Shown here in pieces: positions 1 to 64,000 of a stretch of DNA of 64,000 nucleotides (positions are counted from its first letter, which is position 1; the number at the start of each line of letters is the position of its first letter). The stretch comes from Gonapodya sp. JEL0774. Its lineage: Eukaryota. Where the stretch lies: NCBI GenBank assembly GCA_027604505.1, contig JADIIX010000120.1, forward strand, positions 1-64,000, written 5' to 3'. The notes under the pieces are model-generated. The model was not told the DNA's origin, did not search any database, and worked only from the letters and a program-made list of their open reading frames with translations. The translations under genes and the position numbers were made by a program.

Positions 1-795
1 TTGTTTTCGTCCCAGTCCCCACCCCAACCCCCCACCCCCGCCCCCCCTTCTCCCCTGCCCAGCTCTCCCGCGCCGACATGTTCGCTATGGGTGCCTTCAT
101 CGCCGCCTCCTCGCCCAACTACACCACCCCCTACTACGGCCCGCTCACCAACACCTCCACCCCTATCGCCCTGCCCCTCTACATTGGCCGCCTGGACGCC
201 GAATCCGCCAACCCCACCGGCCGCCTGCCCGGCGCAAACGAGTCGGCCGCCGCAGCCCTGACCCGCTTCGCGACCGAGTACGGCTTCACGTCGCAAGAGA
301 CCGCCGCCGTGGTCGTGGGGTCCCACTCCATCGGCGGGGTCAACATCAAGGGGCAGAACACCGCCCCCCCCGTGGGCACAACGTACCCCACGTTTTTCTT
401 GGGCAGTGTGGATGGCCCCGCCGCCATTGTGGATCGCAGAGCGTTTGTCAAGGCCGCGGCGGGGTCGGCATTGATTCCGGCGGATAATGGGTTCGGAGTG
501 GTGGACGAGACCAAGGCGTGGATATCTGAGTGAGTGGTGGGGAGCGGGGGGGGAGGGGGGGGGGGGGTGGCGGGTGCGGTGGGAAGGCGGGGGCTTGAAA
601 GTGTTTGGGGAAGGGGAAACGCCGAACCGCCGTGCTCAAACCACGCTCCTCCACCCCCTGAACCTCCACCCCTCCAGGTACTCCCACAACGCCACCTCGA
701 TGTACGCGACCTACTACGCCTCGCTGCTCAAGATGTCCCTCCTGGGCCAGAACGTGAACAATCTGAGGATATGGACGCCGCCCGTGCCGCTGTGA
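1..795 (+). CDS. Heme peroxidase (non-animal superfamily), 3' part; gene enters from the left edge
   Basis: Motifs GRLDA..LP, GFTSQE..VVGSHSIG (proximal His) and C-terminal ASLLKMSLLG. The GT-AG intron 530-677 joins WISE to YSHNATS in frame. Stop at 793-795. Confidence 0.7.
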
Positions 796-1281
796 AGGGG
801 CGTCGGTGGGGTGCGGAGGTGGGAATGTGAAAGCGGAAAGCTGGAAGCGGGGTGAGAGAAAGCATGGCGTGGTGTGTGTGGGGGGATCTCGGCTCCGCAG
901 GGCGGGTCAGGATAGCAAGCGGCGGGAAATGGCGAGCCCAGGTGTGATTGTTCCTCTCCGGTTTATTGTGTCGAGATTGGTTATTGGATGGGCCGCATGG
1001 CGTGTTGCCGCCGGGAGGGGAGGGTCGTTTTTGTTACCCTCGTTCTTTGTTACCCCATTGCAAGCGGTGTTAAGTGGCTGGTCGTGTGGAGCTCACGGAT
1101 GGTGGAGCATGGACGTTTGGGCCTCTTGTTTGGATCTCTGTCTGTTGGAAATTTGGAATCCGCGTCGATGATGAATTTATTGGGGTATTCGGATATTTGG
1201 GAATTGCCTCTCTCTCTCCATTTCTTTTTTTTTTTTTACACAAATGGACACCGTGTCTTGTTGGAAATGGGTGAGAACCTT

Positions 1282-1800
1282 TTATCCTTGTACCATCACC
1301 ATGACTGTCGGTAGTAGTGGAAGGGAGGGTACCACATGTGGTGCAGTCAGCCGTTGGGTGGACGCTGGGGACTTGTACTCATCTACTATGTAATACAAAT
1401 GCACGTCTTTGCATTGGAAGTGCGGCCACCATAGCCCTGTGGTTTGGAAGATGGGACTGTGACCATGGTCAAGGTTCTGTTGTGAATGGAAAATAAGACA
1501 CTGTGGATACTTTTGCTTAGCACAATCAATGAAGGTTTGAAAAGCTATCAAGTGCTTTTGGTATAGAGTTTGTGGGGTCAGAGGTGGTGTGAATACTTCA
1601 AAGACATTATAATAGTGACCGTGCATGTGAGCGAGTGTCAGAGCGAAGTAGAGAACTTGTTGGAAGCATAAATGAGAGGTGGGTACACTCTTAGACACAA
1701 CTTCTCTGTCTCTATCTGGGTAACATGGCCCCAAACGTTGGAAAAGAGATGTCTGGAGAGTGGAGACTAGAACAACCACGCTTGCATCGGCAGCACCACG
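1282..1800 (-). pseudogene. CpG-depleted relic ORF (possible decayed transposon or gene fragment)
   Basis: No CpG between about 1425 and 1619, TG/CA-rich. The open minus-strand frame is enriched in His/Gln/Cys/Trp, as expected from deaminated Arg codons. No recognisable family. Confidence 0.35.
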
Positions 1801-2193
1801 CACACGCAGAGTTTCTGGAAAGTCCAGACCGATGGACACAGCAAAGAAACACATTTAATTTCCCATTTCCCATCAGATGAAAATGTTCTGAAAGAAACAA
1901 AAGGCGGCGTGACAATGGCGGAAGCGGGTGATCAGGGATGATCGGAGAAATTGCTGGGTTCGCCCATTTCGAGTGTCGGGTGTCCCCCACATAGCGAATA
2001 TTTGAGACAAACTCATCAGCGGTGGAAAGAGAGTCAGAGACGCTGAAAGCAGGGAACAAGAGAAGAAGTGCAGCGGCAGTGTGCGCAAAGAGCCCAAGGA
2101 GAGCGAAGGAGAGGTCACTCACAGGTGGAGACGAATTCAAGAGGACAAGTGGACGGCTGGACGCAGCTAGAGTAACACTGTAGTTGTGCGCAC

Positions 2194-5100
2194 ATGGATA
2201 ACAAAACAGGCATGATACATGTGGCGGCTGGCGGTGAGGATGTAGAGGGAGAGCAATGGGGAGCAGTGTCGGGTGTGGGTGCAGTTGGTCTTGGACACGG
2301 AGCAGAGCGGGGACTTCGAGTTCGAGCGGCCACGGAAGAAACGCAGCGGAGAGTGGAAGACGCCGCTGGCGGTACAGGTTGCGCAGACGTGGACAGCGGA
2401 CAACCTAGGCACTCACAGCACACCCGCTGCACCTCGTACACCGACACCACAGACACGCCGAACACACCCTGCGCACCGTCTGCCGCGAAACACCCCTCAA
2501 GTCGCACGCTCGACTTTGTCCGTGCCACATTCCGCGCCATTCGTCGCTCCCTGCACCCCGTCTCCGTTCCACATGTACGCAAAAGGTCGAGCTCCCTTGT
2601 CTTGGGCAACGAACAGACACCGAGCTACGGCCCCGAACTCGTCCTTGATGACAGAAACCGTGGCCTGGACGACGCCATGCACCAGAGCCCTGGCCACGGT
2701 GGTGCGGCGAGTGGCACGCAGGCTGGTTCGGGGAAAACTGGTGGGGTCAGTGAGTCTCGAAGGAGGACTAGTCAGGTGGTTACCGTCGCTGGAACTGGTG
2801 TAGCTGGTGGACTTGCTGTGGTGACTTCGTCCTTTTCTTGGCGAGACTTTGATACTCCTGGACCAACCATGAACCCAAGAGCACACCAAAGTCCGTGTCC
2901 TAGTGCCAACGCAAGTGGTGCCAGCTTGGCTGTTGCTGACGGTGAGTGCCTTCTAGGATGGGACGATGAGCGGAAGAGACTTGGAGGTGAAAAGTTGCTT
3001 GGTGGACGGAGGAAAATGGTGTCGTCCATAAGTGTCCAGCTTGGATTCAAAAGGCGAAAGAGAACTCGTATGGGCGGGGCACGAGCGAAGCAACAACTGT
3101 ATGTTTTGTCAAGGCAAGACGGTGAAATGCATGGAGGAGGGGATGGCAAGGTAAAGTTGGGAACCGAATCTTATTCCATACCAACCTACGGGAGGCCTGG
3201 AATTAACCGCGAGCGAGGGAGTTCGTTTTGCTAATTCGTGGGACATTGGTGAAGGAATTGAGGCATAGATGGCGGATCCGGGCGGTATCACTAAATCACT
3301 CTCTTGACCGCACACGTCGTCTCACCAATACGATCCATCTAAAACAACCCGCACCTTACCACCACCGTACCAGACCCATCCTCCTCTTACTCCCACGTCT
3401 ACCCCTACTCAACCTCGCACTCTCTCCTCACTTCCCCACCTCGCATACCCTCCTGGGCCCCATCCAGCCCGGTCTACTTCCACGGCGACGATCTTACACT
3501 CACCCTCCCGGATTCCCCACCCCGACGCCCTTCTGTCCCCCCGAGCAGGTGTGGTTGTCATACCGAGGACACTGCCGCGAGCACGGTCACCGTCAAGGAC
3601 AAATCCACAGCAGCCGCCCAATCACGCGACGCAGACACGGCCAGGTCAGACGAGACGCTCGATACGCCCAGTGGTGAGAAGGGATGCTCACCCTCGCCTT
3701 CGCCGCCGTACGTGTCTCTAGAGTCCGTCGGGATTGTGGGGCCAGTCGAGTCGGGGGCATCGGCCGAATCGGTCGAGTCAGCTGAGTCTGCAGGGTCTGC
3801 CGTACCGTACGACCATCCCACATCCCCACGCAGACTGAGAGTGATCCACAAACCTGACCCGTCGTACTCCATCGCACCACAATCTCACCCGTCATTCGCG
3901 CCATCCTCACTCTCTTCTCCATCCTCGCCCACCACCGCCACCGTGCTCGACTCGTCGCTCAGGATCGCGACACACCTCGATGGAGGATACGAGATCGAAG
4001 AGACGGATCGGGAACTGGAGCAACAGCATCATGTGAAAGGTTCCCACCTCCGATCGCATTCATCCTCACGATCCTCCAGATTCTCCTCGGTATCAGCATC
4101 ATCGCCATTCACGCCCGCATCCCCGCTGACTCACCATCCGGACCACCCAGTTCACACCACTCATCAGCATCGCACCGACACTGGTCGCCGACATTCACTG
4201 TCCCTGTCCCCGGCAGTGTCACCGTCCCACACCGGCCCTTCCACGTCCACTTCACCCTCCGCATCACCACCCGCACCGACGTGCAGTGAAGAAACAGTCT
4301 ACGACCCGGACAGACGCGTTTCGTTCCGGGACCGATCAGGGTCCGCTATGGCCATCCACACAGCGCACGCTGGGACCAGTGCGGACATCTGTGAAAGTGT
4401 CGACCGCCAACGGTCGACATCTCCACCACATGCCCACCCACATGCACATCGAGTGGTCTATGAGTCTCACCGTGTTTCACTCAATACTGCGCCGTCCACC
4501 TCCCCGCCCACAACTTCCCCACCTCACTCTGCGACCACGAAACCCACCCCCGCGCCAGCCCACCCCATCCTCCTCCCCATATCGCATCCAGAAAATTCTC
4601 CTATCGCCCTGCAACCCGCCTCCCCGCCCGTCGTGCCCCGTCGTAGGATGGGCAGTGTGGGCGGCTTGGCACTCACAGGTGGCAGCGTCGGTGCAAAACG
4701 GGAAGGCGGTTTTAAGTTGGGGCTCGGGTTCGCAATGGGGCTCGTGGGACTCGGTGGAGGTGGGTCAGGGGATAAGGCGCGCAACGGAGGGACGGCGAAC
4801 GGGAGGGTAAGGGTTTCCAAAAGTGTGGGGGATTTGGCGGGGAGAGGTGCAGGTGGCGGAGGCGGTGTAACTCTAGCTAGCGGGGCCCCTGGCACGGATG
4901 CAGGAGCGACTACGGGAACGACTATTGTATCCGTCACAGGAAGCAGAGCTGCACCGTTTGTGTGGACGACCGATCCTGCCTCCAACTCTACTACTCCCTC
5001 AGACCCCTCAAACCCCACCTCCTCCACGAACTCTACCTCTTCAACGCCACCAAATCTTTCCTCTCGCCCCACACGCACTGCGAGCCTGCTTGAGCTGACC

Positions 5101-8100
5101 CGATCAGTGCTCAGATCGCTCAGTCCCGGGGAAAAGGAGCTACTGATGAGCGTCGCGAGTCTAGGTGGTGGTAGAGAGGAGGAATTAGTGGAAGGAGTAG
5201 CTAGGATGGCTGCGGAGGAAGGGGAGGGTAACGACGAGGACGAAGGGTTCGAAGACGAGGAAAGTCAGGAAGAGAGTGACGGGAGTGCACGTGGGGGAGA
5301 TGAAGGAGGCAATGAACAAGAATTGAACGGTGGGTATGTACTTGGACAAGATGATGGTGTTGAAATCGTGGACGAAGGTGGCAGTGGAATGATCTCAGAG
5401 GAGGGTGACCTCTTGGCTGATGGGAGGACAGTGAGGTTTGCGATGGCAGATCAAGACGAAACGAATGAAGTTGTCCCGACGCCAGGGAAAGATATGGAGA
5501 GTGTGATTGCAGGTAAGTGTATTCGGTGTTGATCGTTGCCTTCACCCAAACAAACGGTCTCTCAATCCTCACTCACAGATCCAGGACTACCTCCATCATC
5601 ACCCTACTGCGGTTCATCGAGCGTCATGTCCTCGTTACGCGCGCTGGCCCGCATGGGATCTGGATCTGGCTCCACCTCGGTTTCCCAATCGAGCCATTCA
5701 TCATCCCACTCCGGTTCCAGGTCCGCATCAGGAACCTCTTCGTCCCCCGCCTTACCATCTTTGGCCACAATACAACCCTCGCTCTCTCGAGCTCCTTCCA
5801 CGCCCAGCACCCCCATAGTCACCGCGAGCACGCCGATACGGAATTCGCGATCAGCGAATTCGATATCGGCAATGGCGGGTTCGAGGAGAGCATCAATGAG
5901 GACACCCAGTGATCCCACTCCGCTCAATGCTGGTGCAAGTGGGAGTGCCGGCTCCATCGCCAGCGGGCAGTCGGTGGCGTTGCGGAGACCTTCAGTGCTC
6001 CGTCCATCGTCCGGTTCGAGACGCCCGTCCGTGCATCCGCCTCCATCACCGCGTCGGGTGTCGATACAGCAACCCTCGCCACCGAAAAAGTTGTCAAGTG
6101 ACCTGCCTCCATTACCTTCACCTACCCCTCTCCGCCTTCGGTCGCGGTCAGCTGATCCTCAAATCTCAGAATCGTCTTCAGACGAACTAGCATCACTCTC
6201 CCGCGCCACCCGGGCCGCAAGTGCAATCACAACACCTCATTTTCCCTCCACATACCGCCCGCGCCGCCGTCCGTCTGCTCCCGCTCAAGAAACCCGTACC
6301 ATCTATGCAAAATCTACAAGTCCGCACACGGTGATGACCCACGATGGGTGTGTTACATCTCATGGTGCGGTGAATCAATACGAATTGTTGAGAGAGATTG
6401 GGTCGGGGAGCTACGGTAGGGTTGTATTGGCGTACAGCCACGAAGCAAAACGGTACTTCGCGTGCAAGGTGATTTCAAAAAGTAGGTTGAGGAGGAAATT
6501 CAGGTGGAGCGCAAGCGGTGGAGGAAGCCCGGTGAGGAGTGTGGCGGAAAGGGTGGATGGGATCGGCAATTCTCCCGCGCTGGAGGAAGCTACAGGCCCT
6601 CACTGGATGGAGAACGTCAAGAGGGAGGTCGCGATTCTGAAAAAGTTGAGCAACCACCCAAACATCAACCAGCTGGTGGAAGTACTAGATGATGCGAGAG
6701 ACGATAACCTTTATATGGGTAAGCTGAGCAAAAGCTCTTCAGTTTTGCAGACGGCATCTTTTTGAGTCGTTACTTCTCGTCTCTCGCATGCTAGTGTTTG
6801 AGCTCTGTGAATACGGCGCTGTAATGAAAATCCAACTCAAAGAACCAGTGCGACCATTTACGGAGGATTTAGCCAGGAGATACTTCCGGGATATTATTCT
6901 CGGTCTCGAATTCCGTGAGCGAGACAGAACTATTAATTCTGGTTCAGATCTTCTAACACTCGCGCTGCGTCACCCTCCCCAGTCCACCACAAAAGAATAA
7001 TACATCGAGATATCAAACCAGAGAACCTACTTCTACGGCATGATGGAACTGTCCAGATAGCGGACTTTGGCATCTCGCACATGTTTCAAGAGGAGGAAGA
7101 AGACGCTCAAATACAGGACCGAAACGCGAGTCCAGCATTCTCACCGCCGGAAGTGTTCTGGAGTAAGTGAAATGTGACATTGGCAGGTGGCCGACGTATG
7201 TTCAACAGTTCGAATGCTTTGCGCCGTGAAGGCAACAAGGACCAAAATCTTTCAGGGAAAGCCATTGATATATGGTCGCTTGGAGTCACTCTTTATTGCT
7301 TCGTTCACGGCCACGCACCGTTTGAGGACGCGAACCCGGTTGAGCTGGCTCGTAAAATCGAATTGGACGCCGTCATAATCTCAGGAACTCTGAGCGCGCA
7401 GTTATGCGATCTGCTCACTCAAATGTTAGACAAGAACCCTCAGACTCGTATCAAGCTTCTTCAAATCCGTGAACACGAGTGGGTGACCCAGGGCGGCATG
7501 GACCCGTTGATCACGACCGACGAAAATTGTACCACGTGGGGCGATGAAGTAACCAACGAAGAAGTGGAGCTTGCTCTCAGCCCAGCTGTGTCGTTGATAA
7601 CCAAGGTGAGCACTGAATTCGAGTCAGCGCATCGCAGTGTATCGGTATCTTCTGCGGTTTGTTGTCGTATTTGTCCAGATTTTCGACAAGATTCGGAAGC
7701 AGAAGAAGACTCGAAAGGCTTCACTACCTTCCATTACGAAGTCGACAAATGATCTTGGTGTTTTGTCTGAACCTGCCTCTGCAACTTCATCAGTGACACC
7801 TCCGCGAAATGAAGAATCTCAAACCACAAGCTCACCATCTCTTCGCACTGGATCTTTCTCTTCTTGGTCGTTATTCCGAAGGGAGTCTCGTATTTCGCCA
7901 ACGAATAGTCTCACTCATGGAACGGCACTCTCAGAGCCGTCAACCAACATTCGTTTGGCAGGGAAAATGCGGGAATCCTCTCCCCTATTACCCCGATCAG
8001 TTCAATCATCTTCGTCAAAAGAATCTTCACCTACTACGAGTATGGAACCTAAAAGCCAGTCCAATAATGTGGCGGCGACCCGGGATACGAACGAAGCAAT

Positions 8101-8110
8101 CAGCACCTAA
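2194..8110 (+). CDS. CaMKK/Ssp1/Sak1-like Ser/Thr kinase with very long low-complexity N-terminus
   Basis: Kinase motifs [74 protein letters not shown]. Phase-compatible introns 2942-3373 and 5513-5578 link the upstream ORFs. The 5' start is less certain. Confidence 0.85.
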
Positions 8111-8244
8111 TAAATAGAAAAACAAAGCATAGCTTGTCTTAAAAAATCAATTCATGGATTTGTAGATATTATTGATTTAATATGCAATAAACAGATGCAC
8201 AGGATATCCCTGGCGGAGCAATAATGACTGGATAAAGTTGCAGC

Positions 8245-10811
8245 TTACGATCGAGAAGAAGGAAGCGAATATTGGGCTACATGTTTTGGCCGCGCTGACA
8301 CTGCCGCTATCGGTAGGTTTTTCAATAAACGATCCACCATAAGTGCCACTCGTTGACCGTACTTTGACTGCAGAAGCTGTGGGAGGTGGGGGGAGATAAC
8401 TTTAATCAAGTTCGCCCTGGCAAGCCCCTCTGAAAAAAACACCAAGTTTTGTGCAACGTAATTTCCGTAGCAGTTGTTCACGAGCTGCAAGATCATTCGG
8501 GGCCTGTGGAGTCACGTCTTAATTATTGGTTGTGTTCACCGCAGAATCGTTCCAGCTAACGTACGTGCCCATATCATCGCTGGTGGTCAGAACATGCACA
8601 AACTTTTCAATATGCTGACGTTCTGCAAGCCTTAGCGCTTTTTCAACCGCCTTGCATGAGTATTGGTCGTTCGCCAGTGTCACGAAATTTGAAGCCATGA
8701 TGCTCATAACAGTATTCTTGTCCGCGGGAACTCCATGCTCAATTATATGCTGGACACACCAATTTCCCCAGGGGCTTTTGGCAACCTCAACTAGATGATT
8801 TAGAATCTACCACGAGTGTGTCGATTGGGTTGATACGTCGAGAAAACGGATAGCAAAAGCACCGGACCTCATTAAGTATTTCGCGCTTATCAACCTCGTG
8901 GCAGTGCTCGAAAACTGATTGAACCACCTGTACAGAATTTGAGCTCTAGAATGGAGCTAAGACTCGACTCGGAAAATATATTGCTTACCAAGCTTCCGTG
9001 CTCATCATTGGCGATGTCGTGCCATCTGCCGCGAAGCATGCCTTTGACCTGTTCCAGAACTGGGGGTACAGCCGAAGGAGACAAACTTCGCCATTTGATC
9101 TCAAAAATTCTTTGCCAGCAATGGCACGCAAACTGGTTTGTTAATGTCTCAGGAACAAGGCGGAGCATCTCTTGGACAAGAACCATCTTAGACTCGTCCT
9201 CAATGGTTTCGATTGCCTGGACGTTCATGCAGCGGCCAGTCATATTAGAATAACACAAATTCTCGTCAGCTTGGGAAATCAGGATAGAATGAAATAGGGC
9301 AAACCTTTTGGACCACATGTGAGCCATATCGGTCCGTAGATATGGACAGGATGTGCGTTTTTATCTCCTGAGTCAAGTGACCCATCTGGTCCCGTGTCCC
9401 TTGTGATGGTTTGTCAGTGAGTTTCACTTCGATGATAACCAGATCGTTCGAGATACACGGACTCACCACATTCGAAATACTTTTGTACAAGAAAGTTCCC
9501 AAATTTGGAGCACATGAGAGCGACAGCGCGTTCCGCCACGGCCTCGAAAATGGCTCCCCGTTGCGCCGGATCTGCAGGCCCCTTAAGCTTTTGCTGCAAC
9601 AGCAGCGAAGCAGGCTGGTCGTTGTTGTGAAGAATCTTAGCCACAAGAGACTGCACACAGGAGTTTTGCTCAAGTTAAGGCTGCACCAACTGATTCTGGA
9701 CCAAACGCACCCGATAATTGACAGAGCGCTCTGAAAACCTTCCACCTCGAGTGAGTACGTCAAATGCCACCGGTTCTTCCGAGTTGTTCTTGTTGCAATT
9801 GAATACCGTGTGGCTTGATTCCATGGGTGGACCCTTCAACCTCTCGCTGTCTGCAGAAACATCCTGCGGAGAAGAGTATTGGGAATACCCACGGGTTCCA
9901 TCGAATTCGTGCTTTGCGCTCACATCTGCCATGACATCTTGCAGCAGTTTCATGCCAATAGCATTAATTTCGTGGGCATCCAAGTTGAACACTGCATTTC
10001 CGGTAGAAGGCACTGCACATGTCGAGAAATCCGAATGCTGCGAAGTTTCTACTTCATTGTAATTAGCACGCCGCTCCTTGGGGGCTGCTAGTCTCCTTCT
10101 GCGATGCATATCGGCGGCGGAACTCGCGATTTCATTGTGAATATAACCTGGTGGGGTGGAAAGATTTCGATCTGATGAAGCTGATAGAAGTCTGTTGGAA
10201 CGAAGCTGGGCATATTGAAAAGGCGTTGAAGGTGGGTAAGCCTTTGCTAACGCGAAGTTTGTCGCAACAGAAACAAACTGTAGCGATTTCCCTGTCCCGA
10301 GCCAGCACTGATGCTTTTAATGCCACGCATTCCGTAATTGCTGCGTTTAAGCGATTCACACAGGCCTCTTGGTCCAGGCTGGATCTCTGCAGAGAATCAT
10401 GTAGCTGCCCAATGTACACATCTCGCTGTACAACGGCAGTCTGAAGTGCGAATATCGCGCTATCTGATGATCGAATATACTAAGCATCAGCAGCAATGAA
10501 CGAAAAGAAGGATGAAATATGAAGTCGTTTTACACCCTCCGTGATATGTTGTGAATCGAAGGACGAACCTCTAAGCGCGTTCGAAAGCCACGATAAGCTG
10601 CTTGAATTCTCGTTGCTGCCATAGACCGCTTCTCATCTGCGCATTGTTGAGTCTCCAGCACATCCACGGCGCTGTCCTTCCAAAGAACTCCGATGGTCGG
10701 CCTCGAACTATCAACAGTATTGGAGTTGAGAGTTCCGGAGCGACATCCTGGTATGCTTTCTGGTATGCTTTCTGGTTTCCGCGTTCCATCGGCATTTATT
10801 AGAGCATCCAT
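8245..10811 (-). CDS. Pumilio/PUF RNA-binding protein (Mcp2/Mpf1-like) with N-terminal IQ motif and coiled coil
   Basis: ILHNNDQPASLLLQQKLK plus PUF repeats (KFGNFLVQK, RYGSHVVQK, QFACHCWQR, WGNWCVQH, CYGNYVAQN). IQAAYRGFRTR lies in exon 1. Confidence 0.85.
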
Positions 10812-10956
10812 CGACCTTTCTTGGGCAAGCTGAAGAGGAGGCCCAAGTAGTGGTTTCAATGCCGGCTTCAACCCCGTTCATTCTTTACATATTCGTACAG
10901 TCAAAGACCAAGCTGCAAAATTTACGGTATGTACAACTTCAATATAGGCTATGCAA

Positions 10957-13757
10957 TTAAGTCTGCTTAATTTGTATCCATTGTCCAATGCTCGGAACAC
11001 CATCGTTAGTAATGTACAGCAGATAGTACCCAGCTGGTACCACCTTGTTATCTGGCGGGGTGGTGATCTGAAGACTCGTCGTTGACACGACAGTGATCGG
11101 CGCCTAATGAGTATGAGCATGCTTCGTTAGTGACTGGCCCGCACCTGCGAAGTGCATCTTCTGCTTACCAACACAAGTCGTGTGCTCATGTGTAGCGCGT
11201 GTGTCACGCCACCAGGGAAGTAAAATGAGACCTTGAACGACTTAGTTACGTCAAAAGTCCCAGTTACGGTGAACTTGTCCCCCGGGTTCACCGCAGCTGG
11301 TGCTCCAGTGAACGTCGGTCTTGCTTTGCCAGTCAGTAGGTAGGGAGGGGTAAATATTTCGTTACGGTACTCCGTAGGATATATACCAGTTGTGTTTGGT
11401 ATGCTGTACGGATTGGACCCTGTCACAAGTACGGTTGCATCGGGCATCAACATAGAAATGGAGTGATCTGCGAAAGTACTAGATGTAAGAAAATGCGAGT
11501 ATTCGGAATTCATTTGAGAACTCCAGACTTACACATTCGTGCAACTTTCGATGCTTGGAGCGTGAACCACCGCTTCCCTTTGGGTGCCCCCGGGATAAAC
11601 AGATCGGGAGCAAAGACTGGATTTTTGGCGACTTCAAAGCCTTGGTGACCGTTCTTGGCACCATTTATGAACAGTATTGAGCCATCGGGGAGCAGCGTGG
11701 GATGCACCATGACTCGGTATTGCGGTAACTTTTCCGACATATCCCAAATGGGTTTCGAGAGCTCCGGAGTAACTAACAAATTCCGAGGTGAGCGTTCGCA
11801 GAATTGATTGATGACAACTTCAAATGCTCACTGATTCCACAGGTATCTGTTGCTGGCTGTTCAATCCACAGATCGGGATGTCCGCCACCGCAAATCATAA
11901 CATGGGAGGTATAATTGTCAGCAAAAGATATTGGTAACAGAGTTGCAGCACCAACAGCGGGGTAAGTGCGAGGATTAATTCCTAGATGATGCAGTACGAG
12001 TTCAGATTGGCAAACTCCAGTAAGGTCATCTCACACATAGTCAACCGACCGGGAATATCTGGTAGGTACTTCACCAACTTGTTCGCAACTGGATCAAGTA
12101 TAATACTGGTCATACCGGCCATAATAAACAAGTTTCCACTTCGCAGAACGTGCACATGCGGATACAACTGGAACGGTACCACGTTGGGGGCATTCAACAA
12201 ATCGAGTTGGAAGGTACCAGCTGGTTGTTGTGGATAAAATTCGTAGCTAGGTTCATTTGTGAGTCGGTTGACGACGAGACCCTGATCGTATTGGCGGATT
12301 CCGCCGATGACAAACTAGTTCCAAACACACGGGGTTAAGTGTCGCACCTCTTTTGTACCAAAGAGGATGCAACTTACCATCCTGCCGTCAGGTAAATTGA
12401 CCATTGTTGGATACCATCGTGGCTTCTGCAGTATGCCGATGGTCGCACCCTCTGCCCAGTTGCACGAAACTGTGATGTTGTCGCAGGGTCTCGTGAGAAT
12501 CCTGATACCTTCGTATCCCGTCGCAACAGTCACATCATTGTTCTCTGCATGAGAAAGATTTGTAAGCCGATGAGAATCCCGCTGGCAAGGAGTAATTCCA
12601 CTCACGAAGACTTCCTCCCACAGATATTATCGACCCGTCGGACATTTGGCCCACTCCCGAGCAAAATGGGTTCGTCTTCAAATCAAGTGATTGCAAGCTC
12701 AATGTTGCAGGGTTCCACTCCGTACTGACTGCGTAGCGGCCATCAGGCAAGAGCGCCTCGGTGACAACCTCTTGCTTCGACAACATAATCACGTTATTTG
12801 AGTTGGGAATCAGGATGGCGTGCATTGCAGGTACACCACTTCGTCCGCGAAGGGCAAATGTGCCTCCATTTGTGAGGTCGGTGGGGGATGCAAAAGCATC
12901 ACAACCAGATTGGCAACCTTCGCCACACGCGAAGTATGAGTCTCCGCAAAAGCCGTCGGCACCACAACAAGGGGTGTATCCATTTGTCAGATTGCTTACA
13001 CCGGTCGCTTATAAAGGCAAAGTTCTATGTGAGAGAGGCCGGACAAAGGGGACAGTCACCGTGACTCACGGCATGTGGCACCGCCAAACTCCTTGCCACA
13101 CCTTCCAGAGAAAACCGCTGGAGTGGGAGAGGCAGTCGGTGCGGATGTGCTTGCAGAAGTTGGGCTAGATGCAGCGGTTGACGTGGTGGCACTGGCGTTT
13201 AAGTTTCCCGATTGCTGTCCCGGATCCGTTGTTGCCTGGACAGTGGTTGTCTGTAGTCGGGTAAAGAATACAGCCATGAGGGCGATACTAGCGACAAGTA
13301 GCGCGATAGAGACTTTTGGCAGGAGCGAGTGGGTATTCAAGCAAGAGTGTTTCCAAAAGAGGCCGGCAAACTCTGTGAAAGTAAACATTGACTCACTGCC
13401 AACGAGGATCCACAGTGTTCTGTTTCCTCTTCGAAGGGATGCACTTCTTGGTAACGATTGTCCATTTAATAGTTTTGGCTGAATTATGTCGTCTGTATCA
13501 CGAACGCTATGTGTCGATTGTCGCAGACTTCCTTCAAAAGGTTTGGACCCCTCCCTCTCGTGATGGTGGTCAAGAAGGTTAACCCCTTCCTGTGGCTCAT
13601 GCGAATGAAGACGCGAGTGGCGTCGTTCATCGACCGTTCTGATTGTGATTGGCTCCAACGCAATGGCAAGATTTGAATCCGCCAAAGGGGGATCGGCAAG
13701 TGGGGCATCGGCAGACGCATCAACCAGAGGAGTGTCTTCAGTGTTTTCCGACGCCAT
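10957..13757 (-). CDS. Copper radical oxidase (AA5_1, glyoxal oxidase-like) with TM anchor and CBM18/hevein domain, paralog 1
   Basis: NPFCSG (Cys), RWYPT (Tyr), RMYHS (split by an intron), THALHMSTRL (His), C-terminal PAGYYLLY..DGVPS. Hevein motif RCG..GGATC..CCGADGFCG...CG.GCQSGC. Hydrophobic helix near 13260-13320. Confidence 0.9.
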
Positions 13758-14088
13758 GGAAACAGGGAAACAATCCGATATTTCCACGTGTGATGGTCTT
13801 CAGTCCGCTGGACCTGCTGAAAATCTGTTGTGGGTTTCAAAGTGGGAAAGTGGTGAGGCTTGAGGCGGTGCATAAATGAGTCGCCTTCAAGCGGCCCCAG
13901 CAAAACCATTCAAAGATGAATCAGGAAATCAAATTAATTAGTCACACACACAAAGGTACAACGGGAACAGACCGAAAGCAGTGAAGCACATGAAAATATT
14001 GCTGTATGTCCATTCAGAACCAATCAATTCTATGTTAATTAACCAAGCACTAGTTTGGCAAAAACAACGAGAGCTCTCCCATATGCTA

Positions 14089-16012
14089 TTACTGGAATAC
14101 TGACCCGCTACCAGACGCGGGAAGTGGACCCTGTCCGGCAGGGGTCGCTTGGCTCCCGACTTGAGCCACCGCGCTCATGGGGAATACACCTTCCCGCCCA
14201 GTGCTTGCGTTGAGACCGTAAGCCCATGAGTCACTGAATACCTCGAAAATGAAGACTGCATCAGCACGCCGCAAAGCCACTTCATCAGGAGAGTGCGGCT
14301 GAGGGTGGTTACATGAGCAAATATGACAAACGCCGGAAAAATGTGAGGTTCTGACACCATGGAGAAAGCGCTATACGACGAGGCGAACTCACCTTGTGAG
14401 GTAATATCACGGTGTACGGCTTTCCAAGAGCATTCTTCCGCGTTAACGACCCGCTAGGTGTGTTCGAGGAGACCCGATCCGACATTGGAGCGTTGGGTCC
14501 TACGTTCCTCGAACCCCCTTCACTCTCCGATTCCGATGATGCTCCACCAACTGAGCCAAAGCTCGAATCAGGCTGCGAGCCAGGGCCCGGAGTGAAAGCC
14601 CCACGTGGGACAGGTGCAATGAGGTCCGCGAGACGGGCACGCCGGGCAGATGGAGTTGGGGAGGGTGCAACACCTCGAGGTGGGCCGCTTTTGCCGTTTC
14701 GGGACGAGCTCGAAGAATCTGATAAGTCATCCGAAACCATGGAAGAGTCACGATGCGCAGCGGCGAGTGGATGGGATATTGCTGGTAAAGCTGGGGGTGG
14801 CAGGGGACTCCGAGCGGCAGCATCAGGAATCGCTTTCACATCCATCGTGGCGAATGTCGTGGATGGAGATCGCGAGTGAATTGACTCTTCAGGCGGAGGA
14901 CTACCTCCCAAAAAGCCGACCTTGTCCCATATTCGCTTCACGCGTTGCCCGTCGGTGGACGCGGTCGATACTCCATCCACACTTTTCGATCCGGGCAAAA
15001 TTCCATGGTACAACGCCATGGGTTTTCGCTGGCGAATGTACCACCAACCGATGACAGCCGCCACAAACCCGCAAAGGACGACGACCGAAATGACAACAAT
15101 AACGATTCGGACAACGTTGTTGTCTGTGGATCCAGCTCCCGGGGCGCCAGCCAATGCTCCCGAAGATATGCCGGTACCAAAGTCTATTGTTGTCAAATTG
15201 CCCTGGTCCGCTGGGACGGTGTAATTGGCTGTCACATTTGCTTCCGCGGTACTAGTGCTCAGTGCAACACCTGTGTCTGTGCGTGTGGGCGCATCGATCT
15301 GGCAAGAAACGACAGTCACAATGAGAACTCAAAAGTCCATTCTGTGAGTTCTCAGAGCGGCAAACTATCTCCGCGCTGGCCATCCTGAGGGGTTGCATGA
15401 AACCACGCAACCTATATACTCGGCTTCCATGCTTCCCGCATATTGTGCTTCCAGAACCATAGAGCGAGCAAATAGCATAAGCCCATTCTGAGAACTCACT
15501 GTTGCGCACGTGTCTCCCCAGAATGTTACTCCCGAAACAGTAATTTGCATTCCACAGTTCTCGGCAGTTTGACATATCGGTTGTGTTGGGGAGTAATCAG
15601 TCAGGATATTGCAGTAAGAATTACACGTGCAGCCTTTTGTAGATGTCTGGGATTGTGTGTTGGCAAGGAGAGGAAGGAATCCAAAAAGGAGGAGCAAGAG
15701 TGTGACGGCCCTAACGAGGCTGATGGAGCACCGCGGTCCAGAGTGGCGCTCCCAAATACTACGACTGATCGAAGCACGTCGAGACAAATGCCGGAGGTGT
15801 GCAAACGTCCGAATTGTCTCATGGTGTGGTGGGCTGGAGTTGCCGGACGTGCCCTTTAAAATTTCAACACCGATTGGCGAACAAGTCCAGTCTCCGGTAT
15901 TGAAAATGTCATTTTTCCACTGCCTGTTATTCCCTGTTTTTGAACGGCGCCATCCCTTTCGACTTGTCGAGCAGGTGGTCTCCGATCCGGCTCTGGCAGT
16001 AGAGGTCACCAT
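14089..16012 (-). CDS. Single-pass membrane protein: small 6-Cys ectodomain, TM helix, cytoplasmic C-terminal SH3 domain
   Basis: Signal-like TLLLLLFGFLPLLA, module GCTCNSYC..PICQTAENCG..WGDTC, TM IVIVVISVVVLCGFVAAVIGWWY, SH3 YTVILPHK/PHSPDEVAL..DSWAYG..GREGVFPMSAV. Start codon uncertain. Confidence 0.7.
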
Positions 16013-16683
16013 GACCTTATGACCTCACAGGTTCTCCGACAGCCGTTTCTAACAGCGTTGCGAGAGTGATGATTGCAGTGCAAAATAGTTGAGGGCGATA
16101 CTGCGTCAGGGGAACTCAGGCTCCGGGTGTGGTGATTAGTCCCTTTTCCAGTCCGGGGCTCCGCAAACTGAATGGCGTTGCTGGTGCAGTTGGCTCACGA
16201 AGCGGAACCATTCCTTTCCCAATTAATTCTCACTAGCCCATTTGGATGGGATATGATCCCAGTTATGATGTGTGAGGAATGAAGCTCAGTAAATTGTGGT
16301 TATCGAGAACCGACGCCAGACTACGTATGTATAACCAACTCGTGCGACCCAGTGCTCCTTCTCCATTACAGCTCAAATCTCTCTCATTCTTGTTGAAGAA
16401 AATAGGGCCGACAATAGAAACGTGTTCACGCAGAATCTGTTATGAAACAAACCGGCATCCAGGAACTGCGGTGACAATTTTGCTCGTTTCAGAGAACCCC
16501 GTTGCATTGCTGTCGTTGAGTGCTCATTAAAGGTCCGGCTGGATCACAGATAAAAACAGTGAGTGGTGTCCATGTCTGGTGGTGATCAGTCACAACACAT
16601 CCCCCAGGACCCAACAATGAGCCCAATGAGCTGCACATACATTTTATAAATGAAAAGTCAACGGTAACACGCATTAATTACTC

Positions 16684-17885
16684 ATGAGCACCAGAACCGT
16701 CCCACGCCTAATGATCTTCTCTGGTGCGTTTCTGGTCATGAAATCGTTTCTCATTCATCAGTGGCAATGAATCTCGATTATCAGATTTCGACGGCACCAT
16801 CACAGGTACGTTGCCGTACTTTATCACTCGACTGTCTAGAGAGATTTGAGAGCTGTGGAACCGCTCCGCCGGCCCAGTCCAGGATTCAGGTGTGATCATT
16901 ATCGACCATGCAATTGGTACCACTCGTCGGAAGGAGTTTGATGCTCTCGCACTGACTGGGAAAATCCAGTTTCGCGACTCGCTCCGGATGATGTGGGAGA
17001 GTGTCAACATGACCTGGGACGAAGCATTGAAGATGCTTGAAGGTAACCTCACCATGTTTGTCATTCAACACTGTCAGTAATGGTGCCAACCACATTTGCG
17101 GTCAACAGGTGTCCAAATCGACCCCGGATTTGTGGGATTCCTCTCATTCTGCATTTTGCATCAGATTCCTTTGACTGTTCTAAGCAGTGGGCTCGAGCCC
17201 ATGATTCAATTTCTACTTTCCAGTCTGTTGGAACCACACCGAATCGACTTTTCAAAGCATTTCGCCTTGGTAGCCAACAAAGTAACGGTGGAAGGTACGA
17301 AGTGGAACATCCACTTTCAAGATGACAGTCCGTATGGTCATGATAAGTCCCGGGCAATGAAATCCGCAAAGGAAGCGAATGCTTCCTCTTACCCCCAGTG
17401 AGTTATGGGCTATTGTTCCGGCGATGGTGCGGTAGTTGAGGTGCATTGGTTCTCGTGCTTCTCCCCGGGTTTTTGGTCTCTTGTCAGTAATTGGAGCTGG
17501 ATATGCCATTGACAGTTGTTTTGAAGGATTCGAGAAACCTTTGCGATTAGAGTCATCTCCAATTCGACAATAATTTCCGTGTTCTCCAATTGATATCTTT
17601 CCTCGTCATCCTTCCCTCGATCGCAGTCCGCCTACCCCACCACCTGTTTATGTGTTCATCGGGGATGGCGTCTCCGACGTGTCCGCTGCAAAGGAAGCGG
17701 ACATGCTGTTTGCAAAGAAAGGAAAGGTAAGATTTTACCAATGGTTTCATTCAATTCATCATTTCGAAATGACTCCATTTCTTAAGGATCTCGAGAAGTA
17801 TTGTGTGACACACTCGATACCCCACGTCACATTTGAAACGTTTGATGAGGTGGTAGAGGCTCTGAAGGCTACCTGTGATGTCTGA
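16684..17885 (+). CDS. HAD-superfamily phosphatase (Pyp1/YNL010W- or MtnX-like)
   Basis: Spliced motif I IFS/DFDGTIT, plus YGHDKS and motif IV FIGDGVSDVSAAKEADMLFAK. Confidence 0.85.
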
Positions 17886-18039
17886 GAAGCCAGCAGGACA
17901 ACCGAGGTAGTACAACATGGCTAGACCTAGATGCCTTCGATGTGGACGAGTTGGTAGTAGGCCGGCTAATTTGCTTTATCTCAACTAAGCTATATCTATG
18001 TAGCGTAATCATATGCAAATTAGCCACTGTCTGCAGCGA

Positions 18040-19971
<1,932 letters not shown>

Positions 19972-20185
19972 GACTGGGAGAGGATGTAAAGCAGTGGGCT
20001 GAAAAATTGCTGGGGAAGTTATTAGATATACAGGCCGGATTCTCCTCGAACTTCCGGTGAATGGCAACAAATCTTCCGAAAAAAAGGAGCCTGAATGTAC
20101 AATGTAATCCTCTTTGGACAAATTCGCAATGAAAATAACAACCAATCTCTCCTAATGGATAAAATTTTGTGAATTACGACCAAGT

Positions 20186-21950
20186 CTAGTTCTTTCCGTC
20201 CATCGGCTGCATCTGGACAGATTGACCAGCACCATTGTATCCTGCGCTCCCCTGCCTCTGGCTCATGCCGGCACCGCTCACCCCTTGTACTGCTGACGAG
20301 TAACCCTGCCCTCCACCGACCACCGGTGCAGACTGGGGTTGGGAAGACTGTCTGTTCCAACTGAGGTAGGTGTGGTCGCCCAGCTTGCGGGGCCTGATAA
20401 GGTGTCGTGCAAGGAAAGCGAGCCCAAACGCCCAGCAAACAACTCCGACAACGACGTAAGCGATGCCGAGGAAGGTGTTTTTGCCGCCGATGAGGGATAC
20501 GGTTGAGATGACGATTGATTTGGTGCCTCCGAAACGCGCAACCTCAAAATCTGATGAAGTCGAATGAGTGGGGTTTAATGAAGCCACAGCATTCGCAATC
20601 GGCGTGCCTCGTACCCTCACTTACTCGACTGGATTTGAATGGTGTAGACACCCGCCGGCATATCGTCATTGTCATTCCTTCCCCACAGCTTCCTGAAATT
20701 GGGTAATCCCGCAGTCCTCATCCAAACCTGGAGTCTCTCCCACGAGCCCAAGTCTGGGTAGTTCGTGCTGGAGTAGCCGACGTCGTACCCTTTCCATTTG
20801 AATCCAGTTCGCCAAGCAGGGGGTGGTAGAATGTTGGCTCGGATATCTGCGTCCGTTCTTTCAGTGAACATTTTCGATGTGCGGTACTTCGACGCGTCGG
20901 ATGGCCAAGCAATGCCCTTTTCGGAGAAAACGTACTTAAAATTGTCGGTGGTTCGGATGGGATCCATGATATTGTCTTTGGGTTTCCGTGTCGCAAAGAC
21001 AATCTCATCAAATAAGTTCGACTGACAAAACCAAATTGTTGTCTGACGACTCACCACTGAACATAGAATTTGCAATCAACCCACACGGGTAATATTGCGG
21101 GATCTTCGAGGAGTTTGCACTCGAGGGTTGTCGGATTGGGGAGCAAGCGTCACTAAGGCTGGTTCCCTCAAGAACATTGTCCCCCTTGAGTTGTCCAGGA
21201 TCATAGCTCTTTACATATCGCCGATGGTTCTGGTAAAACGAGGTGAGGCGGTAGTACAAGAAGACAGGTTTGGCGAATGCTTTGTCCACTGTAAATGTGA
21301 CAGTGCACGTGCTATTGGCTGCATTCCAGACCATATTGGCTGGTGGATTGGCGCTACCGCATTGGGTGTAGTCGAACATTATTTGCTGTACACGGTCCGC
21401 GGCAATATAGAGACCGATACCTGTGAGGCCGAGCGGGCAGGATTAAGCACAAACAATGATGGCAAGTTTAGGGAAAATCCCATCCTCAGACATGCTTCTT
21501 CTTTGTGGGTAGTTCTAGGGAGCATGAAGACTCCATCTTACCCTTGGTTTGATGATGGACCGGAACACCATCAATACAGCAAACACGCCATAAAGACCTG
21601 GTTTCGTATCTCTTTTGCCACGCCCACAGCCGAACAGCCCCGTGACAGTTCGGTGCCCGTGGGCCCCAACCAAAACGACAGACCTCTTTGGACACTTACC
21701 AATGGGGATGAAAATGGCACCGATGACAAAGAAGACAGGTAGCACGGTCTTTGGAGTAAGGATAGGTTGCCATGCGCGAAGACGTTGCTGTCGAAATGCC
21801 GTGTCTTGGGAGAATGAGTTTCGAAGTGTGAAGCAAGAGCCAGAGGTTGGTCGCTCTTAAGAGAAGACTCGAGCGACGATGGAAGAAGAACGACAACTCA
21901 CTTGCAGGCTTGCGGGAGATCTTCTTGGACTCCGAGTCCGATGGAGCCAT
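20186..21950 (-). CDS. CDC50: CDC50/LEM3 family P4-ATPase flippase beta subunit
   Basis: [72 protein letters not shown]. Confidence 0.93.
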
Positions 21951-22305
21951 TGCGAAAGAGGGTCAGCACGTGCGATGAGGTTGGGGGGATGCGGTGATTG
22001 CGGAGCTCAGAGTCAATCGTAATCCCGAGAAGGGCAGCCGGGAATAAGACGGGGACGGATTGAGCTTTCCGGATGCGCGATGCGGGTGAGAAAGAGCACT
22101 GCGCTGAGTGGGTCTCGGTGGTGGAATGCTCCAGTCCAGGAGCGACTCCGCCACGCGAACCCGAACAAACTACAGAACAGAATTGAAACAGCGGGCAACC
22201 CCGCCAACTGTGTAACGGTTCTTCGCCTGCCCGTTCGCAAATTTTTAGATTTTGCTATCGTGTATTTCTCTCTCTTGAGAGTTTTTCCAAAATACTGATA
22301 CAAGA

Positions 22306-25300
22306 TCAATTGTGATGAACCCGTCCGTTTGCAATGCGTTCACTCTCCTCCTGCCGTTTTTTGCGCTGCTCCGCAAGTCGTCGCTGGACCTCGGGTGGTC
22401 GCATTTCAATCCTAGTGTGATGAGTAATGGTTAACAATCAAACCCGCCCGGTCGGCTCTGTGTTGTGTGTGACCTTGCACGCACATGCATCGCCCACTTA
22501 TTTCGCACGTGAGGCCAGCGGAGAGAATCATCTAAATTCCCAAGAAGCCATTTTACTTCGCAATATCACCGACAATGACATTGCAATTGTCACTCCTTAC
22601 CTTTGCGACAAGACCCGTCCACCCCGTCTGGTGCGAGGCACCCAAACCCCTCCCAGTGTCACCATCAAAATACTCATAAAACAACAAATGATCCTTGAAA
22701 TGTGGATCGAAGTTGAGCTTATCTGATCGTGGCCCAGTTCCTTGGTAGGGCCGTCGACCATCGAGATCCTGCGAAAACAATCGAATCGTACTGCGTACGT
22801 GACACGGCCCCAGAAAAAGATAAACCCGGAGTTGGAACTTGAGTGCCTTAAATCGAACAAAGAAAGGACAGCGGAAATACAATACCGGTGCATGATATCA
22901 TCTGCAATCTGGTTCAAGTTTTTACGTGTTCCACTTCCCGCGGGGCATTCAACCGAGAAGCCGTCATCACCATAAAAGTAATGAAACCGCTGAAGAGCTT
23001 CGATAATGAGAAAGGATGTTGCAAGCCAAACAGGTCCTCTCCAGTTCGCTACAATACAGACAAATGTGTCATCCCACAGATATAAGTGAACCAGCCTAGG
23101 TCCGGTGACGACTCACAGTTCCCGCCAAACAAGCCGGAATCCGATTCACCGGGAAGGTATGCCACCGTCTTTGCTTCACCCCACTCGGTCCACCACGTGT
23201 ACGGGTGGTCTTTGTGGTATTTCGACAGGCTGCAGTGGGATAAAAGAACAGGTTTGATCGTCAATGAAGCACTCTACTTTGTGCAAATTGGAACAGTACG
23301 TATCCTTACGGAATAATTTACGCACCTTCTTATTCCTCTTTCACTTAAAAACTCCTCTGGATCCAGCAACTTTTGGAGTACAGATTCAAGTCGGTCTTTA
23401 CTGAACAAACTCAGAAGGATACGATGGCGATAATAATTCTTGTCTCGGTGACCCGTAGACAACTCTCCACTAGCGGTAGATTGGACTGGCAGAATGGTGG
23501 CGGTGGGAACATTTTTTGCTTGATTTTTGATCGACAATATGGAAACACGTTGCATTCTCGCAAGCACCCACATGAAACATTCCTTGCCGTGAAATCCCAA
23601 TTGTCCAAGAACCAATTCATTCTTCTCTGAAAGCCGGGCAACTTTTCCACCATCTCTGGTTCGAGTACCACCGCTGCAAACAACGGGATGAGTCCGACCA
23701 TGGACCTAACCCGAAGTGGAACAACCCGCCCATCGTTATATTGCAGATTATCGTAGTAAAACCCATCAGTCTGGGTCAGGGAAACGGAAGTCAGGAATGA
23801 CATGAAGAGGGGTAACAGGACGCTAGACCGCACCGGGTCCCAGAGGGAATTCATGTGGCCGTTCTCTCCAGAAGAAAACGATAGAGCATCCGAGATGTAA
23901 AGGAAATGCTCGAAGAATTTGGATGCAATGTCCTCGTAGACGGGATTCTGTTGGGCCAGTTCTAGTGCAATATTGAGCCTGAACACATCCCGGAACAATT
24001 GGAGTCAACTCAAACAATGCAGTTGCTCCTTCTGTCTTAACGTTCACATACATGTAAAGTGCAAAAAAGGCCATCCACCCTGTCGCGTCGGCCTGCCTGA
24101 GACGCCCATTGACGGGCAACGCCTGAGCGACGGCGATACTTCAGTTAAGTCAACGACAGAACGATGAAGTCTTTCCAAACCTAACCTCAGATCTATTGAA
24201 GACCGCTACAAAGGCAAAAGTTTCTCAGCTTACGAAATCGAATATTTACCCGAATTTCATAATTGCTCACCAATGTTGTCCAGGCCGAGAAACCCGCCCT
24301 CAAAAACATTGTTTCTGGAGAAGGCAAATAAGTAACATTCGGAGCACAAAAGGCCACCCCTAAAACGTGAGGTTATCTCACCCTTCCCCATCTTTCCGAT
24401 TGACCCACCTGCAGAATGATCCAAACAACGAATGCTCGGAACCCTACCAATGGATTCAAGCTCTCGAAAACAACGACTCACCAAGTGAAGTTCAAAAGCA
24501 ATTTTTGAAACACTCGCTCGAGAAAAGTTGTGTCACTTCTACCCCAATATTTCTTCTCCATTCGGTAGACCCGCCAACACGCCCATGCGTGGACCTTCGA
24601 ATTTCACATAGAATAGTGGTATGAGAACAAAACTTCCAAGCAACAGCAATGGACTTCTCACAGGTGGATTGACATCCGAGAATGCCCATTCGTAAGCGGG
24701 CATTTGGCCGTTTGGGTGAAGATACCTTGTCGAATCCAATTCAGAATTGGCAACGGTGTCATCTCATTCGATTACTTGACAGGAGAAAGACACAGTCGAT
24801 TCTTACCATTCACGGGTGAGTCTAATGTACTTCCATAAGTATTGAATCAGAGAACCAAATAATAAAGGAAGTTCATTATGACCCACCTATCGAGTTGCCG
24901 TTTTGCAAACCACGGATCGATTAGGGCGAGGGGGATCTGTAATTTCCATTCTCATGAGAATGTCGCAAAGCTATAGCATCAGAAACTGACTTACTGCATG
25001 GAATGCCGTGTCCCACGCACAAAAGACTGTCATCGACATCAGATCCACAGGTCCTCACATTGGTCAAGGCCCTCTGACTCACAGGGATACTCCCATTTGT
25101 CTGGCATTGATAGAACGTCGTCGACGTGTAGATGCTTCCAGTGATAATTTCTGACCGGGGGAGAACGAAGTTGAATTTCCACCGCAGTGCCAAGGGACGA
25201 CCTTCAACCACCTCGCCCATGGCTTTTTCCTGTCAGGAGGGGGAACAGGCTGACCAGGATCTCCGGTCATCCACCGTTGGACGGCGTAAAAGTAGAACTG

Positions 25301-27016
25301 CTTGGACCAAAGCATTCCCGCCCAGGCTTGTCGTTGAATGTTCTTGAGATCCTCTATATAAATGTGGGAAAGACTTTGAAACAACACCCTCATTGATACG
25401 TTTAGACCAGCCAAAAAACCTACCAGAAAGGGAATGGGGTTGAAAATTGGCGTAAAACTCATCCGCTTCCTTCTTTCTGAGTTTGAACATGGCCTCAAAT
25501 ACGTCATCGGCAAAAAAATTGCCCGTTTCGGGAAATTCCCCAATAAGCCCCATACTTCCAACACCCGCTGCAGGTGTGAACCGTAATTTTATCACAGCCT
25601 GCCCATGACCTGGCACAAGTAGCTTGTACAACGCGGCACACTTGGTTCCGGTATTGCTTGGATCCACTGCACTCTGTTCTCCATGCACTACATAGCGATT
25701 GAATGCGTCTTTGACGAACGGTGACTTGTTTGGTTGGCCATAAAGCCGCTCAAAGTTCGTCTCATTTCCTGTGAATAGCATTGTCGGCAAGACTCCATCG
25801 GGTGCCGCTGCGAAATGACAATATTGTTGGAAGTTACGAGAAGTGTCTTCGAGACATGCTGAACTATAATCTATGGTGCTCTGGGGTTGAAGACGGATGA
25901 CAGGGGTCTCAGTCCCGGGAGAGTTGTGAGCTTCCCAAGACCAGGTATTACGATACCAGACTGTGGGCAAGACATGAATCGGAGCATCATGCTCGCTCCG
26001 GTTAAATATTGTCACGCGACAAAGCACGTCATCCACATCCGCCTTGCAGTACTCGACGACGATGTCAAAGTATTCGTCTTTGTCGAAGATTCCAGTGTCC
26101 AGTAATTCGTACTCTTGTTCTTGTCGCGAGCGATTGGAAAGATTGTTTCTTTCACGAAGCTGCTCGTATGGGAAGCGGGCCTTTTTCAATATGTTTCCGT
26201 GAAACTTCTATTTGTCGAGACATGTACTTTCATGAACCTACTTGTGGATACTTGTACAGCATCTTCATGTAAGAGTGCGTCGGTGTACTGTCTTCGTAGT
26301 AGTACAACTCTTTCACATCTTCGCCGTGATTTGCTGACAGAGAATGTTCATTCCAGCAAAGTAGAGCTCTCTGAGAATAAACACGCACCTTCGGGACCTG
26401 TCAGGCCAAAGAATCGTTCCTTGAGAAAGGGATCATTTTCATTCCAAAATGCTTGAAAAACAAAGTCCGATGAGGTGGACAAATCGCTTATGGCCCGTCA
26501 AGTGGGAAGTTACCAAATGCCAAATTCACTCTTCCATGGTTGTCACTGAGACCTCCTATTCCATCTTCTCCCCAGCGATACGCTCTGCACATTGCATCCT
26601 CGTATCGGAGAGAGTTCCAAACGTCACCGTTGTACGTGTAATCCTCTCGCACCGTTCCCCATTGCCTGTCACTGTCGCCCATGATTTTACACGTTCAGAA
26701 AAAGCGTGAAAGAGGGTTTAGAATAAACGGTACCTCAAATAAGGTCCTGAAAGAAGCAAGTTCGTTTGTAAGTGAAGATGGATCTCGTTGTCCCATCTTT
26801 AGCATCAGGAACTGACCCCAACGTCTCCAATGCTTCTTGTCTTCATCGATTCATTGAAATTATAAGGAATCGGAGTAATTCAATCATTTCATTCATTAGC
26901 GAACGATCGTGATGCTGAGATTCCACTGTCCACACACATGCATCCGCTTCAGCAAGACGTTCGTCCTCCGCAGTAGGAGGTCCCCGCTCAAATACGTCCT
27001 GTGCCTTTTGGGTCAT
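22306..27016 (-). CDS. MGH1/GH63-like glucosidase (YMR196W-like), many small exons
   Basis: [108 protein letters not shown]. Exact 3' end uncertain. Confidence 0.9.
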
Positions 27017-27074
27017 CGAGTTAGGATATGAGAAAATCTCTGGACAACTGGAGAGAGAGCTTTTTGGTGGTACC

Positions 27075-27121
27075 GTTACGTTCTCATATTACGTAACCCC
27101 TCTACGTAATCTTCTGAGGGG
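27075..27121. promoter_or_regulatory. Three phased CRE-like (TACGT) sites plus two STRE-like (CCCCT/AGGGG) sites upstream of the GH63-like gene
   Basis: ACGT cores at 27078, 27091 and 27104 (13-bp spacing), the central one a perfect TTACGTAA. CCCCT at 27097-27101 and AGGGG at 27117-27121. Located 60-105 bp upstream of ATG 27016. Confidence 0.5.
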
Positions 27122-27252
27122 TGGCATTCATTTATCAATTTGCGTTGTTTGTACATTGTTTCAAATAATAATAGAGAAACTCATCAATCACCGAATAGGT
27201 GGTCCCACAACGGCCCACGTCATCTCTCGCACAGGCTGTCCCCGCAACAGTT

Positions 27253-30200
27253 CTAGACAAGCTTAACCTGAACCCAAGCACCTGTGCTCGGTACTCCATC
27301 GTTAAGAATGTAAAACAAATAATAACCAGGTGGAACCACATTGTTGTCAGGGGGAGTGGTAACTTGAATCGTGGTTGAGGATTGTGCGACGGTGGGCGCC
27401 TGGATGGACGGAAACTTGTTTCAGTCCCTGAACGAACTACTTCAGTGCATCTCGAACACTCACAAACACTAGTCGGGTGGACATGTGGTTGCTGTTGTAT
27501 AAGGTATGAGACGCAACCCGTAAGATATCCATGGCCAACTGCAAAGCAAGCAAGACACATTCTACTAACGAGTGAGTAACTCCGCCTGGGAAATAGAACG
27601 CTGCCTGCAGCGACTTGGTGTTATCAAATGTGCCTGTTATCGTGAAAGCATCCCCTGGATTCACGGCAGCTGGTGCTCCAGTGAAAGTAGGTCGTGTTTT
27701 TCCAGTGAGCAAGTACGGAGGAGTCAAAATCTCGTTGCGGTACTCTGTAGGGTATGGGCTTGTGTAGTTAGGATCTAAATGAGGATTTGATCCAGTGACA
27801 AGGACCGTGGCATCCGGCATCAACTGGGATATTGAGTGATCTGCGTTTCAGCCAGCCGCAGAAGAAGGCAGGAATAAGCCGCTGTGTGCACCTTCATTCT
27901 CACTCTCTTTACTCACACATTCGCGGGATTGTGCTAGCTGCCATGGTGTACCATCGCTTGCCCTTAGGTGCGCTTGGGAGATAGATATCCGGAGCAAGGA
28001 CAGGTGTCTTTGCAGACTCCCATCCTTGGTGGCCTTGTGCGGCACCGTTGATGAAAATAATACTCCCGTCAACGAGTATGGTCGGGTGCACCATGACGCG
28101 TGCTTGTGGAGCGCTTTCGGACGTGTCCCAGGTAGGGTTGGCAGCCTCCGGCGTAACTTTTTAGCGAGGACAGAATTAGACGAGTATGCCAGAACCACTC
28201 CAGAGTCCACCATTACCCACTGATTCCGCAGGTATTGGTGCCCGGTTGCTCAATCCACAAGTCGGGATGACCACCCCCACAGACTATGAAGTGAACCGTG
28301 TAGTTGTCAGCGTAAGTAATTGGGAGCATGGTGCCTGCGCCAACGGAGGGGTATGTGCGAGGATAGATGCCTGCGACAGTCAATAAGCTTTCTGTGTCAG
28401 ATGTACTGCGGACACCACAACCAAAAGTTCACACCAACCCGGCAAGTCGGGCAAGTTCTTGACGACAGCGTTGGAGACAGGGTCTAGAATGATGCTACTC
28501 ATTCCTGCCATGATGAAGAGACGTCCTGAACGCAAAACGTGGACGTGCGGGTACATTTGGAAGGGAAACACGTTGGGAGCTTGGAGGAGGTCCAACTGGA
28601 AATTGCTCGGAGGATTCGGAGGGTAAAACTCATAGGTCGGGTTCTTTCAAATGGAAAGTGTGGCATTGATCGTCCAGTGCGGAAAGAGCAAACGTGTGTA
28701 AGTGGCAAAGAAGTGTGTTTACTGGGTTGACTTGCACGTGATCATTCTCACATTTGTTTGCTTGTCTGTTTGCAAGCCCTGATCATACTGTGCGATGCCG
28801 CCGATAATGAACTGTGGCAAACGAAGGAGACGAGTGATTAGTGGCCGTGTCTGCACATGTTCAGATTGTCGACACACTCTGACAGACAAAATCATCTCTC
28901 GAGAAAATATAATCTTCGGGAGAACTAGCGTCTTGCGGACAAAACACGGATTGAGAGAGCGTCCGGGATTCAAAATCATCCCAATCCACGACGCCTCGCT
29001 CGTTGTTCCCACATTGGCTCGCAGAGGGATCTTGCACAAAGATTGAACGTACCATTCTACCGTCTGGTAGGTTTACAATGGTTGGATACCACCTCGCACT
29101 TTGGAGGGCGTTGGATTCGACCCAATCACAAGTCACCGTTACACCATCACACGGGCGGGTCAGGATCCGAATGGCTTGGTAGCCAGTGGCAATGGCTGGA
29201 TCATTGTAGTCTGTTTACAGTAGTCGCATACAACAATGAGCACGTGATTATGCGAGGGGACAAACAGTAAGAGAGGTCAACGTACTCAAGGATCCTCCAA
29301 CTGAGATGAGTCTTCCATCAGGCATCTGGCCAACGCCCGAACAGAAGGAGTTTGTGGTGAGGTCCAACGGCGTCAGATCAAGGGTAGTGGGATTCCATTC
29401 GGAGGAGTAGGCGTATCGGGCTAACAGAGCGGATGAGTGGTGCATGTGAAGGGTCACACACATCAGGGCCTGTTCTAGTTTCGACTCACTGGCTGTGATG
29501 TTCAACATTGTGGATAGCTCTTGCTTCCCAAGCATAATGACGTTCCCTGTGAGTGGAACAAGCATGATATGCATTGCTGGCACACCTGAAGTACCGTGAA
29601 CGGTAAAAGTGCCCGAGTTGGTGAGGTCGACTGATGACGCAAAGGCGTCGCATCCCGACTGGCAGCCGGTGCCACAGGAGATGTAAGAGGATCCACAGTA
29701 GCCATCAGCTCCACAGCTTTTTGGGGAGAGGTCAAAGTTGAGTGAGATGATACGGATGCTATAGGCCATACACCACTCACCAAGGGGTATATCCCCGCGT
29801 CAGAGAGTTAGCAACGGTAGCTGCAGCGAGTCAGCTCATTGACCTCAACGCTCAACGTAAATGCGACTTGAGAGTGGGAACTCACGGCAGACAGCCCCTC
29901 CGAAATCCTTTCCACATCTTCCTGAAAAGACTGACGATGTCGTTGTCGTATTTACTCCAGATCCAGATCCTGAGCCTGTCGTTGTTGACCCAGTGCTAGT
30001 TCCCGACGTTCCCGACGTCCCTGTTCCCGTCACTGCGTTGGAAGCTGCGATTGTTGTCGAAGCGGTGGAGGAGGTCTTCAATTTGAGGATGAACACAATG
30101 ACCAGCGAGAAACTGGCGACGAGAAGAACAGACGCAACTGCAGGTTCCATGCAGCAGTAAGCCAGGCAAGATATCAGCTGCATGATGACGTTTGACTGGA

Positions 30201-30418
30201 TCGTTGGCTGGAACAAGTTGCTCACCGCCAACCAGTATCCACAGAGGTCTACTACCAGCTCTCCTGTCCGGGACTCCACCACTCGCCATCGAACCCCCTT
30301 TCGTGTACACTTTCATCGGGTCCACAAGGTCCCTCGCTGTAGGCGTGCCCGACCGATCTCGTCCTCCATATTTCCCTCCTGGTCCCGAGTCCCCATCTCC
30401 GTGGTAGCGTGGCTCCAT
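27253..30418 (-). CDS. Copper radical oxidase (AA5_1) with TM anchor and CBM18, paralog 2
   Basis: NSFCSG, ARWYPT, RMYHS, THSNHMSTRL, PPGYYLFY..DGVPS, hevein RCGKDFGGAVC..CGADGYCG..CGTGCQSGC. Collinear with 10957-13757 and shares several intron positions. Confidence 0.9.
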
Positions 30419-31021
30419 GGGTACACCCCACTTATTATTCCGTGACTGTAGTCCATGATGGAGGACAAGGGCAGGGTGGAAAATGGCGGATTGTGACGAA
30501 TGCCCAAATTGCGTTGGAGGAGTTTGAGGGGAGCACTCACCGATTTCGACATCCTCTACGAGCCACAGAATGCACAAAGCAGCCCACGATGATTGTCCAA
30601 AACAGCGTTACCACAAGACTAAACGGAAAAAGAACCCGAGTCAAGCGCAATCTCGGTTGGCTTTACCTTTCGGGAAGTGCGACCCCAAAAGAGGGGCAAA
30701 AGGGTCCCCTTTCGAAGCTCACCTTTATCGACGACAAAAATGGACAGAGAAAAGCGCTCCTAATGACCTTGATGCGGTGGTTCTTCCTTTTGGGCGAGCG
30801 TATTCACACCGTTTGGACTCCCGAAATTTGGTTGGTGATCTGTTGTCCCTGCAATGAGGGACGCAAGAAAACACCAAGAGAACCGCATCACTTTTTGAAA
30901 GAACGAGCGTGCATTGGAAAATGAACTGGAGAGTAATTCTATTTCGAAGGAGTTTACAAATGACTTGTTATTACAGTACCGAAAGTTTTGCATGAGCGTG
31001 TTTCACATTCCTACCGCCCCC

Positions 31022-31780
31022 CCGGGTTGGACAAAACTTGGCAATTAGACTTGGACTTGGACTTGGACTTGTACAAACTTAGGACCTCCCTTTCGGCGGA
31101 TCAACGATATTTAACTATAGTAAAATTTTCCTGTCTATTCCGAAGTGGAGTGAATTGCGTGCGAGTGGGATGGACTGTGGAGTCATGAGAGACCGAGACC
31201 AAGAGGACAACCTATTGCAAACAGAGAGAACCCAGAGAGCGGCAAAGACATCGTGAGCTGCGCAAAACTTTGTGAGCAAACACGGGGGTCAATGCCACTC
31301 CAATAATTTCAAAACATCCTCGAGAAGCTGACGCGAAGAAGCCTCACACCGTCATATCGCATCAGAAGACAGGATCACAGAGCCACACAAGAGCGAGCCG
31401 GAAATTAATTGAGAACGCGTGATATTGCCCCAAACTGTAGAGGACAAACAGGAATGGTCCTGAGTGGAATGTAGGTGGGTAGCCCGGGTTGGTTGGTTGC
31501 CGGGTGATGTTCTGAGACACCCACTCGCAGTTCATCGTAGCACCAAGCACTTTCCCAACTAAATAGAGTACTCAAAGGTCTCAAGTTCTCTACAATCGAG
31601 TTTTGTGAAGTATCCTTGGGACTCGAAGGCCAACCCACTTCAATGTAACGCCAGCCACGCACTCAATGTATTTATTTTGGAATACAAGTGGAAATATGTT
31701 CTCGAGTAGTTATTGTCGCTCCGCGGAAAAGCGGGTCCCCAGTTCAAGTCCAAGTCCAAGCCAAGTTTTGTGCAATCCGA
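31022..31780. mobile_element. Non-autonomous TIR element (MITE, hAT-like), ~760 bp
   Basis: Left end CCGGGTTGGACAAAACTTGGC vs reverse complement of the right end TCGGATTGCACAAAACTTGGC (18/21). Subterminal (GACTTG)n at left and (CAAGTC)n at right. Flanks CCGCCCCC and CCGCACGC (6/8, possible decayed 8-bp TSD). Confidence 0.7.
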
Positions 31781-32441
31781 CCGCACGCCGCCAGAAGTCT
31801 TTGATGCTCATAGGTATATCCGGAGGCTGACAGGGATCAGAGCATTGAATTTCGGCGGCCCGAGGTTCTCATAATGTTGGGAACATCTGCTGGACAAAGA
31901 TCGAAGCTTGCAAAGGCGGGGAAGGCTCGAATTCACGCAGATGTTTTGAAAAAGGAGGTGGACATAACTTGGAAGCTTGTACATCAAGTGCATGCCTTCG
32001 TGCTGAGCACGACACTACCAAGCTTGGTGCACACTCAATGGTGTGAAAGAGAGATGGATGTAGTGCGAGCAACTGAAGCTAGTGGTATGACTGAGTCGGA
32101 ATGAATTATGCTACTTTGAGAAGCGGATGGATTCTCAAAGTGAGTTGGCGGTTTCGCCAGTTGTTCGGTGGTCACGTACTTCTGTAATGGAAAGCATAGA
32201 GGACTGCAAAAAATGCATCAGATTAAATTCACTTACATAACAAACTCATTGTATGTATACGTGACGTGGTGCGACAGTTTCTTCTTCAGCCTATGCTGAA
32301 AACCCACCACACCCACTCAACAACCCACCAACCCACCAGCCATAAACCGCACCCATATGCTCATTCAGCGATAGCCCACGTCGCGTCTCGCGCTCTGATC
32401 GCACGCCGATTCTTGCCAGCACCCGTTTCTAATTCTGACCA

Positions 32442-35400
32442 GAGATTCGGTACTCACGCGCCGCGCTGGGGTGCGGGTCTACGGCAACTCGGTACAAGGA
32501 TTCTTGGTGTACGGCACTCGGAACTCTCCTTGGATCCGCGACGTAGCAGAGCACGGGAAAGTGGCGAGATATGCCGTTCGAGAGGGTGGATTCAGAGACG
32601 AATTCAGGTGTGGGGTCGGGTGGTCAGGGTGCGGGAGGAGTTGGAAGTGGTGGTGGAGGGAGCACGGGAAGTGGAGGAAGTGAAGGTTATCTGAGAGAGC
32701 AGGTGAGACGCAATCATGGGAGAAAGGAGGTCTTGATGAGAGCATAGCTTGGCCTGGAATGTCCTGTCGATTCTGAAGAGTTTGGGTAATCACAGGGCAT
32801 CCTGGTTCAAAAAAAACGGAGCGCGGGAGGATCTGGGGATGGAAAATTAATACGGAGAGAAGCGTTGGCACAGAGATGGAGAACGGGCGGACAGGGTTGA
32901 AGGTGGTTGCGTTGATGTCGCCGAGTCTGCAACGACTCCCTTTGCACTTCCCCAGATCGACAAACTCTTCAAAGACAACAAATCCCTCCGCCTCAAATAC
33001 GACATCCTCCAGCGGGAAAATGAAGCGCTGAAACAATCCCTGTTTGATCTCACAGTCCGGTACAATTTCGAACTCGCAAACGCCAAAAAGGCATCATCTC
33101 CCTCCACCAACGGTGTTAAAGGTGGTGGTGGCAGTGGCGCTGGAAGGGTCTACTTGGATTTGAATCTGGGCGGCGAAGCCGGCCCAACAGGAACGGTGAA
33201 CGGAACCCTCTCTGGACCATCCGCCGGCACCTCACACATCGCGCAAGGACCCCGTGCGACAAGCCCGCCTTCGAGTGTAGCTTCGGACCGTCACTTGCAG
33301 ACCCCTCCCTCTCCCGCCTCGCCTCCTGCATATGCCCTACCGCATCAACAGCTGCAAAATTCTCCGCCTATCTCCTCCACCAACTCCACATCCACCATCA
33401 CCGCCCACTCCAACATGGGACCACCCAATCCCGCATCAACTCCACCCGCCATCGAAACATACTCTCAATCGCAATCGCAGCCACCATCCATGAATCGAAC
33501 ATTCACCTCGGCATCTACCACCATCTCCAATTCTTCCTCGTCTTCACCATCCGATGCACCCGCTCGGGACATGAAACGTAACAGCGGCTCTGTGAAATCT
33601 CGCGCTGTGAGCCTTCAACAACTTCTGAACCAATCTCCTGCGTCGGCATCGTCATCCGCAACAGCGTCTGGTAGCGCTGCCGCAGGTCAGGACTCTTCCG
33701 TCCCCGGCTCTGCTTTCTCCTCCTCGGCGCCGTTCCGAGATAGAGACCGAGATCGGGATCGAGACCGAGACAGAAACGACCGCGACCGAGATAATCCATA
33801 CTCCGACGCCATCATTGGCCGCGCCTCCCCACCAGCCTACCGTCCCACACCTTCGCCATCCCCTTTACCTCCCCATCGCCATCCTTCCTTTGCATCCTCC
33901 TCCGTCCCGCCCACGTCCTCTTCCTCTCTCATAACTTCGCTCATTCCCTCTCACTCCGACCCCCCTCCGGCAACCCCTTTCCTGCCTCTATACGACCTTC
34001 ACCGACATACCGCACCAGTCTTCTCCCTTCGCTTCAGCCCCACAGGCCGCCACCTCGCCACGGCAGGGTTTGATGCGCGACTGTGCGTCTGGGATGTTGC
34101 AGCGGCACCGGATTCTGAACCGAGGGAGGCCTGGACAGTGAAGGGGAGGGCGAATGTGGCTGACGTGGCATGGGGAGAAGGGGGTAAGGAGTTGTTGGCC
34201 GGAGGGTACGATGGGGTGTGTAGAGTGTGGGATGTGGACAGGGGTATCAGTAATGGGGAGTGGGGGGTGGTCGGGTTCGTTGGAGGGGTGGGTTGGCATA
34301 AAACAGGTGCGTGCGTGTGAAGATTGAGTTTGGGGAATATACATGTGACATTTATTCATACCTCACTGAATCCAAAAGATCCAGCACTCTTTCTCTGCAC
34401 CACATCCCGTAAAACTCTACACCTTCTCGACCGCCGAATCCCAACACCTGCCCTCTCTATGCGCGCTGATGCTTCCCTCACGTGCCTTCTCCCCCTCCAT
34501 AATGGCACTGTTCTCACGGGCGATGCCACGGGTTGTGTGCGAACCTGGGATTTGAAGACGGGGAAAGTAGACCATGCGTTCGCCGTGGAAGGTGGCGCTG
34601 GCGTGACGTGGATTGGCGAGGCAGATGAGGAAGGAGGTGAGTCGCCGGTGCGCTAACACCATTTTTCGTGCCCAGCAACTCACTTTCGTGCGGCGCTCGC
34701 TTAGATTCCCCGCACCACTTTGCCCTCTCCTCCCACGACAACAGTCTCCGTGTGTACAACTTTTGTGGTCCGCACCCGGCCTTCTCGCATCCTGCGCAAC
34801 CAACCCACTTGCTCAGGTCTCATCGCACCAAAGGGTGGCCAGTAAGAGCGGCATGGTTCAGGGGGAACGTGGCGGAGATGACGAGGAATGTGGACGTAAA
34901 GGAGGAGGTTATGAGGGGGGTTGGGGTGGGCGGGTGAGCATTGCCTGCCAAAGCGCAAAGGTTTCTCCGGATTTTGGTTAGTGTATGTATTTATTCATAC
35001 TTATTTTGATGCAGTGAGAAACCTCCCCCGTACGATGCGTATATGCTGCTGGCGACAGGTAGTGGAGATGGATTCGGCTATGTGTACGGCATCACCGGGC
35101 CGGGAGCCGCCTCTTCACAAGTGGAGGTGAGTCAGTCTCGTGGCGAGTAATCTGAAAGATGGCCACATATGAACTCTCCATCTCGAATTTACCGCACCCA
35201 TCCTCACCGTCAACTCAGCCTCCCTCTCCGTCCCCGCCACCCCTCCAACGTCTCCCTACACCTTCAGATCGTGTCTACTGTGTCGACTTTCAACCACACC
35301 CCCTGCCCTCCACCACTCTGGGAACTGGCGCACCCACCGCACCTTTCCCGCGGCTACGATCACCTGCGATGGAAGGTGCGCCCGCGCAGCCCCTGCTCGC

Positions 35401-35488
35401 GGCAGGATGTGCTGATGGCACTGTGAGAGTATGGGGCTGGAATGGGGGTGTCGGCGTGGGGGTGGGCGGGAAGAGGGGGCGTTGGTGA
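32442..35488 (+). CDS. WD40-repeat protein with N-terminal coiled coil and Ser/Pro/RD-rich linker
   Basis: Coiled coil LKYDILQRENEALKQSLFDL. WD repeats HTAPVFSLRFSPTGRHLATAGFDARLCVWD, LLAGGYDGVCRVWD, LTGDATGCVRTWD, LAAGCADGTVRVW. The 5' exons and start are uncertain. Confidence 0.8.
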
Positions 35489-35921
35489 AGTCGCATAAAT
35501 TTTGAAAACAGAACTTTTCTATTCTTGCACCATTGGTATGGCGTTGAGCGAGGTGGGATGATCTTGCAGACTGGCAACAATTTCATTGTACCATAACATC
35601 ACTGGTGGCCCCTGATACTACTGTTGAATGCGCTTTGTGGCGCTGTCGAACATTGCAAAGAAGTACATTTGAGCCAGTTGTGGAAGAAGCAAGGATTGCG
35701 TAGGAAGAGCAGTAAAGAATCAGATCGCGCCGACCGCGAAAAGATGAATTTGCAGTTATGCAGTGTCCCAGAGAGTACGCTTCATACACCGGATACTTTC
35801 GACTCCAAGGAGGTGTGAAAATGTAACGTAGTATATTTAACAAATCTTGTGCAACCCACAATTGTGATATTGACCTATATTTACGAGATGCGAAGTCGAT
35901 GACAGAGACATTCGAGGTCGC

Positions 35922-38081
35922 TCAGTACTTTGTACAGTACAATTGAACGCGCTGGTCAGGAGGCATCTTGGAAACGTAGTCTCCAACAAACTTGACGGTC
36001 TTGGCATATTTGTCGGCCATCTCTTCGCCCCAAGTTTGTTTTATGAGAGGGTCGGCCCTAACACAGTTGACGGCGGTGGACTCAGGATGCAAAGCACCGA
36101 ACAACCTGCTACAAGATTATCGAGCGGTACCCACGCAAACTCTTTGAGCGCTTCATCGAGTGAGCTCGGCATCTGTCGAATTCCATTTTCCATGCGGAAA
36201 GCTTCGGGCAAGGTGCCGGGATCGACAGTGGTCTCTGGCCCCAGTTCGAGTTGATTCTCAATGCCGTCCAAACCAGCCGCAATAATCGTGCCGATGGCAA
36301 GGTAAGGATTAGAAGTGGAATCGGAGATCTTAAAGATCAGGAGAGATACACGTTGAGAATCTGACGGGTGTGGTGTCCAACCGGGAAAAGAGGAGGTCAC
36401 TGACTTTCAGCTCCACATTACTGGTCTTGTTGCCTGGACAGCACACGCGGAGTGCCGCCTCCTTGTTCTCTCGACCCCACGCGGTGAAAACACCCGCCCA
36501 ATTGTGGGGGACCACTCGATCTGAGGTGCGGTCGCACGTAAGCAGGTTCAGCTGTGTGATAAACTTCACTTTGCCAACTGCTGGAGCTTACCATAGCTCA
36601 TCTCCGTGGGCAAAATAACAGCAGAGATACCAGCAAGGTGTTTGAGCACCCCGGCCATAAAGTGCCGGCCGATCTTGCTTATGCCGGCGGGGGCCCTGTG
36701 GTCGACAAACACGTTGTCACCGTTGTCGTTGACGAGCGAAAAGTGCTGCATTTGCACAAAGATGATTGCGGAATCTAAGTACCTTTTTCTTCGAGGTTAT
36801 CAAGCGGCACCGAAACTCACAAGATGGCCTCCGTTTCCAATCTCATTGGCCCCCAACGGCTTGGGTGCCATGGTCGCAATGAGGCCAAACTGGCGTGCCA
36901 CGGCCTTCACAGCCGTGCGGCAGTAAACAATATCGTCAGCTGTAGAGAGGGCATCCCGTGGACCGAGAGAGAACTCGAACTGGATGTTCCCGCTGTTGAT
37001 GTGCAGGGGGTGACAAAATCGCACCCCATCAACTTTTTTATCATGACAGAGCTCACCCTTCACAGTGCCATGTGTTGACTTCTATCCCAGCTTGGGTCAG
37101 CGTTTCAACGAGCTTATCCATTAAGTCCCCTCCCTTGCCCACGAGACCAAGAATTTCGCCGCATTGGTGGGTGCTCCATGCTGAGAATTTTAGCGAAAAA
37201 ACAAAGCATCGGTGCATTCCGGATAGTCATTTCCAAAACAGGAGCAAGAGTTTGGGAGAAATTCTCGTTGCTGCCTTGCACATATGGAATGTTCTCACAC
37301 TTATCCGGCAGACCATCCGTTCCATACTTCTCAATAGCGTGAAATTCGATCTCAGGACCCACAACGACATCAAGACCAGTTTTGGCCTTGAACTGGCGCA
37401 ATTGGCGCTTCAGGAAAGACCGGGGACAGAGGTTCCACGGTTGACCATCCGGAGTCAAGAGGTCGCAGGCAACCCAGAGGTTTTTGGGATGGTACAGAAG
37501 AGGCTTCAGGGATTGGAGGTCAGGCCTACCACGAAGGTTGTGGATGAATTGATATTATGTCCCCATCAGATAGAGATGCGAAAGGTCGGGTTGCGTCCCG
37601 AACTACGTTCGAACCGACTCACGCCCATTCAGCAGTGCCCACGGCCCCAATAGTGTCTGGTGGCAGACCTGTAGCCATGAGGTCCTGTGGACCGACGACC
37701 TGAAACACCCGATGAGTCAACTCTGAGCCAACCTCTCGAACTGTAATTGAAAAATAGATCATACCACATTCTTCTCACCATGTAAGCAGCAGCCACCTGA
37801 GCACGTTTCGGAACAACAGATTTGAAGAAACGTCGGGTGGGAACAACGTGACCTCGGACCACCGATCTTGGGGATGGTGAACACGGTGAACACTCGGTCG
37901 GGAATAGACCCGTACAACGGCGGTTCGAAACGTACGAGAAGTTACAAAGAGTCATCTGCACTCCGATCGCGCCGTTTTTCTCGGCGGTGGTGAGAAGAGC
38001 GTCTACATCAGGCTTAGAGTCGCCAATCTGCGGTTCGGCCAAGCGGGACAGGAAACTGGAAACGTCGTTTAGAACGCTCAT
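35922..38081 (-). CDS. Glutamine synthetase type-I-like (FluG/nodGS/gamma-glutamyl ligase-like) protein, standalone
   Basis: PWNLCPRSFL, VGPEIEF, HCEGG.IQFEF, PKP..GNGGHLHFSL, WAG..AWGRENKEAALR, NVELK..DSTSNPYLA..AAGLDG. Confidence 0.85.
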
Positions 38082-38345
38082 TTCAGAACGATGACAAGGG
38101 AATTTGTGGTTTCAAAGAGGATCGGTCGAGTTTCGACGATTTGATCAAGGCGAATCGGCTTCCAGCGTCCTCCGTTTCCGTTTCGGTGTTCTGGTCGCCT
38201 GGATGAAGGGGAGTCTTTGTGTGCACCATAATACAAAGATGGTGTCAGTACATAATTGGTGCTCGGCCTGTGCTTATGAAATTTTGGTCTTCGCCTGAAA
38301 ACCATCCGACGCTCAACCCGATTTCTGTTCCATTCGAATAAAGAA

Positions 38346-39314
38346 ATGCAAAAACCTGAAAATCTCGATAAAGGTATTCACGTATTCTGGGGGTCTGGAT
38401 CGCCTTACGCTCGAAGAGTCCAAATGGCCCTCATCGAGAAAGGAGTACATCACTCCGCCCATCTCGTGGAATTCAGTGAGTGAACTCCCTATCGAAAGAG
38501 TAGCTGGATCTACAACCTAAAATCCTTCACAGGTCGTGGAGATCTCAAGGCTGACTGGTACGGGGAACTCTTCCCACGGTGAGATTGAAAGACTACTGCA
38601 CCTATACAGGATTCGTAATCAATTCATTCACGCCCACCGCCACTATTAGCCGTCAAGTCCCGCTGCTTGTCGATGAAGGAAAGCCTTTGGGAGAATCGGG
38701 CGCCATAAATTCCTATTTGGAGGCGAAGTTTCCAGAGCCTTCGTTGGAGCCTGTGGGAGATGCCTACGTCAAAGGTAGTTTGCCAAAAGAAGAATAATGT
38801 CCTGCAGATCGTTGGCCTTTTTATGCTCCCCATTCTAGCTGTAGGCCGCATGCGTACTTTTGAAGCAGATGGCAAACTACCATCAGTTCTTCGCGATGTT
38901 ATGGCTGCTTGCCGAGAAGATGACCCGGCAAAGAAAACCGAACTTTTAACAGGGGCTACTCTAAAGATGAAGAGCGAGCTGTCACTCTGGGAATCGTACC
39001 TTGCAAAATCCGGCGCCAATTGGCTCTGTGGAACTTCCATCACATTTGCTGGTATGCCTCCTGTGCAGTAAAAAACGCATATAGCTCGCATTAACCGAGC
39101 GTTGCATCCATCGGCAGACCTCGCCCTCTATCACCATATTGCCCAACTTGTTGAGCGTCATGGCCTTTCTCTCGCCTCGGCCGGGTTTCCACTACTTGGC
39201 GGCTGGTACTCTCGCATGTCTGAAAGAAAGAGTGCAAAGGAAACGGCACCGCCGCACTGGTTGTCTGGACCTGTTCCAGAGAAGTTTGTTGTATTGAAGG
39301 ACTTGACCGCTTGA
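38346..39314 (+). CDS. Glutathione S-transferase (resembles rho class/GST-A)
   Basis: FWGSGSPYARRVQMALIEKG, QVPLLVD..ESGAINSYLE, ELSLWESYL..WLCG..FADL, YSRMSERKSAKETAPPHWL. Confidence 0.88.
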
Positions 39315-39517
39315 ATACACGTAGTATTGCATGTGCCAGTTCCAGGATTCACTTGCGTGACTCTAGCTTTACAACAAGGCCTGCTTTTTTTCAATTGCAT
39401 TTGCTTCCTTTACCATTTATTTCACTTCTCGTTCTGGTCAAGCTCCGGCTGGCAGTGTTCCTTTGCCGCCCGTCAAGTCACAACCAGTTACCGGGAACAC
39501 TCATGTTTTATTTCATA

Positions 39518-40945
39518 TCACAATTTAGCCTTGGCAATTTTCGGCATTGACACAAACCGCCACCACACGCCCACCAGCATGACGGCGTCCACACCGCCCA
39601 CTTTCCCCTTGCGAGCACCCGGAGCAGCCACAGCTCTCGCGAATGCCACCTCGGGTGTCTCCCTCTCCACGCCCACATCAATAACCGCGATCCCATTCCC
39701 CAGGATTCCCTCGATGGGTTTGGAAAACCGTATGGGTACGTTCTGCACTCGAATCACCGATTGCCCGTCCTCGAGCTCCGCAGGCAGGTCCAAGATCCTC
39801 GCCCACTGCGCGGCAACCATGTGAGGGTTCTCGGTCGATTGCACCGTCACGCCCGCGTAGGCAAATTTGGAAGAAGGGGCGCGCTTGGCGATGGACAACC
39901 AGCGGGAGGGACCCTCGGTGGTTTCGAACAACGGTGGCCACAAGGAGTATTCCTCGAGATGGTCTAGGAAGTGTGTTGGAGGGTTGTGCAGGGTGACAAA
40001 CACGAGTTCCGAAGTTAAGTAATTTGGGAGAAAACTCGCTTTGCGTTAGGTGCGATCATACCAGTTTTACCCGGAGTGGAATCGATCGATGGTATTCCAA
40101 ACACGCCGTTCGTGTCAGCAGGGTGGAAGTGTGTTGCGACATAGTGGGGACTTGCAGGAATTCGTTCAAGCATGAAGGAATAAAAATAAACGCAATACGC
40201 AAAGTGTGAGAGACGGTGAGTGAAATGTGAGAGAAGTGGATTGTATGGGATCACCACTCACCGGCTGATCTCCCAGACTGTCCTGATACCCAGCTTGGTG
40301 ATCCTCTCGCGGTCAGCCTTGGCATCCTCTCCGTGGAAAATGAGCATGTACCTGACGGGGAAATTCATTCCCCATTTTTGCGGTCATGGGGGCGTTTGTG
40401 GTTCAGCTCCACCAAATGTAAGCCCTGGTAGCAGCGACGCCTCACCCTCCGTCCCCTCTCTTGTCAAGCAGCCGTCCCGCCGTGGTTTTGGGCTTGGTAG
40501 GGACGACGACCTGACGATATGTCACATGGCAATGGCGACGACAGTATTCCAACCGACACGCATCATGAGCTCAGATACACGGACAAACCCCCTGTCACTC
40601 GCTCACACGCTCACCTCAAGCGCGTTCCCCGAAACGGCGTACAATATGTTCTCCAATCCGAATTCGCCCACACCCGGGTCCTTCCACACGAGCTTGTTTG
40701 TCGACGATTAAGTGAAACGGGGGAACCCACACCCGTCCATAATGCAATACAGACAAAGAGGAATATTTTACAGTGGAAGGGTAGGAAGGTGAAAGTGTGG
40801 TTCGGATGGTTAGACGACAGAGCGACAGAGCAGCCAGAGCGCGTACCTCGATCCCGAATGCTCCTTCGATGGATTCACGGGCGGCTTTTACATCACGGGC
40901 AACGAGAGCAATTTGGCGGAGGCGGATGGGAGATTTCCTGACCAT
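39518..40945 (-). CDS. Glyoxalase-like (VOC, Glyoxalase_3-type) protein
   Basis: Spliced: IRLRQIALVARDV..FGIE/LVWKDPGVGEFGLENIL..ALE/VV.P..TTAGRLLDKRGDGG/YMLIF..LGIRTVWE/..THFHPAD. Confidence 0.75.
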
Positions 40946-41092
40946 TGGGATGTGGAAAGGTGACTGTGGAAGTAAAGGGGAAGTTCGGGCAAATTCATCC
41001 CGATCCGACGAAGAGCAGATGTACAAACATACCCAGCCACTATACTCATCATAACTTAAAATTATAGTCTAAATGGATAGCTCTCGTAACTG

Positions 41093-42084
41093 CTACTGTA
41101 CCCTCTGCGATTTCTTGCACACGTAGACGTAGTAGTGAAACGCCGTCCCGATGGTGTACACCACGACGCTTTCCCATAGATGGTCCCTGCCGTCCACAGC
41201 GGTGAGCTCGAGGTGTCGACGACGAAAGTGGGGTTGACCAAAGGTTATCTGGGGGGGGGGGGGGGCAGGGGGCGGTCCGAGAGTGGGTGCTACGGCATGA
41301 AGAAAATAAAGGAAGAAACGACGAAACACTCACGTAAATGAAAACACCACCTGGTTTTAAAACCCTGTACACCTCTCTGACATAGCGTTCCACCTCTGCG
41401 CAGAGTTCGGCAGGGGGATTCCACGGGTCGTAGCTGCGCCTGGGTCGCGTCCATGTTTTATTTGCATCGTCGTCGTTTCCATGGTCCTCGCCCTCGTCGC
41501 CCTCGTCGCCCGCGACCAGCAGTGCGTCCATGGTACCTTTGTCGATTGCGGCCTCAAAACTATCTGCTGCAAACGCCACCATATCACGAATGTCAGCGAC
41601 TTCCATCTTGAACACTGCAGGGTCAAGACCCAATTTCAAGGATCGAGCTCTCATGGCGTCGATGACTGTGGGGGAGTAATCGACCGAGGTGACGTGTGTA
41701 TAGTTGGACACGGTCGACAAGGACTCAGACAGGGTAGAGTTACCGCAACCCAGGACCAAGAGGTGAGGTGGATCGGATGGAGAGGTGGGAGGAGGAAGAG
41801 GTGGGAGGTTCGCCTCCAAAACAGGACGGATTTCTTCGTACGACTTAAACCAGTCAAAAGTGGTTTCGGGGCCTTCTCTGTCGATAGAGTTGGATTGAGA
41901 AAAAGTCAGAAAGGGCAGACGCGCAACCAAGCACTTACTTCTGATATCTGGCTTCCCAGTAGTCTTTGGATTTGTACTGGAAGAGAAGAGTGGTACGTGA
42001 AGAACCCCTGAACATGGGCAGTGAGAGCAAACGATTGGGGCTCACTTGGGAGTTATTTTCGGGGAGCACTCTCAACGATGCCAT
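41093..42084 (-). CDS. Class I SAM methyltransferase, EEF1AKMT4/METTL13-N-like
   Basis: YKSKDYWEARY, FDWF, LVLGCGNSTLSE, SVDYSPTVI, AIDKGTMDAL, EVYRVLKPGGVFIY/ITFGQPHFRR. Confidence 0.88.
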
Positions 42085-42234
42085 GACTATGATTATCTCT
42101 TGATGCGGAAGAAGGATTGATGGCTGGAGATGGGGGAAAGAAAGAAGTTGGGTTCTGGCACCTACGTACATCCTTCAGAATCGCGGTACTGATCGGCTCA
42201 TCCTTCCCAGACTTCCGACCTTGACACAATAAAA

Positions 42235-43988
42235 ATGGCGTCTCCAATTCCCGCTGGATTCCCTGATTTGCGACACGAGAGCCTGCTCAATGTCAGAGGG
42301 AAAGTCTGCCTTGTCACGGGCGGCGGAACGGGAATCGGCAAGAGTTCGTGTGACTATGTTCGAGGCTGACACCCCTTCCACGACTCTGACTGCCTTCCCA
42401 AAAGTGATGGCTACCGCACTCGTGCGAAATGGTGCCACTGTATATATTTCATCCAGAAAACTACCGGTTCTCGAGGCAGTCGCCAGGGAGATCACGGCCC
42501 TCGGTCCGGGTACCTGTTACGCAATACAGGCTGACCTTTCCAGTAAGAAGGCCTGCTATGATCTTGCTGCAGAACTGGCAAAGCGGGAGGATAGGCTGCA
42601 CCTGCTTGTGAACAACTCAGGAGCGGTGTGGGGAGCTGTGAGTCCGAATAATGATGTTCAGCGTCGGTCTCCCCTAAACTTTTGTTCCATTTGTGTTTGG
42701 TTATGCATTCTCCTGTCATTTTTTTTGCGCATCCAGCCATTGGAAGATTATCCTGAGGTGCAAGGATGGACCAAGATCATGCAACTCAACCTGATGTGCA
42801 TATTCTATCTTACCACCGCGTGAGTCATCCTTGCGCTCATTCTCCAGGACGTATCCCTCTCGCTCCTCTCATCACTTTACACCCGTGCCGGAAAACATCA
42901 TCACCGTCCCCCATGCTTACGAACCCGGAAACAACAAACACTCAGATGCCTCCCTCTGCTCGAAAAGGGCTCACGTGGTCCCACAGACCCCGCCCGCGTC
43001 GTAACCATTGCCAGTGCTTTGGGAATCGTACCTCACGATACATAGTGAGTATGCCGTCACACTGCGGACCCACTAGCTGCCCTCTGAAAACGGAAAATTT
43101 CCGCATCTCGCATCCTACCTTGCGCTTCACCTCAACCTGCTTCCCACGCACCCAAGTTTGGGAATGGACGGAACCACTAACGTGTCTTACAACGCGACAA
43201 AGGCCGCGGATTTACACATGACGAGGCATCTGGCGGGAATGCTCGCTAAACGGGGCGTGGTGAGTGTTTTGCTGAGCACCGGGGGTCATTGGGGATGGAG
43301 CCAACAAGGGGGATGTGACGGACTCGACTCGGTGTGAGTCCCCGGTGGGATGATCGAAAATACATACAAATCAACTGGTTTGTCTTCTTTTGACAATCTT
43401 CTTTGGCTTTTGCTTCATTTGCGAAACCCACCCGCCCCGTCTTCTCCACCAAGACCGTGAACACCGTTGCACCTGGAATAGTACCCACGAAATTCGTTAA
43501 GTTTGGAATGAGCCAGAATCAGCGATTGTTGTTGAAGGAGTATCCCATGGGTAAGAGCTTCCATACTTCCCGATTCTGTTTCGCCTCGTTGTAGTATCCT
43601 GTCTGCGGCGTGTGACGGAGCCACTCCATTTCGTTTCCCCTCTCTGCTCTTGATCACGACAACACCATGTGACCGCATACACGGTATTTACGTCTTACTT
43701 TCATTTCACTCAGGCCGATTCGCGGTGCCCACTGACGTTGGAGGGACGATACTCTTTTTGGCATGTGAGTTGCTTGTTTTTTCACAGCAAAGGGGTGGGA
43801 CGTCGTGGTTTGATGATCCAATCAACAATGGCGTGCGCCGTTCACTGCCCACTCTGATTCCCTTGTCATCTTGCCTCACCCGGCATCCAACCCAAAACTC
43901 AGCCAAAGCATCGTCGCATATCACGGGTGCGACACTCGTTCTTGACGGAGGATGGAGTTTAGAGGATTCTGGATACTCGCGGCTGTAA
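42235..43988 (+). CDS. Short-chain dehydrogenase/reductase (classical SDR, RhlG-like)
   Basis: LVTGGGTGIG, LVNNSGAVWG, catalytic YNATK, TVNTVAPG, ITGATLVLDGG. Confidence 0.9.
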
Positions 43989-44239
43989 TTACTTCGCTGT
44001 TGTTGAGGGGGGGCGAGGGGTTCCCGCATGGCGTGCACGAATGGAGGATTCATGGTTTGAAACAAACAAACGCAATATTCGGATTGTGAAGGGAGATAAT
44101 CAAGTAAACCATCTTATTATGCACTCGAAAAATATGCATCTTCGCATGGTACTATGGCATTTGATTCCGGTGAGCACCAGAATCAACGATAAGATAAACT
44201 CCACAACCATCACGGTCCATAATCACCAACATCGAAGCC

Positions 44240-47191
44240 ATGTCTGATACGAAACCCCCCCTCACCTCTCGCACTCCCCTCTTCCCACAGGCGCCCGTAT
44301 CATCCCGCGCTCAAGCGTCGCTGTCTTCTGAAAACCAGCTTGGGCAAGGACGAGCCCGAGCTCAGGCGAACGAGTACGACGAGCTGTCGAACCCTTCGGG
44401 AATAATAAACTTGGGCGTCGCTGAAAATAGACTTATGTGGAAGGATATCCTGGAGAAGGTGCTTTAGCGAGGGGTTCCTCCCTCTCTTCCGCACCATTGG
44501 TGTTGTCTAAACCCTCGCTCACGGTTCCGCACATTCACGATTCCTTACAAGCTCAACTCAGGATTCGTCTACGAATCTTCCCATCTCCAGTACCCGCCCT
44601 ACTACGGAACCGAAGGCCTTCGCACCGCGATCGCCGCGGTCCTGAATTCGATCCTGGTGCCTCTGCCCAATGCCAAAGTTTCCCCACAACATATAGTCGT
44701 CACCAACGGTTGTGGTTCAGCGATTTCAGTTCTGGCCAGCGTTTTGGCCGATCAGGGTCAAGGCGTTTTGGTCCCTGCGCCGTATTACGGGGGATTTCGT
44801 GAGTTGGTTGGCGACCGCAATTACTTGTTGCATTATGAGTCCCCTCTGAATGCTGATGGAGACTATTTGACTGTAGATTCTGATTTGGAAGACGAATCAG
44901 GCGTGAAATGCATTGGTGTGAACTGTGACCCCGAAGACAAATTCCGCCTCAGCTTTGACAGACTGGACCAAGCGTAGTAAGTTGTCGGAGATGGCCCGAT
45001 GTGATCGTCGAGTTGTGAGTCCCGACTGCAACTCAACCTTAATCATCCTCAAAACATGGCGCTCTGCCTTTGTCGTGTCCAGCCACCGCGCAAGTGCAAA
45101 GGGCGTCCACGTCCGCGCCCTCCTAATCTGCTCTCCGAACAACCCTCTTGGCAACTGCTACGCTCGCTCAGAACTAGTGGACATGATGCGATGGTGCGCA
45201 AAGAGGCGAGTCTCTTTCGTCAGCGATGAAATCTATGCCGGGAGCTGGTTCGGCGGCTCAGACGGTAAGTGATCTTAAACAAGTTTCTTTGTTCCTTCAC
45301 GGGTCGATCTTGTGGTGACAGCTCCTCATATGTTTCTATGAATGGCCGATCTCCAAAAATACTCTGTGGAACGTTTTATCCAAAACCCACTCTTCAAGAG
45401 ACCAACCGAGAAGATCCCCTCCACCCTTTTGTTTCTGTCCTTGCAATCGACTCAGAGGCGGAAGCCGGCCTACCAAAGGAAATGGTCCATGTTCTGTGGG
45501 GCCTTTCCAAGTGAGCACGATGACACTTGCGGGTGACATCTCTTTTAGGCTCATTGGGGGGCGTGTCTCATCTACCCGATCTCCAATTGCTCAGAGATTT
45601 TAACATGAACGGATTGAGAGGTGATCAAAGTGAACTAATTCTTGGTATCGGGCCACAGAGGATCTCACAATTGTAGCGCTTTTGCGCAGTCGGAGCCATT
45701 CAATCCCGGAACACGCTAGTCATCGCCGCATGCCGCAACCTGGCAAAGTTTCACGGTACGCTATCATGCGTCTCAAACCTCGTTTTGACCCATGTCCCGT
45801 GGGTTCTGCGCGGCTTCGATAACCTTTAGGCCCCCCTCTAGCCATAGCCCACCCTTTGCACACCTTGCTGACCACACTCCTCTCCGACACTTTTTTCCTC
45901 ACCACACACACGGAGACCAATAAGAACCGTCTGAGAGACATGTATGGGCGGATAACTGGGTGGTTGAGGGAGCGCAAGATTGGCTTCCTCCGCGCCAACG
46001 CGGGATTCTTTCTGTGGGTAGATTTCCGCAAGTACGTACAGAAGCTCGGCGGAAAAGTGTTCAGCTTGCAAGGGCCAGTCGGAGAAGAGTATTACGAGGA
46101 CTTCTTTGATGTAGGTAGAGCGGAGGAGGTGGAATGGAGTGTCAATCTTTCTCCGTGAACTCGAGGTGAATGTTTTGGGCGGATAATCTTTTCACACAAG
46201 CAATCACTGCTTAGGCTCCACTCGATCGATCTGCGGAGCGGGAATTGGCGGGTCGCTTTCTCAATGCCGGGGTGTGAGTTGCTTTTGTCGCCTTCCCTTC
46301 AATCCAAATGTTGAAAATTCTCCCGATCCCTGCACCGTACAGCTACGTTGCCCACAGCGAGGCGTTTTACAGTCGCGATATGGGTGGGAGTCTCTACAAG
46401 TGTTGATTGCAAAAGAAGCTTTGTCTCTGTTCATAAGGTCCTGACAATTCTGTTCTCTCCAAGGATGGTTTCGTATCGTGTACGCGACCGACGATTGGAG
46501 GAAACTGGAACTTGCTCTCTCCCGCATGTGGACTGTTCTGCAGAAGATCGATCTCGAAGTCGACGACGTCCCGCCCGCATTCGCCGAACCATCATCGTCG
46601 TCGTCGTCGTCGACTCTGTCCCCTGTTCTCCTGTCAGCGAAATCAGATCCCCTTACGTTTTCGCACTTGGGAATCAATGCCACTGATCCCAGCCTTCTCG
46701 TAGACTTTTACACGAACGCTCTGGGCTTCACAGTTACAGACACAGGGTTCTTGGATACACCAACCGGTCGTGTGCATCTCACCTTCACGAGCCGATCACC
46801 CAAAGATCACCACCAAATTGTCATCGCTTCTGGAAAACCGAAAGACGTGCCCTTCAACGTTGTCAATCAGATTAGCTTAGACGCGCACAATTTGCCTGCC
46901 ATACGGAGATTCGCACGCCGATGTGTGCAACATGGAGCCACCGATGTGCAACCAGTCACACATGGGAATGCGATCAGTGTATATTTGAGAGATCCAGAGG
47001 GTAATCGGATAGAGATTTTCATGGACACGCCCTGGTACATCAATCAACCGCACCGTGTACCAATCCCGGACTTTGATGCAAAGACCGACGTGGAGGTTAT
47101 GAAGTGGGTGGAGGAGCATTCACGTGAAAATGAAGGATTTGTTGATCGGGAGTTGTGGGTGGACAGGATGAAGGAACGGATGGGGGTTTAA
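44240..47191 (+). CDS. ACC-synthase-like PLP enzyme (aminotransferase class I/II) fused to a C-terminal VOC/glyoxalase-dioxygenase domain
   Basis: GIINLGVAENRL, PAPYYGGF, SPNNPLG, SDEIYA, WGLSK/DFNMNGLR/VG (PLP Lys), AGFFLWVD, GWFRIVYA. The last exon (46464-47191) continues without a stop through a Ser linker into FSHLG..FYTNALGFTVTD..HHQIV..THGNAISVYLRDPEGNRIEIF. Confidence 0.88.
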
Positions 47192-47514
47192 GAATACTGT
47201 TTTGTATTTGATGTGTGCCACCCTACCTTATGTGATATCTAGTGACAGTTGGAGAGGGTCCGAGGTTCATGCACTTTATTTGGCACAAAGTGGGAGTCTA
47301 ATAGCGTTGGATGCACAGACTCCCAGTAGCGGCGGGCTTGACATATTCCCAAATTGGGGGAGAGACCAATTGCGAATCTCAACTTCCATCGTCCCGGCCT
47401 TTCAACCTCTTCAGTGGAGATTCCCCGCAATCCTAAGTCAGCACCGTATTTAAAGTAATTTTATTGCGAAGAAGCACATAGAGCTCAACGTGGATTAAGT
47501 TTGAGGAAAGACAT

Positions 47515-50290
47515 ATGTTGACCTGTTTGGTGACCTACCGGACGTGCACCGCTGAAACTATCCACTTACAGCATCTGAGTTTCGAACGGTTTCCGATGGC
47601 GACCAGTGCTCTTTCCGAGAACGGTAATATTCCAAATATCGCGAACATTTATCCCTCTGCGCTATTAGATTTCATCTCCTTCATTTTCCCCTGATTTGAG
47701 AAGAAAACGCGACATCACTTGTAGAGCAATCTGATCGAAATGAAACGCCGATGGAACTCAATGAAATCTCTGAACCTGACTCCGAACTCAGCGATCTCCA
47801 ATCACGCATAGCGCGCCTTCCTATCCCCTTCGAACTTCTTCTCGCTGGTTTGTCATACCCTCGACCAGCGCCGCCGCTGTTTGTGGAAGTCGCGGACGAC
47901 GGCACGACCAGCGACGAGGTGGCGGAAGATCTGGTGAAACAAGGTATAACCACCGTGTTTACAAAGCTGTCGCTGCCCGTAAGTGTCGAGGCACCAGCGT
48001 CAAAGTGGTTCCACGTTGAACTCGGACTACGCCGGTGCAGGGTCAAGGCCTTTCAGACCTTTCTTTCTTAAAAAGTTTCAAATATATTCAAACGCTTGAG
48101 TTGCCGGGGAACGGCATCACCAGTGGGTGATGCTCAACTGTGCTCAAGAATGCTTCCGGGGAGTGGCTGAAGATATTGTCTCCAGGTGCCGAACCCCTCT
48201 CCCATCTGCCTCACCTAGTCCATGTTGACCTTTCCGGCAACCGCCTTTCCACTGTCCTCGAGGAAATTCACCCGATAACCCCTTCCAAGTCCATCCCTCC
48301 TCTGGAGTCAGTAGACTTATCCCGAAATCAGATTCAGAGAATAGGAGACCTGTCCAGACACAGATATCTCAGAAGCTTGACGCTTGAGCGCAATTTAATA
48401 ATGGGGATTGAAGGACTGGATGGGTGCAAGTACCTTACGGAGCTGAGGTGCGTTGTCGCATCATTCACGGAATATTGTAGTTTCGATTAAATCCCGTGAG
48501 CTTACGTCAGACTCGGACACAACGGAATAAGCAAGCTAACGGGACTTGATAATCTTCCTTTGACAAAACTCGATCTGGTGAGTTTCCCGACTCAAAGAAT
48601 AACCTGATCTTACGTCTGGTAGCGACCGAACGCCCGGCTCCGCTTGCAGCGTTGGAACCGCCTCACTTCACTGTCCGGCCTCTCTCGGCTTCCCAACCTT
48701 ACCCACTTGATCGCTCCTCACAATGCTGTGTCCTCGCTCTCCTCATTATTTGACTGCTCCGTTACCAACCCACGCCTATCCCACCTTGACCTTGCCCACA
48801 ACCTCATCGCCGACATCGCTGAGCTAAATCCCCTCAAAGATGCCGTGATGTTGAGAGCATTAGTGCTAAAGGGCAACCCCGTGGCGGGGAGAGGCGATTG
48901 GGGGGACGGCGATGGGGATCAGGGTGATGGAAAGGGCGGCCCTCCACGGTCGAACGCCTCCCGTTCCATATCTTCGTCTACAGGTCAAATTGCATCGTTC
49001 TCCTCACTACACCAATCTGCAGTAGCTTTACACACGGTTGGGTCTCGGCCCCCATCTAGCTCCACCATTTCTCATTCAAAATCACCTGTCCCCGCAGACA
49101 CCTATCGCCTCTCCGCAATTTTCATGCTCCCTTGTCTCACTTCACTTGATGATCACCCTGTGACTGCCGAAGATAAAGTCGCCGCAGTGAATCGCTTCGA
49201 CCCTCCCCCCGAGGTGCGAGCAGCCGTAGCGCACGCAGAGCGGACTGCGAAGCAAGCGAAACTCTACGCCCGTGTTCGGCACACCGATCTGATGCACCAC
49301 CGCAGCGGGAGATTGAGACCTGTTGTACTGTGCGGGCCTTCTGGTGTTGGGAAGAGAACACTTGCAGCGCGACTTGCCGCGGAGTCCCCTCATGTGTTTG
49401 GTTTGGCTGTTTCGCACACGACGAGGGCTCCAAGACCTGGTGAAGAGGATGGGGTTCACTACAGATTTGTTGGAAAGGCTGAAATGGAGGAGATGGTAGA
49501 GGCTGGCGAGTTTGTGGAAAGCGTGACTTTGTTCGGAAATATGTACGGAACAAGTGTGGGGGAAGTGGATCGTGTGGCAGAAGAGGGCAAAGTCTGTGTG
49601 ATGAGCGTGGAAGTTGAGGTACGTGCGGGGCCTGTATGATCGTCTCGCTTCAAACACTGACTCCAGTGCTACTGCCTATCACCGAAACTCCAGGGAATTG
49701 CGGCTTTACGCCGCTCCACAATCAGGCCCCGATACGTTTATGTCGCGGCACCTAACATCGAAGCCATTAGTACACGGCTACAGAACCGACAACGGACAAT
49801 GCACTCGTCACACATCTCACGGTCAAGGACTCAAACGAAGCTGAGCTCGGCGGGACACTCAAACGTGCGGAGCGAGGATGACACAGCCTCGCTTATGCAC
49901 GGACTGCAGGAACCACCGTCCTTGCCTAAGTCAGAAGAACCGGGAACAGTAGCGGCTGTGGAAGAAGAGATACGAAGATGGATGGAGAATGCTGAACAGA
50001 GTCTGGTTTCCGCAGAGAAGCTCGGCATGAACTTCTTTGATCTGGTTGTCATTAATGACAATGTGGAATTGGCGTATAGACAACTCAAGGTGGGTTTCAG
50101 AACACCTCCGTTCCTTCCTTGCGTGTTGCTGCTTCTCCGTATGAGATTGTCCAATTTTTCATAGGATTTCGCCCTTTTGGCGTGTAAACCTTCAGCATAT
50201 GATGACATAGATTTTAAAATGGACGAGAATGAAAGTGTAATCGAAGTGGGACAGCATGTTGAAGATTCGTGGGAAGAAGATAGGCAATGA
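47515..50290 (+). CDS. LRGUK: Leucine-rich repeat and guanylate kinase domain protein (flagellar)
   Basis: SDS22-like LRRs (LVHVDLSGNRL, LESVDLSRNQI, LTHLIAPHNAV, LSHLDLAHNLI) and LRR cap LTSLD..EDKVAAVNRFDPPPEV, followed by GK PVVLCGPSGVGK..SHTTRAPRPGEEDGVHYRFV..YGTS. The start may be 47596. Confidence 0.85.
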
Positions 50291-50396
50291 AGAGGATCTT
50301 CACCCACACTCGGAAGGCTAATGCGTTGCCTTGCAGTACTATTCGCTTGTACCATTCGAATTCTTTTGCAAAGAAAATGGAATAGACAAAAGAATC

Positions 50397-51879
50397 TCAT
50401 GCTACTATTCTCAAGTCTTCTTTGCGTGCAATGTCAAACACATCTTTATAGTTGGCGTACAATGCGGAAAGCCGCTCAACATATTTGGTGTGCCAGAGAA
50501 ATATATCGTCATGCGACGGATGTGGAATATGAGGCAACTCCAGTGGTTGTCCAACTAAAGGAGGTGCGACAGCCAGACATGTGTTGCAATATGTTGTTAG
50601 GAAAGACAAGACGAGCAAAATCAAAACCACAACAAACACAGTCAAAGTACTATCTCCTGCACTATTGGACACAGACTCACCGACAATTCGAAGCGGAACC
50701 TCTCTGAATGCGTACCACAATGGGAAGGGGTCATCCCCTCGGATACTTAGGAACAAAGGCACCCAGCCGAATACTCTACGAAACCACACATAGAATTGAG
50801 CGAGAGTCGGCGAAGTCTCCACCCGGAACAAGTCGTTTTCACCAAACGCGTAAACGGGGACGATGGGAGTGCTGCGCGATACGTTGTCGGGGCGAGCAAT
50901 AGCTGCAAAAATGGTTCAGGCAAACTCACCCACTAGAGAGAGCCAATCGAATGAACCCATGACGCTTATTCAGGACAAGCTTGTTGGTTCTTGGTTCCGC
51001 GAGTTGGGCTGTCAACAAGACATCGCTCGGTCCAAAATCGAAAGCCAGAACGAAACAATCAAAGAAGTCACATTCTTGTGCACCTCCAACAACGAGGCAA
51101 GGTGCGTTGCCAGTCCGCTTATTCTTCCCGCGCATGAGATAGTCGAGAGATTTCCGCTCTGCGCTTATGAATCCTCGTCCAAGCAGCCACTCTCGCGCAA
51201 AAGGAATCCAGAACTTTAGAGTGACAGGAAACCACAATGAGAGCGATTGCAAGCTGAAGATCTCTCCCAAAAACCTCACATTGCTTGAGATCGTCGCAAC
51301 AGTTGTTTGTAGTCCCGGCAGAACCGTTTTGGGGCTGCCAAAGTGGGCGTTTGGGTGAGAGAGTCGCATGCGCTTCTCCAAAGCGTCTTCTGCCTTCGAT
51401 CTAGGATATTCGTCCTGTGTGAAAATGGCCCAAAAGCTGTACCCTATCACGCCTTGGGAGTTCGAGAAGATATCGAGCTCAGTATATTTGACCGGACACA
51501 CAGAGGAGCACCTACCGTGAGGGTGGCAAGCCAAAAGGTAGTTCTTGGATGGGTTCAGTTCGGGTCCGTCACGAATGAGTCGAATGTCATGATAGTCTGT
51601 CATCCATTTACTCCATGGACCATTCCTTACTGTACCAGAGATGCGCGCACCTCGACGCGGAGCAGAATCGGTGACGATAAAGACGGCATACGCGATTGCC
51701 ACCGGAATCAGTGAGGGGAATCGGGTGCAGAGGTATGCAAACAGTATAAATCCTCCGGGAAGGAGGACGACTGAATACGTGAACACAAGGAGACCCCGAA
51801 GATGAACAGGATCAAAAAAACCGCGATGAATATGTTCGCGTGGAGGACATTCCCCCGATGAATCCAGTGGATGCGTCAT
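50397..51879 (-). CDS. Diacylglycerol acyltransferase DGAT2/MOGAT family
   Basis: YLLACHPHG, N-terminal TM helices, PFAREWLL, LVVGGAQE, LVLNKRHGFIRLAL, C-terminal VGQPLELP. Confidence 0.88.
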
Positions 51880-51998
51880 AGTTCATATATGGTCCCTGTT
51901 TATTAAACACGCCCAGTCAGCACATATATAAGCCCATACATGGAAAGCCCTTCACGCTCCAGGAACAACTCCATTTATGGTAAGTTACACAAAAACAT

Positions 51999-53525
51999 TC
52001 AAAGACTAGACTTCTGATCTTCAACTCCTAGTCCAACGACAAATCCCTCGAGGGCGTTGTAATCTCCAGCTAATACTCTCTCGACAATCTCCTTAGACCT
52101 TTCAGGTCCAAAGCCTTTCTCAACTTTTATCCAAGCTCCGCAAACTCGCATGGTCCGATCCCACATATCGCGTTGGCGACGAGCGAACTCTGCACCTCCA
52201 AGCTCTTTCACTCGCTCTCCAGACCACCCAGGAGCGAAGAAAAAGTGGGAATTCGGGGGGCGGAACGACGCTACTGAGGGTACAGGTGATGACCAGTGTG
52301 ACTTCGTGTTCAAGATTACATTTATCAGTGGTTCGGGCAATGTTGAAGGCTTCAAAGTTCGCTCACCGCCCCCACCCTCACAGTTTGTCGGACCCCTGAC
52401 AAACCATATCGGTCGTAAATTGCTTTGGTGACAGAGTCATCGCCTGCCATGTCCACAACCACGCATCCGCCTTCACGAATAGGAAGGTCCTCTGCAATTT
52501 TGGGACTGCGTCCGAGAGGGTGCAACGGAACAGGCAAAAAGCATTATACACACGTGTTTCTCATGCATTACACCCGTCAGAATGCGACCCAACCCACTAG
52601 GTGACGACTGTGTCGAAGCAGTTTCTAAGAGTAGATTTCACGAAATCCAGATTTCTCTGCGAAGTGATTCCGATCGCTTCAGTCGTTGGATCCAATTGTT
52701 TGAGACAGAAACCGAGCGAGTAGGCAGTCTTAGAGGACGCAGATATGATAACCACGGTTTTCGTGGGAGGACCAGTCGGGGAGGAGAAGTTGTTTTTTCC
52801 CAGAACATAGTCCGCAAGAAGATAACCAGTGCTCCAAAGGCCGCGAAGCTAATCAAATCAAGCGGGATGGTCATTGCTGTAAGAAAAGGTGCCCGAACCT
52901 CTAGATGTGCGTACCAGCATCCCTTGATCCTCAAGCTCTTGAGTGGTTGGTGTAGGCAAGTCTCTCTTTGAAACTCGTGAATACGTCAGGTACACTAAAC
53001 GGTCTTCTGGCAAATCATCACGGCGGACAGTGAAAGCCGATGGGGAGGTCTTCGCGGGATTGGGGACCAAGATGCAGTGTGAAGCACAAGGAAAGTAGCC
53101 CCACAACCTTTCTCCTACTTCCACGAGAGGAGAAAGGGAGTGGGTAACGGTAGCAAAGCCCCAAACTGGCATCTTGCCTAGAGCTTTCTGTTTGTCCCCT
53201 TCCACAGGGAAGAAGTCAAAGTATCGAAGAGATCTTCCCGTAGCGAGATATGACACATTGTTACTGGTGACACCGAACTTGTCAATTCGAACGAGTACTT
53301 GAGGTGGGAGCGAAGGGACGACGAGTTTGTCCGTTCGGAAGCAATTGTTCCGAACAACCACGGAATGGAACGCATTCACATTACATTTCATTTCAAAGTC
53401 GCTCTCTCTGTGTCATACATGGACTCACTTTCTCCTTGCTTCAGAGGCCCAAGTTGAGTGGTCCGAACTTCAAACTCGCGTGGATCGGCTTGCTTGAAAA
53501 TGAACTGCACGGATTTGACTGTCAT
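51999..53525 (-). CDS. DUF2855-like protein
   Basis: ILVRIDKFGVTSNNVSY..G..LRYFDFFP..MPVWGFATV..GERLWGYFP, VDMAGD, FFFAP. Exon 1 MTVKSVQF..GE from 53525. Confidence 0.7.
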
Positions 53526-53731
53526 CTCCGAGATTCCCGAATCGATTGGGGTCTAAGTATTGCAAGATTTTGAGATCCTCGTAACGGATGCCTCGCAAAG
53601 GATGGGAGGGCTGATGTGCTGCGACTTTACGCAATGGGACACGTGTCGTCTGTGGACCAACTCAATGGAGTTACTATATTTTTCAACATATTCCGACTTT
53701 TCTGAAGATGAAATAGATATATATACTTTTT

Positions 53732-55118
53732 TCAAGACGTTTTCGGAGCTTCCGCCTTTGCGGCAGTGCTCACCGCTGCAATACCGGAAACGTGTTGAAC
53801 TCCTATGTTCAGAGGAGGCGGGAAAGGAGACGGAAGCACTTGCCTGTCACCGCACTCGTTGCTGCTTGCGCCGCGACCTGCTGTTGCACCACAGCAATAT
53901 CCTGGTCCGTCCCGTCTACAGTCTTGTGCTGGTTCGCCGCCTGCAGAAGCGGGAGTGGCCGTTAAAGTATGGTGGAGTTGGCGGTGGCTCGGTGTTTCGA
54001 GATTAACCCAGCATCCAGTCACCGTACCTTAAGAGCCTCCCACTTCTGTTGAATGGTTTTGGCAGCCTCGGTTGAGGCCAGGGCAGCAACCACACGTTGC
54101 GCTTATTCCACAGAACCGATAGGGATAACTTCATTACATATACTGCGCCGCATAGGGAAGCAAGACCCACCAGAGCTGGCATTCACACTCTTACCCAACG
54201 AGTGTTGATCCTTGATCCATACCTCCAAACGCGATATCGCCTTAACAGTTGAGTCTGATGCAATAACTTTCAAATCAGCCGATAGCTTTTGTGCGTCCAC
54301 TGCTGCTGTAGTGGCATGAGTTTGTGCCTTATTTGCGAGCGTGCTGACATGAGCCGTTGCTGTCTCCACGTGCTTTTGCGCCGCAGCGGGCAAGGCTGCC
54401 ACAACCGCAGCCTGGGCACCGACTGCAGCCGACTGTGCACTCGCAAGAGCTCCAGTAACGGTCGTCTGCACCGTCGTGGCAGCATCTCTAATTTGCGGTT
54501 TGACGATCTCTGCTGCCGTTGTTGCAGAAGCCTGTGCCTGTGCGGTGAGTGTTGAAGTAGCGGCTCTCACATTAGAGACCGCTTGTGCGGCAGAATCTTG
54601 AACAATAGTCGTTGTACCAAGGGCAGCATCTTTGGCCTGTGGAAAGTCGGCAGTCAGCGTGGTAACGATGCTAAAAGGCATGCAGCTTACAGCCTTGAGC
54701 TTTGCCTGATCAATTGATTGGTAGGCTAGTTGAGCTGCCGAGTTGAATTGTGCCTGGTCCGTGACAACGGAGGTGTAAAAGAGGTGCCGACATGCGCTGC
54801 CAAATCTCTCCGACATCCCCCGAAGCCATCCAACGTACAGCAACATCGGTTGCAGTTTTCTGCAGCAGCTCAATCTGATCTTTATGGAACACACTGGTTC
54901 CTTGGATAAGGGAGCCGACCTAAAGTTGCAAGCAGGAATATGTATAATCATCACCTCACATCACGTCAAGGCGATCCATAGCCCGCTTGACATGGCCGTA
55001 CCTGGCTATAGACAAAGCTAAGCAGCGAATCGTCTTTCTGTGATGATGCAGCTCGGGCTTCCTCCTTGATCACGGGATCAAGGGCTTCAACGTGTTCCTG
55101 GGCTTTAGTAGCGCTCAT
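53732..55118 (-). CDS. Ala/Thr/Gln-rich amphipathic helical protein (LEA/perilipin-like)
   Basis: Spliced exons from MSATKAQEHVEAL. Long stretch of AQA/TTAA-type helical repeats. No catalytic motif. Confidence 0.55.
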
Positions 55119-55331
55119 TACGGAGAAATCGAGCTAATAGATTTGGGAAGGGCGAAAGCTTGAGCGTTTTTCACTCGGAGAGAAGTTCTTGAAGTTACGG
55201 TTCTGAATGATGTCAGAGGGTGGTGACCAAAACCTGTTTCAGGGTCCGATACACACTATTTTGCCGGAGAGGAGAATTATACCACTACTCATGGTGAAAC
55301 AAATGTCAAATACACTAGAAAATTGTCCGCT

Positions 55332-58300
55332 TCAACCGCGAGAGAGAAGCTTTTCGATCTCTTCGGCAACATTTCCCACATCTTCCGGCTCACTTTCTAC
55401 CTCGCCGTCCGCGTGCTTCGCTTCCCGTTCAAGTTCTCCATCACCTTGTGCCGTTGGCGTCCGACTGGGTGTCTTTGGCCCCTTTATCGTGGGCGTGTTC
55501 GTGCCGGAGCCCAACTTCTCCAACCATGCATCCAAGTCTTCCATGTCCAGATCACCACCTTCCCATGCCTCCCCGTCAGTGTAATCCGAAGCTTGCGGGA
55601 CAGCTGCAGCATGTCGCACAGTAGAGTCCATTGAGCCAGCACCAGCCTCGTTAGCATCAGTGTTCGCATGTACTGAATCCGCATCAAAAAGAACGGTGGA
55701 CTTGGGCTTGGGCGGTGCTGTTGCCACGCCACCCAACATCTTCCAGACACCTTGTAGCGATGCGGACACTGATATCACAGCAGGCTTAGTCGTTTCAGTA
55801 TTCGTGGTCAAAATGGACGCTTTGTGAGCGGAGGGAGCAGAGAAGGAAGAACGGTTTGGGGATGTCGCGATGGCCAAGAAAGGATTCGATGAGTTTTCAA
55901 TGGACGCATCAATAGTTGACGAGCGAGGTCGGAAAAAGGATGCGAAAGACGATGTTCCAGTATTCAAAGCCGGAGCGACCGTCTTTGTAGGGGAAGTAGC
56001 AACTGCCGGAGGGGCAGAAGACTCTGGTGGTGTCGTGCCAGTTTCGTTCTGTTCGGCATTCTCACCGACAGTAGACTGTTCGACTGGGCTCGGCTCGATT
56101 ACATTAACCTTGGATGGGGTGGCTTGCCCGCCCGCGGGCGTCCTTACACCCCAGAGCCTTTTGAAGGAGTCCTGAAGCGACATTCCGCTGTTCAACAGGT
56201 TCCTGCCCTTTGGAGCTTCCACGGCAGCACCGTTCGGGACGACAGGGTCCGTACTAGTCGGTTCGGTCTGTCCCTTCGTGTCCGCGGCGGCGATTGTGGT
56301 CTGCTCATGATGGGCACCATTTGCTTTGTCACGCCCCTCGGCTACGGCACTATCAATTTCGTTGACGACTCCCTTGGTCGCTGTGTTCACAGAACGCCAC
56401 AACCCTTGGAATGCCATTGATGTCTGCTGCGACCACTGCGCCACCGTGGCAGACGCAGCGGGGGGCGCCGAAGGTTTAGCGTCCGAGCTTGGGGCCGAGC
56501 TCTTCGATTCCACAGGCTCGGTTGCTGTTTCCGAGTTCCCGCCTGCTTTCCCAGCAGCTTCAACGTCACTCTTGTGGTCCACTACCCTCACCTGCGCCGG
56601 AAAACTGAAACCCCCAGCGACGCTTTTCTTCCAGAACTCTCCAGCTTGCTTCACCCATTGACCCACCACATCCTCGTGTTCCGTCTCCTCTTCATCCCAT
56701 TGACCTTCCACCCATTCCTCCCCAGGACCACGAAAACGGTCGGGACCAGCCAAACCGCGACCCACGGCCAGATCGTAGTTGGCATAAGCTCGAGAAAGCA
56801 CCAAATCAAGAGAAACGAGCTCATGAGGGTAGTTTTGAAGGAGTTTGAGGCAGTCTGGAAACGCCGACTCGAGAAGAGGGGTGCGAATAGACCTACGTTA
56901 CGCGCAAGAGCCTGGAGTAATCGTGGTCAATCTTGAAAACACTCCAATACGTACACAATCATCGAAACAGAGAGTTCAACAAGCCAGTCCCAGCGCCATG
57001 TCACATCGCGTCGCTCGTGCTTTTCCCACTCCACCACTCCTCCGCTTTCCACTTTTGGCGGGCCCGTACCACACACGTCCAGCTTTGGTGGCGCACGAAG
57101 ATGAAAGCGAAAGAAACAGAGAGACGACGACCGGAGACGGGGAAACAAAAGTCACGAATTGTGCAAGATGATGAAAATGTAATGGCCCTCTCACTGCAAT
57201 ATCTGCCAACAGAGTGTCCCATATTCTCAGAACTTCTGGCAAAGGGTACTCTTGAGTCATGAGAACAGTGAGCCATCGGAACAGGAAGAATATGGGGTGA
57301 AGCGACTTGGAAGACTGGGAGTCAGACACAATTAGTCGGGGTAGTCGCCAACATCTCCGTCCATCCATCACGCGCACCACGTACCATATCTCTCCAAAGT
57401 TCAGGATCCCTCTCCCTCAATCGGAGCCAGGCGCGGCCCATGCTGTGGGAGACACCACCAGCCCCTACAATCCGTCGCTTTGCCTGCGGCCTCGACACCG
57501 TGCGTGGTGGAATTACAACGCCAGACTTGGGTGTTGCAGTCGTGCTCGATGTGGAGTCGACAACTACCCCAGCAGCAGGTTCCGGCTCAATGTGAGCTTC
57601 GTCGTCCGAAACGTTTCCGTTCACGGGAGCAGGGGGAGAATCTGCGTCTGTTGTCAGTGGATCTCTGACCGTGTTTGCGTCAGATTCAGTAACAGGCTTG
57701 CTGGATTCCAGTGAGGGTTCATTCGAATGCAGCGCATTCGGAGAGTCAGGCGAGCTTCCAACCTCCGCTGGCATAACTGCCTCGATGATTTCGAGCGCAC
57801 CGACACGTTTGGGTCTCGGATTTGAAGCCGTCGGTGTATGCGGAGGAGTAGCCTTGCGCGACATGGCGCGGGATCCACCACGTGATGATCCCGGTGTCCG
57901 CAGGTTGTCGAGTGAGCGCATGAAGTGGTCATGAAACTGGCCAAGAAGTGCCGTGAGGAGAAAGAAGGAGTCGGGCTCTGCGTGGGCTGATTGTACCCAA
58001 GAAGACCTTTTTGCTTTCAGCATTCTCCACCAGCTTTTCATCCATGTTCTCACCTCTCTCTTCTTCACCGTCACCCGTGCCCGCCGCACAAACATAGTAA
58101 AGTGGAGCCAGCAACTCGTTCATGCCTTGCACATAACCAACCCCAGGATTGAGGCGGGCGAACAAGTACAAAATTCTCAAGAGGGAGTCCACATGTGTGT
58201 GTGGTTCCGGTGGGGGGGTGACGGGGGGATTTTCCGAGAGGTACAGGTGGGAAATACGGGCATAAAGCGCGTTCGGGTTGAACACGGTTGGGTAAGTCTC

Positions 58301-59280
58301 CTTTGAAGCTTCATCGCCATGAAACAAGGGGCTGTACGCTCCCCAGGACTTCGGCACCTCTTGCTGAAAAAAAGCCATATCAGGAAGGGTTCGGCGGACA
58401 TCGCGGTAAATTTGTTCGAGGGTGCCGAGTTCTGGGTCAGTCGGAAAAGGAGGCAGAAAGGCAGGGTTCGAAGGGATCTGCATCGAAGATGAACGTGATT
58501 TAAAGTGGAAAGCACAAAAAAAGAGAAGGAATTCATTTCGGAGCTAAGGTGGGAACAGTTGGCTCTGTAGTGTCATGGCACCATTACCTGGCAGCATTTC
58601 CATTGGTCACTTTCAATGGCCGATGATTTCCGGCGACAATTATGTACAACAATGCACTGCTCGCCTACTTTTACCAAATCTTGCGTCACCCACTCACCTC
58701 CGCCTTTTCCACATCAGAATCCTGACCAGCTTCCGCATGGGGAGCCTCCGTGGCTGGAGGAGGGACGAACGACGTCAAATCCCTGATGAATCCATAATAC
58801 AAGGTCCTCTGGCGGTGAACTACATCTGCCCAATCCGCCCGTTCTTGCCATGGAGTATAATTGAGGAGCACCTTTATACAACGGAAGAGGAAACACGTCC
58901 AAAGTGGAAAATTGGGTGCACCGATAGAAAACTAAACCAACTTTCCAACATTTTGATCGCACAGAGGGAGGATAGTCCGGTACTCCTGGAGTAAGTTGTG
59001 ATCGAAAGTTGGGTGATGGGACCGACAACTTCATGACTTCACACAAGCTCAATTCATCTCATACCTGCAAAGCACAATCTCCTGAACGTTTCCAAATCTA
59101 GCTCCCGGCCTCCATCCGGCGTCCTCCCTGTGAACAGAATCTGCTCGAAATCGGACTGTCTGTTGTTTCCAATAACATCAAGTGATAGCCGAGAAAGGGG
59201 GTGCGTCATCGAATGAACAAGCGTTTGTACAAACCACCGTGAAGCACTCACCGCTGCTTGTGATCCATTTGCGGGGCCAT
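55332..59280 (-). CDS. TBC-domain Rab GTPase-activating protein (TBC1D13-like) with long low-complexity C-terminus
   Basis: LETFRRLCFAG, IYRDVRRT (Arg finger), LNPGVGYVQGMNE (Gln finger), FRWLTVLMTQEYPLPEVLRIWDTL. Confidence 0.9.
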
Positions 59281-60044
59281 GTGCGGTTGGAGCGAACTAA
59301 AGGCGCGTCTCAAAAGCAACAGCCAGGGCACATCATCATGTGCTGTAAGGTCAGTGCTCCAAAACCGTGATTGAAGAACGAATATATTCATCTTCTCGCT
59401 CGAGGCCCGAGCTTTATACATCCATGTTCATTTCATAATAATTCTAACTTATCCCGCATTCGTGGAATGCGTCGAGGAACTAAATGTCGAAATAAATGCA
59501 CACATCGCCTTACCCTCGAAGATGCAAACTCCATATCTGACTGGTCTTTTAGGGCAACCGATTGTGTTGTCCCTCATTTCAGACACTAGTACATTTGGCT
59601 TCCAATTTGATTCATGTTAACTGCGATTGCTGGTTGCCGACTCATGAAGCACCGGTCTTCTCCACCGTGTTTGCTGACTGGATTGTCTAAGGTCCTGTCC
59701 CAGACTCGCAAACATTATGGACGCTTCAGTGAGATGTCTCAATACGGTCGTCTCTGCGAGGGGCGAACCCATTGACCCCTGCTCCTCGTATGCACGACAT
59801 CCCATACTGACCCGGCGTGTAAACACCGGTTACGGATTTAATCCTGGTTGCCCGATATCGCACGTTCACTAGATGGATAATAGTCGGCGGATGAACTCTC
59901 ATTATATTTATGGGGATTCAGGGTCCACTCAATAATATATACTTGATATACCTATGACTATCACAGCAGTGGATACAATTCTCTTCTTACGAATTGCAAC
60001 GATAGATAGATATTCTCCATTCTCAAAGCCGAGCTTGCCACGAT

Positions 60045-63000
60045 ATGGCGAATAGTTCTGGCTTCATTGTGGGTTCCCTCTTCTCAAATCCCCACAGCTT
60101 ACTGCCTCTGACGCCACTGGCCACTTCCTCTCAAGCTTTCCACCGACTACTCTTGCCTGCCCGGCTTTTTCTGCCCCAACGTAACCTCAGGTTGGTCTGG
60201 TGCCATCTGCCTCTGTTTTAATGAAATCAGTCTTACTTCAACCTTGCATCTTAATCCGTCACGTTACAGCAAACCCGCAATCCCTCCCACGATATTATCA
60301 ACCGTCAGTCCGCTGTGCGTTCACGCGCTTGCAAGGATACAGATGCGAGGTGACCTGCGGCGGTATTTCATTCAAGCGTTTCAACTTCATGTAACCTCCC
60401 TGTCCCTGTACTCCCTGTACTCGCTCCACCTGCACCACCTGATCCCACCTACCTATTGGCGCCGTCCAATATCAGCCACAAGGCCCCTATGAGCCTATCG
60501 TGTGCTCTAGTGGTCGTTTTTGTCCCGACTGGAAAACGAACTTGATTTGGTGTGTGAGATTTGTGTCTCCAGAGTTTCTGAATGCAAACTCCTGACCTCC
60601 CCCGACCTCAAAGTCCCGCTGGATACTTCTGCCCCGCTGGAGCTGTCACACCTATTCAATGTAACCTGCTTGCTAGCTGTCCTCAAGGGTCAGGCACACA
60701 GGTGTATTTTGCACCACTCGTCGCTTTCATCATCATCGATCTTGGTCTTGTTGCGTTGCACTTCCTGAAGAGTTACATGGACCGCCATACCAGGGTAAAG
60801 AAAGAATTAATCGCCGATATGGCCGCTGAATCCCAAGCAACGTCAGTGGAACTGACGTCCGACTTGTTAGATGATGGTGATGGTGACGTTGAAGTACTCG
60901 TAGACGGGTTCAAACGTGGTCTCAACGGGAAGAGTTTCAGAGTTGATTTTAGGTAAAGTGCCAGGCTTCTCAATTAATAGTTCCTGCATTTGCTTACATC
61001 ATTATGTAGATTCGAGGAGCTGTCCCTCAATCTTAAATCTGGCAAGACAATACTGCAAGGTGTGACAGGTGAAATCCGTGCTGGACGAATGACGGTATGT
61101 TTGGCTACATGTAACGCGTCTGACTTCAAAGCTGACATCCCTCCTCGATCATGAAAAGGCTATCATGGGCCCCAGTGGGGCAGGAAAAACAACCTTCTTG
61201 AACGTCATGATGGGCAAAATCAATCGTACCAGCGGTCGTCTTATCGTCAATGGGAGAGTGGGAGAAATGAGCGCGTACAAGAAAATAATCGGATACGTCC
61301 CTCAAGATGACGTAATGCTCCGCGAGCTCTCTGTGCGCGAGAATGTGGAATACTCTGCTCGATGTCGCTTGCCACCTTCGTGGACAAACGCTCAAGTCTC
61401 GGAACATGTAGACCGGATTTTGAGTGCTCTGAAGTGAGTTAATCGGTCTGAAACGTCGTCTGGCACCGCATTTCGCTGATCCCCACAACACGTCTACAAG
61501 CCTTTCGCACGTCGCCAACACACTCATTGGCGACGAAACAGTCCGAGGCATCTCTGGCGGGCAACGAAAGAGGGTGAATATTGGAATGGAATTGGCAGGT
61601 CCGACATTTGCACACATTGGTGGAGGCTTTCTAATCGCTCAATATCGTTCAACACTTTTTAAGCCGCACCACTTGCACTGTTTCTCGACGAGCCCACTTC
61701 TGGACTAGATGCCACGGCCGCCTTACAGGTTGCAAATATTCTCAAAGCAATATCCCAGCTCGGACTGACTGTCGTGGCGGTTATTCATCAAGTAGGTTGT
61801 GCACTCTTTCAGAAGTACTATTGTTGGTTGTTTCTTGACGGTTTGTGAGACATGTTCTCTGAATCCCTCCCGACAGCCACGCAAAGAAATCTTTGAGGTG
61901 TTTGAAGATCTCCTCCTGATCGGACCCGGGGGTCGAACAGCGTACCACGGTGAAACCAATGAAGTGCAGTCTTATTTTGGGAAAATGGGCTTCAAGTTTG
62001 ATCCCTATTCCAATCCTGCGGACATTTTGATGGATGTACTGAGCGGCAAGGGGACTTTCGAGGGAACATCGGTGCCTCTGGTGAAACCCACCGTGGAAAG
62101 CCTATTGAAAGCATGGTCTGATCGCTCTTCGATGCGAGCTTCCGTCTCTTGCGGACAACCAACTGCCCATGACGAATCCACTACGACAACGGTGTCGCCA
62201 CCTGAAGAGGCCTCTTCCACCGACAGCTACACGGCATTCCATCACGAAATCGGTGCAATATGCCGAGAACGAGGTGCTCGTTGGTACAAGCAGGTGTACT
62301 TGGCTCATAATCGATCAATTTTACAGCAAGTAAATTTCGTTTCGATGTCCCGAGGTTTGGCATCCGATACCACTGACATGTAACTGGTATCAGTATCGTA
62401 CCATCTCTACGCTCGCCCTTGAGACGTTTGTCTCGGTTGTGGCCGGTGCTTTGATGGGCCTCGCTGCCCAAAACGCGGACGGAGAGCTCTACTCTGGAGT
62501 CTGGATTCAGCCTTACACGATTATAGGTCCAGCTCCATATTTCTGGACCGTTCCTCTCTATGGTTTGTCTTCATCCGTACACGAGTATGCGAAATGATTT
62601 GCAAATGACTTCGAGTGCCCCGACAGCTTTCTTGTTGGGCCTTTCGATCGCTCTGGCCTCCGCACCTGCAAGCGTTCGAGTCTTTGGTGACGAACGTCTA
62701 ATATTCTATCGGGAAGCTGCTTCGGGTCACTCGCGATCGGCATACTATACAGGCAAAACCCTTTCTTCCATCTACCGGATAGTTCTGACGAGTTTACATT
62801 TTTCGGCTGTCTACTATCTGATATCAACGCCCGTTACCAGTTTTGCGTGAGTGGTGCTCCTTGGTTTTTGTGGACACACATCGTAAACCAGAAATTGTTC
62901 TGGTAACTCAATTCAACCATCGTGATGTAAAGGATATTCTACTGGATTGTTGTAAGTGCGGTTCAGAAACTTGCTATCGATCGCCCGCGGTATTCATGTC

Positions 63001-63544
63001 TCCTTCGGGTTTTCTTCTATGCAAGCTCATGACCTTCTGGGGAGTATATGGTCTCGGCGCAACAATTTCCATGCTTGTGAAGAAGGGCAACGCTCCTCTC
63101 CTTGCCGCGGTGGGTATTTGCAAGGTATTTTCATCGCTCGAACTTCAAAGGATCCTTATGAGCTTCTTCGTAACGTTCTTGCAGGTCGCTGCCCTCTTTC
63201 ACGGTACTCTCTGCGGCTTCGGACCCACGGTCCAAACCGTGAGTTCCTGGAAACTACTGTGGGCATGGGTGGGTAACTTCATCTCTCCCCTGGAAACGAT
63301 GATCTTACCGCGAATGTTTACTCTACAGGACCTTTCTTTCAATCTTTGGGGCTCAGAGGCACTCTTTAGCCAGTACGTGAACCTGTACGCCAATGTGTAT
63401 GATGTTGAGCAGGCGAGGCGAGCCTATGGGTACACCGTGGGCAGAGAGGCGACTGATCTCTTGGCGATGTTTGCTCTAGGACTTGGACAGAGGGTAATTG
63501 CTTTCGTGTTGATGATCGTGATGGATCGGGATAAACAAAAGTGA
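60045..63544 (+). CDS. ABCG half-transporter with Cys-rich extracellular N-terminal region
   Basis: [31 protein letters not shown], Walker [17 protein letters not shown], signature [24 protein letters not shown]-terminal TMD. The true start probably lies further upstream (~59600-60045). Confidence 0.9.
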
Positions 63545-64000
63545 ACGAACACGCCTTCAACAACGGGCGCCATTCAATGCGATCTGACGGTCCAATAGCA
63601 CCTGGAATTCATTTATAGTATCGTGTGCTCTAGTGGTTAGATCCGACTTTAGGTACTATTCTCATCGCATACAATTCATTTACTGTGGCATCCTCTTCAT
63701 GATTGTTCCTGACCGCCGCATCTCACCTGGAAATCAGCACAACGTAATCGCTTGGCCTAAGGTACTACAGAACATTTTGGTGATGATTGTCACGAGGGGA
63801 TCTCCTGGCTCTTCTCCGAGTACCGTGATCAGGAATGTTCAAGTGCTATCTAATCGACCTCCACAAAGATGTCATGAATGATTGCACTTCTTTTGCACGT
63901 ATGTTGTTGCTTTGTACATTGAGAGACGGGCAATTGCTCCAGCTGTATAATCCCCCGTCCTGAACACCACTAGAAGGTCCCACTTTATGGAACTAATCCT

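Follow-up and report, generated by a model that had tools for sequence, protein, structure and literature searches.

The hcdABC operon of Pseudomonas mandelii 7HK4 is reported to encode the breakdown of 7-hydroxycoumarin (PMC6222606; PMC7913881). Its enzyme HcdB, a 3-(2,3,5-trihydroxyphenyl)propionate 1,2-dioxygenase, is described as acting in whole cells on caffeic acid, catechol, 3- and 4-methylcatechol and 3-methoxycatechol, whose rings it cleaves, and as losing all activity on aerobic purification (PMC6222606). Extradiol ring cleavage in fungi is described as insufficiently characterised, and VOC-type enzymes have been flagged for study, in an article whose main text names neither Gonapodya nor HcdB (PMC12420386).

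The ACC synthase (ACS) fold carries more than one activity. In the plant enzyme AtACS7 the Q98A variant is reported to keep 6.93% of its ACS activity with the lyase activity intact, while D245N loses the lyase activity; ACS-like proteins that lack the Gln are reported to make no ACC (PMC8580319). Fungal GliI was initially annotated as an ACC synthase and is reported to be a PLP-dependent C–S lyase acting on cysteinyl conjugates (PMC10086836). Three ACS candidates of Fusarium graminearum are reported to be without ACS activity, and the ACS of Penicillium citrinum to be active (PMC6746940). Here we describe a gene of Gonapodya sp. JEL0774 in which an ACS-like PLP domain is continued in frame by a VOC domain. 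The window analysed is a 64,000-nt stretch of contig JADIIX010000120.1.

Structure of the fusion gene

The gene lies on the + strand at 44240–47191, where a splice model built from the sequence gives 11 exons and a single frame of 682 aa. Starting at the 5′ end, exons 1 to 4 occupy 44240–44458, 44552–44798, 44877–44976 and 45083–45264, exons 5 to 8 occupy 45399–45510, 45595–45620, 45690–45755 and 45842–46110, and exons 9 to 11 occupy 46215–46273, 46343–46383 and 46464–47191. The 10 introns are all GT–AG and 69–134 nt in length. The chain begins as an ACS-like domain of PLP class I/II (aa 1–471, PF00155), encoded by exons 1–10 and the start of exon 11 (44240–46555), passes through a Ser-rich linker of 32 aa (aa 472–503; 46556–46651) and continues directly as a complete VOC domain (aa 504–682; 46652–47188), before the TAA stop codon at 47189–47191. 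Intron 10 (46384–46463, 80 nt, phase 1) leads into the intronless final exon of 728 nt, which holds the GWFRIVYA strand, the last ACS helix, the linker, the whole VOC domain and the stop. This exon is 100% identical to that of HDU93_001001 of Gonapodya sp. JEL0774, which is the same gene.

A sequence-only reading of this DNA had proposed an in-frame fusion of an ACS-like enzyme to a complete VOC domain of ~180 aa, and both parts of that proposal stand. The fusion frame is free of stops from 46464 to 46700, and the VOC domain (179 aa) has no start codon of its own, the sole ATG upstream of it in the frame of the final exon (46526) lying within the last ACS helix. The poly-Ser run of the linker arises from a TCA/TCG trinucleotide repeat of only ~30 nt. 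An open linker is weak evidence by itself, because 384 of 1556 local non-coding windows of 32 codons are equally free of stops; the case for fusion rests on the absent ACS stop and the absent VOC start. The NCBI model HDU93_001001, of 720 aa, predicts the same join, although it retains intron 2 and differs from the 682-aa model in its splice choices at three places; being predicted from the same DNA, it is no independent proof. Pfam assigns this model two domains, Aminotran_1_2 (E 2.9e-42) followed by Glyoxalase (E 8.6e-12). The fusion is thus confirmed at the level of the DNA, and is known from one assembly.

The neighbouring genes are ordinary eukaryotic ones, encoding a methyltransferase, a short-chain dehydrogenase, an LRR protein with guanylate kinase, DGAT, CDC50 and adenylate kinase. 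A scan of 76 ORFs of the window, selected from the 174 of at least 110 aa plus one shorter, found no partner in aromatic catabolism, neither an FAH hydrolase nor an FAD monooxygenase. Informative repeats or transposon ends were not found within 43000–49000.

The PLP domain

The PLP domain matches PF00155 with 145.6 bits against a cut-off of 19.7. Its best match in the PDB is the plant ACC synthase AtACS7 (7dlw, E 2.9e-44), and the match to tyrosine aminotransferase is much weaker (E 7.4e-10). In the alignment the PLP residues Glu62, Tyr152, Asn209, Asp237, Tyr240, Lys287, Arg295 and Arg444 are kept. Asn209 and Asp237 are the equivalents of Asn217 and Asp245 of AtACS7, and the equivalents of Lys285 and of both Arg are also present, as are those of Glu61 and Tyr100. 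Box 2 departs from the plant enzyme, with Pro88–Pro89 where AtACS7 has Gln98–Asp99, and the position of Arg165 is occupied by Ser.

On the model of PMC8580319, a true ACC synthase has Gln at the position of Gln98, which is Pro88 here; that rule is derived from plant enzymes, and just five of the 103 aligned rows carry the Gln. The Asn217 and Asp245 equivalents associated with lyase activity are both present, and since they are invariant in 103/103 rows they do not single out lyases. The Pro at the Gln98 position, the retained lyase residues and the precedents of GliI and the Fusarium proteins together indicate that the domain is likely to be a cysteine C–S lyase rather than an ACC synthase, and that synthesis of ACC is unlikely. 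A detoxifying lyase, one of the roles suggested earlier, is plausible for this half of the protein. An aminotransferase role is possible. The nearest Atlas cluster bears the automatic name ‘putative aminotransferase tcpI’ (0.90, 162/256 features), a name that serves only as a lead towards the GliI-type C–S lyases.

Fold and active site of the VOC domain

The VOC domain matches PF00903 with 46.4 bits (cut-off 20.6), and its AlphaFold2 model has a mean pLDDT of 94.4 and a pTM of 0.86. The model superimposes on glyoxalase I (1f9z; Z 12.0, rmsd 2.5, 119 aligned), displaying the paired beta-alpha-beta-beta-beta fold, and on L-DOPA dioxygenase with the same topology (Z 11.4, rmsd 2.4, 122 aligned). 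Glyoxalases, L-DOPA dioxygenase and others lie within ~1 Z unit of each other, so the fold search does not assign a function; two-domain extradiol dioxygenases were not found in its top 50 rows. By analogy with such proteins, the site of the fused domain would form across a homodimer.

Catechol 2,3-dioxygenases, through their catalytic domain, give the best alignment to the profile of the VOC family. On this alignment the metal-ligand positions are His5 in SHLG (46664), Gln73 in NQISL (46868) and Glu121 in RIEIF (47012), all on the + strand, with His53 (46808), His104 (46961) and Tyr111 (46982) in the second sphere. Four motifs had been put forward as candidate ligands. SHLG and RIEIF do supply ligand positions, through His5 and Glu121, but HHQ and THGN contribute second-sphere His, and the third ligand position, Gln73, had been missed. 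Relative to XylE, the positions of His153, His199, His246, Tyr255 and Glu265 are kept and His214 is replaced by Gln. The second His of the 2-His-1-carboxylate facial triad of canonical type I extradiol dioxygenases is therefore Gln73 here, and the score against the canonical extradiol NCBIfam model is far below its cut-off (32 bits against 320). Where glyoxalase I has its second carboxylate ligand, Glu56 in the Escherichia coli enzyme, the domain has Ile in a pairwise alignment with 1f9z.

The substitution at the His214 position is the rule in this family, which has Gln in 124 of 142 rows, His in 17 and Ser in one. HcdB orthologues carry Gln, and HcdB cleaves catechols, so that Gln is compatible with meta-cleavage.

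Bacterial relatives and the hcd operon

The closest relatives of the VOC domain are proteobacterial, with up to 57% identity among the matches listed. The best 120 of 544 matches share 48–56% identity with it, and those that bear a taxon name are Betaproteobacteria. Of 500 confirmed loci in genomes, the best 80 were surveyed for what surrounds these relatives. A hydrolase of the FAH family is encoded near the VOC gene in 57/80, an MhpA-like FAD monooxygenase in 53/80, both together in 44/80 and an IclR regulator in 51/80. This context matches that of hcdABC. The pairing with hydroxylase and hydrolase that marks the HcdB family is thus found around the bacterial relatives, but not among the ORFs scanned around the fungal gene. 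An ACS-like gene stands beside the VOC gene in 0/80 loci; a further 61 bacterial loci gave one weak ACS-like match with 22% identity.

A search around a Pseudomonas locus found the VOC family in 26 of 401 genomes. In nine of the 26 loci, matches to most of the published hcd primers follow the order hcdC–hcdB–hcdA. In the locus L091 the hcdC, hcdB and hcdA primers fall in operon order, five of the six with 0–2 mismatches, the hcdB pair having 2/20 and 0/18. Its products would be of 21.2 and 30.9 kDa, compared with a reported 20 kDa band and a 31.2 kDa protein (PMC6222606). L091 is accordingly a primer-matched HcdB orthologue and not HcdB itself. The fused domain is 37% identical to its VOC protein over 178 aa (E 3e-43), a full-length homology. 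At eight site positions the fused domain, L091 and a second locus (L090) are identical, and the site has the His/Gln/Glu ligands with His, His and Tyr of the HcdB family. On its sequence, the VOC domain belongs to the HcdB family of single-domain extradiol dioxygenases. Its predicted activity is the Fe(II)- and O2-dependent opening of catechol rings.

It is not an HcdB orthologue in the narrow sense. The HcdB rows form a clade of their own (support 99/98) that includes no Gonapodya row, and the fused domain falls in a neighbouring clade. The monooxygenases beside its closest relatives have a median identity of 38% to the HcdA orthologue (52/80 loci matched). On both grounds the substrate would be some substituted catechol, and not necessarily that of HcdB. 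Membership of the HcdB family, together with the aromatic-catabolism operons, speaks for a ring-cleaving dioxygenase and against an isomerase or lyase of a generic kind acting on ACC, vinylglycine or an enamine.

Other Gonapodya copies and the origin of the domain

At least three further copies are found in Gonapodya, all stand-alone: HDU93_001231 and HDU93_000226 of JEL0774, and KXS09509.1 of Gonapodya prolifera; the count is a lower bound, from 20 of 150 representatives that were looked up. The four Gonapodya copies come together in quick trees of 142 rows (SH-aLRT 96) and of 70 rows chosen by hand from these (95). In the careful tree they form one group with a support of 98/71, the SH-aLRT being only 71, and they group in 96% of 200 bootstrap trees, a bootstrap that has not settled. 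The group sits within rows from proteobacteria and from unnamed metagenomic sources. Representatives covering <150 profile positions were omitted from the trees, and 0/76 of these have Gonapodya as their best match. The branch of the fused copy is short (0.57), whereas those of the other three are long (0.94–1.31).

The VOC DNA has a GC3 of 0.54, against 0.47–0.62 in five other stretches of the window (0.47–0.63 for the window) and a median of 0.81 in the bacterial VOC genes, 3/80 of which are at or below 0.60. Bacterial contamination was considered and rejected, given the GC3, the tree and the many introns of the flanks. The grouping of the four copies points to one old transfer instead. The phylogeny thus suggests that the VOC domain was likely acquired from proteobacteria, and the simplest reading would be one old transfer with later duplication. 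Two separate transfers into Gonapodya are possible in view of the identities of the fused copy, 56% to bacterial proteins and 39–45% to its Gonapodya paralogues.

Distribution of the architecture

No characterised ACS–VOC fusion had been known to the sequence-only reading, and none was found in our searches. A second protein with both domains was not found in length-gated searches, in a 50% representative library or in the Atlas, searches that carry word and length limits. Longer proteins containing the last exon gave two matches from 3247 candidates, the fusion itself and an AcrB/aldolase/VOC chimera. PF00903 is absent from the other 119 ACS-like matches (120 of 185 listed), the other 149 of the 150 representatives listed (out of 850) are 423 aa or shorter, and all 30 Atlas matches have PF00155 alone. 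When metagenomes were searched for the C-terminus of the Gonapodya ACS with an exact degenerate pattern there were 0 matches, and the last exon as query gave 35 loci with at most 53% identity. The literature covered, mostly outside subscription journals, gave nothing on an ACS–VOC fusion or on VOC dioxygenases of Gonapodya. Both domains are of known kinds; the architecture and the HcdB-type family of Gonapodya were not found in the literature covered, though the supplements of PMC12420386 on VOC dioxygenases may include these genes.

The G. prolifera orthologue P0123 (496 aa, 54% identity) is annotated without a VOC domain. It was considered as an unfused example and was dropped, because the annotation derives its tail from the last exon in an incorrect frame: 21/32 positions of the tail fit the JEL0774 frame, compared with a mean of 11.7 for shuffled sequences, and 0/2000 shuffles reach 21. 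The paralogues P0124 and P0127 terminate normally past the last helix.

Discussion

We think it on balance probable, from the residues and the phylogeny, that a single chain holds a native PLP-dependent C–S lyase and a transferred dioxygenase that cleaves catechol rings, the two being at most loosely coupled. An hcdB-like gene would have entered the Gonapodya lineage once and then duplicated, leaving at least three copies in JEL0774 and one in G. prolifera. An ACS-like gene would have received one copy at its 3′ end and lost its stop codon, so that the dioxygenase is now made from the promoter and start codon of that gene. The PLP domain would β-eliminate cystine or cysteine S-conjugates to give a thiol or persulfide with pyruvate and ammonia, while the VOC domain would bind Fe(II) through His/Gln/Glu and meta-cleave substituted catechols of decaying plant matter. 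Gonapodya grows on submerged plant debris. The two domains would most likely act in parallel, linked at most by shared expression and perhaps by a supply of thiol to an oxygen-labile iron site, with no channelling. Loose coupling, or none, is favoured because the fusion is a singleton, its linker is of low complexity and the bacterial loci surveyed show no such pairing of functions.

A two-step enzyme for the disposal of plant phenolics, in which a GliI-like lyase frees thio-catechols or supplies persulfide and the dioxygenase opens the ring, is the boldest reading and a minority prospect. In a tightly coupled scheme, which is unlikely, plant quinones would be trapped by glutathione and become cysteinyl-catechols, from which the PLP domain would free a thio-catechol for the dioxygenase to open before it reoxidises. 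Such a scheme is consistent with the reported cleavage of bulky cysteine S-conjugates by the fungal ACS-like GliI (PMC10086836) and with the many substituted catechols that HcdB is reported to accept (PMC6222606). The fused copy is moreover the least diverged of the four in Gonapodya, and agrees with our alignment (A1) at every one of its 46 invariant columns. The scheme sits less easily with a singleton fusion and a low-complexity linker, or with bacterial operons that pair the VOC family with a hydroxylase and a hydrolase but no PLP enzyme, and no publication was found that combines most of its elements. It is rather improbable that the fused protein is not made, or is a minor product. In that case the VOC domain would be expressed by alternative splicing or by initiation at the ATG 46526, or the junction would be a mis-assembly at the repeat. 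A candidate acceptor within the linker, 46637, has a pyrimidine fraction of 0.85, above the 0.45–0.75 of the ten modelled acceptors; both it and 46646 are in phase with the donor of intron 10 (46384), which follows an ATG. A splice to 46637, giving a VOC-bearing form without the strand of the ACS catalytic Arg, is a real possibility. There is, however, no branch-point motif at this acceptor (nor in 5/10 of the modelled introns), and, as the ACS frame has no stop, every ACS transcript that is spliced in the normal way continues into the VOC domain. The single assembly and the position of the repeat at the junction would suit a mis-assembly, but the repeat is short (~30 nt), and the codon bias and the tree mark the VOC DNA as Gonapodya's own.

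The remaining alternatives concern the chemistry of the PLP domain. It could transaminate or deaminate a catecholic amino acid, L-DOPA for example, and feed the keto acid to the dioxygenase. The class I/II fold, the tyrosine aminotransferase models among sub-threshold NCBIfam matches and the topology shared by the VOC domain and L-DOPA dioxygenase all fit this idea, which is nevertheless very unlikely: ACC synthase is by far the closer match by E-value, and the Z score of L-DOPA dioxygenase is tied with those of glyoxalases and other VOC proteins. Least credible, and highly improbable, is the production of ACC by the PLP domain and its conversion by the VOC domain to ethylene or another product. 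ACC oxidases are 2OG-Fe(II)-fold enzymes, which counts against it. A route to or from ACC and ethylene had been raised in the sequence-only reading, and could call upon the plant ACC synthases as the closest solved structures, the retained Glu61 and Tyr100 equivalents and the reportedly active fungal ACS of P. citrinum (PMC6746940). The residues speak against it: Pro stands at the positions of both Gln98 and Asp99 and Ser at that of Arg165, and the VOC domain belongs to a catechol ring-cleavage family whose operons (0/80) lack ACS-like genes.

On the preferred reading of a loosely coupled lyase and dioxygenase, the locus reveals a small, bacteria-like HcdB-type family in Gonapodya, with an unusual predicted iron site of His/Gln/Glu. 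The fusion offers a test case for the function of ACS-like proteins in fungi, and for a C–S lyase that feeds or protects an oxygen-labile dioxygenase. Were the two-step reading true, an early-diverging aquatic fungus would have gained a VOC-type meta-cleavage route wired to sulfur metabolism; if the domains are uncoupled, the locus is a modest though clear example of a host gene capturing a transferred one.

Among known systems, the C–S lyases of the GliI type are, as reported, also fungal, PLP-dependent and first annotated as ACC synthase (PMC10086836). They differ in belonging to toxin clusters with an NRPS, for which no counterpart occurs among the 76 scanned ORFs of the window, and in having no VOC fusion reported in that source. 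The Gonapodya PLP domain shares its fold and PLP residues with AtACS7 (7dlw) and with PpACL1, an ACS-like protein reported to have lyase activity only (PMC8580319). Unlike AtACS7 it has the Pro–Pro of box 2, a pattern of non-ACS members, and an added C-terminal dioxygenase domain. The fused VOC domain shares five site positions with the C-terminal domain of XylE (PDB 1mpy), but is built from one domain, not two, and has Gln in place of His214. HcdB of P. mandelii 7HK4 (PMC6222606) is likewise a single VOC domain of ~180 aa with the same site. By comparison with HcdB, the Gonapodya copy is eukaryotic, falls in the neighbouring clade and is fused behind a PLP domain, and operon partners were not found among the scanned ORFs of the window.

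Gene models and the linker

The model of HDU93_001001 deposited at NCBI retains intron 2 (44799–44876) in frame, and its splice sites differ from those of our model of the fusion gene at 45621–45689, 45756–45841 and 46111–46214. The ACS alignment is better fitted by our splice model than by that of NCBI. In the orthologue of the ACS-like protein from Gonapodya prolifera (P0123) the last 32 residues as annotated are the final exon read in the wrong frame, and the public model therefore lacks the strand carrying the catalytic Arg.

Within the linker of the fusion gene there is a pyrimidine-rich, acceptor-like site (window 46615–46646) that is in phase with the donor of intron 10 at 46384. The CTG at 46631, also in the linker, occupies the position of the start codon of the VOC family members.

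Neighboring and other genes

A short-chain dehydrogenase is encoded on the plus strand at 42233–43990, ending about 250 nt upstream of the fusion gene. Downstream lies a gene for an LRR plus guanylate kinase protein (47700–50164, plus strand), and beyond this a DUF2855 gene on the minus strand (52002–53412). Pieces of galactose/glyoxal oxidase-like genes are located on the minus strand at 11130–11528 and 29251–29799, with GO-like_E_set above the cut-off and Glyoxal_oxid_N below it.

The VOC family

At the position of Gln73, corresponding to the third metal ligand, 124 of the 142 rows of the family alignment have Gln, while His is kept in 17. These 17 members provide a natural series in which a His-to-Gln change at an extradiol iron site could be tested. 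A distinct clade of the family (P0259, P0266, P0434 and P0441) is joined to an FAH hydrolase, the domain content of P0434 being Glyoxalase plus FAA_hydrolase. One cluster member in this clade is a Picozoa protein, suggesting a separate acquisition by another eukaryote. In the metagenomic proteins P0242 and P0243 (416–423 aa) the VOC domain is duplicated in tandem.

An oxygenase joined to an ACS-like domain in a Geranomyces gene model

A 930-aa model from Geranomyces variabilis (P0223; HDU87_003054, KAJ3179098.1), the single member of its cluster, comprises DIOX_N and a 2OG-Fe(II) oxygenase joined to an ACS-like domain, with Gly at the position of Gln98, the residue of AtACS7 needed for ACC synthase activity. 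The model may be two genes merged into one. It is a second chytrid example, besides the Gonapodya fusion, of an oxygenase and an ACS-like domain in one model, and its oxygenase part belongs to the same superfamily as ACC oxidase.

What the first reader, a model, noticed from the sequence alone, without database searches (positions are those of the whole stretch)
46652..47191. Intronless, bacterial-looking VOC domain: probable horizontal acquisition onto an intron-rich gene
Seen: the PLP half is broken by about ten introns, while the VOC half is one uninterrupted block. Its motifs (FYT..LGFTVTD.G.L.TP.G.V.L.F.SR.P..HHQIV.ASG.P....FNVVNQISL, V.PVTHGNAISVY.RDPEGNR.E.F.DTPWY..QP.RVP) match my recollection of single-domain proteobacterial VOC proteins. 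Inference: a bacterial gene was captured and recruited as a C-terminal domain.
Basis: partly seen in the sequence, partly recalled or inferred. Interest (0 to 1): 0.75.

Follow-up and report, generated by a model that had tools for sequence, protein, structure and literature searches.

The report
Bacterial-origin dioxygenase domain on chytrid gene
In the chytrid fungus Gonapodya sp. JEL0774, the last exon of an intron-rich PLP-enzyme gene carries a complete ring-cleavage-dioxygenase-like (VOC) domain whose nearest relatives are free-standing Burkholderiales proteins; it was therefore likely acquired from bacteria, but three free-standing Gonapodya copies suggest the transfer likely happened once in the genus and was not special to this fusion.

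Summary
Window 46652-47191 encodes a full VOC domain (Pfam PF00903, E 3e-12). It lies in the same exon and frame as the end of an ACC-synthase-like PLP enzyme, gene HDU93_001001 of Gonapodya sp. JEL0774. My refined model has 10 GT-AG introns, all upstream of the VOC part.

The domain is 50-55% identical, end to end, to about 185-residue stand-alone proteins of Burkholderiales. No other long fused form turned up in two very large protein searches.

The fused domain is not alone in the fungus. JEL0774 has two more stand-alone copies and G. prolifera has one. In an ML tree all four form a clade (97/94) nested in a Burkholderiales clade (99/92), and all four share a two-residue insertion that bacterial copies lack.

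The best reading is one old bacteria-to-Gonapodya transfer, then duplication, with one paralogue fused to the PLP gene. Whether fusion or free-standing came first is open. An AU test does not reject separate capture (p 0.31). The G. prolifera orthologue's 3' end is mis-annotated, so it cannot show whether it lacks the domain.

The likely function is inferred only: a one-domain extradiol-type ring-cleaving dioxygenase coupled to PLP chemistry. This is a solid but ordinary kind of event, with a unique domain architecture.

The parts
44240..47191 (+). Whole gene HDU93_001001 (ACS-like PLP enzyme + VOC domain). The refined model has 11 exons and encodes 692 aa.
   Evidence: The deposited protein P0123 (720 aa) maps here. 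The refined splice model is in frame, has a single stop, and all its introns are GT-AG.
44240..46549 (+). PLP (aminotransferase class I/II, ACC-synthase-like) half. Exons: 44240-44458, 44552-44798, 44877-44976, 45083-45264, 45399-45510, 45595-45620, 45690-45755, 45842-46140, 46215-46273, 46343-46383, and the start of the last exon.
   Evidence: PF00155 is precomputed for P0123. Identity is 54-59% to G. prolifera P0125 and about 30% to animal ACCS-like and Fusarium/Trichoderma ACS-like proteins. The SKDF lysine motif is invariant in A2.
44459..46463 (+). Span holding all ten introns: 44459-44551, 44799-44876, 44977-45082, 45265-45398, 45511-45594, 45621-45689, 45756-45841, 46141-46214, 46274-46342, 46384-46463.
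   Evidence: One search lists the donors, acceptors and phases. Intron 2 (78 nt, in frame) is retained in the deposited model and is absent from all 5 homologues in A2.
46464..47191 (+). Last exon (728 nt). It encodes the end of the PLP fold, the linker, the whole VOC domain and the stop codon.
   Evidence: There is one open frame from 46445 to 47188. Its translation is P0001.
46550..46648 (+). Linker (DLEVDDVPPAFAEPSSSSSSSTLSPVLLSAKSD) with a seven-serine run at 46592-46612. It contains no ATG, so the VOC part has no start codon of its own.
   Evidence: Translation. Homologues of the PLP half end at or just before this stretch. Bacterial VOC proteins begin 3-9 residues before the LxFSH motif.
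46652..47188 (+). VOC domain. It corresponds to the entire length of the bacterial ~185-aa proteins: two beta-alpha-beta-beta-beta modules plus two C-terminal helices.
   Evidence: Pfam. Homologues cover 92-100% of the query. The AF2 model has pLDDT 93.6, with secondary structure as listed. The VOC fold scores Z up to 12.7.
46664..46666 (+). His9 of the domain (SH motif). It aligns with His153 of catechol 2,3-dioxygenase 1mpy.
   Evidence: Invariant in A1. Alignment.
46808..46816 (+). The HHQ motif (residues 57-59), invariant in the family. His58 aligns with His199 of 1mpy.
46868..46870 (+). Gln77, invariant in the family. It stands where 1mpy has His214 and where 9u42 has His.
46961..47014 (+). 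The stretch THGNAISVYLRDPEGNRIE. His108, Tyr115 and Glu125 align with His246, Tyr255 and Glu265 of 1mpy.
47069..47074 (+). Two-residue insertion (Asp-Phe). It is shared by all four Gonapodya copies and absent from bacterial copies.
   Evidence: In alignment A3 it is present in 4 of 4 Gonapodya rows and 0 of 8 bacterial rows. 287 of 350 aligned rows have the short form.

Best explanation
The 3' exon of this Gonapodya sp. JEL0774 gene encodes, in one frame with an ACC-synthase-like PLP enzyme, a complete VOC domain. That domain most likely descends from a single old transfer of a Burkholderiales-type gene into the Gonapodya lineage, after which the gene duplicated and one paralogue became fused to the PLP gene.

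Shown directly:
- The two halves share one exon and one frame, and the VOC part has no start codon of its own.
- The closest relatives are bacterial proteins.
- Four Gonapodya copies exist.
- All 19 family-invariant residues are kept in the fused copy.

Inferred:
- The direction of transfer and that there was a single origin.
- That the fused protein is made and is bifunctional.

Predicted mechanism, by likeness only:
- The VOC half would be a metal-dependent, one-domain extradiol-type dioxygenase that opens a catechol-like ring. It keeps the His/Tyr/Glu positions of catechol 2,3-dioxygenase, but has Gln at the second metal-ligand site.
- The PLP half, which keeps its Schiff-base lysine motif, would act on the amino-acid part of the same or a neighbouring metabolite, so that two consecutive steps sit on one dimeric protein.
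- The substrate is unknown.
For: Fusion
- There is one open frame from 46445 to 47188 and no Met between the PLP tail and the VOC start.
- The flanks are intron-bearing eukaryotic genes: an SDR, a methyltransferase, an LRR-guanylate kinase and a DGAT.

Bacterial kinship
- Identity is 47-56% over 92-100% of the query to 176-210-aa proteins. All 9 organism-named rows are Betaproteobacteria.
- 217 relatives were found in species-representative prokaryote genomes, and the best are mostly Burkholderiales.
- Atlas neighbour clusters are 96-100% Bacteria.

Uniqueness of the architecture
- Among proteins of 322-2000 aa, only the gene itself and one half-VOC+FAH protein matched.
- In the exhaustive search, which gave 863 hits with the best 150 listed, the only long C-terminal fusion is the gene itself.

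Gonapodya family
- P0247 and P0254 are from JEL0774 and P0258 is from G. prolifera.
- Careful ML tree of 82 rows: the four form a clade at 97/94, inside a 23-row clade at 99/92. All 10 order-named rows of that clade are Burkholderiales. P0254 pairs with the G. prolifera copy at 99/82, so the duplications predate the split of the two species.
- FastTree of 304 rows: the clade holds exactly these 4 rows, support 0.951.
- The shared Asp-Phe insertion is in 4 of 4 Gonapodya rows and 0 of 8 bacterial rows. Its columns were not used for the tree, because columns filled in under 30% of rows are dropped.

Age
- GC3 is 0.536 in the VOC part, 0.627 in the PLP half and 0.59-0.95 in 9 bacterial homologues.
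- Synonymous codon use fits the PLP half slightly better than the bacterial set, logL -224.9 against -233.7.

Integrity
- All 19 columns invariant in 30 family members are kept.

Function
- The family profile hits the catalytic domain of catechol 2,3-dioxygenase (E 1.5e-11) and homoprotocatechuate 2,3-dioxygenase (E 1.9e-11). H9, H58, H108, Y115 and E125 fall on H153, H199, H246, Y255 and E265 of 1mpy.
- Of 12 bacterial loci inspected, 4 have an adjacent MhpA-type aromatic hydroxylase (NF004829, 575-643 bits against a cut-off of 390), 4 have an IclR regulator, 2 have a FAH-family enzyme (one a true fumarylacetoacetase), and 2 have a GST.
- VOC+FAH fusions occur in metagenomes.
Against: - The AU test does not reject a tree in which the fused domain sits with bacterial sequences, apart from the other Gonapodya copies (delta lnL 7.4, p 0.31).
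- The fused copy is more like bacterial proteins (up to 55% identity) than like its fungal paralogues (38-45%). Long fungal branches of 0.6-1.2 could attract each other.
- The order of fusion and duplication is unknown, and fusion could have come first.
A Picozoa single-cell entry sits in a distant cluster of the family.
- I could not read the DNA of the three stand-alone Gonapodya genes, so I did not see their introns or contigs.
- No expression data exist for the gene.
- The second metal ligand of extradiol dioxygenases is Gln here. The fold search shows only a generic VOC fold with many near-tied hits. The enzymatic claim is therefore by likeness and bacterial gene context only, and nothing links the two halves functionally.
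Confidence: 0.68

Rival explanations
1. Direct capture at this locus. A bacterial VOC gene would have landed just downstream of the ACS-like gene and been read through into it. The stand-alone Gonapodya copies would then be either later offshoots of the fused copy or separate transfers.
For: - The fused copy branches first within the Gonapodya clade, has the shortest branch (0.6 against 0.74-1.19), and is the most bacteria-like at up to 55% identity.
- The domain matches the whole bacterial ORF from about residue 5 to the last residue, and the fungal stop codon falls where the bacterial proteins end.
- There are no introns in the domain.
- Separate placement is not rejected (AU p 0.31).
Against: - All four Gonapodya copies share the Asp-Phe insertion and form a clade at 97/94 and 0.951.
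- The VOC GC3 is not bacterial-like, so the event is old in any case.
- A fusion-first history needs the offshoots to gain promoters and start codons, which is no simpler than the reverse order.
Confidence: 0.22
2. Vertical descent. On this reading the VOC family is an old eukaryotic gene kept only in Gonapodya and lost everywhere else, and the bacterial likeness reflects slow evolution.
For: Four copies sit in two species whose PLP orthologues are only 54-59% identical. That shows long residence in the lineage.
Against: - The Gonapodya clade attaches inside a shallow Burkholderiales clade (99/92), while Alphaproteobacteria, Actinomycetota and Acidobacteriota branch further out.
- No other eukaryote joins the clade.
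- The best hits in all searches are bacterial.
Confidence: 0.04
3. Artefact. On this reading the junction is an assembly chimera with bacterial DNA, or the VOC part is a decaying, untranslated remnant.
For: No sequencing run could be listed to check reads across the junction, and there are no RNA data. The deposited gene model has splice errors.
Against: - The junction lies inside one exon, with fungal coding sequence upstream and fungal intron-bearing genes downstream.
- GC and codon use are host-like.
- The frame is open for 248 codons, and all 19 invariant family residues are kept.
- Related copies exist in a second, independently assembled Gonapodya genome.
Confidence: 0.03

Closest known systems
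Stand-alone ~185-aa VOC proteins of Burkholderiales (e.g. records named VOC family protein of Polaromonas, Eoetvoesiella caeni, Pusillimonas caeni, Janthinobacterium); uncharacterised
   Same: They match in length and align from end to end at 47-56% identity. All 19 invariant residues and the C-terminal two-helix extension are shared.
   Different: The bacterial proteins are free-standing and often sit beside an MhpA-type hydroxylase, an IclR regulator, a FAH-family enzyme or a GST. The fungal domain is the C-terminus of a PLP enzyme, has host-like codon use and carries a two-residue insertion.
One-domain type I extradiol dioxygenases (family I.1, BphC2/BphC3 of Rhodococcus globerulus P6), and the catalytic domain of two-domain enzymes such as catechol 2,3-dioxygenase XylE (PDB 1mpy) and homoprotocatechuate 2,3-dioxygenase (1f1r)
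   Same: - It is a single VOC domain of about 185 residues.
- The family profile matches 1mpy residues 147-273 (E 1.5e-11). The first His, the second-sphere His, the catalytic His and Tyr, and the Glu all align.
- An Atlas neighbour cluster is auto-named 'Biphenyl-2,3-diol 1,2-dioxygenase 2 family'.
- Family I.1 is described in passages of PMC4250580.
   Different: The second metal-binding His (His214 of 1mpy) is an invariant Gln. I made no direct comparison with BphC2 or BphC3 sequences. No activity is known for any member of this subfamily. The roles of the 1mpy residues are recalled from the literature, not taken from a call.
VOC-type 'homogentisate 1,2-dioxygenase' of Acinetobacter (PDB 9u42, 182 aa, deposited as Glyoxalase) and L-DOPA dioxygenase of Streptomyces sclerotialus (PDB 6on1/6on3)
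   Same: - These are single-domain VOC ring-cleaving enzymes of similar size.
- 9u42 gives the longest structural alignment: 148 residues, Z 11.7, rmsd 4.1. Its second module matches the family profile at E 3.3e-10.
- 6on3 scores Z 11.1.
   Different: Identity is only 13-19%. The Z scores are tied with glyoxalase I and fosfomycin-resistance proteins. 9u42 has His where this family has Gln77. I found no paper on 9u42.
ACC-synthase-like PLP enzymes of opisthokonts (animal ACCS/ACCSL, Fusarium and Trichoderma ACS-like proteins; G. prolifera KXS proteins P0125 and P0126)
   Same: The PLP half is PF00155, 54-59% identical to P0125 and about 30% to the rest. The SKDF lysine motif and the GWFR(I/V) C-terminal motif are conserved.
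   Different: None of the other 119 listed relatives has a VOC domain. Some animal forms carry an N-terminal PF13837 domain instead.
Interkingdom xenologs of early-diverging fungi (Ciach et al. 2024, PMC11291939)
   Same: This is the same kind of event. That study reports 26 xenologs in 22 gene trees for G. prolifera and names Burkholderiales among the common donors (passages read).
   Different: The G. prolifera family member KXS09509 does not occur in the two supplementary files held as text (0 occurrences). JEL0774 was not part of that study as far as the passages show.

Membership tests
VOC (glyoxalase/bleomycin resistance/dioxygenase) superfamily, PF00903 | Sequence match above the curated cut-off | tested here: met
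   47.4 bits against a cut-off of 20.6, E 3e-12, covering profile positions 2-121 of 121.
VOC (glyoxalase/bleomycin resistance/dioxygenase) superfamily, PF00903 | Two paired beta-alpha-beta-beta-beta modules | tested here: met
   The AF2 model (pLDDT 93.6) has E10-14, H17-28, E31-40, E43-51, E60-64, and then E77-81, H85-97, E101-107, E111-117, E123-129. VOC structures score Z 10-12.7.
Type I extradiol dioxygenase, one-domain form (family I.1) | A single VOC domain of about 190 residues, not the two-domain form of about 300 | tested here: met
   The domain is 183 residues and its homologues are 176-210 aa.
Type I extradiol dioxygenase, one-domain form (family I.1) | A 2-His-1-carboxylate metal site (His153, His214 and Glu265 of 1mpy; the roles are recalled) | tested here: not met
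   His9 and Glu125 align with His153 and Glu265. His214 is replaced by Gln77, which is invariant in all 30 family members. A Gln ligand or another nearby His (HHQ motif) could substitute, but this was not tested.
Type I extradiol dioxygenase, one-domain form (family I.1) | Catalytic second-sphere His and Tyr (His199, His246 and Tyr255 of 1mpy; the roles are recalled) | tested here: met
   His58, His108 and Tyr115 align with them and are invariant.
Type I extradiol dioxygenase, one-domain form (family I.1) | Ring-cleaving activity on a catechol | not testable with these tools
   There is only context. An MhpA-type hydroxylase is adjacent in 4 of 12 bacterial loci.
ACC-synthase-like class I/II aminotransferase fold (PF00155) | Family match, with the PLP-binding lysine motif and the C-terminal Arg motif | tested here: met
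   PF00155 is precomputed for P0123. SKDF is invariant, and GWFR is present in 5 of 6 rows of A2, including this gene.
ACC-synthase-like class I/II aminotransferase fold (PF00155) | ACC synthase activity (SAM to ACC) | not tested
   No residue-level or activity test was done. Animal and fungal relatives are only named 'ACC synthase-like' by their sources.
Bacterium-to-fungus xenolog | Nested with support inside a donor clade | tested here: met
   The Gonapodya clade lies inside a 23-row clade at 99/92, and all 10 order-named rows of that clade are Burkholderiales. The root is not inferred, but a root on the fungal stem would put Actinomycetota and Alphaproteobacteria inside Burkholderiales.
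Bacterium-to-fungus xenolog | Absent from other fungi and eukaryotes | tested here: inconclusive
   No further row joins the 4-row Gonapodya clade among 304 rows. Of the 30 cluster look-ups, the only eukaryotic names were three Gonapodya records and one Picozoa single-cell entry in a distant cluster. Most hits are unnamed, and no eukaryotic genomes could be searched.
Bacterium-to-fungus xenolog | Sits on genuine host DNA | tested here: met
   It shares an exon and a frame with a host gene that has 10 introns. The neighbouring genes are intron-bearing eukaryotic genes, and GC is host-like.

The most novel reading that the evidence does not exclude
The chytrid has built a bifunctional enzyme found nowhere else in about 5.8 billion catalogued proteins. 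A bacterial ring-cleaving dioxygenase is welded to an ACC-synthase-like PLP enzyme, so that an aromatic (DOPA-like) amino acid is both ring-opened and processed at its amino-acid end on one protein. That route is not known in fungi. The fused copy may also be the original landing site of the transfer, from which the free-standing fungal copies later budded off.
Probability: 0.15. Interest if true: 0.65.

Novelty: new member of a known kind. Interest (0 to 1): 0.45.

Why it matters
This is a clean, checkable case of a bacterial gene family that settled in an early-diverging fungus, multiplied, and in one copy became a domain of a native, intron-rich gene. Domain fusions of xenologs with host genes show how transferred genes get wired into host metabolism.

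Two enzyme groups with no assigned function are brought together here: the opisthokont ACC-synthase-like proteins, and a Gln-bearing subfamily of one-domain extradiol-type dioxygenases. A single expression experiment on this protein could therefore give a first substrate for both.

The case also flags three things:
- splice errors in the deposited models of both Gonapodya genes;
- that intron absence alone is weak evidence of transfer in this genome;
- a xenolog family not found under its accession in the supplementary files I could search of the published early-fungal HGT survey.

Tried and rejected
- Whole genome of the window: none is held. I could not read the DNA of the stand-alone Gonapodya copies or of the G. 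prolifera orthologue.
- Sequencing runs for 46300-47300: none was listed, and no RNA holder was listed. I therefore have no read-level check of the junction or of expression.
- Earlier scan notes: one unrelated hit by sequence, and nothing by place.
- Using the annotated end of P0125 as proof that the sister species lacks the domain: rejected. Its last 21 residues align with the out-of-frame translation of this gene's last exon, scoring 45 against a maximum of 39-40 in 200 shuffles per frame. That margin is modest.
- Intron absence as strong evidence of transfer: rejected, because P is only 0.027 and long open exons are common nearby.
- A residual bacterial GC signal: none. GC3 is 0.536, below the PLP half.
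- A transferred operon: tblastn of a bacterial MhpA-like protein, two FAH proteins, a GST and an IclR against the window found nothing at E 1e-3. Only one VOC copy lies in the window.
- Fold search for a specific function: Foldseek and VIA-align give many near-tied VOC folds (glyoxalase I, FosA/X, antibiotic-binding proteins, dioxygenases). They do not single out a subfamily.
- Naming the nearest unnamed bacterial neighbours: the third cluster look-up returned no organism names.
- A paper on PDB 9u42, or on a VOC-type homogentisate dioxygenase: two searches found none on that enzyme.
- I did not run complex prediction, because I make no binding claim.
Full report
WHAT IS THERE

The window comes from Gonapodya sp. 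JEL0774, a monoblepharid chytrid. The finding lies in gene HDU93_001001, deposited as a 720-residue hypothetical protein, P0123.

The stretch matches Pfam PF00903 (Glyoxalase/VOC) at 47.4 bits against a cut-off of 20.6. An AlphaFold model built on 30 relatives is confident (pLDDT 93.6). It shows two beta-alpha-beta-beta-beta modules followed by two helices. Structure comparison confirms a VOC fold, with Z up to 12.7.

GENE STRUCTURE

Mapping P0123 back onto the DNA gives ten exons. Aligning P0123 with five relatives shows three errors in the deposited model:
- a 26-residue insert that no homologue has, which is an in-frame 78-nt GT-AG intron at 44799-44876;
- a mis-spliced stretch around 45621-45689;
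- an acceptor taken 12 nt too early, near 45830.

My refined model has 11 exons and ten GT-AG introns of 69-134 nt, and encodes 692 residues. All ten introns lie in the PLP half.

The last exon (46464-47191) encodes three things in order: the final ~29 residues of the PLP fold (GWFRIVYATDDWRKLELALSRMWTVLQKI), a Ser-rich linker of ~33 residues, and the whole VOC domain up to the stop. The linker has no Met, so the VOC part cannot be translated on its own.

The intron asymmetry is real but modest. At the gene's own intron density, 3.6 introns would be expected in the VOC part, P(0) = 0.027. Seven other open stretches of 248 residues or more lie between 33 and 58 kb of the window.

The flanks are eukaryotic: a methyltransferase, an SDR, an LRR-guanylate kinase and a DGAT. 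GC is even across the region. Contamination or a chimeric contig is therefore very unlikely, although no reads could be laid.

WHO ARE THE RELATIVES OF THE VOC HALF?

- Near-length search: 420 hits. The best 120 are 176-210 residues long, 47-56% identical, and cover 92-100% of the query. All nine rows that carry an organism name are Betaproteobacteria: Polaromonas, Eoetvoesiella, Pusillimonas, Telluria, Janthinobacterium and unnamed Burkholderiales.
- Species-representative prokaryote genomes: 217 relatives, the best being mostly Burkholderiales.
- Atlas: the neighbour clusters are 96-100% bacterial, and one is auto-named 'Biphenyl-2,3-diol 1,2-dioxygenase 2 family'.
- The fungal domain matches the bacterial proteins from about their fifth residue to their last, and it keeps all 19 columns that are invariant in 30 family members.
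- Among longer proteins, the only matches were the gene itself and a 337-residue half-VOC+FAH protein.
- An exhaustive HMMER search of 1.84 billion representatives gave 863 hits. Among the best 150, the only long C-terminal fusion is the gene itself. Two proteins of 416-423 residues are tandem double VOCs.

THE UNEXPECTED PART

Cluster look-ups show three more members of the family in Gonapodya:
- P0247, 184 aa, is HDU93_001231 of the same fungus.
- P0254, 175 aa, is HDU93_000226 of the same fungus.
- P0258, 195 aa, is KXS09509.1 of G. prolifera JEL478.

I built a careful ML tree of 82 rows under LG+C20+F+G4. It used 68 of the 79 loci; I left out four long-branch rows and seven near-duplicates or partial rows. 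To these I added the four Gonapodya sequences and ten database proteins. The results were:
- The four Gonapodya sequences form a clade at 97/94.
- The topology is (fused,(P0247,(P0254, G. prolifera P0258))), and the inner pair has support 99/82.
- The clade sits inside a 23-row clade at 99/92, and all ten order-named members of that clade are Burkholderiales.

In a 304-row FastTree the Gonapodya clade holds exactly these four rows, with support 0.951.

All four share a two-residue insertion, Asp-Phe in the fused copy at window 47069-47074. All eight aligned bacterial sequences lack it, and 287 of 350 aligned rows have the short form. The other rows of 15 or more residues at that place look, by my reading of the print, like frameshifted or divergent tails. 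The insertion columns were not used for the tree, so this is independent support.

Against this, an AU test does not reject a tree that holds the fused domain with a bacterial trio apart from the other fungal copies (delta lnL 7.4, p 0.31). The fused copy is also more similar to bacterial proteins (up to 55%) than to its fungal paralogues (38-45%).

THE PLP HALF

The PLP half behaves as a native gene. Its best relatives are two G. prolifera proteins: P0125 (496 aa, 54-59% identical) and P0126 (500 aa, 39-45%). After these come animal ACCS-like proteins and Fusarium/Trichoderma ACS-like proteins at about 30%. Of the 120 listed rows, only the gene itself has PF00903.

It cannot be answered for the true orthologue P0125. 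Its model loses the conserved GWFR motif exactly at the position of intron 10. Its tail aligns with the out-of-frame translation of this gene's last exon, scoring 45 against at most 40 in 200 shuffles per frame. The date of the fusion is therefore open.

Because P0254 pairs with the G. prolifera copy, the paralogue lineages, including the one that is now fused, already existed before the two species split.

AGE OF THE TRANSFER

The VOC part has GC3 0.536, against 0.627 for the PLP half and 0.59-0.95 for nine bacterial homologues. Its synonymous codon use fits the host half slightly better. The transfer is old and fully ameliorated.

LIKELY FUNCTION (INFERRED)

The family profile hits the catalytic C-terminal domain of catechol 2,3-dioxygenase (1mpy, E 1.5e-11) and homoprotocatechuate 2,3-dioxygenase (E 1.9e-11). 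In the printed alignment:
- His9, His58, His108, Tyr115 and Glu125 fall on His153, His199, His246, Tyr255 and Glu265 of 1mpy.
- His214 is replaced by Gln77, which is invariant in this family.

The roles of the 1mpy residues, as metal ligands and acid-base residues, are recalled from the literature and do not come from a call.

One-domain extradiol dioxygenases of about 190 residues (family I.1, BphC2/BphC3) are a described but little-studied lineage (passages of PMC4250580).

I inspected 12 bacterial loci and scanned 56 flanking ORFs of the 130 I called. Next to or near the VOC gene I found:
- an MhpA-type aromatic hydroxylase in 4 loci (NF004829, 575-643 bits against a cut-off of 390);
- an IclR regulator in 4;
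- a FAH-family enzyme in 2, one of them a true fumarylacetoacetase;
- a GST in 2;
- TRAP or TctC transport proteins in 6.

VOC+FAH fusions also exist in metagenomes. This context fits a ring-cleavage step in aromatic-acid breakdown. None of these partner genes lies in the window.

For the fusion I can only propose that the two halves act on successive intermediates of one aromatic amino-acid-derived metabolite. Single-domain VOC enzymes that cleave L-DOPA (6on1/6on3) and an entry titled homogentisate 1,2-dioxygenase (9u42) are among the structural neighbours (Z 11.1-11.7). They are, however, tied with glyoxalases and fosfomycin-resistance proteins.

COMPARISON WITH WHAT IS KNOWN

Transfer from bacteria into early-diverging fungi is well documented. 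One survey reports 26 xenologs in G. prolifera and names Burkholderiales among the common donors (passages of PMC11291939). The G. prolifera member of this family, KXS09509, does not occur in the two supplementary files of that paper that are held as text. I found no paper on this fusion or on the family.

The event is thus a new member of a known kind: a xenolog family plus a domain fusion. Its domain architecture was seen only once in the databases searched.

VERDICT

- The bacterial origin is well supported.
- 'Captured onto this gene' is only partly supported, because the family also lives free in the genus.
- The order of fusion and duplication, and the chemistry of the protein, remain open.

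Noticed in passing
window 44799-44876, 45621-45689, 45756-45841: The deposited model of HDU93_001001 (720 aa) has three flaws. It retains an in-frame 78-nt intron, which adds 26 residues that no homologue has. It mis-splices the stretch that should read GLRVGAIQSRNTLVIAACRNLAKFH. It also uses an acceptor 12 nt too early. The refined model encodes 692 aa.
   Followed up: yes
protein P0125 (G. prolifera JEL478, 496 aa), C-terminal ~48 residues: The annotated C-terminus of the G. prolifera orthologue looks like intron read-through followed by the last exon read out of frame. Its real C-terminus is not known, including whether it has a VOC domain.
   Followed up: partly
window 52002-53412 (- strand): Two open stretches match DUF2855 (PF11017, E 7e-32 and 6e-07). 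I recall this as a mainly bacterial family, so it may be another gene of foreign origin near the finding.
   Followed up: no
window 42233-43988 (+) and 41052-42041 (-): A short-chain dehydrogenase gene ends about 250 nt before the start of the PLP-VOC gene, and a methyltransferase gene lies just upstream of that. This could be a small metabolic cluster, or it could be chance.
   Followed up: no
window 47590-50161 (+): The downstream gene combines leucine-rich repeats with a guanylate kinase domain (PF13855/PF12799 plus PF00625).
   Followed up: no
proteins P0124 and the cluster of P0261; loci L011 4955-6100 and L013 5551-7416: In metagenomes the VOC family occurs fused to FAH-family (PF01557) domains. 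In two bacterial genomes it sits next to one. One of these is a full fumarylacetoacetase (TIGR01266, 556 bits).
   Followed up: partly
proteins P0244 (423 aa) and P0245 (416 aa): These are bacterial or metagenomic proteins that hold two tandem copies of this VOC family. They amount to a 'two-domain' form that arose within the one-domain lineage.
   Followed up: no
cluster of P0267 (member P0450): A Picozoa single-cell-genome entry from EukProt sits in a distant cluster of the family, among JGI metagenome proteins. It may be contamination or another transfer.
   Followed up: no
locus L019 5776-7568: In Ottowia beijingensis the VOC gene lies next to IS91-type transposase fragments (PF04986, PF14319). 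That hints that the bacterial gene can sit in mobile contexts.
   Followed up: no
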